Shown: positions 1 through 64,000 of the stretch, piece by piece
Position numbering within the stretch: the stretch's first letter is position 1
Layout of the letters: every line of letters begins with the position of its first letter
Assembly: GCA_964188305.1 (NCBI GenBank)
Contig: OZ076885.1
Strand: one strand, 5' to 3'
Source of the DNA: Podarcis bocagei
Taxonomy: Eukaryota
DNA length: 64,000 nt
Made by a program: the position numbers and the translations under genes
Notes under the pieces: model-generated
Database searches by the model: none
Seen by the model: the letters and a program-made list of their open reading frames with translations, nothing else
Told to the model about the DNA's origin: nothing

Positions 1-493
1 CATCAAAACCCCTTGTTTCATGGTTAGCAATGTCTGTAGAATATTTTTTACAAGATTTTCTCATGACAGCAATCGTACAACTCTTTCACTTAGATATTCC
101 TCAAAAACATCTTTGAAAGTAATTATTAATTCTGGAAAGCGCAAATTCTGTCTTACGATGTTGATGAATTTCAGGCAGGAGATAAAAAAGTACACTCGTT
201 CCACAGTTATCTGACACAGAGGAGCAGTAAAGTAGTACAGGTGGACTCGTATTGTAGCCATCCCCAGGGAAGTAGTGATGAACCTGTGGCCCTCCAGGGG
301 TTGTTTGCCTTTAACTCATCAGCCCTATAGACAAAGAGGAGTAGGATGATTGGAGTTGGCTCCACCTGTGACCTATGCACATATTGACCTAGAGACATAT
401 TGATTACATGGTGCAGGAAGGAGTGAGCACAGAACATCATTAGAAGGTGATGAGAGCTTGGAGTTTGGAGGAGGGAGGGGAACACAGATGGCA

Positions 494-1119
494 TCACAGG
501 ATGAGGCGGCAGGTTCTGGAGGCAGAACTACTGTATAATCACCCATCACCCTGTAAATAAAAGAAGGTGTCCTGCTCACACTAGGCTCTTAAGTAAACAG
601 GGGACTTACCAGCAACAATACCCATGGGGCAAGCAGACAGAGCAGCATCCAGGGCCAGAGTCCAAGCAAGCTGAGCTTGCAAAAGGCAGGAGGCAACATC
701 AGAGCAGTTCAAGGTCAGGGTCCAAGCTAGAAGAGTTCACAAGAGTCAGACAATAACTGAAGCTACTGTAACAAACCCGAACCTCAGCTGACTCCTATCA
801 ACCCCCTTCATACCAGAGGTCTCCTTGGGAGGAGTGTATTACTTCTGAGGGGATGTACTTTACTTTACTCTGGAGGAATCCTTTCCTGCAATCTCCAGGT
901 GGGCCAGGTTTCCATCTAGTCTTTACAATAGTACTGCATTTGCCTTGGGTTTGGGATCCAATTCAGCCCCAAAGTTTGAGGCGGAACTCACCTTGGGTGC
1001 AGATGGCCCTTTCCCTTGCCTTGTTGCAGTATCCCAGATGGAGGCTGACCTAGGACTCGGTATAAGATCAGGGTCTCGTGTCCACCCTCTGATAAGGGCT
1101 CTCCTGGCTGAGACATGAC
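494..1119 (-). mobile_element. Decayed LTR-like element (boundaries approximate)
   Basis: Minus strand begins TGTCATG and has the same purine-rich then GACCTTG/GACTCTG layout as 36930-37690; no TSD found. Confidence 0.4.
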
Positions 1120-2801
1120 AGAAAAGTAGCTTCACCGTGTGTGTGTATGCAAAAGCGCATGGGATGGGATGCCAAACTGGCTCTTGGATCCGAGTGGAAT
1201 AAAGCCTAGTTTTACCTCTTCCCAAAGGCTTCCCGGTAGGATTTCAGAAAAACATTAAACATTTATTTCTCCCATGAAAATATAATACAAATACACCAAG
1301 GTATCCTGATTCAGAATACTTTCAGGTGTGGTGAGAACACTGATGATTTGGCAATAAAAGATAACATCTTATTTTCCTGCATATTACTTGAAAGGTGTTT
1401 CATATTACAGCTATGAGCAAACAAGTCCTTCACACATATGCAACAACTTATAATAAGAGGACATTAGAACACATGCAATTCTCCCCTGCCCCCATAAAAA
1501 AATAGCATCTTGGTGCACCTGACTGCAGAATTTTACCCCAGTTGCTATATGTATTAGATTTATATTATCTATTCTCTGGTTTCTCTTCAGATCATAGAAA
1601 TATTTTTCCTTTTTAGTTTCACATTATCTGTGTTATATTTGTTGTTATTTTTAATTGTCATATATACAAACGTTTTAGCTGTTTTTAAAAAGGCTGTTGC
1701 TATGCATATGCTTTTATTCTACTGTAAATCACTTCACCAGGTTATGGGAAGTGTTTTATAAACAACAACAACAAATAGGATTCCCTATTCAAAAAAACAA
1801 AATAACCACAGGCTGCTACTCTGCATTCAAAATTTGCAATTACTACTAGCCATGTATTCAGTGTAGCAGGTCTAAGCCTGTGGAACTCTCCCTAACTGAG
1901 ATTAGACAGCCCCCTCCTTGCGGAGTTTCAGACACATGAAAAATACGTCCTTATTTCAGCAGGCATCTTAAGGCAGTGTTTGGCTTCATCGTGCATTTCC
2001 TACTACTCTTACTCTTCATGTGGTTTATTTATTTATTTATTGTAATTGTATGTGCACTGCTTAGAAACATTAATGATTAAGTGATGCATAAATACCTTAA
2101 ATAATAAATAAATAATGGCAACCATGTGTCAAGTTTCCCCTCCCCTGAATGCCTTAGCTCCTTTCCCTTAGCTCCTTTCCCAATTGTAGGGGCAGAGAAC
2201 AAGGAGGTAAGCTCAACTCCATTGCAGAGAGAAATTATGATCTTAGACTCTTTGGATATTGGAGAAGAAGGGCATTTCCAGAAACTATTATAAACACTAC
2301 TTGTTTATATATGGAGCAAGCATTGTAGAGCAGGAACAGGAAGGAAGGAAAGGATATTGACTCAAAATCAGACCTGGTTTACATTCCACATCAGATAAAA
2401 GTTTCTTAAGACACAAATTCATATGTTGTGAAACGTGTAGTAGCAAATTCCAGTGGGTTAAGGCAGATAAACTTTGAGGGGGGAGCACACTTGACAGAGT
2501 GAATCAACTAATTTATGTAGTAATCCGCTGTGACTGCAATTCTTAGCTCACCCTTCTTTCATTAGGGAACTCCCAAGATGACATAATCAGAATTGCTGCA
2601 TCACTCTCCTCAAAAAACAAAGCAAACAAACATCACTTACATTTTCTTTCACAGGTTCTGTAATAATAAACTAAATGGTTGAGAATTTCCTTCCTCTGTA
2701 GTGTTACCCCACAGTCTGACACCCAATGTAGTCTGCAGTGCAGAGCAATTTCCCTCAGGGAAGATAATGTTATTAAGGGTCCACTAGCTACAAATCATGA
2801 A

Positions 2802-3161
2802 GACGTGAGTGGTGCTGTGGTCTAAACCACAGAGCCTAGGGCTTGTCAATCAGGAGGTCGGTGGTTCGAATCCCTGCGACGGGGTGAGCTCCCGTTGCTC
2901 GGTCCCTGCTCCTGCCAACCTAGCAGTTTGAAAGCACGTCAAAGTGCAAGTAGATAAATAGATACCACTCCGGCGGGAAGGTAAACGGTGTTTCCGTGCA
3001 CTGCTTTGGTTTCGCCAGAAGTGGCTTAGTCATGCTGGCCACATGACCCGGAAGCTGTCTGCAGACAAACACCTGCTCCCTCAGCCTACAGAGCAAGATG
3101 AGCGTGCAACCCCAGAGTCATCCACGACTGGACCTAACGGTCAGGTGTACCTTTACCTTTA
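2802..3161 (+). mobile_element. Sauria-type (Squam1) tRNA-derived SINE
   Basis: A-box GGTGCTGTGG, B-box GGTTCGAATCC, characteristic body (AAGTGCAAGTAGATAAATAG) and (ACCTTT)n tail. Confidence 0.9.
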
Positions 3162-3183
3162 GCCACAAATAAAAAATGACATA

Positions 3184-3409
3184 CAGTGGTACCTCGGGTT
3201 ACATACGCTTCAGGTTACAGACTCCACCAACCCAGAAATATTACTTCGGGTTAAGAACTTTGCTTCAGGATGAGAACAGAAATCGCGCAGCGGCGGCGCA
3301 GCGGCAGCAGGAGGCCCCATTAGCTAAAGTGGTGCTTCAGGTTAAGAACAGTTTCAGGTTAAGAACAGACCTCCGGAACGAATTAAATTCTTAACCCGAG
3401 GTACCACTG
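3184..3409. mobile_element. Tc1/mariner-type MITE, family 1 copy a
   Basis: TIR CAGTGGTACCTCGGGTTA, TA target duplication; three similar copies in the window. Confidence 0.9.
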
Positions 3410-4047
3410 TAATACAAAATACACAAGATTGTTAAAACAGAAAAGAAAACAGTCATAGATTGTCTAAGTAAGAGCAATTGAAATATTTAGAAATATGACA
3501 GCTGAAATGTTTATTACACTTATGATACAGATCTTAATCTAGTGAGATTGGTCTGCTCTCTACTAAAGTCAATGGCAAAACATTGTTTTCCCACTAAGGC
3601 TTATGCCTGTATCCAGACAACACAGCATCAATATTATACAATTGAAAATGGGTACAGATAACCACTTTTGCCTTCTCTGTGAGATGTGCTATAAAAAAAA
3701 AGTTTCCTCATCAAAATGATACATCTAACCAAGTTATTCTGTGGTGGGAGAACTCACCTCAGAATGTCTGCATGGATTCAAGGTTGCTTCAGGAGATGTG
3801 GCAGAGTTATGGCTTCTGAAAGAAAAGTAAGCAAAATACTGCATTTTGCCTATCCACTAGGGCTGATCATGGTAAATGTTCCCTCTCCAGAAAGGTTATA
3901 GTCCAACTATTTTTATAACATAACATAACATAACATAATTATTCAGAGAGAACTATATTTGCTGGGTCAGGGCACAAGAGGCCCAGATGTTCTTATCTTC
4001 TCTGTGAAATTGCTTTGAAGTTGTGTGAAGTGTTTTCAGGTTTGTAT

Positions 4048-4048
<1 letters not shown>

Positions 4049-4100
<52 letters not shown>
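4049..4100. repeat. (GT)n microsatellite
   Basis: Seen directly. Confidence 0.98.
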
Positions 4101-4102
<2 letters not shown>

Positions 4103-6146
4103 CCAGGTTTTGATGGTCATATGCCCCATAACTGCTTTAGACACTGCAACAGAAATATTTCCCTATTATTTGGATATACATTTATTTGACTGGGTTCCTC
4201 CTACCCATACCCTGGAAGCAGTGCTTGGTTTCCTTTTCCAGCAGGTGCTTATGTTGGTGTTAGGTGGCTGTTGTTTAAAAAAAATAAATTTTTTTTTTTT
4301 TAATGGGTAGGGTCACTTGGAAGGCTGCTTTGGTTAAAACAGAAACAGCTGCCTCCACAAGAGAAGGGGGAAAGGAATAATGCCTTAACTACCTGAAGCA
4401 GCTTCAGCATTGCAAGTACTGAATCATGTCCACCCCAAAAGATTGTCAGCAGGTAAGACAACTGAATGTTTTCAATGTACAGGCTACTATAGATTTAAGC
4501 GCATTTCTGCCGGCACTGAAGGTGATTAGATATTTGGTCATCTTGTGCACATATTTCAGTGAATGTCCAAAATGATGGAGGTTGTCAAACATCAGCACAG
4601 AATGCTACAAAGCAGCAGACATCTGATGAATTCCTAGAAATGCAGAGATAAACCAGTGAATGTGGCCTGTCACTTAATGGTCATTATTGTCAGTATTTAC
4701 TTAATATCACTTTGGACATTGAACAGATACATATGGGAAAGGAACTGACAACATTCGCTCATGTTTGTTGACCATCTCTACCATTTCAGAGTTTCACAGT
4801 AGCATACTCTACATTTACACGCTACGAACATACTACAGCCAGCTGCATAATAGATAAAATACTTGACGCAGGTCACCATAGCAAAATATATTCAACAACA
4901 AATATGTGTGCGTGTGTGCCAGTAATAGTTCTCAACAGCCAGATTTGTTTTAATTTTAACAACTTCTTGGTTGGTTGGTTGGTTGGTTGGGGAATGAATT
5001 TACCCCCATTCTCTGTGACAGTTGCCTCCTCAATTGCTCTGCCTTCTCTTTTCCAGGTTGAATTTGCCCACTTTCCCACTTCCTTCCAATCTTGTTTTCC
5101 ATTTCACTGACTGCCTTTCCCCCCTTCCTCTGAACACCTTCCTGTTTGTCTACATGCTAAAGTATGGTGCCCAGAACTGAACACATTAAATGAGATGAGA
5201 ATGAAGAAATAATAAACCTCATTACCCGAGGATAGGGAGAGGGAATGATTTTGAACTGCAGGGGTGTACATTAGAATGAACATAAAGAAGGGTTTCCTAC
5301 GATAAGAGCAGTCTGCAAATGGAATTGGTAGCTTAGAGAGGCTTCCTTGAGGGGCTCCTATTAAGTTGAAATAAGATCTATTTGGGATACTTTAATTGTA
5401 GTATGGTAATCTCAGATCAGGAAAGCTCCTCCAAGTCTGTGACTTGGATCATTTACACCCCACCCCATGGAGATGAACCCTAGCAAAAGCTGTACTTGTT
5501 AAATTTTGGTATAAGCAATTGGAGGGTCAATTTTCTATGCAGTTAATTTCTTGACATCACCACAGGAAAAGTGTGAGGTGCTTATAAGAAGGAGAGCTGG
5601 GCTCCTTCTGCAGCTGAAGATTACCTGTGAGCTTCATTTTAACACCATATTTGTCTTCATGCTGAAAAGCACAGCTGTCACACTCAGTTGTGCTGTTAAT
5701 ACACACAAAAACCACAATTTCAAAAATTCTAAGACCATGTTTCAGCTATACTAGACCGTAAGGTATCTTATAGTAAGACATGGTAGCATCTCTGGAAATC
5801 AGACCTAAGCAACACTTCACAATGCTTCTTTTTCATAAAGTAAAATGAAATGGTTGGGTTACAGCTGGGATAATCATAAACAGACATACCTCTTGGATAC
5901 ACACCAAAGCCCACTCCCCTTCCAATTATTGTATTTTAAATGAGGTTTTAAAAACTTTTTGTTATTTGGCTTTGAAGGGGTGCCTGCTTTTTGGTTTGTG
6001 TTTTATGAGTTTTTGGAGGGTGCAGGGTAGTTTTTTTGCCTGTTGGGGTCTGAAAGCTGTCAGCCCCCCCCCCATTCTGTGAAATGGGTATTTTGTGTGC
6101 CCATGATGATTTCCTAACTTTCTGAATGTGCCCCTGGGCACAAATA

Positions 6147-6315
6147 CCGTATTTTTCGCTCTATAACACGCACCCGACCATAACACGCACGTAGTTTTTA
6201 GAGGAGGAAAATCCGTAGGCATGCCACCCGTAGGCATTCCCTCCATAACACGCACAGATATTTCCCCTTACCTTTTAGGAGGAAAAAAGTGAGTGTTATG
6301 GTGCAAAAAATACGG
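6147..6315. mobile_element. 169-bp mariner/pogo-type MITE, family 2 copy a
   Basis: TIR CCGTATTTTT, TA TSD; near-identical copy at 56146. Confidence 0.88.
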
Positions 6316-9300
6316 TAATTTGTGATCCCCTGGGTTACAACAATACTTTCATAAGCAGTTGTACAAAACAGAAGGAAGCAAATGGCAGCTAAACCAATCT
6401 TGGTTGCAAGGAGTGGTGTGCAAAGGGACTCAGATTTCAGCTGTTTTGCTCCATTTTAAAAACAAAGCAGATGAAGCTAACTCAGCAAGGGCTGTCATTT
6501 TAAAGCACGAAGCCTTTCTGCTTCATGCAAAAGAGGTCTACACATTTGTATACACTTCCTCCTTAAACCTGCATGTGAATACACATCCATAAATAAGCAG
6601 AATATTGTTGCTGTTTTACAAAAGAAAAAAAAGCCCAACTAGTTTTTCATCAACTGTGCAAACACAGACCTTCAAGAGAAACTATACAGAAGTAAAGAAA
6701 GTCAGAGCAGAATTATCGTGCTTACACTTATTGCATCAGTGGTAAGAATTCAACATGAACAATGTTGCATAGAACGTAGGACTGGAAAGTTTTGGGCTCA
6801 AATGCTTGCACAGGCCTAAAGTAAACCTGGTGTTCTGTCCCTTAAGCTAGCCTACCTCATAGGACTGGTGGGATAATTCTATGTGTATGCTACCTTGGTG
6901 GAGGAAAGATGAGATGTAAGTTTCATGAAATAATGTAAAGGGCTTTTCATTGGCTGAACTTTGCTGAAATAATGGGTGATTGAGCTACCATTCCATAAGT
7001 AATAAGAGGAACAATATAAAACCGATAAGTATTCTCTGGAAAATCTCTGCACATTTGCCAATCTCTTTCCTTGTGGGGCAAATAACAGGTGTGAGAAGAG
7101 TAATTCTCCTCAGGAAAATGGCAGGGAAGTCAGCCCCCACTCTGGCTGAAAAGAAAAAGGTGTATGAAAGAGGCAGGACCCTAAGCTGAAGTGTGATGGG
7201 TGAAGTAAACCGGGGGGGGGGGCGGAGAGAGAGAGAGGATATCAGAAAGAAAGGACAGGAATGAAAACACTGGACGTCCAAAGACCACTGTGTTGGTGTT
7301 TCTGATTTAACTATACAGATCTTGGCTGTAGGCTTCATAGGTCACCTGTTCCCAGCTTCAGATGGGTACACACACCCTCAAACCTGGCCCAAGACATTTT
7401 GTTGTATGAGACAAAATGGCGCCTCGTCCTTCTCCTCCACCACCACCACCTGAGGTGACTGGAGATGGCTCAGGGAGGCCCCGGTGTGCTGAAGGCAGAG
7501 GAGGAGAAAAATGGCCAGAAAGGAGCAGGTTGGGGCAGAAAGGCATGCTCCTCAGGAGCCTTCAGAGCCGAGGAGGAGGAGGAGTTGAGTCTCAGTGGGT
7601 GGGCAGCTGTTTCTGAGTGGCAGAGGGCTTTCCTTCTCAGGGGGTGACTGGGATGGTGACGGCAGCTCCTATCCACAGATGAAAGGAGAATGGCAAAGGC
7701 AGCCAATGCATGTAAGAACACTCCTCTTTTTCCAGATCTGCTGCTCCTCACAGCTGTCCCCACCCTGTCACCTGAGGCAACTGTCTCAGTGGGCCTAATG
7801 GGTTGGCTAGCCCTGAACCCCTCCTCCCCCGTTTCATTCCCACTTTTCCTTGATTCCAACCACTCCCATTTCCATATGCCTCTTTCATCCCCGTGTGTCA
7901 GCTTCATGAGAGCATGTAAGCAAATTTGGGCCAACTCACAGAAATAACAATAGTCAAATATCTCCAGCTATTCTTTGCCGTGTGACACTTTGAGAAATGA
8001 AGAGGCCAAGTGGGCTTTTATTTGCATCTAAATGTTTATACTGCATGCCAACGTGAGCTAAATGAAAAGAAAACCTTAGAAGGGATAATGTCTGTGCATT
8101 TGCCCAACAGCCAATTCTATAAACAGAAAAGTCATTGAGTCCTTGCCAGGCTGTGCCTATTTATCACCATCCCTATTCAGGAATAGGGAAGGGAATATCT
8201 TAGCAGAGATAGGAACGTAAGGAACTGCCTTATGCCAATTCAGATCATTGGCCTGTCTGGCCCAGCATTCCTTTGTCTACTAGGAAAGTTCTTCATCCTG
8301 CTCAGTATTGTTTGCGTTGACTGACAGCAGCTGATAAGAATTTCAGACCAGGGGTTTTCCCTGGAAATGCTGGGAATCTGCATGCAAAACCCTTGCCCAA
8401 AATAGGTCCAAGGAAGTCAGCAGTGAGAGAGTTCAGTGAAGCTGTCAAGTGGGCCTAGGCTTGGTGCCTGAGGCACTATGGGAGAGCAAGAATGAGCAGC
8501 CATATTGGTTCCTGAGACCCCTTGAAAATGACAGAGCAGCTGGTAGGCTTAGCTGCCTAAAAACAATTGGGGAAGGCAGCTTCCTTTGTCGTGGTGCTGC
8601 GGGTTGGGGCGGGGGATGGAGGTGAGAAAAGGCTTTGTGCCTGTGTTGGCATGCAAGAGAAATTCCTACCCCAATTAGAGCTTATGAACTAATTGGCAGC
8701 ACACTCCCATTCCAGCAGCCAAAGCCAAACTGTAGCACCCTGCTTGTGGTTAACGCTTAGCTGGAATGAAATATTCAACGCAGCAATAGAGAAATTAAAA
8801 TAATTATTTATTTGTCAGACAAATAAATGAGAGGCACAGTGGTATATGGTTACCAAGCTCTGGCCTGGCTCCTGCCATTATGGCCAGCCCTTATATTCCC
8901 TTAATCCAGCCCCCTTTGCTCCTCCTGTGGCTGCCTCTGTCCAATCAGCCTGGTTGGATTTCCTATTGGCTGATTGCTATATCCAATCCTAAAAGATACA
9001 CCCACATCCTCCTGTCCTTATATGGAACACAAACAGCTATATATTGTTACATCTATAAATGACAAATAAGTAGTAATATATCTTACATGTGTCTCAACAA
9101 GGAATCTTAATTACCAGCTCACCTCTTGCCCTCCCTGCCCTATTGCCTTCTAAAACAAATGGTTAATCTTAAATTTTTATCTTAAACATATGTCAAGGAT
9201 CTTGAGTTTCACATCAACATTGAAAGATATCCTTCATTTGAAGGTTTCTAAACAAATGTCTGACAGCTAATATATCAGGACAGCATTTGATGGCGTCTTC

Positions 9301-11320
9301 CTGTCTGGCAGGGGGGCTAAACTGCTGGCTGACTTAATTCCAGGATAAATACAACTCTTCTAGCATTTGTTAAATCCTTTGCATAATTACATTTAAGCCA
9401 ATATATTTAAGCTAATATATTTCATACATTATCATAGGTAACCTTTTAAAAGAATAAAGCTTCTCAAAGTAGAAAGGAAGGAACTCAGTAAAAAAAACAG
9501 TTTTTAAAGAAGGCTCTTTAGTTTACACCTCCCCCTTTCACCCTCCTTTCCAGCCTCAAAATAAAATAGGAAGAAGCTTCTTTTTCCCCAGCCAAGCCAG
9601 TTGCCTTTTCTCTCAGTTTAAGAAAGAAACAGTTTTAAAAAGACTTCCCAAAAAAACCTCTCTTTCTCTGTCAGCTAGATGCTTCTCCCCATTTGCCTCT
9701 GGCCTTAGAAAATACAGCTCAAGGTTTAAGAGAGGCCCATGGTATCATTTTACTATTTGCCCATTCCTAATTATATTTATCTCTGCCTTTGTTATCTTCT
9801 GTAACATGTAGGGTCAGTGTCATTACTCAGTCTGTAATTTCAGCTTTTATGACTTTGAGAATTGCTTTCTGCTATCAATCAAAAGGGGCCCCTTGTCTAA
9901 GAGGAGGAAAACACTGTTTTCTTAAGCAGCTAGCCTTCTTGCCTGGCATGAAACATTTGAAAATCTACTTTTGAAAATCTAAGCCCTCTTTAATATACAA
10001 GTCCTGATCAAACATTAATAAAATGCAGGCTTATGCCTGATGCCTCAAAACAATCGCAGACAATTTATTTCCTCCATGGGCAGCTAACAAAGCACAGGAT
10101 CATTCAGGCAGCCACCATGACTCAACTGGATCCCTTCTGCATTCGTTGTGAAGTATTTCTTAGAAAGAGGTTTTGAAAAGTGGTTCAACGAAGCCACACC
10201 AGCCTTTAGCCTGCCAGACCATTCAAAACAGAGGCCTTAAGTCTCTGAGTCAGGCTCAGGGCCAGGGTTTGTGCATGCTACTTACAAGTGTGCTGCCCCT
10301 CACATGGTCATTGCTATGGGCTTGTGTGCACCTGTACACATCTGTTGCATTTATGTGACTTTAAAGACCTGGAGGAAACCTTGAAACATTTATGTGACAC
10401 TGACTTAAGCCAGGATGTGAAGAGTCAGGTTCTTCCCCTCTCATTGGCCAAAGCTGAAAATGAATATTAAAAAGCAAGGAATCTGTGGTAAATGTATTCA
10501 AAATTAGTATGAAAGCAGCTCAGAAGGAATGAGGTGCAAGGTAATGGCCAGGCCAAGATAAGGCCATCACGTTCGGATATTTAACAAAACATAAAATTTC
10601 CATCCAAGATGGCTGTCATCAGAAATGGAATGGGAGAATATCATAACATGCATTTTTTTTTAATCTGAATCCAGAATGCACGCCTTCCGGGATGCATTCA
10701 TGGGCAATTCACGTGACCCATGCTGCACTCCAGCCCCCAAAAAGTGCTTTTGGGGGGCTAGAGCACAGCACAAAAGCATGTGAGATTACGGCCCCCAAAA
10801 TGGCCACTGAGATCTTGCATGAAAAAATGGGGTGCCCCATTTTTTCCAGGGCACTTGGCAGGTATGGAATATTTTATTTCTTTCAGTGGAAAACAAATGG
10901 CTATACAGGGGAGCAGTGCTTCACGAGGTCCAATTACTGTTTGCCTGGGTGAATCATAGCCAGAAAAGACACAGTGTGGCCAGGCACAGGATTGTCACCT
11001 TTACTCAAAGGGTCTGGGCTGGCATCCTGGTGGGGCCCTAGAACTCTGGCAGGGCTCATCACTGGTGCCTGGTGCTTCAAGCAATGTCCAACAGCTCGAT
11101 CTCGCAGCCATTTTGATTTCCCAGAATGCCCTGGAGTGTTGCTACCTCAGGGGATTTGTGGGAAATTAAAATAGGGATACCAATGGAGGTGAGGACCTGC
11201 AGACAAATAAAGGAGGAGGGCACTGTTTGCCCAGAACCTTGAAAATCTTGATGTGACTCGAAAGGAGGATAAATTCCAGTCAGAGAACATTGAAATGTTT
11301 AAATTAAAATATTCCCTGTA

Positions 11321-13224
11321 TTTTTTTCTTCTTTTTTAAATAATATTTATTAAAGTTTCACAAACAATGAAGAGTTTCAAAATTTAAACATAAGAAAGAC
11401 TACAAAAATGAAAAAATACAAAAACAAAACACATAAAAAATACACAATAAAAACAGTTAACAAAAGAAGGTAAGGAAAAAAGGAAAGGAAAGAAAAAAAA
11501 CAAAGCAGAAAATAGATTAGTATTTTCAAATCTTATACTTCCTTCACTAGTTTCTTGACCTCCTCACACCTCCCATTTTGTATTCCAGTTCAAATATTAA
11601 ATTCAGCAAGTCCTTACCCTCTAGCATTTATCCTCACTCAAGATATTAACCTATTATAAATATCAATTTTCCAGTTATTAATCCTTATTTACATTTTCTT
11701 AACAATCTTTTTACCAATACTACTTATTTTCCATCAGACATCGTTTTAACATTCCTTAATTTTACAGTGCTTCTGCAAGTAGTCTTTAAATTTATTCCAG
11801 TCTTCCTCCACCAACTCTTCTCCCTGGTCACGAATTCTACCAGTCATTTCTGCCAATTCCATGTAGTCCATCACTTTCATCTGCCATTCTTCCAATGTGG
11901 GTAGCTCCTGTGTCTTCCAATACTTCGCAATGAGTAGTCTTGCTGCTGCTGTTGCATACATAAAGAAAGTTCTATCCTTCTTTAGCACCAATTGGCCGAC
12001 TATGCCCAGGAGAAAGGCCTCTGGTTTCTTCAGGAAGGTATATTTAAATACCTTTTTCATTTCATTATAGATCATCTCTCAGAAAGCCTTAATCCTTGGG
12101 CACGTCCACCAAAGGTGAAAGAATGTACCTTCAGTTTCTTTACATTTCCAACATTTATTATCGGACAAATGATAGATTTTTGCAAGCTTGACTGGTGTCA
12201 TGTACCACCTGTAAATCATTTTCATAATATTCTCTCTTAGGGCATTACATGCCGTAAATTTCATACCTGTGGTCCACAACTGTTCCCAGTCAGCAAACAT
12301 AATGTTATGTCCAACATCCTGTGCCCATTTAATCATAGCAGATTTTACCGTTTCATCCTGAGTATTCCATTTTAACAGCAAGTTATACATTCTTGAAAGT
12401 ATCTTAGTATTGGGATCTAGCAATTCTGTTTCCAACTTTGATTTTTCCACCTGGAAGCCAATTTTTTTATCTAAATTGTATACCTCTCTTATTTGGTAAT
12501 AATGAAGCCAATCTCGCACTCTATCTTTTAATTTCTCAAAACTCTGCAATTTCAATTTGTCTCCTTCTTGCTCTAGAATCTCCCAATATTTTGGCCACCT
12601 AGCCTCCATATTGAGCCTTTTTTGAGCTTTTGCCTCCATTGGTGACAACCACCTTGGGGTTTTATTTTCAAGTAAGTCTTTATATCGTATCCAGACATTG
12701 AACAGTGCTTTCCTGACAATATGGTTTTTAAATGCCTTATGTGCTTTAACCTTGTCGTACCACAAATATGCATGCCACCCAAAAACATTGTTGAAACCTT
12801 CTAAATCCAAAATGTCTGTGTTCTCAAGAAGCAGCCAGTCCTTCAACCAGCAGAAGGCTGCTGATTCGTAATAGAGTTTAAGGTCTGGCAGGGCAAACCC
12901 CCCTCTTTCTTTTGCATCAGTTAGTATTTTAAATTTTATTCTGGGTTTCTTGCCCTGCTAGACAAACTTGGAAATGTCTCTCTGCCACTTCTTGAAACAG
13001 TCCATTTTATCCAAAATTTGTAACGATTGAAACAAAAACAACATTCTTGGCAATACATTCATCTTAATAACAGCAATTCGGCCCAACAAGGAAAGCTTCA
13101 AGTTTGACCATATTTCTAAGTCCTTTTCGACGTCCGACCAACATCGTTCGTAATTGTCCTTAAATAAGTTCCCGTTTTTAGCTGTCATATTAATCCCCAA
13201 ATATTTCACCTTCTTGACCACTGT
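11321..13224 (-). mobile_element. 5'-truncated L1/Tx1-clade LINE (ORF2 RT C-terminus and zinc knuckle, 3' UTR, A-rich tail)
   Basis: VKYLGI and LSLLGRIAVIKMNVLPR RT-thumb motifs, CWKC..HLWWTC finger, minus-strand AATAAA near 11346, 17-bp TSD TTAAAATATTCCCTGTA at 11304-11320 and 13225-13241; two in-frame stops. Confidence 0.95.
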
Positions 13225-13243
13225 TTAAAATATTCCCTGTAGT

Positions 13244-13359
13244 CAGGGCTTTTTTTCACCAGGAACTCAGTTCCGGAACATCTTAGGTGGGCACCATTGC
13301 CATTCTAAGAGAACAAGGGAGGCATTCATGGCACCTCTTTTTCTAGAAAAATAGCACTG
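13244..13359. mobile_element. Short hAT-like MITE; an inverted copy lies at about 19133-19262
   Basis: CAGGGCTTTTTTT...AAAAATAGCACTG ends; internal sequence shared with the 19133 copy. Confidence 0.65.
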
Positions 13360-15605
13360 CCTGAAGTGATACATTAAAAAGTATAGAAGTGAAGGAAGCC
13401 GCTTACTTCAGTAGTCAGAAACTAGCTAAGTGGCAACCTAGATTAGAAAGCCTTAATAGCAGAGTTGCCTCTGAACTGCCTGTGGTAAATGCAAAAGGCA
13501 TTGAAAGAGCTTGGGGAGGCCACGAACGCAGTTACTCCTAAGTATCTCTTCAGAGATTATAATAAGCAGATCACATGAAAACTGATTCACATACTGAGGT
13601 TACCAGTGGGTCTAGGTTATGTTGAGTCATGCCCTGATGTGTAGGCGGCACTGGCTACTTTGTTTTTCCGACGGAGGTTAACTCGTCAGACTAGTTTGCG
13701 ATAGTTGGTAGCCTACTGCGTTTTAGTACCATAGCATACTTGGGTGGCCTCATTCTTCCCAGGGATATTCGAGTTTTCCTTCCCATTAATTAGCACACAC
13801 TTCCTATAAAAGGAAATGGATGAACCTTTAGGTATCTAGGGCAGTGTGATCACTATAAATACACTGCTCTTTTAAAAAGGTAACGTGACTGAAGCTGTTC
13901 CTTGAATCAGGAGATTACTGCGGTTGCATATAGGATACTTAAACGAAAAATACATGAAGGTGTTGGGGGTTTTTTGGGAGGGGGGTAAATATTCTTGATT
14001 TTCCAGCGTGCAGAACAGTCTCACAACACAGGCCTCTTCTTCCCATATTGATTTCCAGCCCCTTCAGCCACAGGCATCTTTGAGATGCTCATTGTAAGGC
14101 ATGCTGTGCATTTTGGAGAGCAGAAAGGCTAGTAAAGGAAGGTAGCATCTCTTTGAACTGGGGTAGCTAACAACAACTTATGCCTGTGTATGGCCCTCAA
14201 ATTGGTTTGTTGTGCTCCCCAGTCACTCCCCGAAATGTGTCACTTTTAAAAAAAAAATATTTTTTGGACTGCTGCTATAGGTCTCCAGCTGTGTTGTCAA
14301 ATTATTATTTTTAGTGCTTTTAAAAAATAATAATAATGTAGATTTTTTAATAGACTGATCCCTTAGGTTGTCTGCTGTGATACTGTTATTATTACTATTA
14401 CTTTGCTGACTGCTTCCTGTTGTGACACAGGGACGCCAAAATATTGTGTGACCATCCAAGACCCAAGATCTGCCCATTTTAAATAAAAATGAACGTTTTA
14501 ATATCACCCCCCCCAAAAAAAAATGTTCCCATATGTACATAGGAAAACGGAAAGCTCCCTTATATTGACTATTGATCCATTTAGTTTAGAATTTCTTATA
14601 CTGACTGGTAGCGACTCTCAAGGATGTCAGGCAGCCAACACTCCCAGTGCTACCTGAAATAAACCCAGGGCCTTCTGCACAAGACACAGATGCCCCCATC
14701 CCTGTGCTGTGGTACCCCAATGTGATGCCCAAATGATTTTTGTAGCCCCTCAATGCCCCCCCCCCAACGTATATAACGGCAGTTTAAAAAACAGAGGCAA
14801 AAGGACTCCATAAAACTGAGTGCAATCCAGTTAAAAATAGTTCAGCAGCTTGATAAAATAGAGGCACCAAGGAAAAGGCAACCCAAATATATACCTTTTA
14901 AAGGCCTCTTTGAAGGCTTGTACTGTCAGGGCCATTTGTAATTCATTTGTAAGGGAGTTCTACAACCCAGGAGATGCTCTTGCTTAAAGACGATCTTTCT
15001 TCTAGCAAGCGGAGGCAGCTCTCGTGTATTAAATTGTAATTTATCTCGCACTTCCTTCAGTATCTAAAAAAGGCATCTATATTGAGGTTTTGACAGCCAG
15101 CAGTCAATTAACTAAAAATGAAAAGCAGGTAATTAACCAATTAAAATTCTGTAATCAGTTCACAGCCCCAGTGCTCCTACATTTTGAGCCAATGAAGCAT
15201 TTTAGTTCCTGGGCAGAATAAATCTGGGGGGGGGGGAGATAATGTGGTACAGGTGTAACGTAGTACACCTGTAACTAAAGTGCTGCCTACACCTTCCCAA
15301 GTGCTGCTCTAAGATGCCACCTGGTGGTTGTTTCTGAATGCTGCTGTACACTGAAGTAGGAAGGGGAGGGAGGAGGAGGGGAACGGACTGCAAGGCACAG
15401 GAACAGGGGGAACTGACTATGGCAGTAGTGGATAAACTCATACGTGGAAAAGCAAAGGAACTGGATATTGTGAGCTAGGCTCAGTCCTAGTGGTACAGAA
15501 CACAGAAAGATGGGGGGATTATGAGGTTCAAAACACAGAAATATGGAGTGATTGTGGGGTTCAGAGCAGCAGAAATTAGAAGCCATGAAAGGCGGAATGG
15601 GACTA

Positions 15606-15844
15606 CAGTGGTACCTCGGGTTACATACGCTTCAGGTTACATACTTCAGGTTACAGACTCCGGTAACCCAGAAATAGTGCTTCAGGTTAAGAACTTTGCT
15701 TCAGGATGAGAACAGAAATCGTGCTCCGGCGGTGCGGCAGCAGCAGGAGGCCCCATTAGCTAAGTGGTGCTTCAGGTTAAGAACAGTTTCAGGTTAAGAA
15801 TGGACCTCTAGAACGAATTAAGTACTTAACCCGAGGTACCACTG
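15606..15844. mobile_element. Tc1/mariner-type MITE, family 1 copy b
   Basis: Same TIRs and TA TSD. Confidence 0.9.
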
Positions 15845-15940
15845 TATCATTAGGCTGCCAAAATTGGTTGCCCATAAGAGTGTGGAAAGCGAGCAGCGCC
15901 ACTGTGCTTCCTGACAAGGGTTGTACTGAGAACAGCTGTA

Positions 15941-15972
<32 letters not shown>
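15941..15972. repeat. (ATT)n microsatellite
   Basis: Seen directly. Confidence 0.97.
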
Positions 15973-18340
15973 GCATTCAGGCCTTTCTTGATGACATCTC
16001 TGTCTCTCTCTGGCATTCTGATTTGTTTGTGAGGCAGTTATATAACACTGATGGTGCATTCGCCCTGATCTGCTCCTGGTGAGTTGTCATTACTCATTCA
16101 TTCATCCCACACTTTCCAGTACATTTTCCCATCAGTTTCCAAACTGTGAAAAGTCCTGTTTCTTTTTCGATGGGGATTTGTTGCACTAGGGTGGCAGAGC
16201 CCTTTAATCCAATTTAATTGGAGAAGCCAGGTTTCGGAATGCTCTTAGATCCCTCTTGCAAAACAGCAACAATTAGAAAATGGAAATAAATGGGATGTCA
16301 ATGTGTTTTGCATCATTACCAAAAATAAGTCTGGTTCCTTCAAAGGGAGCCACAATAACCTACCCTGCCATTTGCATCCGTGAGTCATTTGCAATGACTG
16401 TTTGCTTGTTATTTATCAAACATGTTAAATTTGTATCTTATCTTTCCCACCAAATGATGTTCAGGGTGGCTAACAGCAACAATACACGTACAATGACACA
16501 GCAATAAATGTAACAACACAAATCAGGTAGAGCATCACTAAAAAAATTAAAAACAAATTACAACATACTTACAAATCAGTTTATGGTTCAAAGTCCTGTC
16601 TAAATAAAGAGGTCTTTAACTGCTGGCAGAAAGTCATCAGAGATGGAGCTAGCTGGACCCCTCTTGGTAAGAGACCCTAGACATTTAGAGCTACCACAGA
16701 GAAGGCGCCATCTTGAGTTACCACCACATGAGCATCAGATGTTTGTGGGGCAGACAAAATGGCCTCTCCCAAGGATCTATGGACATCACTGTTAGTTTGA
16801 CAGGAGCACTTGCTCCTGTTGTTTTTTATTTCAGGGGTTTATTACAGCTCAGCAGCAGTCATCTTTCTCCACCAATCTTCCTCCTCAACAATACCAATTA
16901 TTTTCATTTCACAATATTATCACACAACTTGTAATGGTTAATCTCTTGCTCTGGAACAGAATCATGTTTCAGGGTGGTGCTTAATATGTCTTTTGGATTA
17001 ACACAGGCCTACCTGAATCCCTGAAAATTAACCAAAAGCTGCTAAATTAAGTTCACTGCATTCCGTGCTCAAGTAAAAGAAAATATGCCTGAGCATTTTC
17101 TACTTTTTTTTTAAGAGGACAGGAAATTTTGGGGGCAAACATATAGATACTATTATTAAGCTGTTCATGAGGAAAGAAAAAGAAAGATGATAGTATTCCA
17201 ACCATTTCTACTTTTAGCTTATTTTGTTAAAGAAGAGGGATACAATAATGACAAAAGCAGCCCTGTTCAGGCAACATAGATATGCTGGTTACGCATGGAG
17301 ACATGAGGGTAGTGTTGGGATTGTATCTGAAAGTACACCCTTCTATATAGGAGGAGAAGGCTATTGATAGCTACCAGGCATGAGGGCTGGAGGCAGTAAT
17401 GATTCTGAATACCAATTTGCCACAGGAGAGAAGAGTGCTCTTGTGTTCAAATCCTGCTTGCTGGCTTTCCACAAGCATCTGATTGGCCACTGTGAGAACA
17501 GAATGCTAGACTAGATGGGGCATTGGCATGATCCATGTTCTTATGTACATTCATGGTAATCTCTGGCTGGAATTTACACATATACAACATATTGTACTTC
17601 CAATCTGTACCTTGTGTGTACTTTGAATGTGTGAGTGCTATGTTCAGAAGCTATTATGGATATGCACAGAAGAACAGGGCCAACAGAAACCATTTTGAAC
17701 CCCCCTTGCCATGCTTAGTCAGCATGAATATGTTTACTCAACAGGATAAACAAGCTAATTTCTATAGCTGACACAGGGCCATTTGCTGTGGATCACTTTC
17801 GTTCTTGTCTTCTGGGAAGGTTTCCTTCCTTTTCTGGCTCTTCCCTCACCGTGTTCATTTGTTTTGATTTGAATCAGATGGCCTTCACTGAAGCTTAGTC
17901 ACATCATTGTGTAAATACAGGCTGAAGAAATGGCAGGCCCCCAAAGAGACATTAAAAAAAGAAAAAAGAGCAACAGTACTGTCAGCAACAAAAGCCAGCT
18001 CCTTCCAAGGCCAATTTGCGATCCAAAACCAAATACTGTGAAAATTCGTTGCAGAACCATGTATGTGCACTAGGAAATATCAGTCTAGTATTTTGGCCAT
18101 AGATAACTTTACAGGCTCCAGTTGCAATAAATAAGTAGTACTGCTGATTTATCTTCTCCCTGGACAAAGTATTGTATGTGTTCAATCTTCTTCTGTAAAC
18201 TATTTTGTATGTGTCATTCAGCCCACATCATAAATAACCCTTGTGAATGAAATTCACCATTAATTTGTGCCGTATCTCTCATCTGTATAGAGCTGTCAAA
18301 TTATTGCAGTTCTATCCCTACCATCTTATCCACGCCCTAG

Positions 18341-18788
18341 TGTCAGGAGCTCGTCCTACTCTTGAGTAGGACCCTGGCAGAGACACATGCCCGACTGGCA
18401 TGTTCCCTCCCTCCTGGTTGATGGTTCAGGAGCTCCATATGCTTTCTTCAGCCTGAACATCACAGCGACCAATGCCAACAGACATTGGCACACTTAGGGA
18501 TCTGCAGAGTCTTTGCAGCTTGTGTAACAGACCTCAGCAACTCAGCATTTTGGCTAATCTACTTTATTTACACATAAACACACATGGAGCACTGCAACAT
18601 GGCTCCCTCTCTCTCTAGCATCAGAAAGCAAAGAGTGAAAGAACAAAGGACAATAGTCCCACTTCATGGAACACAGTAACACAAACATCCTGTCTCCGTG
18701 ACTTCCCACTCTGTGGAGTCAAAACATACACCCATCATGTGAAAGACAACAATCCTATGACTGCAATCACGGAGCAGGAATTCTAACA
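18341..18788 (-). mobile_element. Solo LTR (448 bp)
   Basis: TGTCAGGA...TTCTAACA termini, 5-bp TSD CCTAG (18336-18340, 18789-18793), minus-strand AATAAA near 18563. Confidence 0.8.
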
Positions 18789-19608
18789 CCTAGTTCCTAA
18801 AATCTTACACAATAAAACAAAAATAAACCTGGAAGATTATGCATGTTCCTCTGGTCTAAAACAGGATATCGTTATGATTCTTTCCCTTCATTCCCTGGGC
18901 TGTGAGAAGTTCCAGGGGCACAGCACTTACCCAGGTTTGGTTTTCTTTGGAAGGAGGCCACTAGTGGCTTCTGGAAATTTTGTAATGTTTGAGCTTATTT
19001 ATAAATATGCATGTGGAGCTCAAGTGAGGGCACAGCTTAAGCACTCCAACAGAGAACTAAATCCATTACCTCTCATCAGATCTTGAGCGAGGGACTGGCA
19101 GCATGCACACACATACACACACCACTTACAATCAGTGCTATTTTTCCAGAAAAAAGAGGTGCCGAAATTCACTATGAACACCTCCCTTGTTCTCTTATAA
19201 TGGTGCCCACATGAAGGGTGCCAGAACTGAGTTCCAGTGAGTTCCAGCTGAAAAAAGTCCTATTTACAATATTTCATATTCTGTCATCTCTCTCCCTTTC
19301 TCTGACTCCCACTTTAAAAGTGTTTCTATTACGCTTTGTTTGTGACTCGCTTGCCACCTCCCTCTGGCTGGAGGTAGTGCTGTCTTGAGCAACAGCTGCA
19401 AAGGATTGCCTTTAAACATGCAGTCTCCTCTTCTGGGTACCTCCAGACTATCACTCTTTTGCAGGAGGGATTAAAGCACATACTTTAAATTAAGGTTTGA
19501 ACAATTCAAATTGAAGTGCTCTGTCACCCTAATTGCAAAACACCTACTTCGGAAAAAGAATCAGTGCGGAAAACGACAGGAGAATCCACTGAAAAGTGTG
19601 GGATAAAC

Positions 19609-19743
19609 ATGACTAATGGGAAAATGAAGAAAAAACACTCACAAACAAATCAGGATGAATGCTCATTGCTGGATAATCTCCCCACAAACAAATTAGAATG
19701 GATACTCAATAAAGATTGGCTACAACCTCCAGATAAGCTTTGT
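19609..19743 (+). CDS. TRPM5: TRPM5 candidate upstream coding exon A (MTNGKMKKK...PPDKLC)
   Basis: First in-frame ATG (AACATGA) after in-frame stops at 19486 and 19498; donor TGT|GTAAGC is phase 0; candidate acceptor ttttgcag| at 19464. Confidence 0.5.
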
Positions 19744-22700
19744 GTAAGCAAATCAGGATGACTGCTCAATAAGCCGATTGTCGTAGGAGACCTCTTAACT
19801 GGTTTCTTTTTTCAATAATGTTACTGTGAAATATTAGTAACTAGAATGCTGTAAACTAAATATAGCTTGACTTCTTTTCTCTCCCCTGCCCAGAATATTG
19901 TTCTCCAAGCCTTTAGAAGAAGAGAAAGCATCTCAAATGATAACATGGACTTAAGTGGTAAAGTGTAAGTTCATTTGTGACGATCTTAAAGAATTAAGAA
20001 AAAGGCAGCAAGTATGGTTTAAAAGTGTCTTTTGTTCTTCAGCCATGCATACATACGAATTCAGATGCACATATATAACATAAAATGCATTAGATCATGT
20101 ATGCACTTTATATATAGCCATGTAAATGCTCCTAAAATAGTGAACTTGAGCCATCACGATTACATTCACATTTTTAAAAATATGACTTTGGATGAAATTC
20201 CATTACACTTTTGTTATAAAGCCCCATCATTGAAGTCACTCATCTTTTAATTATCTTACTTCAGGGAAGCCAGTCAGGCTGATGATCCCTCAGTGGTCCC
20301 AAAGGAGCACTCACAAGCAAAACTGCACAATAATGAGAAAGAAGGAGCTTTTCAAAGGGAATTGCCATATTGCACAGGAGAAATCGACTTCATGGCTTCT
20401 GGAAAGAAACGTGGAAAGGTAGCACAAAACCTCTCACTGGGGGGGGGACATGAAGGTCTTTTAAGATGGGAATTCTACTATTTTTACTCTAAAAATCTTA
20501 TTTCTTTCATCCTTTGTATATTTTTGTACTTTGTGCTAACATTCAAGATATGGGATCAACTCTGCGAAGAAGCTCTAAAAACACATTTGAAACAATTCAC
20601 ATACCTAAAAACAAAACAAAACAAAAACCAGTGATCTCAGATACAATGAGCCTGTGATTCACAAAACATTTAAGTCAGGACATTTACCTTTCAGCAGGTG
20701 TGCACCTTGATCTTGATCTTATACATAGTTGCTTAGTAGTCACCCCTGCTACATCTGATGGGTTTTTACTGCCTAATGAATCTACTCAGGGGACTGCCTT
20801 CTCCATGGGTAGAGAGGGAGTTCTGCAGGCATAGTCTATGGGCAAAGCCCACCCATCACATGATAACAGAAAGCTACTGGTGCTATTCTGCTGGTGAAAC
20901 ACCATAGGAAATTGGTTCAAAAATGGGGTATGCTAAGGGCAGATTAGGGGAGGCCTTGGATGTCCCAACATGCCCCCCGCAAAGGCAAAAAACTACTCCA
21001 GACCTGGAGCTGGCACAGTCATCCACTCCCCCTCATTCATGTCAATGGGAGAGACACCAAAGGGAAAACACTTGGGGAGGGATGGGAAAAGTTGCCCTCC
21101 ACCTTCTGCTCTGGTAGGAGCAAGCAACAGGACACAGCTGTTCCTCCACTGAAGGATCTCCCAGCCATTTTCTGGGTCATTTTCTGTTCTGCTTTTGGCA
21201 GTAAACTATCTTGAGCTAGCCCAAAGCATGTGAAAGGCAGAGCGGCTTTTGACTTGACTTCTAGAGTTCCCTGTGGCGCTCACCTCTTTTCTGAATGCCC
21301 CTTTCTTGGTTACAGTTTATTAAGGTGCCATGTGCCATCCACCCTGGAGTTATATTTGACGTCATGATTAACAAGTGGAACCTTCCTGCTCCCAACCTGG
21401 TTGTCTCTTTAGTAGGAGAAGAAGAGAACTTTCAGATGAAACCTTGGCTGCGTGACACCTTCAGAAAAGGACTGGTGAAGGCTGCGCAAAGCACTGGTCG
21501 GTTCCACACCGTGAAATGGGAAAGTAGTTGTTTACATCCCTGTCAAATATGATTCCTACTTAATAAGGGGGAAATTTCCTAAAAGTTCTGCATGTTAATA
21601 GTGGCTCAGCTTTTTATCAAAAGAGTTCTACCCCTGTTTATTCAATATGATAAATCTTTCTGAAAACTAGGCCATGTGAATGAGTCAACATCAGATTATC
21701 AACATGGCATGATTCAAGCATAAGTAGTATCATTTGTTTGAGTCACAGCTCCCCTTGTTTTTAAGCATATATTTAATCCAATGTTTTGCTCCTGAGCTAT
21801 AGAGAAATAACCATTGAAAGAGAGGGTACATCCTGGTGTAAGGGGGGGGGGGTGTTTGAACTGCAGGTTAACCTGGAATATACTTATTTGTCATCCCAGA
21901 TTTGTGAGCCTGGCAGCATGCATGTCACCAACACAAGCCATTCTTAACAGATTGTTTAAGGTCAGTTTAGAGGGAATGTAGGATGGTGCTGGCATCGGAG
22001 CATTTGAGCTGAGATTTGAACTTTGCCAAAATTCAACCCTAGCTAGCAGGACCATGATGGGAATTGTCATCCAAAAACCTGAATACCCAAGTTTGGGAAG
22101 CCCTTAACATCTTACGCTTGTAAAATTTTGTTTCAGGTGCATGGATCTTTACCAGTGCCTTGCGTGTTGGAATAACAAAACATATAGGGCAAGCGGTTCG
22201 GGATCACATGCTGGCAAGTACTTCCTCCACAGTAAAAGTGGTTGCGATAGGAATAACTTCACTGGGGAAAATTCGCCACAGAGAACTTCTGGATAATGCC
22301 AAGGTATATTTTCCGCCGAGGAAAACAGAGAAAGGATGTAGAAGTTTTGCCTGAAAACAATTGTAACCCTTGGGTCCCATTGACCAGGTGGCAGAATAGT
22401 GCTGTGCAGACTCCCTAAGTCACAAATCAGTTCTCAGGGTTTGTTGGATAGATTTTCATTTTACTGCCATGCATGCACATATATTTATATAGCGTGCGCA
22501 CACAAACATCATGGGTTTTTGAGCGTTAATAGTAAGACTTTACAGCTTTATACCTGAACAGAGAATGCAAACTCCTGTCCTTCCTATACTGTACTATCTG
22601 GTGAATGTGCTTTGAAGCCTGCATGAGCCACAACCCTGGTAATGCACGTTCCTGATTGCACAGGCAGGGGTGTTCCGAGGCGGAGGGCAATCTGCCCCGG

Positions 22701-25700
22701 GTGCTATTCCAAAGGGGGGGCACACAAAATGCCGACCCCCAATTGGCACCTCCCAGGTTGCGCACCACTCGCTATGCACCCCCTGGGACTCGCGCCACAC
22801 ACCCCGTAGGCGGCGCACCCCCCAGGACACACGCCACTCCCCCTCCGATGTGTACTGGAGCAGGCTGCTCCGCCTCTGCGCACAGGAGCTCCTAAACACA
22901 TGCAGCTGAACACATGCAGAAGTGCCCGTTAGACCTCCTTCCTCAGACCAGACAACTCAGGGAACTGTGGTTTGTTTAAACTCTAGTTAGTGAGAACAAG
23001 CGAGGAGCTAACCGTGGTTCTGGTTTCTGCACAAGCTACAATTTAAACAAGCCGCAGGTCTCTGTGTTCAGTTGTCATAGGGAACTGTGGTTTGTTGAAA
23101 ACTGTAGGAGATGCTTCTAATCTTTTACTCTGGCACTCAATAGAGAAGAGGGGTGAGCATGTGACCCTGATGCATGCTGCAGCTCATCCACATTGTGGGA
23201 AGCCATGGTTTCCCACTAGGCTTGAACCAGACCAATGTTTTCATACAAAAAACAATCTCTCCTTTTCCCTAGGATGACAGCCTTATAAGCTACAAATCTG
23301 ACCACAGTGCCCAAGGTCCTCTATATTTTCTTGACAACCACCACTCTCATTTTATCTTGGTGGATGAAAAAGACCCGAATGAGCTGGATGGGACTACAAG
23401 GCTACGTCTCACCTTCGAGAAACACATTTCAGAACAGCGCACTGGCTACGGAGGTGGGCAGATGTGTAAAAGGAAAGATGAGACCTAGATTATTTTATTA
23501 CTTGGGTTCCTTGCAATTACAAGGACATTTGCTTAAATACAGATGATAGGATTATTATTTATAATAGTCTACTACTGATATCATATATATATTATCTTGC
23601 CTTTTATTATCCCAGCAAAGATTAAATGGACCCCATTTCCCAATAAATTAGTTGTCTTTTCATTTGCCTTCCCTTACTCTTATCAAATTTGTCAGTCTGA
23701 CCACATAAGCCTGAGGAGATTTCACCCCTCCCATTGCCGTCTCCCAGGCTTTAGATAATCAAAAGTCAGTAGAGGGTGACAGAGGGCTTTTCTGTTTTTG
23801 ACAAATCACTATTTTGGTTGCTTTTAACAAGTGAGCTGGCAGTTCAAAATCCTCCTCTAGTATAACACCCTTAAGATATCCAAACAATATCCAGCAAGGA
23901 GTCTGAAGAGCACAGAAGGCTAATAGCATTCAATGCAATTTCTGGTGGCTGAATGTAGGATAGGATAACCTTACAATGGATATCCCCATACTATGTCATT
24001 ATCTTTTAACTATGTATAAAAAATATACCATAGCCTGTTGTTGTCCTTGCCGGGGAGAAGCAGGGTTGATATGCTTGCAGATGGGGGAAACAAATGAACA
24101 GCTGAGATAATAGAACTGCATAGATTTTATTAACTTAAATATTTAATCCTCTATTGATCTAGGAACAGGCAGCATTGAAATCCCTGTGCTCTGCTTGCTT
24201 GTGAATGGAAGACCGAACATACTCGAGGTAAAGAGCCAATCATCTTGTTTAAATAAGAGAGGAAGCTATTTAAGCAAATATTCAGGTGCCTTACACTTAG
24301 CCGAACAGTGTGCAAGACACGAAATGTAGACCAAGAAAAATAATGGCTCCAAGCCTGCTTTTTTTGCTGATAAGTGACAGAAAAAGATTCAAAAGTCACA
24401 GAGGGACCGCACTTTTATTGGGAGTAACTCAAATGTTCCAAAATAGTGAGCAAGCCTTTGAGTTCTCTAGAACTTATCTGTAGGCTGGATAGTTAATAAA
24501 ACAAGAGAGGAAGGAGAGAAGGAGTTGGACACAATGTTGAAGTCCAAAAAGCTAAAGGCGGCTCAACAGGTAGATTCACCTCTGTTTGGTGCAGACAAAG
24601 GCACCACCAGCACACAGCACAGGGATTGCCCACACTTCTGCTTGTTCCATGCCTAGAAAGCATAGGTCCAAGAAGTTTTATGTTTGCGCCATCTCTTTCC
24701 CCAAGAAAACCCGCTCTTTAGCGCTGGATCGGAGCAAATGTCAATCCACCGAAAACCCGACTGATGTTTTCTCCAGTTCAGCGGTAAAGATCGGGTTTCC
24801 CAGGTGAGAAGTAGCAGGGCAAGTGGAAGTCTGGACGAGGCTATAGCTGAGTATGAGCCAGAGTTCCTTGTAAGGTATGTTTATGTGGTTGCCAGCTAGT
24901 GACCAAAAGGCAAAGGGGTTTTTGAGAAAAAGCGGGAACAGAACATGCTCGAGGCCCATCTTCTTGGGAGTTGTTCAAAGATGGATGCCAGACTGGAAAC
25001 TGTGCTACAGAAACCAAGAAATAAAACCAGCTATTGTTCATCTTACAGTTCCAGCATGGCCCCCTGCTCTTGACAGCTGTGGGAAGCCCTTTAATTTGTT
25101 TTGAATTTTGTTTTGGGCCCAACTCTGAAAGGAATGTGGGGCCCTGGCAGCTGGACTTACCAGCTGGATTCAGTTCATGGCATCTCCAAGAAATGCTGAG
25201 AAAGACTCCTGCCCAGAGCCCCGGGGAGCTGCTGCCAATCATGGCAGACAGTACTCAGCTAGACGTACCAATCATCTGACTCGATATAAGATGAGCTTCC
25301 TATGTACTGTCACCATTTACATTCTCCCCCACAATGTGGCGCCAGTGATACAGAAAGGGGAAATTCAAATGACACTGGCAAAAACAGTGTCATGGGCCTG
25401 GCATCCTTGTCAGTGGCATTGCTGCTATGCCAGTCGTTCAGAAAGAGCAACCTGGTGGCACTGCTGACCCTGGAGAACTGGGTCTGCATTACTAGACTCA
25501 TCAGTGCTGACACCATTTTCATTTTCTCCCAGTGCCAGAGCAATGCCCATGACCCTGGAGTGTCATTTCACATGAAGGTAGTTCTTGGAAAATGTTATTC
25601 AACAATGGCTAAAGACAACATTTTTTTATGAATGCAAAACCACTTCAGCACATGTGCTTGTCCAGCTACTGAAAAAGAAAAAAAGCTTTTCGATTGAAGA

Positions 25701-28700
25701 GTCCTGGGATTTCACTATTGAACAATTCATTAAAATAAGATCCATCTCTTACATTTTCTTTGAGAAATGGGCCACAGTCTAGTCTAAGAATCGTAACCTT
25801 ACTGGGGTCACTATCAGGCTAATTCAACAAACCTTTTGCAAAGATAGCAATCTAGATAACAAAATGCAACATAGGGGTTCAGTTATTTCTGAGAATGTCA
25901 CTTTAGGCAGCAGTCCTATACATACAACTAACTGGGCTTGTTTGTGCAAAGTAACTTTGCATAACATTGCATTTTCATGTTATTTGAACATGTATGGTCT
26001 CATCATTTTTATTGTTTTTTTAACAGCGAATTTGCAGGGGACTGGAAAATTCTGCCCCCTGGCTCATCTTGGCTGGATCTGGTGGCATCGCTGACATCTT
26101 AGCTGCACTTATGAATGAGCCACACTTAATTGTGCCACAGGTGGTAGAAAAACAGTTAAAAGAGAAATTCCCCACAGAGGATTTCTTGGGGACAGACATT
26201 CTTCAGTGGACTGCGGTGGTAAATTGACTTCTTGGTATTTTGTAGTCATCAAATGCATTTACAGACTATGAGCAGTTTGCAGTAAACACCTATCCACTCT
26301 ATTGTCAACCATCCTGGGCATTTCTAAACTTCAACCATTCTTTCACCTCCTTAATCTTTCTTAAATGAGACCAACCCCCCACCCCCGTACTTCTCTTTCC
26401 CTTTTCATTTTGTAATACTAAGGATTTTGTATACAAGTGCTTGATCATAAAACTGTAGAGTTGGAAGGGACCTTGAGGGTGATCTAATCCAACTCCATGC
26501 AATGCAGCAGTCTCAACTACTGTAACCTAAACATGACAGATGGCCATCCACACTCAACTTGAAAACCTTCAAGGAAGTCCATCACCTTTCGTGGAAGTCT
26601 GTTTCATTATCAAACAGCTCTTACAGTCAGAACATTCTTCCTGTTGTTTAGTTGGAATCAGGGCTGTCTTAAGCATATGTGGCGCCGGGGTGCAAAGATC
26701 TTCCTGGCGCCCACTCCCAGGTTGCCCAGTCCCAGGCACGCAGGAGGGCGGAGCCAGCCGGCCGCCTCAGCATCTCGCTGGCTCAGTCACCCCCCAACTC
26801 GCAGTGCAGAGCCCACAATAGAGAGCCCGCCACAGAACTCTGACCGACTGGCGAGCTCTTCCCTGGACTCAATTCTCGGGCCCCAGACTCTCAGTCTGGC
26901 ACACCTGAGAGCCCGGCGCCCGGGTGCCTTGTACCCTTAGCGCCTATGGGTAAGATGGCCCTGGTTGGAATCTCCTTTCTTATAACTAGAATCCACTGGT
27001 TGAGGTCCCAGCCTCCAGAGCAGGAGGAAACAAGCTTGCTCCATCTTCCATGTGACAGCCCTTTAGATATTTGAATATGGCTATTACATCTCTTCTCAGT
27101 CTCCTCTCCCTCAACCATTCATATATANNNNNNNNNNNNNNNNNNNNNNNNNNNNNNNNNNNNNNNNNNNNNNNNNNNNNNNNNNNNNNNNNNNNNNNNN
27201 NNNNNNNNNNNNNNNNNNNNNNNNNNNNNNNNNNNNNNNNNNNNNNNNNNNNNNNNNNNNNNNNNNNNNNNNNNNGGTCTTTGTTTTGGTTCAGACTCTC
27301 TTATCCCTTGGTAAGGAATGAAATGATTTGTAACTAAGGCCTGAGTATTCTGTATATTTTGGGTGATATCAAGTGTTAGTCATAGAGCAGATGCATTGAA
27401 AGCAGAGGTTTTAAGTAATTTACATCCATTGATGTCAGTGAGCTAACTCTGAGAATGATTTTGTTGGATTTCACCATTTTTACTATAATGGAAGTGGGAA
27501 ACACCAAACTGCTTTATCTCTTTAGATCCAAAGCATTCTTGTCCAGCAGCAGCTTTTAACAGTGCATAACTTTGAACAAGAAGGTTCAGAAGAACTGGAT
27601 ACAGTCATTTTGAAAGCACTGGTTAAAGGTAACATGTTTTTAATATATGTTGTCTATTTAAAAAAAGAAGGCTCCCTAATCCAGTACTACCTCATTTAAT
27701 TTCTTTATAAATTTCTTTCCCTGTAGACACTCAAATGGTGGAAAATATGGATAAAACCACCAATATACAAAACAATTCTATTTCAAACAATTCAAAAATA
27801 ATAAAACAATAGTAAAGTCATAAGACCACTGCAGACTAAAGGCTCACTGAAATTGGAAAATATTTACTCTCTCCCTAAACTTTAAAAGGAGTCATATGAA
27901 ATAAGAAAGACAATGAAAAACAATCACACTCTGGTAGAAGCTTATGAATGACAGACTATTGATGGTTAACTTTTCATATTTACTTTGTTTAGTGCCATTT
28001 CCCAAGTTAAGTTGGGTTAATTGAATTGTAATGCTTTAAATGTAGTGAAAACATTTTTTTTAAACAAACAAACCAACCTTGAAACTTTCAGAAAATAGGA
28101 TTCAAAGGAAAGCTTTATTTTATTTTATTAACTACTGAGAGTTTGGGGTTGCAGTCCTAGGCACACATACTTCAGAGCAAACCCCACTGAACTTGTGAGA
28201 CTTATTTCTGAGTAAATATGCATAGGACTGACCTGTTAATCCATTCTAAAGGCACATGATTAATGTATTCTTATTTTATGTTTATGGGTAGCCTGTAAAA
28301 GTCATAGTCAGGAAGCCCAAGAATACCTGGATGAGCTGAAGCTGGCTGTGGCCTGGAACAGAGTGGATATAGCCAAGAGTGAAATATTCAATGGAGATGT
28401 TGAGTGGAAGGTAGGGCTTGTTTTGTTTTTTTCATGCTTGAGTTGCTTATACTAAAGTTGGTAACTTTAGCATCTGCTGGTGAATGAAGTTTTTGAGTTA
28501 TGCCCATGAGTAATCTTCTTCACCAATCCTGAAGAAGTAATCTAAAAGTTGAACAGTTGAAAAGGGCCTAAGTTCATATCTGATGCCATTGCATCCTCAA
28601 AGCACTCCACTGTCGGGAATCCCAGGGCTGGACTACATCCTCGACCGGCATTTCTGTGATAAAAATTCCCCAAATGTTTATTCCAGAAGAAGTGATAGAA

Positions 28701-31700
28701 ATCAGCTTTCTTCCAAAATGCAACTCAATGAAGGATATGTAGGGCTCTCCTTTAAGTCTCTAATTCAGACTCTGATCAGACCTGTTTAAACTTTAGCAAG
28801 TCATCAGACTATGACCTGGACCTCTTTCAGTTTCATCACAATTTATTTATTTATTTATTTATTTATAATATATGTTTGACTGCCCAATCAACAGAGTCCA
28901 TTTAGAAGCATTTAGAACATTTAGAAGCATTTAGAACATTAAACCAAATGTTCAATGTCTTGCCTAAAAACTGGGACAAACTGAGATAACAGGATTGAAA
29001 CCAAGCAGAAATCATTTGTTTCAAGGGCAAAGAAACATAGTTTTAAAATTTCCAGGAGAATAGAACGGTCCTTGCTTAGTGCTGAAGAGGATATTTGTGT
29101 AGCCACCAGACGACGACGAAGAAGAGTTTGGATTTGATATCCCACTTTATCACTACCCGAAGGAGTCTCAAAGCGGCTAACATTCTCCTTTCCCTTCCAA
29201 CCCCACAACAAACACTCCGTGAGGTGAGTGGGGCTGAGAGACTTCAGAGAAGTGTGACTAGCCCAAGGTCACCCAGCAGCTGCATGTGGAGGAGCGGAGA
29301 TGTGAACTCGGTTCACCAGATTACAAGTCCACCACTCTTAACCATTACCCCACACTGGCTCTCCTTGACGAGTCTCCTTGAGCAAAGCACATAGTGAGTG
29401 TCCCACCCAGTGCCGGATTTATGTATAAGCTAAACAAGGTATAGCTTAGGGCCCCACTCTCCTGGGGCCCCCCAAAAAATGTGAAGGAAAAAACCATGGA
29501 TGAACATTTCCAAAATATAAGATAAAAACAAATAAAATAAAACCTTCTTTCAGTAGCTTAGGGCCTCATCAAACCTAAATCTGGCCCTGGTCTTACCACT
29601 TAATACCTGGGATGTGGATCAGGGTGTGGGCTCAATGAATGAGAGCTACTGCTCATACCATTGGTTCTACCAGAGAACACTGCCAGGGGAATTTGCCAAA
29701 GGGATGCAGACCAGTCCACACAGTGCATGCAATGTCTAGACCAGTACCTAATTGAGCAGCGAAGGACAAAATGCTCATATCCTAAGCATATTGATTGTTT
29801 CTATTCTTAGCATGTAATGGCTCTCTCAGGGTGCAATGCAAGTCAGCTACTTAACCTGATGAATGAACAGTCATAAGGTTTTGTTGTTTAGTCATTTAGT
29901 TGTGTCCGTCTCTTCATGACCCCATGGACCAGAGCACACCAGGCATAAGGTAGTACAGTACATTATCTGCATATTGCTCCTTTGGTGCAAAATTGTTGTA
30001 CAGTAAACTGGTCCAGTCCAGAAGCTATTTAACAGGGGTTGTATGCTTGCTGTGGCAGATTGAAATGTGCCAGGATGTAAAGTTCTCTTTGCCTTGTTTT
30101 TGTCTGTCTGGTCCAATGGACCGCCTTGCTCTGGTTTGCATGTGGCAAGAATGTCACAATTCCTAACACTAATAACTACTGCAATGGAATTTCTTTTTGC
30201 TTTTGCATTTCTTGTAAACTCAGTCATGTGACCTAGAGGAAGTGATGATGGATGCCCTGGTGAATGACAAGCCTGAATTTGTCAAGTTGTTCATTGATAA
30301 TGGGGCCAACATGTATGACTTCCTGACCTACAGCCGTCTTCAGAGACTCTACTGTAGCATCTCGCCAAAGTGCCTCCTCTATTCGCTTCTGCTTAAAAAA
30401 CATGAGGAAAGCAGACTCACCTTGGCAGGGATGAGTGGTCAACAGCACAAGGAAGCAATGGACACTTGCCCTCTCTTCACTCTTCATGAGGTTTCCAGGG
30501 TGCTGAAGGACTTCCTTCACGATGCATGCAGAGGTTTCTACCAAGACCCTAAATCTGGAAGCAAGAAGAAAGCCGTAAGTTTCTCAAAAACATAGGAAGT
30601 GTTGAACACAAGGCATGGCCCTTTGGGACCCAGTATATAACCACTGGCATACCACCCAATTCCATTATTTTCAGGTCCAAGAAGTCACAGATGATAAGCT
30701 GCTGTGCTCACAAGTCAAATCACTGTTGAAATGGCCTGAATGTGTCATTGAAATCCTTAAGGCAATATGCCTTTCACCTGTAAAATGCGGGAGGCATCAG
30801 AAACTTGGACATTGTCCACTTTCACAATTTTCTTCCTTCTAGGGCTGGGAAGGACAACCTATGGCTCTCAAAAACGGTGGTTCACTTCATCCCTGACCCC
30901 TGGCCATGCTGTCCAGGGCTGATGGGAGTTAAAGTCCACCTGGAAGGGCACAGGTTCCCGATCCCTGGTCTAGAGTTTGCAGTATTCCCCACCAGATAGC
31001 AACTCCAATGTTATTGTTTTTGCCTAGATTGCGGTTGCCTGGCTGTAATGGATAACTATTGGATATTTTTATGTGATGCTCTTAGTAAATATGAAAATTC
31101 CACATTACACACATGTATTGTTTGTTGATTTCTATGCATTTCTCCTTTCCTATGTTAGGGCATATACCGAAACTATTTTTTAATAAAATGGTGTAGCAAA
31201 CTGCAAACTACCTCTTCAATGTATTGATAAAATATCACACCGTGACTTCTGGACCAGGGCTTAGAGTATTGTCCAAAGGACAAAAATGCAATCAGAATGC
31301 TCCTGTTTGACCGTATTGAAAGATACATCATGGGGTAGTGAGGGTATAAAATCCAAAATCAGGAATCAGATACTGATGTGGTGCTTTCACTGGGAAATGT
31401 AAGCATCAAAATGCTTACTTTTCTCTCTCTCTCAGCATAAAGGAAGCAGTAAAGGGATTGAACAGTTGAGCCTTGATTTATGTACGAGCTTTTGAATGCT
31501 AGACCTTGAGATGACTTGCTTGAATTTTAATGAGCCACCATTAATTAGTGTCTGCTGAAAAGTGTGCTCTTGTTGCCAAAACCAAATAAAAATCTGATAT
31601 AACAGAAAGCTGGGTCATATGGCTAATTGCAGCTTCTTTGCCCAATGTCTTTCAGACAGGATGTTCTCATACCTATTCATTTGTTTCCAGGACACAGTGC

Positions 31701-34678
31701 GCCTTTAATTCAGTAGTGACAGTGAATAAATTATCTCAGGGTACTGCCAAAATAATAATAATAATAAAAAATCCAAGAGGCTTATATAAGGGAGCTGGGA
31801 GCTCTCTGGTTTTGCGTTCAGCACAGACAGAGGTGCCATTTGGGGGCTTGCAACTGGTACAGACATAAGTGCTATGCCGTGGTTTCATCCGGACAATTGG
31901 GGAACATAAAATTTGCCTGAAAACTCAGAGACGCATTATCTTTCTAAAAGGATTCAAAACATATTGATAGAGGTTGCCTACATGTTTCCAGATGTTCCTT
32001 AACTCGAAGAGCATAATTAATTTTAAAGGGTATGTCCCCTCTCCTACATTACAGTGCATGGAACAGGGGATGCCGTTCCACTTATTCGGACTATGATCTG
32101 GTACATCACAATAGATGGCGGCTGTTCAGTGTGCTGTACATCCTTCTAAGCATGCTTTGATGCCCTCTGTAGCTAATTGCTGTGGCATGGAGAAGATCCT
32201 TGTGAAGGGTTTGCTCAAGAGCAGGAGGTCTCTCCTACTTTGGAAAATTGTTTTGATATGGCTGGGATCATAACGCTTGCCTGCAAATAGAAAGATCCAC
32301 TTAGGGAAGTTCCAGATAAACAGCATTATAACAAGTTATTTGCTCCTTTAGGATAAGATAAGTGCAAAAAGGGTACCGAGCCCTTTGGATATGAATCAGA
32401 AAAGCGAAAATCCTTGGAGAGATTTATTCTTATGGGCAGTACTTCAAAACCGGCACAAGATGGCGTACTACTTCTGGGCGATGGTAAGCTTCATAGTGCA
32501 GTGCTACAGATTTCAAATGCTTATTTTAGCTACTTACCTGTATTTTATTGGAGGGGCAAATAGAAGATACTGGTGGGGAGAGGGAACTTAGATACCTCCC
32601 CTTCAGCAATCCAAAATGGACTCTTTACTATGGAGGCTATCATTATTGCTTTGTTTATTTCCTGCCTTTTATGATACAGTGGTACCTCGGGTTACATTCG
32701 CTTCAGGTTACATACTCTTCAGGTTACAGACTCCGCTAACCCAGAAATATTACCTCAGGTTAAGAACTTTGCTTCAAGATGAGAACAGAAATCGTGCTCC
32801 GGCGGCATGGTGGCAGCAGGAGGCCCCATTAGCTAAAGTGGCGCTTCAGGTTAAGAACAGTTTCAGGTTAAGTACGGACCTCCAGAACGAATTAAGTACG
32901 TAACCAGAGGTACCACTGTACATTTTTGTGAGCAGGCTGCGACATCCAAAAGCAATAATAAAACAACATCCAGCAGGAGCAATTACAAAATATATATCAA
33001 CATTGGAGAGGGAAGTGGGGAAATGCCCCATAGTGCCACCCCAGCCTTCATGCAAACCGCAGGACCACCAGTACCAGGTGTGGCCTGGCAAGCACCTTGC
33101 CTGCCTAATGCCATAGCCCACAAACTGCAAGACAGCAGATGCAGACTGTTGCCTGGAGAGGCTCCTTCCTTGCTTCTGATGTCTGATCCTATGGAGCTGC
33201 CTTACAATAAACCAGACTTATTTCCTTCCAGGGTCTCGGGCAAAGGCCTTTCAGCAAGCTCCTTTTAAATTGAGATGCTAGGAATTAATGCCCGGACCTT
33301 TTCGGGGTAAAAGGGGTAATTTGCTATTAAGCCATTGTATCTGGGACCAGGCACAATCCCTGGATACCAGGTTGGATGAAAGAATCAGAAACCTTCCTGG
33401 AAAGGGAGGGGTCAACCTGTGGTGGACCAAGCAGGAAACCTGACATTTCTGCTTCCCCACAACTAAGGCATAAAGGAATAAACACATTGTTTCCTCTCAT
33501 AAAAGGGAAGCCTGTATGCAGAGTGTGCTATAGCTTTTGGATTATTGACTCCTGAAAGGGGTTGCCCACCGCAGAGCTTGGACATGCCTGCATTACGTGA
33601 ACCACAGGCAAAGAGAGCCTAAATTTACTGAGGCAGAAGGAACAGAAACCCTCTGTTTCATCACATTGTCAAAATGTTCATTGATGCCAATTCTCTATTT
33701 ACAATTCTGGGAAACCTAAAGTCCAAGGGTGATATTCAACTCAGTGTAGGCAGATAAACTTCTGCTTGTGCAATGGGACTTTCCTTTACTGCCCCCTCAC
33801 CGTCTCCAGATCTGTTCTGGAGGGTTGGGGGAACTGCCAGAGCAGATTGGGGGAAGAAGAGAGGGGGAAGTTCAGTTGCGCGAGCGGAAGTCATTCCACT
33901 CATACAAAAAACTATTTAACACCATGAATACAACCTGTTTTTCAGGGGGTGGGTCTCCACTGAACTGTTATTTATTAAATTTGTTAGCCATTTTATCATG
34001 CCCAGGGAAACCCAAAGCAACTATTCCTTTCCATACCTCCCTTTCCAAAATGGCAGATAGCCACACTCTAACCAACAGCTATACAGCCTGTATAGTACTT
34101 AGAAAGCATGGGGCAATAATCCAGCCCACCAAGAATCCAGAGAGCCTACCTTTGAGAGTCCATTCTGGGCAGCAACTGTCTCTTTAAAAACAAAAACCAC
34201 CCCCACTCCCCCCAGGCATTCTAAAAAGCTGCCTAAAGCAGGGTCCTCAGGCATGGCAAAAAAAACCAAACCGACACCCCACATAGCACTAGATGGGAGT
34301 AATACAGTCCTTTGAAGAATTCACCTTCACGAGTTTCTTTTGGGCAGGAAAGCATTTATTGTGAGAAGCCCCCAATACAAATTTGCTTTTCACATCACTT
34401 AGAAGGAAAATGTAGCTGAATCACCTAAATTGTTGGCAGTGGCGTAGCATGGGTTTTCAGCACCCAGAGCAAGTCAAGTAATTTGCGCCCCCTAACCAGT
34501 GGATTTGCGCACCCTAACCCTAACCCCCAGATATTGCGCCCGGTGCGGCCGCCCCCCCTGCACCCCCCACGCTACGCCACTGATTGTTGGGGTGTTTCCC
34601 ATGTTAGACTTAAATAATCTTTAAGTGATTTAAACCACTTCTATAAACGCCTGAAAGTTGTCAATCAGTGTGTGTGTA

Positions 34679-34728
<50 letters not shown>

Positions 34729-37700
34729 GGGGGGGTGCATTTGCAATTCTAATGTAAAATCTGAATTGGCCAGAAGAATGCACATTTACACTATGAGCAA
34801 ATTTAAGGCAGAAACAAATACAACAAAGCCACTCCCCTCAAAAAATGCTTTTTAAGCCTCACTTGTGAGCACATTCCTTACTTGCAACCTTCCTCCTTCA
34901 CCTGCTGTTTTTCTCATTGTCTCTCACGAACTCTTCTCCCATTGACCTTTTCTGCATTCTCATATTCATTCATATCACACTGTTTACAATGCAAAAATCC
35001 CTTATCCTGTTTGTTCCCATGTTGAAAGGATGTGCCTTGGCCCACAGCCTCCCTGGGACTTCAAGGCTAGCCAGAAATTTAGGCCCAATCTGCTAGACCA
35101 AAATAGCACTAATTGTTAAAAGTGTTCATTTCAAGAGGAAAGCATTTTTGAGCTGCTTATTATGCTACCTTGGACAAGCTTTTTGCCTTTTCAGCAAGCA
35201 CCTTTTTCATTATTTAATGCAGTGGGATCTAATTGGGGGCAGGGGAGTTTATGCGATAATAAGTGTCTGGGTTTTTAAGATGCTTTGGTTTTTTTTGCTG
35301 CAACAGATTAAAGGGATTGCCCTTCCAGAAGTATTCACAATGTGGTTGTAATATCTTCATCATCATTATTTTATTATTTATACTCCGGGTTTCCCTAGCC
35401 ACTCTTGTAATAGTGCTTACTGCTCAGTCATTGGGAAATATGAAATAAACAGGGCAGGTGGCATTTCAAGGAGATGCTATTGTTTTTAATCGTCTCTTAA
35501 GATTCGGATGTGATTTTACATGGTTTCCCCACCCCAGGGTCAGGAAGGTGTAGCTGCAGCCCTGGCAGCTTGCAAAATCCTCCGAGAGATGTCCCACCTG
35601 GAGAAAGAAGCTGAAGTAGTCCGTAAAATGAAAGAGGCAAAATATGAGCAGCTTGCTGTGGGTAAGCGTATACAGTGTCAACCATTTAAAACTTGTCTGA
35701 GCAAACAGACCAAATGTACTTTTACAAGTCCCGTATTACCCTTGTTCCACGCTTGCAAGGAATCACGCTGTCAGGGATTTAGGAGCAGAGGCAAGGCCAA
35801 GGGAGGAAACAGAGAGCGAAGGGGAGGAGGCAGAAGAAAAGATGAGTGATGACGACGACCCGAGATCTCCTAGTCTTTCCAGTGAATCAGAGGATTCACA
35901 GAAAGGAGCACCAGTGGCCAGGGCAAGGGGGGAGTCTAGGGGGGCACCCCAGGAAGATAGAGCCAGAGGGGACTCAGGGGAGAGCAGTTGGAAATCGGGA
36001 CCAGCGTCACCGCCAGGGAGCAGGGAAGAAGAAGGGAGCCAGGGGGCAAGCGCTGGCAGCTCACCACAGGAGGGAGGGCATGAGTCAGGAGTGGCCACAC
36101 CTCCATCGGGGAGCGAAGAAACGGTTAAGAGGAAAGTGGAAGGTTGGGCGCGCGCGCCAAGTTCAAATGCAGAGGAAGGCGGCGCAGTAAGCAGCCCGGA
36201 AAGGGAACCAGGTCCTAAAGCCCGGCGCAAGGAGGCAGGAGGGTCCGGGTCAGCGTCAGAAGAATCCAGGAAGGAAGAAACCCCGGGGGGTAGAGGGACC
36301 CAGAGGAGGACAGTCAGGCGGAAAAGGTGGAGCAGGGCTAGGATATTAAGTTGGTGCACAAGGGGCGGAGACTCAGACGGAGCTTCGCCGATCTAGCTAC
36401 TAGACGTAGAGTTGCGCGCAGCAGCGTGAGAATGGAAACTGCAATTCAATAAAGACTTTTACTTAATGATCGCTGGCTAGCGTGATCCTCTGTGAGCTAG
36501 GATCTTCAAGCAGCTCTGACACACGCGTTTATTGTGGCAGCTTTAAAGGTTTAGTGCAGATGAGGCCAGAATGATTCCACCCACTTTTAACTGTCCAAAC
36601 TGCTTGAACCTCTGCAAAGTACCTACAGTCTGGAGATGACCTAACAGCATCAAATGGCAATTTGAGTTTTGCCTTCCTGTAATGGGTATCTGAACAGGGG
36701 GGACGGGGACTGCAAAGTATCTCTGCAATGGAGCAGGACAAATGTCTTCTCTCAAAGTAATTAAAACTCTGAGCAAGATACAAAGGTGGCATGCATTGAT
36801 GAGAATTGACTGGATCATAGCTCTACCAGTCAAACAAACCACTCAACATTAATATCAGGGCACAAGTTTTTGCCTTTCATGGGCTAGTTGATAGCCCCTT
36901 CTGGATAGGGGTTGCAAAATTACTGCTAGCCCTAGTAACACCTGGGATTGATTATAGCGATGGACTGTGCATGGGCTGTGGACTGTGCATGGGGTTCTTC
37001 TCAAAAACTTTAGCTAGTGACAGACTACTGACAGACAGGCACCACTGGGAACATCTCTTGCCACTTCTAAAAGACCTTAATTATCGTAGTCTCATTGCTG
37101 AGCAACAATGGGCAGAGCTTAGTGGATTGGGAGGCCAGCCAACCAGAAGAGTCTCAGAGGTGTACTTGCCTGTAGGCAGAGTCAGTGTCCAAAGTCCTAG
37201 GGTCAGGTGAACAGCAATCCATGTGGTCAGACGGTCCAGGGATCATGGAATCCAATGATCATTGGGGTCAAGGGTCAAGACAAGCAGGAAGCAGCAAGGT
37301 AGGGCCAGGACTACAATCCTTACCAGCAACTGAGTGCTGCTGGAAGTTCTGCTTAAGGAGGCTGAAGCCAGCTGGCTCTCATCATTGCCTTCTCCTCTGA
37401 GTCCTTGAAGGCTGATCAGTTGCAGGTGGAACCACTCTGCCTTCTCCCCCTTCAAGCTGCTGTTCAGCAGGCAAAGCTGGCTCCTGACCTATGGCATTAA
37501 TTGCTATCTGTAAATTTCCAGATATAATCCAAAGTGCTGGTTGGCGCCAGGGTGTCTAAAGGACCACCTCCTTCCAGCTGAACCTGTCTGGACTGTAATA
37601 TTATCCAAGGTGTTACTCCTCCAAGTGCCCCTGCCTGAGATTAGACAGCTGGTGACTGGAGATGATGAGCTATATCAGTTGTCCCACTTGGGATGGAAAC

Positions 37701-40700
37701 TGCCTTATACCAGAACAAACTATTTGTGCATCTAGTCCTCTGGCCCTCTAGATGTTATTCTTGGGCTCCAGATCCCATCAGCCCCAGCCAGCTTGGCCAG
37801 TGGTCAGGAATGATGGGAGTTGTAGTCCAACAACATGTTCCTTCTGGATAGCTCAGTCGGTAAGCATGAGGCTTAATTTCAAAGTTGTGAGTTCAAGCCC
37901 TACGTTGGGCAAAAAAAACCCTGCATTGCAGGGGATTGGACTAGATGATCCTTGTGGTTCTTTCCAACTGTACAATTCCATGATCTGATAATTCTATGAA
38001 CACCTACAGAACCACAGGTTTCCCTTCCCTGATACAGTCCAGAGCTATTTACTCTCTTGCCATGGCTCTCCGGGATCTTTCCCATCTTCTCCTATGTGAT
38101 ATTTTTAATAGGATATGCCAAGGATTGAATATATCATCTGCATGCCAGGCATGGGCTCTAATACTGAGTTATGCCCCCCCCATTACGTGCATGCACCACG
38201 TGTGTGCTACAGACATTGGCTGACATTTTAGACCTTTCCAGCTTTTTGAGTAGGAGCCAGGGTAGCTGCCCATCTGTTCTCTCCAATCTCTGGCCTAGTC
38301 ACTGCTGTTTCCTCTGCATTCTTTCAGCCCCTCACAAAAAACGAAACCCCTCTCACAAGATGTGCATTATTTCCTGCTATTGTTCAGAGTGGAATGTAGA
38401 TACTTTGAGAACTTCCTTCTTAAAATAAAGCAAGAAACACAGAAGTGTGCAAAAGTGAATTTTTTTTGGGGGGGGGGAGGCATCCAGACAAATTTCAGAC
38501 CTCAAACAACTAGCCAGGTTTAAGATGTTGTTGTACCTCCCAATGTTAGTCACTGCATTGAATGCGGTACAAAAGAGCAGTGTCTTTAACATTTAGGGTT
38601 TTGCTGTGAATGCTTCTTTCAGTTTAGCATTTGGGATTCACATTCATTGAAATAAAAATATCATCTCCATCTCCCCACCCTGTTCCACCCAGCCTCCCAC
38701 CCTGGGAGATCCTCTCTCCCCTTGCCTCTCACGCAGGGCCCTTCGTTTTCCATCCATCACTTCCCTTTGTGTTAATACAAGCTAGGAAACTTCAAAAAGC
38801 AAAGCATAAACTCTTTCTCTTTCTCCCCCTCCACTCCAGGGATTCCTTTAGTATAGGTTCCCTGCCTTATGGAATCCTATCTCAACTCCCTGAAGGCGAC
38901 CACTGGAGGCTACTTGGCCCCCAGACTTTCTTGACCAACACCTACTACTTCTCTTCCTCCCCTTCTGCATTATAGCTTCCCACTCGCTTTCCCCTCCATC
39001 CTCCATGCCCTTATTTCCTTCCTCCCAGCCTCTTCCTTTTGCAGCCTCTCCACTCTTCCTTGTCCTCGAAGCTATCCCCTCTATCTGCTTTCTCTCACTC
39101 TCTCAGTCTGGGACTCTTCCAGGAAATGCCGCCAGCTGCCTTTCTTTTCTTCAGCTGGGTGCATTCCTCTGCTCTGACTGTGTCACATAGGCTAATAACT
39201 GTAACTGTAACCCATGCTGTTTGGATATCATGCTGTTTTTCGCGTTTCATTTTTGCCAGTAATTGCCAATATGGAAATGGCCAATCTTAGAGGGAGGGTC
39301 TGTGGAGGGTGGGGGTCACAAAGTATCAAAACCATCACGTTCCAAATGCATCTCTGCAGTTAAAGCGGAACTGAAAGTTGTATAAACAAGACAAACGCAT
39401 ATAAGGATTCTCTCGTTTTTTTCTGTATAAACACCTCTAGTACTTAAAACACATACATATGAATATGTCTAGCTTTCTCTATGTATCATTCTCTTTTCTT
39501 GCACCTGCACCCCTATTCCCCCCCACCCCCTCACCCTTGGTAGAATTGTTCAGCGAATGCTACCACAATAGTGAAGACCGAGCTTTTGCTTTGTTGGTGA
39601 GGAGGAACCGGTACTGGAGCAAAACAACTTGTCTCCACTTGGCTACAGAAGCAGATACCAAGTCTTTCTTTGCTCACGATGGGGTGCAGGTGAGTAAAAC
39701 CCAAGGGTGGTCCTCTTCGAAAGTTGTTACCAATGCTGATTCAAAGTTGGGAACAAGAGAGTGAGATGAATATCCTCCTCTGAGTCAATGAAACCAGAAG
39801 TTAAGCGTGGCCCAAGAAAATTTTCTAATTTAAGGGGGTCATTGGAATTCTGGTTTTTCTTCTGGTATTATGTTCAGTAAGGGGCGGGGAACCTGTAGCT
39901 CTTCAGATGTTGTTGGACCCCTGGCCACTTGCCTTGCTGGCAGGGGTTGATTGGAGTTTTAGTCCAACGATATCTGGTTAGTGTATTTACTTGTATACTC
40001 ATTGTATTGTGTCAACGCTGCATCCTTTGTCCTAAATTCCAGGCTTTTCTAACAAAGATTTGGTGGGGAGATATGTCAACATCCACCCCAATCCTGAAGC
40101 TGATCTGTGGATTTGGGTGCCCTTTCCTGATCTATACAAATTTGATATCATTCAGGTAAGAACCATAGGGACCTTTTGCATGGGAAGAAGAGTGGGAAAC
40201 AGGTAGTATTTGACAACAAATAGTGGTGACAAAAAAATTTCCTTCTTTAATCTGAAAGCAGAATGAGAGGCAGAAGTTCAGCTAGTGAGGGTTCTCCCAG
40301 ACAGGGCCTGAATACTGCAAACAGGTTATTCAGGTATCACAAGCTGCTCACTGGCAGCAGTTTTAAAAAGAAGTATTGGGTTTTCCACAGAAAGAGTAAA
40401 CCCGGATTAAATTGGGAGCAGAAGTAGACTGGCATAGTGTAGACACTGTGGAAAACACTGTAAGCACCCTTTAAATCTCTTCCTTGAATGCAGATGTGAT
40501 CATGTAGGAAGTTGCACCAGTTTAATATCTGCATGTCATGCTACTTTTTCAGTCTCTACCATAGAGAAAAAAGGTGGCAACTGTTTTCAAATCCCATATC
40601 TCAGAAGTATGATTATTCTGCCCAAATGGAAGAATGATGGATACTTTGTGCAGATTCTTAGGCTATCAGTGTCTGTTTTTCACTCTTAACAGCATACTAG

Positions 40701-43700
40701 GTGCCAGACCAGACATTACAGTGGTACCTCGCAAGACGAATGCCTCGCAAGACGGAAAACCCACAAGACGAAAGGGTTTTCTGTTTTGGAGGCGGTTCGC
40801 AAGACGAATTTCCCTATGGGCTTGCTTCGCAAGAAGAAAGCCCATAGGGAAATCTCCGGGGACCTCTTTTAAATGCTGGTGGTGGGGAGCAAAGCCTTTC
40901 CCCCCCTCCGGCCTTCAGAAGAGGTCCAGGAAGGCCGGCGGGGGACGAAAGGCTTTGCTCCCCACCGCCAGCATTTTAAAAGCAGTCCGGGATAGCAGGG
41001 AAGCGCTTCCCGCTATCGCGGACTGCTTTTGAAGGCAGGCGGGGGGGAGCAAAGACTTTCGCCCCCCGCCCGCCTTCAGAAGAGGTCCAGGACCTCTTCT
41101 GAAGGCGGGCGGGGGGCGAAAGTCTTTGCTCCCCCCCTGCCTGCCTTCCCGGGAGAGCGGAGAAAGGCAGCGCGTTTCTCCGCTGTCCCGGACGGCTTTT
41201 GAAGGCGGGCGGGGGCAAAAGTCTTTGCTCCCCCCTGCCTGCCTTCCCGGGAGAGCGGAGAAAGGCAGCACATTTCTCCGCTGTCCCGGACGGCTTTGGA
41301 AGGCAGGCGGTGGGGAGCAAAGACTTTCGCCCCCCGCCCGCCTTCAGAAGAGGTCCAGGACCTCTTCTGAAGGCGGGCGGGGGGCAAAAGTCTTTGTCCC
41401 CCCTGCCTGCCTTCCCAGGGGCTTTTACATCGCCCCGGACAGCGGAGAAGTCCTCCGCTGTCCCAGGCGATTTTAAAATGCCGCCCGCCAGCATTTTAAG
41501 ATCGCCCCGGACAGCGGAGAAGTCCTCCGCTGTCCCGGGGTTTTTTAAAATGCTGGGGGTGGGAAGAAAAGCCCTTGCCCCCTCCCCAGCCTTCAGAAGA
41601 GGTCGGGGGACAGACTGTCCCCGGACCTGGTCTGAAGGCGGTTTCCATAGGAACGCATTAATTGATTTTCAATGCATTCCTATGGGAAACCGTGCATCGC
41701 AAGACGAAAAACTCTCAAGAAGAAAAAACTTGCGGAACGAATTAATTTCGTCTTGCGAGGCACCACTGTATCTCAATTGCTTGTACATTCTCATCTATCA
41801 ATGTCTATCAGCTCCTGGCCTCATCTCCTTCTCTTTTGTAAATATCTAGATTCTAGAACGTATTTCAGTCTGATCCACAAACTCACTTAAACCAAAACGA
41901 ATGAAGGAAAGACACATTTATGACACTAGGCTGGAGTTTTAACTGGATTATGTGTAAGGTCTCCCATGTCTCTGCCTCTGAGTAGATTCAGTTTAGTTAG
42001 TATCTATTAACTATATCAGAAGTATTTAAATGAAACTAAGGCGACAGGCTTTCCAGTAGGATAATTTTGTGTCTTACTGGAAAGCCAACCTTCCTAAATA
42101 TTACAGCATTCAAATCAGAAATTCATACAAAGTAGTCAAGTGTCACTTCTAAATGTTAGAGAAATACATTGCATTTTATTCATTTCTCCCAGGGATGAGG
42201 AAACTGTAGCCCTCCAGATGTTGATGGATCATGACTCGGATTAGTGCCAGGCAACATGGCCAATGGGCAGGGATGATGGGAGTTGTAGTCCAACAACATA
42301 TGGAGAGCCACAGAATCCCTGCCCCTTTTTAGCACTTTAAACTCCATCTTACGGGGTGGTGGAGAATCATCTCTATGATAAGTGAGAGCCAGAAAATCAC
42401 AGAAATCCTTCGAGTTTATGTGGAGGGGAACCAAAGGAACACCTAGAGAGAGATCCTAATATAGCCTCTGTAGTGATCTTCAGTTGAACATGTGGAGATC
42501 AGGAGCAGGTATGGTCACATGACCCTGCTCTCCCCCGCCCCCTCCCCAATGACCAAAGGACAATTGCAAGTGGTTTATGCTACCTTACCTTGATGTATCA
42601 AGCTTAGCTCAGCACTGAAAGTCTCCCCTCACCTCAGGAGTGGAAAACTGCTTTCCAATATCTTTCAGTAAATCAATTCCTTTGCAGTGAGGAAACACAA
42701 TCAGCCCAGGAGCCAGAATCATGCAAAGACCTTGACAGCCCGGATTCTGAAAGGACATTGCTTTTCCCCAAGGAAGTAGATAGGTAAGATTGCAATGTAA
42801 TGTTATTTGGAAGCTTCAAAACAGAGTAACGAAAGAGAACATTTCTTGGAGATTAAACTGAGGTTAAACCAGAGGTGGGTAGGCAAAACCACAAGTTAAG
42901 GCTGTGCACATCTTACCTTTGATTCCTGCTGCTAGTGTCTGAAGCCATGTACACAAGACATGTATCCTGTACCACATGTAGCCACAAGCCTTTCCATCTG
43001 ATTTGAAAATGTAAGCCGCTGTTAAGCTGAGGTGTGTACATTTGAGACATCCATGTTAAGATGAAAGCTTAATTGAATAGGAGTTGAAGCGGGGCAGTGG
43101 GTGCTGGTATGAGGAAACAAATCTGGTAATGTGCATCAAGTGAAGAAATCCTTGTCTCCTTTCTGGTGTGTACAGAGAACATGACTTTAAAAATGGGAGG
43201 GGGGGCGAGAGCAGACAGGGGTGGGATGACCATGCACAGTACTTGGCCCTATAAGAACATTATAATATCTTGAACATTATAAGGATATTTATCAATACTC
43301 TAGCAGCAGCTGTGCACTTGCAGCCCTCAACCAAGATTGAGAAATTGCCTTGAGGATCTTAAAATTAAAAAATCCATCCTAGCTGGGCTAACTTTAAGAT
43401 CTGGTGCCTCAGATTGCAAGCCTGTAAGCCTGAGTGCAGAGTCTCCTTTTTTACTGAACTACAAACCACGCTACAGATATCATCATCAGCTGGAGCGGGG
43501 TTAAAAATGCTAGAGATAAAGAATAGTTATGCTCTGCAGTATGATAACTGACGGGCAGTTTAGTGCAGATAATAGAAAACCACTTTCCACAGATATGCAA
43601 AATCAACTTGTAATCATTTAGTTGACAGATTATTCCCACGCAAGTGGAGCCATTGTGTAGTGTACTTGATAGATGGATCACACGAAATAATATAAAGTTG

Positions 43701-46700
43701 TTTCTGTATGAGTCTCTCGGGGGGGGGATAGTTTAGTCTATCACTGGAGTCAATGGGAGATGCAGAGTTAATTTCAACAAAGCCAGGATTTCATTAACTT
43801 GTCTTTCCAAAGTTGTATTGAATATTATTCTTGCTTTGATGAGACAGAGAATAAATAAACATTACATATTAATTTCCTCTATTGGGAGTTTGGAGCTGTA
43901 GAAGTTTAAATAACAAAATACAATAGCAGCACGTTGTCTCAATAGCTACACTCTAGTAACTAAGGGTGGTAGTCAGCTAAGTTTTACTGAAAGTAGGCCC
44001 ATTGAAATTAATGGCCCTTGGGCATGCTCATTAATTTCAAAGGGTCTACTCTAAGTAAAACTCAGTTGACTACCACCCTTAATGTTTATTGAACAGTCTG
44101 GGGAAAGAGAATTTTCAGGATCTCCTTGGACAGGAAACTGGAAACTGATGACAATCACAGTTCAATTCAGAAGTAAGTTCAATTGAATTCTATGGGGCTT
44201 ACTCCCAGGCAGTTGAGCATAGGACTGCTGCCTTAGCCTGTGAATCTGACAATCAAGCTATAAAATTGCTTTACAGACCACTGCTCAGAAATGCAAACAA
44301 AACAGTATTTTCTTTCTCTTTTTTTCAGGGGAGACGCCCAGTTAGAAACCCAAATTGCTTCTGAAAATATAGCATGTGCAACATTTGTGTTTACACAATG
44401 GAAAAAATTCTGGACTGCTCCTGTCACAGTATTTATGGGGAATGTTATCATGTACTTTGCCTTCCTCCTTCTGTTTGCCTATGTCCTCTTAGTGGATTTT
44501 AAACCACCCCCACCAAAGGGCCCATCCATCCAGGAGATTGTACTTTACTTTTGGGTTTTTACGTTGGTCTTGGAAGAAATCCGACAGGTGGGTAACCTAC
44601 ATTATGGCTCTCAGCTACCCAGCTAGATCTTACAGGTTGAGGCTGGGAATTCACGTGTGCAATAGACACATTTGTGCACGACCAAAATCTTCTTCCACCT
44701 TTACTGGCCACGTTCTATCAGTCAAATTGTTTCCCTCTACCATTTGCTCAAGCAAGCAGCTTGAGCTACAGCTAAGTCCCCACCAGCCATCGGTGCCCAT
44801 TAAAGATGTATTGTTAGCTATTAAGATCTATAGAGCCATGAAGTAAAGGTAATTTCACTCAACACAACAACATTCTTGTTGACATTTCTAATTCAAATTA
44901 CTTTTGGAATGCTAAGTTAATGATGGGACATGGAAGTGTGTAACATACTAAATGATAAATGCTGTTAACTTACAGAGCTTTTTCACTGATGAAGATATGA
45001 ATTTAATGAAAAAAATCAAGTTGTACGTAGAAGATAATTGGAACAAGTGTGATATGGTGGCCATCTTTTTCTTCATTGTTGGAGTTACCTGCAGGTTTGT
45101 GGTTTTGAGAGCTTCATGTGTGTGGTACCATGTATGTATGATATATAGTGTTCCATAAGCAAAGTTAATGAAATAGATCTAAGGGAGTCGACTCATATTT
45201 TCTCTTTTAACCCCAGAATGTTTAATTCAACCTTTCAAGATGGCCGCACAGTACTTGCTATTGATTTTATGGTGTTTACTCTCAGACTGATTCATATTTT
45301 TGCCATCCATAAGCAACTGGGCCCAAAGATCATCATTGTGGAGAGAATGGTAAGTACAAGATTTCACATGGACATGAAAACCAATGATTTACAGTATTTC
45401 CTAAACCAAAGGAACAAACACAGGCCTTCTGGGTAGCACTATTTTCATCGGAGAAATGTTGGAGGGTATAGTGAAGTCTGCATGTAGGGCATGTAGTTTT
45501 TACCTGAGTGGAATGTAAGTGGTCAAGCAACCATGAGTGTGTGCATGGACTTGTGATTACACAGTGAAACGTGGAAGGCACTCTGCACATTCTCAAAGAC
45601 ACACTGAAATCCTGCTGGGGGAGGTTCCCCATGCCTGTAATAGTAATAAAGTACTCTAATGACATGGACTGAATTAAACAGCAAGAAAGAAACCTTGCTC
45701 AACTGCTTGGGAGCAGTTTGGTATCATTTAATTGACAGTTCACTGTATCATTATGGCAGACATGTACCACAAAATTACCCTCCCTAGAGGCCCGGGCCTT
45801 GGTTCCATAAAGAAATGAGAAGTCCTGTCAAGAAGTAAATCTCAGTCCCTTAATTATCTCCTTTGTACATTCCTAATCTATGTCTTGGTTTCAGACTATG
45901 TATTCCTTTTACAGATGAAGGATGTTTTCTTCTTCCTTTTTTTCCTGAGTGTATGGCTCATTGCCTATGGCGTGACCACACAAGCCTTGCTCCATCCTGA
46001 CGACAGTCGAGCAGAATGGATCTTCAGAAGGGTGCTCTACCGCCCCTATCTTCACATATTTGGACAGATTCCGCTGGATGAAATAGATTGTAAGGTTAAG
46101 GAATTAAAAGACCTATTGTTGCTGTTGTTTTAGACTTGGATGACAAGAGAAAGCAACCATGGCATCGTTTCTACAATTAGCATGGCCCCCAAGCACTGCT
46201 GTGCTCTTGTTCCACAAATGTTCCCGAGATCACCATCTGAGGCCCTTCTTTGTGTGCTCCCCTCCACAATACATCTGGAGGGTGGCAACACAAGAATGGG
46301 CCTTTTCTGTACTGGCTCATTTGTGGAATGTTCTCCCCAGGAAGGCTCACCTAGTGCCATCATTATGTATCTTTAGGTACCGGGCAAAAACTTTTCTCTA
46401 TAACCAGACCTTTGGCCTTTAACTACCTGTGGCCTTTTAGTAGTGGGTGGGATGTTTTTAATATATTTCTTTTCTTCCTTGGTTTTAATGTGGGTTTTTG
46501 TTTGTTTGCTTGTAAGATGCTTTGGGTTCCCATGGGCAAGATTTAATAAATATTAATGATAATAGTGTTCCCACTAAAGCTGAGCAGTACTGTAGATTTG
46601 CCTTTATGAGTGCACAGCGGCGGGTGGAAATGTTTACCTCTAGTCGGAAAAGTTCCGCCTTCTGATTTCTGCACATTACACTGGTGTTCAAGGCCAAGGA

Positions 46701-49700
46701 GGCCAGGCTATTTTAAACAAATTTTGTTCTCAAACCTAATGCTGCCACATGTCGTGAACTCCCCTCTCCTTTTGCTTTAAACTGTTTTAATATTGTATTT
46801 TAATGTTGTAACCCACCCTGGGACTTTAGGGTGAAGGACAAATAATTAATAATAGTAAAAATAATAAGAGATTTGCATTATATAGATATGTCATTTCTGT
46901 CACTGAATATGTGTGTATGTGTCAACTATATTTGTAATGCTTGTTCTGCTAATTGTTAAGGTAATCCGTTATTCTAATTATGCAACAATGCAAAATCAAG
47001 CACACCTCATGGTACTGAAGCTGTGAAATTGCAAAAAACAAAACAAAATTTTTTTTTGCTTATCTGCACAGCAGAAAGAGAACAGCCTCAGCAATTAACA
47101 GGTCTAACAATCAGTAGCTTCCCAAAGTGACAATTGCTTTGTTTTCAATCCATTACAGCATCTCGCATGAACTTTGAAAATTGCACACCGAGCCCAATGG
47201 CAAACCTGACAGATAATGCATCGTCGTGCCCAAATGCCTATGCCAACTGGCTTGTCATAGTCCTCTTAGTCATTTTCCTGCTGGTTACAAATGTACTGCT
47301 TATGAATCTCTTGATTGCCATGTTCAGGCAAGTACTTTTTTTCCTGCCTGTTATAAAAAGAGGGAAGCGCATACAACAATCGCTGGTTAAATGTACGAAC
47401 AATAACAGCATAGACATGGACAGTCATTGATGACTGTCTTCATTTTGCACATAACGAGTGCAATCCAGAAAAACACCAGAGCCCCATTGGCATATTAAAT
47501 GATGTGCTTAATTGCCATTGATTTCATTGGAACTTAGAGGCGCCCAACTTTCTCAGCAGGAGAGTTGTTAATACAGTCAGTGTGATTCACAAGCCATTTA
47601 AAATGGGTTTCAGCTGATTTACTTCAGAATGGGCTGGAAAACGTAATTGCTTTTTCCAACTATAGCCAGAACATGACAAAGAAAGCAATATCTTCATTTC
47701 TAGTGCAGAATTCAATTAAATATATACAAATTATTTAGAACAGGTGGGAGAGGGGCAGCTTTCTCTTTCGCTACGTGCATATAAAGGGTCTAATAAGTCA
47801 GGGCCCAGTATGGATAAACATCAACACTATTACTCTGTAAAGATTTTAATACATCTGAAGACAATGGGTTCAGGCAACCTATGGGTAGAACACCTATGGA
47901 ACTTTCCTGAAGGGGACTTTCCTGCTGAAGGAGGACATTTTCACCAATTCCACATTTCTTCTATGGTCCATCATTTCCCCTCCCTGAAAACCTGCTCTGG
48001 CAGGTGGCTCTGAGGGCTGGAATGGGGGAACCCAGCAGGGCGGCCCCACAGCTTCTTGGCCCCTGCCACAAAGGGAAGAAAACCTTCCATATATGAAAAG
48101 GCAAGTCTGGATCCAATTGGCACATTTTATAATCTTAATAAGACTGCACACATTTTGTACCTCCCCATGTGTGTACATGGTGGAATAAAAGTCAAAGTCT
48201 TGCCTACTGTAAAGCTGAGTGACAGCCAACCAAAAACAAAAGCATTAAATACAGGCTAAAGTAATCTACAGGTGCTTTAAATGAGTTGTTTCCAACTGTA
48301 AATGTAGGTACGCAACACATTTGGAAAGACGCTACTTTAAAAGCCCCTAAATAATGGTTGTGGAATTATTATTATTTTTAAGAGCTGGTTCATGCAGCAT
48401 TGGGAGATAGTTCTTTGTTGCTTCAGACTCCTCCTTATATCCCTGCCCAGTTACAGGGATCTTTGGAAGAGTCTCTGTTAATGTTCCATCATGGCTCAGA
48501 TGGACTGCTTATAGACACCAGAAGCTGTGCATTCTGTATTTTGGAAGCAATTCTGTGGAACTCCTTCCTGGCTGAGATTAGACCAGGCACCTCCTTGCTG
48601 AGCTTCACATTCTTGCCAAAAACCTTTCTATTCCAGCATCAGCAGGGTATCACAGGGAAAGTTTTCTGTCTTGGACTCATTTTGCTTGATTTTATCCTAC
48701 CATATATTTTTGTCACGATGTGCATCGTTAGAAACTTTGGTGATTAAGCAGTATGTAAATGGCTTAAAGAAATAAATATGAGATTTTATTGATGTGATTC
48801 TCCCCCCTCCCTGTTCAAGTTACACTTTTCAGGTGGTTCAGGGAAATGCAGACATCTTCTGGAAATTTCAGCGTTACAACTTGATTGTGGAATACCACGG
48901 CCGACCTGCGTTTGCCCCTCCCTTCATCATTATTGACCACATTAAGCTGTTTCTTAGACGGATCTTTAAAAAGACAGAGCACAAAAAAGAGCATCTGGGT
49001 AAGCTGTAGAGAGGTAATGGTAAGATGTTCAGCACAATCTGAGGGTCCACACATGCAGGATGATTCTCAAACGAGTATGTGCACTGCCTCCATTAAAAAA
49101 CATTACCTTTTAAGCAATGTGAACTGATACAATAGTTCTGCTCACTTCTGACTGAAGCTGCTTTCAAAAAAAATCAATTTTGTGCAATAGCAATTAAATG
49201 TTCTTTCTAAATAATTAATGTCAAGTTACTAATATTTTTTAAAGGATACAGATTACTGAAGAAGATAGCACTCAGCATTAGAAACTACAGCTCTGTCTTT
49301 AATAATTTAATATTTTTAGCATTCCAGAAGTTTGATTTTGAGTATTAAAGAAAGGGGAATGGGCATACTTTTATTTGCAGTGGTCTCATGGATCCATTCT
49401 AATACTGTAGATGATTGGAGCTATTACCTCTCACAGCTCCAGTTATATCAAGTGTGCATGTGAAGGAGCTCTAGGAGTGAATACAAACCTTTATGACATA
49501 TTCAAGATTTTCTAGCTCATCGCCTTGAACTAAGTATAAATGAACAGCAATAATTTTTTTGCATGGAAAATCTGATTCACTAGGCTCTGATCTTCCTTTC
49601 TTCTATTCCACAGGTTGGCATTCCCCAACCCTCATACTTAATTGCATTGTGATGTTTTGTTTCTTTTACTATAGAAAGAGATCTGCCAGGAGGTCTGGAT

Positions 49701-52542
49701 CAAAAAATCATAATGTGGGAGATGCTACAAAAAGAAAACTACCTGGCAAATCTGGAAACAAAGAAGAAAGAAAGCAGTGAAGAAAGGCTAAAGAAAATGT
49801 CAGACAAGTGCGTATCTATGGATGGAGACTTCCAAATCTCTGTTTTGATGCTAACTGAGGGCCAAACCAGACTTTTGTGTCTGTGTTTATTAAACATGTG
49901 AACACTGATTTGGTTATAAAGCTGGATGGGTGGAGTTTATTTTCTATCAATGCATGGAAAGAGGAACTTAGGGAAGGGAGAGAAAAAATGATTCAGTTCA
50001 GGTTAAAGGCAAAACTATCCAATACTCATTTTCCACAACAATGCATGAACTGAAACAGAATCACGCTTCAACACCAGCACTTCTCCAAATTTTGCAATGA
50101 AATTCTCCAGCCAAGTAATGTGTAGAAAGATGCACATACTAGGGCAAAGTGCCTAAAATGCAGATATTCGTGCAAATGAACATACAAAAAAGCATTATAT
50201 TAGGAGAAATTGCATTGCAGAAAAAAGTGTATATTAAGAGAAATCTGCATTAAAATGCTGATTAATTTTTACAAGGGCTTAAATTTAGAACTGAATGATG
50301 AGAAACTGAGAACTCAAAATTGACAAATTCATCCATCTCTAGAGGAAGTGAAAGCCACTCACTCTTGTCTCCCTGAGCTACACTGTCTGAAAATGTTCTC
50401 CCGAGATTGACTCCAGCCCTAGAAGTCCACCCCACTCCATTTAAATTAAAAACAAACAAACAAAACCATTCCTGCTTTATAAGCCAGTCCATGCATATTT
50501 AGTCACCATGTGAGTGCCTAGTTTGGTTCTGAGACAGAAGATAAGCAGTTCCTTCCCTATGTTAAGTGGGTAACCAAAGCATTCCAAATTACTCAGGGCA
50601 CAATTACTTAGAAAACAGATTTTGCATGGGAACTAGAGGAACACAGCATGCATTCAAGCCATTTGCTGTCCAAATCTCATGACCCTTCTGTAAAGCAGAG
50701 AGGATGTATTCTGCCACAGAATCACTGATGGGAGCAGATGAAAGCCCCCAGAGTTGCAACTTAGCAAGGGTTGCATTGAAATCTCAGCTGTATGAACTCC
50801 TGTATATGTGCGGGACCTACACCAATGACCACAATTTGCACACTTGCTCAAAAAATGGGGAGCAAGAATTGCAGGTAGAAAAACAGAGTCAGTATAGGCA
50901 GGTGTGAGCCAGTTCGGGGCCAGGGGGAGGGAAGGTAGATTCAATCCCACTGCCCTTTCTATTTACACAATTTAACTGTTACATTAAAGAAGGACTTTAC
51001 TCTCAACTTACTTTCACTGGACTGAATCCTTTGCAACAGACCCAATGGCCACTGTCCCAGTCATGTTCTGGAGTCTAATCCATGTTGGATCCAATAAAAT
51101 GTCTAGCTAAACTCCTCTAGTGCCTACCTCTTTGCTCACCGCTTTGATTTTCATCCCCCCTCAAAACAGGGTGAACAATCTTTCAAAGTACTTTAATGGT
51201 CTGAAAGACCAAGAGAAACGGCTTAGATCTTTGGAATCACAAGTAAGAATGCTTTTTCTTGTGTTTCAGCTATGCTTTTGTTCATGCAGGGTATAGCTAT
51301 AGATTTTTTTTTAGCGTGGATTTAATTACACAATTCTTTCCAATATCTGCTTACAAAGCATTGTATAGACAGGATAATATGTCTCAGCTTATTTGGACAA
51401 AATAGAATTGATGCGTTGATTAACTAATATCTGGTCAAGAAATTCCTCATATATGCTAATATGAATTTGTTAACCTATCTTTAAATGACATAAATTATAG
51501 TGATTACATTTAATGATCTTGACAGATAATGCAGAGATCAGGCAACCTGCCATTCACACTGGTATTTTTGTCCATCAGACAGTCAAGAGTTCTTCATTTT
51601 CCCACTTTAGTGAGGAAACTTTCCAGTCCAGTTTTATCTCTGTCTTCATTTTCAATCTATGGTCTAAAGTTTGGACTCTGAACCTTAGCAAGGATTTCCC
51701 TTGCCCTTCACATCCCTACTAAGCTAGAAGTGCAGATACAGCAAGTTGCCTTCAATATTATTCATTCAAATGGCACCTAAGACCTAGGTCCATAAGTCAT
51801 TGGCTGAATGTAGATTAGAGACAAGGTCCTCACCAGCAGCAACAGAGCTAAAAATGCAACTGTGAAGCTATGCTTTAGCTGATTAATTTGTGCTTTAAAA
51901 ATGTATTCAAATCGCAAGCAAATCTACCAGATCTCTTTAGGATTGCAACGCCAGTGTGTCATTTTGAATGGTAATGGAAGATTTGGTGATACCAAAACCA
52001 TTTCTTTTGTAGATCTCCTACTGCACAGTTACCCTTTCCTCAATGGCAGACACCTTAAGCAACAACAGCTTCTTTTTGAACAGACAACCTATGAACTACA
52101 CACGTGAGTAAGGTGCAGAGAATGATTCTGAAAGTAAATAAACAAAAGTAAAACATTTTTTAAAGAGAAAAATCAGCAGTAAAAGGCTAAGTAGAAAACA
52201 ACAGCAACAACAACAATTTATTTATACCCAAGAACAACAATTTATTATTTATACCCCATCCACCTGGCTGGGTTTCCTCAGCCACTCTGGGCGGCTTCCA
52301 ACAGAATATTAAAATACAATAATCTATTAAACATTAAAAGCTTCCCCAAACAGCCCACACAGTTTATCAAAAAGTGTTTGTTGTTAAAAATTACAGAGAT
52401 TACTTAAGGTACTTTTTCTTCCACTGAACTCAAGGTGGTGAACATGGGGTTCCTTGGCAGTCTCCTGCCCAAGCACTAATCAAACCCAGACTTTCAGCAA
52501 GGTTGCTGCATCATGCGCTTTCCAAGTTCCAGACCTGGGATA

Positions 52543-52599
<57 letters not shown>

Positions 52600-53009
52600 T
52601 TCATGCTTGAACCTGTCATGATGCTTAATATTTCCACTGGAACTTTACACCCTGGAATCAGTTTGAGCAGTACAGATCAAAATGCTCAGTTGTGAAGATA
52701 AGCACTCAAAGCATACAGTCTGCTTTTCAGCTCCCTCAGCTTTGTGGACTCCATTAAGTTGACAGCTGCTCTTCACATGCATTGAGGGATGCAAGCATAC
52801 GCTGGTTCCAAAGCTAACAGGGAAGTCCTTGCTTATGCATTAGGTCATTGTATCTAACTGTTTGCCCTTGGATAGAAAAATGTCTGTTCTGTCTCTTCAT
52901 GAGATTAATGTGCATCTTTGTGAGATTAATGGATTTCTATTTCATCTGGCTAAATCCAGTGCCTTCCATAGTGACAAATTCCAGAGAGGAAGCCATGTTA
53001 GGCTGCTGA
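19609..53009 (+). CDS. TRPM5: TRPM5, Ca2+-activated monovalent cation channel (whole-gene span; about 26 coding exons, about 1,230 aa; first and last exons provisional)
   Basis: Spliced translation gives TRPM5 hallmarks in order: [85 protein letters not shown] pore, [17 protein letters not shown] box [13 protein letters not shown]. All intron phases are consistent, and it lies convergent to TSSC4 as in mammals. Confidence 0.96.
19894..19964 (+). CDS. TRPM5: TRPM5 candidate upstream coding exon B ([24 protein letters not shown])
   Basis: Long pyrimidine tract and ccag acceptor; open frame; donor GT|GTAAGT is phase 2, matching the acceptor at 20265. Confidence 0.6.
20265..20418 (+). CDS. TRPM5: TRPM5 exon equivalent to human exon 1 (...[16 protein letters not shown])
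   Basis: Homologous to human GEVNFGGSGKKRGK; acceptor ttcag|, donor AAG|GTAGCA. Confidence 0.85.
21316..21496 (+). CDS. TRPM5: TRPM5 exon 2 (FIKVP...AAQSTG)
   Basis: tacag| ... G|GTCGGT; [16 protein letters not shown] motif. Confidence 0.95.
22137..22303 (+). CDS. TRPM5: TRPM5 exon 3 ([11 protein letters not shown]...LLDNAK)
   Basis: tttcag| ... AAG|GTATAT; matches MHR1/2 sequence. Confidence 0.95.
22665..22878. mobile_element. hAT-type MITE
   Basis: CAGGGG...CCTCTG ends, 8-bp TSD (T/C)GCACAGG. Confidence 0.75.
23273..23453 (+). CDS. TRPM5: TRPM5 exon 4 (DDSLISY...HSHFILVD...EQRTGYG)
   Basis: cctag| ... G|GTGGGC; conserved HFILV and EKHISEQR. Confidence 0.95.
24163..24227 (+). CDS. TRPM5: TRPM5 exon 5 ([21 protein letters not shown])
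   Basis: ctag| ... GAG|GTAAAG; near-identical to human [14 protein letters not shown]. Confidence 0.95.
26027..26218 (+). CDS. TRPM5: TRPM5 exon 6 ([23 protein letters not shown]...QWTAV)
   Basis: aacag| ... GTG|GTAAAT; 192 nt, phase 0-0. Confidence 0.95.
26443..27120 (-). mobile_element. CR1 LINE 3' fragment, interrupted by the hAT MITE and ending at the gap
   Basis: Reverse CR1 3' end (ATCATA..GAGTTGGAAGGGACC..GATCTAATCCAAC) and end-of-ORF2 remnants. Confidence 0.8.
26659..26963. mobile_element. hAT-type MITE nested in a CR1 fragment
   Basis: TIR CAGGGCTGTCTTA/TAAGATGGCCCTG, perfect 8-bp TSD GTTGGAAT. Confidence 0.88.
27128..27275. other. Assembly gap (148 N) in TRPM5 intron 6
   Basis: Run of N; flanking exons 6 and 7 join in phase, so no conserved exon is missing. 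Confidence 0.99.
27526..27628 (+). CDS. TRPM5: TRPM5 exon 7 (IQSIL...[13 protein letters not shown])
   Basis: tttag| ... G|GTAACA. Confidence 0.95.
28292..28410 (+). CDS. TRPM5: TRPM5 exon 8 (ACKSHSQE...GDVEWK)
   Basis: gtag| ... AAG|GTAGGG; [21 protein letters not shown]. Confidence 0.95.
28900..28940. repeat. Short tandem duplication (ATTTAGAAGCATTTAGAAC)x2 after an (ATTT)n tract
   Basis: Seen directly. Confidence 0.85.
29119..29361 (-). mobile_element. Squam3/MIR-like CORE SINE
   Basis: Reverse tRNA head, CORE-like GGGTGACCTTGGGCTAGTCAC, (CTT/CGT)n tail. Confidence 0.8.
29408..29589. mobile_element. hAT-type MITE
   Basis: TIR CAGTGCCGGATTTA/TAAATCTGGCCCTG; degenerate 8-bp TSD GTCCCACC/GTCTTACC. 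Confidence 0.75.
29880..29945 (-). mobile_element. RTE/BovB 3' tail fragment
   Basis: Reverse complement reads CTGGTCCATGGGGTCATGAAGAGACGGACACAACTAAATGACTAAACAACAA. Confidence 0.75.
30224..30574 (+). CDS. TRPM5: TRPM5 exon 9 ([20 protein letters not shown]...SKKKA)
   Basis: ctcag| ... GCC|GTAAGT; 351 nt. Confidence 0.95.
32352..32483 (+). CDS. TRPM5: TRPM5 exon 10 (DKISAK...[15 protein letters not shown]...YFWAM)
   Basis: tttag| ... ATG|GTAAGC. Confidence 0.93.
32677..32918. mobile_element. Tc1/mariner-type MITE, family 1 copy c
   Basis: Same TIRs and TA TSD. Confidence 0.9.
34437..34582. mobile_element. hAT-type MITE
   Basis: TIR CAGTGGCGTAGC, perfect 8-bp TSD ATTGTTGG. Confidence 0.88.
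34668..34726. repeat. (GT)n microsatellite, interrupted
   Basis: Seen directly. Confidence 0.97.
35538..35661 (+). CDS. TRPM5: TRPM5 exon 11 ([15 protein letters not shown]...YEQLAV)
   Basis: cccag| ... G|GTAAGC. Confidence 0.95.
35769..36521 (+). mobile_element. Young solo LTR (753 bp) in TRPM5 intron 11, containing a 184-aa ORF
   Basis: TGTCAG...CTGACA inverted termini, perfect 5-bp TSD CACGC (35764-35768, 36522-36526), AATAAA at 36448-36453, CpG-rich. Confidence 0.85.
35842..36396 (+). CDS. LTR-internal ORF, 184 aa, Ser/Gly/Glu-rich with Arg-rich C-terminal motif (hypothetical accessory protein)
   Basis: AAGATGA start, open to TAG, poly(A) signal 52 nt downstream; fills about 74% of the LTR; expression unproven. 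Confidence 0.45.
   Translation: MSDDDDPRSPSLSSESEDSQKGAPVARARGESRGAPQEDRARGDSGESSWKSGPASPPGSREEEGSQGASAGSSPQEGGHESGVATPPSGSEETVKRKVEGWARAPSSNAEEGGAVSSPEREPGPKARRKEAGGSGSASEESRKEETPGGRGTQRRTVRRKRWSRARILSWCTRGGDSDGASPI
36930..37690 (-). mobile_element. Decayed LTR-like element (boundaries approximate)
   Basis: Minus strand has a purine-rich U3-like part followed by pyrimidine-rich GACCTTG/GACTCTG-type repeats; no clean TSD found. Confidence 0.4.
37843..37985 (+). mobile_element. tRNA-Lys-derived SINE with CR1-type 3' tail
   Basis: GGATAGCTCAGTCGGTA...GTTCAAGCCCTACGTTGGGC head followed by GGACTAGATGATCC..TTCCAAC tail. Confidence 0.7.
39544..39689 (+). CDS. TRPM5: TRPM5 exon 12 (LFSECY...FFAHDGVQ)
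   Basis: gtag| ... CAG|GTGAGT. Confidence 0.95.
40043..40155 (+). CDS. TRPM5: TRPM5 exon 13 ([11 protein letters not shown]...NLISF)
   Basis: tccag| ... AG|GTAAGA. Confidence 0.95.
40719..41768. mobile_element. 1.05-kb non-autonomous Tc1/mariner-type element with GC-rich internal palindromic repeats
   Basis: TIR CAGTGGT(A/G)CCTCGCAAGACGAA, TA TSD, subterminal CGCAAGACG repeats; TIR start shared with MITE family 1. Confidence 0.9.
42688..42783 (+). CDS. TRPM5: TRPM5 exon 14 ([31 protein letters not shown])
   Basis: ttgcag| ... AG|GTAAGA; phase 2-2; resembles human QDLDSLDTEK. Confidence 0.88.
43961..44082. mobile_element. Palindromic MITE (PIF/Harbinger-like, TAA/TTA flanks)
   Basis: About 53-bp imperfect inverted arms TAAGGGTGGTAGTCA.../...TGACTACCACCCTTA. 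Confidence 0.7.
44329..44587 (+). CDS. TRPM5: TRPM5 exon 15 (S1-S2: [12 protein letters not shown]...LEEIRQ)
   Basis: tttcag| ... CAG|GTGGGT. Confidence 0.96.
44976..45094 (+). CDS. TRPM5: TRPM5 exon 16 (SFFTDED...[11 protein letters not shown]...VTCR)
   Basis: tacag| ... AG|GTTTGT. Confidence 0.96.
45217..45349 (+). CDS. TRPM5: TRPM5 exon 17 (S4: [29 protein letters not shown])
   Basis: cccag| ... ATG|GTAAGT. Confidence 0.96.
45915..46089 (+). CDS. TRPM5: TRPM5 exon 18 (S5 and pore: [11 protein letters not shown]...[10 protein letters not shown])
   Basis: tacag| ... T|GTAAGG. Confidence 0.96.
47159..47327 (+). CDS. TRPM5: TRPM5 exon 19 (pore turret and S6), ends at a GC donor
   Basis: tacag| ... 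AG|GCAAGT; YANWLVI...[10 protein letters not shown]. Confidence 0.93.
48820..48998 (+). CDS. TRPM5: TRPM5 exon 20 ([14 protein letters not shown] box, ...KKEHL)
   Basis: ttcaag| ... G|GTAAGC; phase 2 start restores ...AMFSYTF. Confidence 0.93.
49675..49807 (+). CDS. TRPM5: TRPM5 exon 21 ([15 protein letters not shown]...KKMSD)
   Basis: atag| ... AA|GTGCGT. Confidence 0.93.
51170..51242 (+). CDS. TRPM5: TRPM5 exon 22 ([24 protein letters not shown], coiled coil)
   Basis: aacag| ... CAA|GTAAGA; 73 nt. Confidence 0.92.
52013..52103 (+). CDS. TRPM5: TRPM5 exon 23 ([15 protein letters not shown]...)
   Basis: tgtag| ... C|GTGAGT; matches human INYCSVLVSSVADVL. Confidence 0.88.
52543..52596. repeat. 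Compound (TG)n(AG)n microsatellite
   Basis: Seen directly. Confidence 0.97.
52960..53009 (+). CDS. TRPM5: TRPM5 candidate terminal coding exon ([16 protein letters not shown]); an alternative acceptor at 52730 gives [10 protein letters not shown]
   Basis: atccag| acceptor read in phase 1 reaches TGA at 53007-53009; no homology support and at least one competing acceptor. Confidence 0.3.
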
Positions 53010-56000
53010 AAAGAAAATACTTTGTTGGTCTTATCATTACTTGGCACACCAGACACTGCAGAGGAAGAATAATTCTAGACAGTGAATCCAAAGGCCAGGA
53101 AACGCAAGAGTCCAGGAAAGTCTGTGACATTTCTATGCAAAGCTTGCATTTATGCAAGTGGCCCAGTCACAGCAGCAGTAACCAAAGATGCTATCTTCCT
53201 AGTTATGCTTATTTTAACACCATCAACTGGAAACAAACCTTTGCTTCATAAAATAACTACAGGTGTTAACTTAGCATAGATTGGAAAGAGAAGTGGCTGA
53301 ATTGCAACTTATTACCAAACTTAAAACCATGGAGAGACCTGGTCTGAATAGAGACATTGGATTCTTAAGGTGCTACTGGAATGAATTTTTTGTTTTTTAT
53401 TTTGTTTCTACTACAACAGACCAATACGGCTACCTACCTGTAACTACAAGAAAAATGTCAGACCTTACTCCATCTCTGCATTTCATTATTGTTTCTCTCC
53501 AAACCTTCCCCCATCTTGGTCTGTGTGCAAAACTATAACAATCCTTTTCCCCCTTCTTTTAAAAGAAAACCCAGATATCATGGATGAAAGGGATTATAAG
53601 GAAATAGCTCTGCAGATATTCAGTAAAACTGTCTGGCCTAAAACAACTCTCATACCTGCTCATATTAACCAGTGTTTTTACTCCAAAAACCTCCACAGGT
53701 TTCATAACCACAGGCACAAATCAAACGCCTGCACCAGAAGGCAATGAAGCTGGAGAAGGCACCCATCAGTTTGAAGATGACATGATGTACATCGATAACT
53801 AACGCTACTTGCAGAAGATCAAACATTTTGCTGTGTTTTTGATTGACTTTTTGACATATTCATCACGGTCTTCAATTACCTAAAGGGTTTTTTCTTTTGA
53901 TGGCCGAGTACTGCCCTGTCTTCCGTACCAAACATATAAAAAGCCTATGGTGAAGCGTTGCATCCAATTTATTAGCCTTATAAATGCTGACTGATTGCTT
54001 CCAATAATCTATCACCTTCTCAGCAGTCCGAAGTTTAAACTTGTGCTGCTGTTCTAATTTATGCCATGCAAATAAACCACTCATGCTAGACCATTCCAAA
54101 CCTTCTTAGCAACAGTAATCAGCATATGTACAAAATACATTCTGCACATACTTTTTCCTTTTTAAAGGAAACTAGTTAAAAAATCCAATTACGATGCAGA
54201 GTATTAATTTGCAAATAAACCAACATGCTACTTTGACAGATCTCTGTACTATTGAGGAAAATAGCACTATGTTTGTAAAGCCGCAGCTTTAAGCTTCCAC
54301 ATATCACAACTGCCGTTAAAAAAATGGATTACCAGGTTTGTCTGTAAAACAAAGAGCTGCTTAGAAGATTTTTCCCAGCAAGGTTCTGCCACCTGCAAAA
54401 AGTCTTTACTACTGGCAGTAGTAAAACACTATTACTGAACAAGCTCTCTTAAACTCTACTGCACTCACAAGGGCAGGCGAGGTTGCCACAATAATCTGGC
54501 ATTGTTATTTTACCTTTAGCATTTGCTTGCAAGCAGGTAAGTCTTCCCAGCACAGAGATGCAATAATCAGAAAGTGCTTCATTTGCTGTTATTTCTGATA
54601 GTGATGCAGCTATTATGCCTGCTAAAGGGGGGGAAATGACCATATCTCATTCCCACGCCCGGTGAACAATGCAGAAAATGCACCTTAACTCACCTTTTGG
54701 GGGTGAAAGCACTTGTCTGGCCACAAGGGACCTACATCTGATGGTTCTGAAAGAGCATGGACTTCTTAATAGTAAATAAATAGGACCTCAGAAACTACTG
54801 CTCACTGGGCCATCAGATAAAGAAATCAAGAGTTTAGCCATTGTGACAGTTTAGAAAAATTAATGTTCAGCTAAAAGGGTACATCTTTCCATGTGAAGGA
54901 CTATTCCAAAAACATGTCCAGGATATAATGTCACATACATATGCTCAATGCCATATTGTTAGATGACAAAATGTCTCCCTCCATGGAATACAGCTACTTG
55001 TTTTGAGTTGCAGCTGCAAGTTGATTGACGTAAGTAGGGCACAAGCACCTAGTCAGCATTGAAGCAGACCAACTTTTTTCAGAATTCTACATTTCCCAAA
55101 CATGTCTGAGGTCATTGGAAGTTGCCACTAGAATAAGATGGGTGGGTGTGGACACACCGCAGTGTGTGTGTGTTGGGCAGGGTGGCGCTAGGTGGAAGCT
55201 AGCTGTTACCCCCCTGAAGTGCTGACCAAGAGATCCAGCAAAATGAGATCTGGTGCTTTTTCAAAAACACAGATGTGTAAAACGTTGAAGCATGCAGATG
55301 TGTCATAAATTAAGCACCAAAGTGTAAGGTGATGCTGGAAATGACAATGCTTCATGATTACAGTTAGCTTGCTCTGCAAAGCCACTTCAGTAGCTCATAA
55401 GGGAGAAAAGTAAAATGCAGGCAAGAAACATTTATGCAGATCGCTCCTATCTTGCAGACTGAAATAATAAGTTCTGAAGCTCCTTTCCTTAGAGACATAT
55501 TGAAATCTCAGCATCGTTGCGCTGCAAGATATTACTTGGCTGGCTTATGGTTGCCACATTACATTTTTAAAGTTGGGAAGATTCGGCTTATAAATACTAT
55601 TAATTTGTCAACTACTTTTAATTTATCATCTTACCCAGATGCTAAGAAAGTTGATGTGAGTCTTATTTTTTTGGTTTATTGTTATTTTAACTCTTCAAAT
55701 GTTTTAAATTACTGTTAATTTTTCATAGTGATAATTTTATTGCTTTATTTTGTAAACTGCTTTGAGGGTTTTTTGTGCTTTTTTAAACAATCAAGTGGTG
55801 TATAAATTTGATGAAATAAAAATAAATGAAATATGCTGGAAGAAAATGCTCCCTAGACCAGTAGTGAGGAGCCTAAAGTCTGTGGACCTAATTAGCCAGC
55901 TGGGGTAGATGCAGCTTTGCACAGTGAGGCAGCTGCATACCTGTGATCCTGCCCTTACCAGAGCATATGAGTCTCCTTTTTATCCTCATAACCCTGGGAA

Positions 56001-56145
56001 GTAGGTTAGGCTGCATGCTCGGTTAAAGGTCACCCAATAGGACTGTTTGGGTTTGGTGCGCATTTGAGCCCAGCTCTCCCAACATTCTAAGCCCCATTCC
56101 AGACACTGGCTCTCTGAGTAGCTGGAGTTCGGGTGCAAACCATTA

Positions 56146-56314
56146 CCGTATTTTTCGCTCTATAACATGCACCCGACCATAACACGCACGTAGTTTTTAG
56201 AGGAGGAAAATCCGTAGGCATGCCACCCATAGGCATTCCCTCCATAACACGCACAGACATTTCCCCTTACTTTCTAGGAGGAAAAAAGTGAGTGTTATGG
56301 TGCAAAAAATACGG
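56146..56314. mobile_element. 169-bp mariner/pogo-type MITE, family 2 copy b
   Basis: Same length and TIRs as copy a, only a few substitutions. Confidence 0.88.
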
Positions 56315-57688
56315 TATATATGTGATTTTTAAAAACAAACATATTTTCATTAAGTGATTGCGTGATGGCCTTAATGTGGTTTTGTGCAATTTAAATGGCT
56401 ACCTTTCTCCTCCTTATCAGATACTCCTGTGTCTGAACCAGCAGTCAAGAGTGGGGAAAATTTGTCAGGGGCGCAAAACAATGAGAGATAGGAAAAGCTC
56501 TTTTTCCGTCACAGCATCCCAAGGTGAGCCTAACCAATTTGATTCCACTACAACCACCAAAGAACAGATTAATAACTGCTGCTACAGATCGTAATAGGTT
56601 GAAGCAGCTTGTGGATGAATGGACAGAGATAACAGGGTGGAAGAGAGCTGTTGCTGGAGGGAGAAGGTAGGGTTGGGTGGGGAAAATATACCTGTCAAGT
56701 CTTGACAAGCATCACCAGTCGCTAACACACATACCTTTGGACAAAAAAAGCAGCAATTAAAATTTTTATTGACACCAAGGATAATATGAAAAGGATCACA
56801 TAGTAGGTCTGTTAAAGAGTCCGTTTTAAGTCCTTTAATTCCCAAACAAATCCAGTTAATTTGTTATGAAATCACTTTACTTTAGGGAGCAGCTCTTGGA
56901 TATGCAGATGGAAGCATCACAGTTGCAAAGGACGGAAGTAGTGGATATTCAGTGCTGAGATCGTTCTTCATATTTCATAATCCAATGAAGTCTTATTCTG
57001 GTCGTTGGCTCTGTCTTTTCTAGCTTTTAAAAAATGTGTGCATGTTCCCTGCAAGCTTTGCTTCCATGATCCTAATTTGTTGCTATCAAGCACCATGCTA
57101 TATAGAAACAAGGGAACATCCATGCTGCATTTTACAGCATGTAGACACTTCCCATTTTCAGTCCTTCTACAGCATATGGCTTGTTACTTACTGTGCTTTT
57201 ATTTTCATTGGCAGTGTGGAGAGGTATGGGCTTGTACTAAACCTTTGTTTGATCAAGCAAGTATATTTGGATGCATCTTGGGCTTCATTCACATGGCATG
57301 TTTTGCCAGTACTCAGAGATGGGATACTAGTCAAAAGATTTTACACAAAGTGCTAAGCAAAACAGTAGCTCAACAAAATCTGGAGGAGTATGCAGGTATG
57401 CAGTTGTAAGATTTGTTCCAAAAGTGAAAAACAACAACAACCAGATGTTCCTTTACAGGCAAAGTATTTGTAGACATTTCTGCACCACTGCAAACTAAAA
57501 TTTTGCCTAGTTTTGATACTACAATACAGAGGGACATCATGGAATCGGTAAATGGAACGCTAAAATATATCTAAGTCACAGCTCCAAGTATGCTAAACAA
57601 AGCAAGCAAGTAGCCAAAACTCATGCAAACAATGAAGAAAATAATTTTAGGGAAACACTTCTTTAAAAACACTATAATTTATCCAGCT

Positions 57689-58723
57689 TTAGGACTCTTC
57701 CTCCTCTTCATCATTGCTGGCTTTGGGTCGGAAATGCTTTCTATTCCTTTTCTTGCTACCATGGAATCCCATGGTTCCCACCACTGTCTCTTCATCTGCC
57801 TGAGAAGAATCTACACCAGATCCTCTTTGAACACTTAACTCCTCCAGTTTTGGTTGTTTCCAATCCTCTGCTTCCTTTATATCTAAAGGGTCTAGTACAC
57901 CCTCCTCCTTGTTCTGGGTCTTAGGCTTCTTTGGAGGGTTCTCTTTGGGTTCTTTGTTTGCATCACTAAGCTTGTCTTCTTCATCCTCCTTGGCGGCAGC
58001 TCTTTTCCTATCTGAGCCTGCTTTTGTGGGTTTGGTAAAGACAATCCTTCCAGCACCAGAACTGGAGGGATCCTGATTGAAGGATGGGGTGTAGCTTTCA
58101 GGAGAGGCTGACCTCTCTTCCCCTCTAGTCTTCTTCATGCCCTCCAGAAACTCCATGGCAATTGATCTGTTGGTCTTATCACTGGACTCTGAAACATCAT
58201 CCAAGCTGTACTTGGTCCAGCGTTCTGGGTGCGCAACATAATCAGGAACTGCTGGAGAACTTTTAGGAGCTGGTGGTGGCTTGCTGTGTCTTCCAATGCT
58301 TTCTGCAGCAATCTTGCTTGAAATGTTGGGTGGAGGCAGAGGCCGCTTAAATCTTCCATCAATCACATTATCTTCAGCCATTGAGGGCACTGCTCGTTTG
58401 GCTGCCCCTTCCAGACAGTCAAAAATGCTCTGGCTGCGCTGGGAAAAGCTTGAACTCATGCCTTTCAGGTGAAACGGCTGCACAGGTGATTTTTGGTTGC
58501 TGTGTAAAGGGTCACCGCTTTCATCTGATCTACTACCCACATCATCTGAAGGAAGGGATTCCTCAGGAGATACAGTATCAACTTCAGCATCGCCAGGAAA
58601 CCCAAAGTCATCTGAATCTGAATCACTCAGAGAAATTGTGTCTGAAGGAAGGACACCCTCGTAATCGGCGGCCCCGCCAGCCACTATACCCATGAAGGGT
58701 TCACCTGCACCTTCATCACCCAT
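57689..58723 (-). CDS. TSSC4: TSSC4 (U5 snRNP-associated protein), single coding exon, 344 aa
   Basis: Uninterrupted ORF with TSSC4 blocks LPSDTISLSDSD, FSQRSQSIFDCL, FKRP, PDYVAHPERWTKYSL, FNQD, IVFTKP, GFHGSKKR; minus-strand acceptor ttgttccag| starts the exon at 58809; convergent with TRPM5. Confidence 0.95.
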   Translation of the reverse strand: MGDEGAGEPFMGIVAGGAADYEGVLPSDTISLSDSDSDDFGFPGDAEVDTVSPEESLPSDDVGSRSDESGDPLHSNQKSPVQPFHLKGMSSSFSQRSQSIFDCLEGAAKRAVPSMAEDNVIDGRFKRPLPPPNISSKIAAESIGRHSKPPPAPKSSPAVPDYVAHPERWTKYSLDDVSESSDKTNRSIAMEFLEGMKKTRGEERSASPESYTPSFNQDPSSSGAGRIVFTKPTKAGSDRKRAAAKEDEEDKLSDANKEPKENPPKKPKTQNKEEGVLDPLDIKEAEDWKQPKLEELSVQRGSGVDSSQADEETVVGTMGFHGSKKRNRKHFRPKASNDEEEEES

Positions 58724-61700
58724 ATTTGGGCAGTTGCTTGCTTATACTAATTTGGCTTAGACCTTGCTGCAGCCAATTAAGTTTTCCAGCTGCCCGGGGA
58801 GTTTAAAGCCTGGAACAAAAATGAAACAAAAACAGAAAAAACCCAGTGAAGTTCAACTGTGAAAAGGAAACCATACCATGACACCTGCCCTTCATGTACT
58901 TCAAGAACTCTAAAAACAAAAATCCAATACAAAAGAAGGGGTGGAGGGAGAAAAGGATTAGCAGGAGAAGCCCATCTCAGCTACTGCCTCAGATAAACAG
59001 TTCTGGAGTTGCTTTTGGTTTTTTATAAACCAGCCACACTGTAATGTGTTAAGCACTGCCAATTAGTAAATTCTCTAAAATAAATTCTGTAGTCCTGTAG
59101 TCCTGAATAGGTCAAAACACTTTTACGTTTATGGGACGCTACAGACAAACAACCATTTCTGTCATTCACTCATTGTTTAACTAAATCTACCAGCGTATCC
59201 TCATCCACATAGCACAGGTAATAATATACTTTCAGAAATTGCCAGTTGAGCAATTTTCCATATAGTAGGCCAGAACATAGATTTACAGAATATAACGCTA
59301 GTTTTAACTGATAATTTTGCAAAAATTAGATGATCCATCAGTAGCTTCCTGCCAAAAGTGTCTTCTGGCACTAAAGATCAGCTGTCTTAAATGAGGCAAG
59401 GAAGAAACACTTGCATAAGACAGAGAAATGTGATCTCTTCTAGGCTAATACTTACAAATTAACAAAATCTGTGACATACAATTTTGAGTCTGGTAGTACT
59501 AAATTTTCGCTGCCCCTGAATAGTTGCGCAAGATTTTGCTTCTCATTTGAAAACTAAAACCTTATTTAGTAGGACAGTGGCATTTTCTCCTTTTGTAAAA
59601 AGTGAATTCCTTCTACTGGGTTTGTAACTCAGTAGTTTCTTTTTATTGCTATCTGCATTGATGTGGTACTGTCAAACTTCTATCCAACTCTGGAATATAG
59701 CAAGAACAATATTTTGTTCTTACATGTTCCTAAAATGCCTTACAAAAATGACAAAGGGACTAGATGCTCCAGATTCATTGAATTTTCTATGGTACCTTTG
59801 TGTGCATGTCAAACACCAGAGTTTTATCATATATTTATCATGCTCTATCTCTCGAGTCTGACATCCCCACCCCCATCAACCCATTCATGTGCTAGGCTCA
59901 TTCAGTGGCCCTTAATAGCATTTTCCTTAGTCTCCAGTGACCAATTCCCTAAAAGGGAAGAATTGTACAGGAAGAAAGTTCTTTTATGGTGACGGTAAAC
60001 AGGCATGGATAAATCTACTAGCCACTCACCATCTGGAGTCTGAAACAGTATTCCATCCTCTGGGTCAGTTAAAGCCACCAAGGTTCTCAGATGTTGTACC
60101 CTGGCAGTAAGAGGTTGGACATATCATCAGCGCAAATAAATAAAGTGGAGCTGAAATTTCATAGTACATTAATAGTACTTGCTGTTTGGGTAGGTGTGGC
60201 CTCTAGCCTTGTACTAACAATAATATCTGCAAATAATCCTCTCTTAAGGCTGGAAAGCAGAATCTTTGCATATTTTATATGGTCATAAAGACAGCTATTC
60301 AGGTAGTGGACTTCAATGTGCAACTTACATAGATGTGTAAGATGTGCAAGAACATTTAAATTGTCACATCAACTAAAATAAGCAACCCTGTTATCCAAAA
60401 GTCATGTGTGGTGTATCAGAAGAACAGAACCAAATCTAACTTACATTAATTTAACAGCCAATGGGCCAAATTTAAATGTCCCCAAACATATCTACATTAT
60501 GTGGATTCTGGTTGGTTTGTTTTGCCCCCTAAAGGGAGGTTTTGGCTGTTTCTTACTGGCAGTAAATAGAAAAATGAAAAAATAATTTCCAGAAAGAAAA
60601 GACTCACAGGTTCTTTGCAATGATCTGATTAGGATGCAATTCAAACAGGATGGCTTCTCTCAGAATAGACAAGTCCCCTTCAGAATCTTCCATACTATCT
60701 TGATCCCTGTTATTTGAACTGTGGGAAAGCCAAAATAAATAAATAAATAAATAAATAAACAGCTCCCCCGCACTCTAGCCTACAGAGAGTTATATGATAG
60801 AAGAAAAAGCTTCAGAAAATAAAGTCAAGAAAGTAACTTGTTACAAAGGAGGCAATTCCCGCCTCCCCAAGTCTCTCATCTCTAATCAACATGAGCTATG
60901 GAGAAATTACTTTTTCTCAATCCAAACATATCAGTCAGCCTGCCCTGAGCATTAGCAAACGACTTATAAATTTCAAGGGATGCAAAACAAGAGCAAGTTA
61001 AAACTATATTAACTGAGTTATTGTGAACAGGACCAAAGATGTTATAAGGCTGTTATGAGAAATCTGTAACTGCTTTGAACACTCCAAAGTGCAATATAAA
61101 TGCAAAATATCAGGGCTATTGATGTTTTCAGGTGCTTTCATCTAGAGTTGCTATGTCTCGCCCCAATACTTGGGTAGGAGAGGCTATAAAACCAAGGCAA
61201 GCGCAGACTCATGTGTGCAGCTCAGTCTTAGGGTGAGGGTAGAAACCCAGGGGAGGCTAAACTGAAAGAAATCTCTCCCACTTAGTGACCCAGTGAAATT
61301 GATGGGTAGTAGATTCAAAGAAGGCCAAAAAGAGAAATGCACATCTTTGTACAGAGAATAGTTAACTTACGAAATGTGCTGCCATAAAAAACAGAAAAAG
61401 GAAGTTGTCATACTGAGTCCATTGGTCCATATAAGCTCAGTACTGTCTACACTGACTGGCAGTAACTGTTCAGGATTTCAGACAGGGTTCTCTCCCAGCA
61501 CTACCAGGAGGTGTCAAGTGTTGAACCTGGGCCCTTCTGTATGAAAATGCAGGTGCTATTCCACTGAGCCAAAGCTCTGTATAGCAATCATCACTGATTT
61601 ATATCTTGGGTCTTCAAGCAGGAGCAGTCAGAACCCATGTCGAAGCCGCATCTAAGGTGGCTCACAATAGAATTATTACCACCACCCACATGTTTAAAAA

Positions 61701-62099
61701 GAGAATAGAACCGAGTCTCCAAATTCATTATTTGGCAAGTATGGTTTAAAATTATTGAACTTAGCTGGGATGGCAAAATGGACATGTCTAATCAGAGAAA
61801 AGAGGCCCTGTGGAACATGTGCACTCTGTATCCACAGGGCCTCTTTTAAAGGACTCACCCCGTATATGGCTGACAGATGAAGAATTGGGAGTTCTTTAGT
61901 TTCTTTAACTTTTAAAAAATCTTAGAATCCTTCTTCTATCTCTCTACTTCTTTCTTTCTCTCTCTTCCTTTTCCTCTGGATCTGTGATTTTATCTAGATT
62001 AACGTTGTAGTTTGGATTAAAAAAAGATATAATAATGTTTGCACCTCTCTTTTTAAATTCTAATAAAAAATTATCCAAAGAAAGAAAAGGCCGAAGACT

Positions 62100-63250
62100 G
62101 CTAGTTTACATGGCTTTCGGCGCAGAGCAAAGCAGTTCATCGAGGAAAATGACAATTAACCATAAACGGCCCTGTTCTCCAGAGGCCTCGTACCTCTGAC
62201 GACCAGGTTGGTTGGGTGGTGTGTAATGGTCACAGACGAGGGAACTGGGTTCGAATTCCCCCCCACTCGGTCACGGGGCTCCCCGGGTGACCTTGGGCCG
62301 CCCACTTCCTCTCCGGCCTAACCCACAGGGTTGTTGTGGGGGGTGAAATGAAAAGGCGCGTGTGGGGAAGGGTATAAATGCAACCAGGGAACAGATACAG
62401 GCCCATTAGCGAGTGGGGCTCCCCGTGGTCAGTTTGGGAAACAATATGATGGGTCTTCGGGGCCGTTAGACACCCCCACGCCAGTCCTCTCCCTCCCGCG
62501 TGGAATGAGCAGCACTTGCGATGGGGAAAGAAACAGCAGCGCGTCTCTCCCGCCCTCAAAACTCCTCCCCGCCGTCGACCTTCCTACCTCCGTCCCGCCA
62601 AACGCATCAACTTCTTCCCCCGGGAGCAGAGCCCACCTCCGTTTCTCCTCACCCGCGGCGCCGCTGTGCCTAATTCCAGCCACGGCCTGCCGTATTCCGC
62701 GCCGTCCTCCCTGCGCACGCCGGGACATGGAGTCTTTATCGCCTGGCGGGTCGCTGTAGAACCCTACGCTAGCCGCCCTCGGGTGAACTACATATCCCAG
62801 AAGGCATCTCGCCTAAAACGCGGCCCAGTGACTAGCCTCGTCCTCCTCGTAGCCTCCCTTCCCGATGCATTCTGGGAACTGTAGTGCTTTCTTTATTATT
62901 ATCGTCGTCGACTGGCGGCGGCGGGGAGAGGGGTATTTCTGGCGTGAAGTGGGCGCCTCCATGGTCCGTAGAGTTAGGAAAACATTAGAAGAGTTCTAAG
63001 GCTGCGGTCGTAATCCCGCTTGCTTCTGAGTTGGCGTCTCTGACAGTTGCAAGCTAGCAAGTTGAGCGGAGGGGGCAGGCACTTTTTGAGGAGGTGGGGG
63101 CTGGACGACTGAGCTGGACGTGCCTCTCATTGCTACCTGAGGGATATATTTGTTATCATTTGCAATTAGAAATCCAGGACTCAACACGAGCGATTTTGCA
63201 ATATCTGCCTGCGCATCCCACGTCGCAACTCTCGTGTCTGCTTGCATCTC
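62100..63250 (-). promoter_or_regulatory. TSSC4: CpG island / TSSC4 promoter and probable non-coding first exon (candidate minus-strand donor GAG|GTAGGA at 62588)
   Basis: Only extended CpG-dense non-transposon tract in the window, about 4 kb 5' of the TSSC4 coding exon. Confidence 0.75.
62787..62885. promoter_or_regulatory. Two inverted ZNF143/THAP11 (SBS, ACTACAnnTCCCAG) motifs
   Basis: ACTACATATCCCAGAAGGCA at 62787-62806 (+) and TGCATTCTGGGAACTGTAGT at 62866-62885 (reverse complement ACTACAGTTCCCAGAATGCA). Confidence 0.85.
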
Positions 63251-63380
63251 AATCACGTTTTCTTTGTTTGCTTATGCACACGATTTGCACACCTGCCCAA
63301 TAACTAACAATACGACTTAAAAGCCGTTAAGATTTCTTCCAGGCCAGGTAACGATTGCCGAGGTGTATATACCTGGTTTT

Positions 63381-63506
63381 CATGGGCGTAGCCAGGATTT
63401 TTGTTAAGGGGGCAAGCCTTTTGTGGGGGGCGGGGCGCAGAACCTCAGTTACCTATGCAGTTTTATTGATTTGGGAGGGGGAGCCCCCCCATTGGCTACG
63501 CCCATG
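63381..63506. mobile_element. hAT-type MITE
   Basis: TIR CATGGGCGTAGCCA; degenerate 8-bp TSD. Confidence 0.75.
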
Positions 63507-64000
63507 CAGGTATTCGACACTCCTCCCTCACACTTCCCCGGGTGCAGAAATCTTTGCAGAAGGTTGTACTGTATCGGCAAAGCTGTGTAGCATGGAAATG
63601 ATTTCACAGGAAACTTGTGCCATGTGTATGCTGAGCCCTTGAAGGCAATAAATTAAGTGTACTAATTACTATAATTAAACTAGATATAGAAAGCAACTCA
63701 CAGAGATGGGAAAGACTTTGATCGCATAACCTGACCTGTGCACCTGTTTAATTAGCTGCTCTCCTTTCTTATGATTATCTTTATACAAGACTTGGATTGG
63801 ATAGCCTTTCAAATAGATGACATCTTCAAACAGAGGCCTGCCCTCTGATGGCCCTCCCAATAGAAGAATGTCTTCTGTAAAGTAAAACACATGGCCACCA
63901 TATTTCCTATGTTCTGATGCAAATATTCAAGTGTTAAAAATGGGAGGGTTTGTACTCTACACTGTTTTAAACAGGGGGAGGGGAATCACACCCACATCAT

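Follow-up and report, generated by a model that had tools for sequence, protein, structure and literature searches.

A reading frame in the LTR of a lizard chromovirus very probably encodes the C-terminal end of Pol

A solo LTR in a 64,000-nucleotide stretch of contig OZ076885.1 from Podarcis bocagei (assembly GCA_964188305.1; hereafter the window) contains a long reading frame that very probably represents the last 208 codons of Pol, the C-terminal tail of the integrase, because pol in the parent element runs unbroken into the TAG of the LTR. This LTR-encoded tail is under purifying selection. The full explanation that we favor, in which the frame belongs to a disordered integrase tail that carries nuclear-import and chromatin-tethering signals in an element with a centromeric bias, is reasonably probable, at a clearly lower level of confidence than the assignment to Pol.

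The solo LTR and its continuity with pol

The initial annotation described an LTR with TGTCAG and CTGACA ends and a perfect 5-bp target-site duplication, with an ATG-to-TAG frame of 184 amino acids containing acidic, basic and Arg-rich motifs, followed by AATAAA. All of these features were confirmed, and they are located together with the additional ones as follows:

35538..35661, + strand: exon of the host gene TRPM5 (phmmer E 1.9e-15 to TRPM5)
35764..35768, + strand: 5' target-site duplication, CACGC
35769..36521, + strand: solo LTR of 753 bp with TGTCAG...CTGACA ends, subfamily A of a Tf1/sushi-type chromovirus
35770..36396, + strand: LTR-encoded part of pol, very probably residues 1349-1556 (integrase C-terminal tail), plus the stop; in frame with pol in 21/23 two-LTR copies
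35842..36396, + strand: ATG-to-TAG sub-frame of 184 amino acids, the ATG being an internal Met of the tail
36127..36135, + strand: basic cluster 1 (KRK), which may form the first half of a bipartite NLS; largely kept across the subfamilies
36217..36231, + strand: basic cluster 2 (KARRK), likewise a candidate signal, 27 residues past cluster 1; kept in subfamilies A, B and C and in several Podarcis proteins
36295..36357, + strand: Arg-rich segment and then a W-x7-W-C motif, overlapping the TATA-like box
36344..36349, + strand: TATA-like TATTAA, 31 nt 5' of the self-primer, kept in subfamilies A, B and C
36375..36385, + strand: self-primer of 11 nt, the complement of the PBS in full-length copies; putative transcription start (U3/R border)
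36448..36453, + strand: polyadenylation signal AATAAA
36522..36526, + strand: 3' target-site duplication, CACGC

The solo LTR is placed in sense within an intron of TRPM5, 107 bp past the donor of the exon at 35538..35661. A fusion of this exon to the LTR frame was considered and rejected: read-through arrives in another frame and stops at 35849. The AATAAA of the LTR is also in sense within the intron, where it could cause premature polyadenylation.

The relationship of the frame to pol was examined in 24 stretches, one of which had a single LTR, leaving 23 two-LTR copies. In 21 of these, pol is open for 1,555-1,556 codons until the TAG inside the 3' LTR; one of the two exceptions has an internal stop and the other is deleted. 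The continuous frame passes through the integrase, a chromodomain that lacks the aromatic cage, the PPT and all of U3, and it stops just inside R. In subfamily B (~81% DNA identity), five of six copies have an open pol of 1,561 codons and the sixth has one of 1,392 codons. Among the older subfamily C copies that were fetched, one is open for 1,557 codons and the remainder are broken. The Podarcis muralis pol proteins P0005 and P0006 in UniRef have the same tail at their C-terminal ends. The initial annotation had proposed a separate accessory protein similar to Rev, Rex, Sag or Nef; the continuity with pol and the tail that the UniRef pol proteins share speak against this reading. The result also serves as a caution, in that open reading frames in such solo LTRs are probably the ends of Pol and not accessory genes.

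The parent element and its transcription start

The search for further copies and a full-length parent that the initial annotation had recommended identified an element of 6,547 bp, classed by its domains as Ty3/Gypsy. Its Gag is of the Ty3 type and has a CCHC knuckle. In pol, which overlaps gag, Pfam recognizes the enzymes in the order PR-RT-RH-IN (protease, RT, RNase H, integrase), together with an SH3 (GPY/F) region of the Tf2-1-like kind. This domain order and the Ty3-type Gag, a chromodomain at the integrase's C-terminal end and a self-priming PBS are the features of Tf1/sushi members. The parent is a young, active Ty3/Gypsy chromovirus of the Tf1/sushi type; it has no env-like frame and is not a retrovirus. 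The proposed squamate origin was correct. Those close protein relatives found that have a named host come from the lizards Podarcis muralis and P. lilfordi, from which a lacertid host would be probable. The protein searches gave 4, 3 and 6 matches, and the named ones were all from Podarcis except for one Rhineura pol, which aligned over the SH3 region only.

All 40 genomic matches to the LTR that were scored are 100% identical, and many occur as pairs 5,794 bp apart. A 35-mer specific to subfamily A is present in 479 LTRs, and its 47 loci on C1-C4 comprise 33 paired and 14 single ones. Duplications of 5 bp flank nine out of ten full-length copies. The 96-Mb contig C19 carries copies of subfamilies B and C by the dozen that are identical to one another, and those B loci that were examined have the same flanks as well. 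This suggests that C19 is an ampliconic chromosome and probably the W.

The heptamer GGGAAAC is located within the gag/pol overlap in all ten copies checked, and it resembles the slippery site of PEG10. The tail would be made as the end of Gag-Pol through a -1 frameshift at translation.

No tRNA-type PBS was found 3' of the 5' LTR. The 11 nt past the 5' LTR are complementary to positions 36375-36385 of the LTR, and the complementarity between self-primer and PBS extends over 10-11 nt in nine of ten elements, with 7 nt only in the tenth (L130). The self-primer and the PBS have changed together in subfamily B, in a compensatory manner, and a further compensatory change in both was found in copy L157. 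The MFE fold of the 5' UTR pairs the primer with the PBS, at a stability that is no greater than that of shuffles (z -0.93). Because this is the layout of Tf1/sushi self-priming, where the primer is the 5' end of the RNA (PMC10085805), transcription would start near 36375, with the stop codon ending 21 nt further downstream. If so, the promoter of a solo LTR or of the 5' LTR would not transcribe the frame; genomic RNA would start at the self-primer, only the copy in the 3' LTR would be translated, and the solo and 5' LTR copies would be silent passengers. The notion that a gene is spread with each solo LTR is difficult to uphold, as the putative start site sits at the end of the ORF and no expression would be expected. 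Contigs from three runs presumed to be RNA covered the whole element, and there was no spliced joint among the joints listed (206 further joints were outside this list), a result that counts neither for nor against a spliced RNA.

Alternatively, the 184-aa ATG frame might in addition yield an accessory protein of its own, whose RNA would be spliced or subgenomic or would come from solo LTRs through host read-through, and which would act on RNA export or chromatin. We consider this improbable. The ATG has an A at position -3, and subfamilies A, B and C all retain its Met; in a second lizard chromovirus (described below), an ATG is likewise present five bases into the LTR. Against a protein that starts at the ATG at 35842, as the initial annotation had it, the Met is absent from P0003, P0004, P0007 and P0009, four of the Podarcis relatives that cover the position, and selection is equally strong upstream and downstream of it. 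The putative transcription start is downstream of almost the whole ORF, and the donor-like GTAAG directly past the 5' LTR is the start of the PBS. Copy L157 (L157:1-2100) is internally deleted, with the 5' leader joined to the chromodomain, and keeps the chromodomain and the tail, but the deletion has microhomology at its ends and was seen once among the loci scanned. For the 184-aa frame, Pfam contained no stand-alone homologue and ESM Atlas no usable match, so that neither a family nor a structure match is at hand. The frame resembles MMTV sag, HIV nef and Rev/Rex in that a coding frame overlaps U3 and in its Arg-rich patch. The genes sag, nef and Rev/Rex are separate and are expressed from spliced RNAs, whereas the lizard frame is fused to pol in an element that lacks an env-like frame, and its likeness to Rev is compositional only.

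Selection on the tail and its sequence features

The ratio dN/dS between natural intact copies is 0.20-0.37 in the LTR-encoded part (bootstrap upper bounds up to 0.57), which agrees with the prediction of values below 1 between subfamilies in the initial annotation; it is 0.25-0.45 in the portion of the tail before the LTR and 0.04-0.13 in the folded enzyme domains. Substitutions between subfamilies A and B at codon positions 1/2/3 number 29/31/71. Retention of the ORF and of its frame, another check proposed at the outset, was found in 45 of 46 distinct LTRs from 60 loci, where indels in the coding part are of 3 nt (46/46 copies) or compensated (one), in a set of LTRs that was chosen by protein search and leans toward open frames. 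Indels in R/U5, at and past the stop, are mostly of 1-2 nt. Part of the conservation of the terminal residues may be due to promoter constraint, because the most conserved residues overlap the TATA box. The U3 of a vertebrate Gypsy element can bear promoter and protein constraint at once.

The frame has no stop from the second LTR base onward, which gives the 208 codons. The strong evidence is that from selection; the length of the ORF alone is modest evidence only, because a stop-free frame of at least 208 codons was obtained in 40 of 2000 dinucleotide shuffles of the LTR, and an ATG ORF of at least 184 codons in 17 of 2000. These shuffles and the base composition, with 97 T in 753 bases, are what would be expected if the frame had arisen incidentally in purine-rich, stop-poor U3 DNA and did nothing at the protein level. 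The dN/dS values, the bias toward third-position substitutions and the frame-keeping indels speak against this reading, which we regard as very improbable. The initial annotation had also cautioned that the antisense frame is open. This is true of the solo LTR described here, but one of three further copies tested, a subfamily B copy, has a stop in this frame. In the antisense ORF, the third codon position coincides with that of the sense frame, and the tail contains no Tyr; with the stop in the B copy, this ORF was rejected as a gene and is taken as a by-product.

Past the integrase, an HP1-like chromodomain was identified (E 0.0065), although Pfam Chromo was not matched, and all three of its cage aromatics are replaced. 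It is followed by ~370 residues, of which 208 are encoded across the whole U3. Just past the chromodomain, all ten pol proteins contain an acidic-aromatic stretch, a Ser/Thr linker and an FxGF motif in which x is variable (L032:5419-5523, pol 1190-1224). The FxGF segment, which is located just upstream of the LTR in full-length copies, resembles the LEDGF/HRP2 TND-interacting motif (TIM), defined as a hydrophobic helix, an acidic or Ser/Thr linker and FxGF (PMC9987994). Taken alone, the four-letter pattern is weak evidence, because it is also found once in the RT of eight of the ten pol proteins.

A single-sequence model of the 430-residue tail region has a mean pLDDT of 45 and is mostly coil. 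Within the LTR part, this low-confidence and largely uninformative model, too poor to search for related folds, shows a helix in the Arg-rich/W-x7-W-C segment alone. The Arg-rich segment (RGTQRR or RRTQRR) is a loose match only to the HMGN acidic-patch core. The SYWW and Arg-rich segments were also compared with a CENP-C-like pattern, and this reading was rejected since SYWW is not preceded by an Arg anchor and the Pro shows no conservation.

Judging from their sequence, the basic patches are plausible signals for nuclear entry or chromatin binding, and it is fairly likely that the tail would have a nuclear or chromatin-tethering role. In the mechanism that we favor, the protease would release an integrase with the long disordered tail, the two basic clusters would form a bipartite NLS by analogy to Ty1, and the Arg-rich segment would bind nucleosomes or DNA, for which an RRSARL sequence in the tail of the second chromovirus gives indirect support. 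The integrase eCTD of Ty1 is likewise a tail that is long, disordered and acidic and has its two basic clusters ~30 residues apart, and a bipartite NLS flanks its targeting motif (PMC10050235), while the integrase C-terminus controls centrophily in Tal1 (PMC11735389). Unlike the lizard element, Ty1 and Tal1 are Copia elements with tails that end before the LTR, which makes the resemblance an analogy with no known sequence homology.

Genomic distribution, a dispersed control family and known centromeric elements

The distribution of the family was studied from 239 listed 3' junctions on C1-C7, collected with three patterns and leaving out flanks that start with GT. As many as 67 of these insertion ends are located within 1 Mb of a chromosome end, compared to 4.3 expected (~16-fold), with 58 of the 67 at a single end of the respective chromosome; no cluster is present on C2 and C3. 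The young subfamily A has 14/47 copies in the terminal Mb, and ~70% of the young copies, among them the one in the window, are on chromosome arms. The ends without clusters contain nine insertion ends in 7 Mb and are somewhat enriched, which fits a subtelomeric rather than a centromeric effect.

Within the C6 cluster, from 40 to 410 kb, nine 10-kb windows consist of 48-100% family sequence, whereas ten of eleven windows from the opposite ends of C1, C6, C7, C8 and C9 are without the family and one has a single copy. Cluster windows with little or no family sequence are the C9 satellite windows and C7 at 94.6 Mb. Of the 55 junctions in the cluster samples, 49 have distinct flanks; the flanking sequence is satellite in 27 cases, the family itself in 10, telomere-like in 4 and other sequence in 14. 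The satellite into which the family inserts is AT-rich, with a length of ~500 bp and 38% GC, and is found at one end of several chromosomes (L183-L185, L189, L191; C9 left, C7 right) and in none of the eleven opposite-end windows. The first 100 listed of 2,650 matches to a 22-mer of the satellite all belong to the clusters of C1 and C4, and C2 and C3 have none among them; on C1, only eight matches to the satellite marker are left over 310 kb of nested elements. The satellite end is likely to be the centromere, because lacertid chromosomes are acrocentric and have pericentromeric telomere-like repeats (PMC7290949).

The second young self-priming chromovirus (L226-L228, on C4, C11 and C8) belongs to an unrelated family, with a pol that is 47% identical, and serves as a control. 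It has a single gag-pol frame of 1,558-1,564 codons with an intact chromodomain cage, and the frame enters the 3' LTR by 111-117 codons. Its LTR-encoded tail is acidic and then Arg-rich with RRSARL, the HMGN acidic-patch core (PMC12487698). Two copies differ by 4/6/17 substitutions at the three codon positions and one 18-nt indel. An LTR-encoded tail thus seems to be common among these lizard chromoviruses. The control family is dispersed, with 2/53 in the terminal Mb versus 67/239 in the clustered family (14/47 in subfamily A; Fisher p=5e-5). Since it has such a tail and is nevertheless dispersed, an LTR-encoded tail is insufficient for clustering. Differences between the two families concern the length of the tail and, outside the LTR, the chromodomain cage and the FxGF motif.

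In the favored mechanism, the tail, the cage-less chromodomain and the FxGF motif would together bias integration toward the centromeric satellite chromatin of the acrocentrics, by analogy to CRM and Tal1. It is doubtful that the LTR-encoded part itself would be a determinant of the bias. As an alternative, the tail may be a part of Pol that functions mainly as a flexible linker with an NLS, and the clusters may have formed by relaxed purging or amplification in satellite or subtelomeric heterochromatin with low recombination, rather than by targeting through the tail. The absence of clustering in the control family despite its acidic, Arg-rich LTR tail is in line with this alternative, as are the mild enrichment at the opposite ends and a dN/dS in the tail that is 3-5 times that of the enzymes. 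Duplication does occur, as illustrated by the flanks that are shared in L085-L088 and in many C19 copies, but 49 of the 55 cluster flanks are distinct. Relaxed purging should moreover have retained the equally young and intact control family in the same regions, and the youngest subfamily of the clustered element is already enriched there. We regard this alternative as unlikely.

The lizard element shares with the Tf1/sushi chromoviruses Sushi-ichi and Amn-san the CCHC Gag, PR-RT-RH-IN, the SH3 region, the chromodomain, the 11-nt self-priming PBS, the overlapping gag and pol, and duplications of mostly 5 bp, and differs from them in the loss of the three cage aromatics and in the residues past the chromodomain that extend across U3. 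A polyprotein frame that extends into the 3' LTR, a lost canonical chromodomain function and a concentration in centromeric satellites are characteristics of the plant CRM elements of group A (PMC3059260, PMC3605345), and the lizard element is similar in the first two respects and has copies concentrated in satellite-rich, putatively centromeric regions. For the CR motif, databases were consulted, and the LTR frame had no match in Pfam or ESM Atlas. In contrast to CRM, which is a plant clade and uses a tRNA-Met primer, the lizard element is self-priming, has a vertebrate host and keeps a degenerate chromodomain upstream of the PPT; most of its copies are on arms, and its cluster ends are probable centromeres. 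As an extension of integrase, the tail would be convergent on plant CRM; the element may act in a way similar to group A, to which it does not belong. A bolder reading is possible but rather unlikely: an active chromovirus with a preference for centromeres would have arrived at the CRM design, by losing the methyl-lysine cage and turning the whole U3 into a targeting tail for integrase, and would now be spreading through the centromeric satellite and taking its place on some chromosomes. If true, the clustered and the dispersed family would be a natural comparison for LTR-encoded tails that set integration sites in vertebrates.

There is only partial insight, mostly from plants, into how centromeric retrotransposons find the centromere (PMC11735389). 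In an atlas of 325 genomes, vertebrate centromeres are mostly of the satellite type (25/29); its main text is without lizards, and its supplements may list lizard elements (10.64898/2026.09.17.752431). We found no paper on a centromeric Gypsy element in lacertids or on a vertebrate pol frame spanning U3 in a literature that was mostly open-access and excluded Butler 2001 and Kordis 2005. An active vertebrate family in a satellite found once per chromosome, together with an equally young dispersed family that has a different tail, constitutes a testable system.

Two further observations concern the surroundings of the clusters. Near the cluster ends, copies L036, L138 and L146 are inserted directly in telomere-like TTAGGG arrays. 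A non-family sequence of 2.3 kb is shared by the cluster on C1 and that on C6 at ~98% identity (L157:2222-4516, L158, L159, L162, L177) and is possibly another element that shares the niche.
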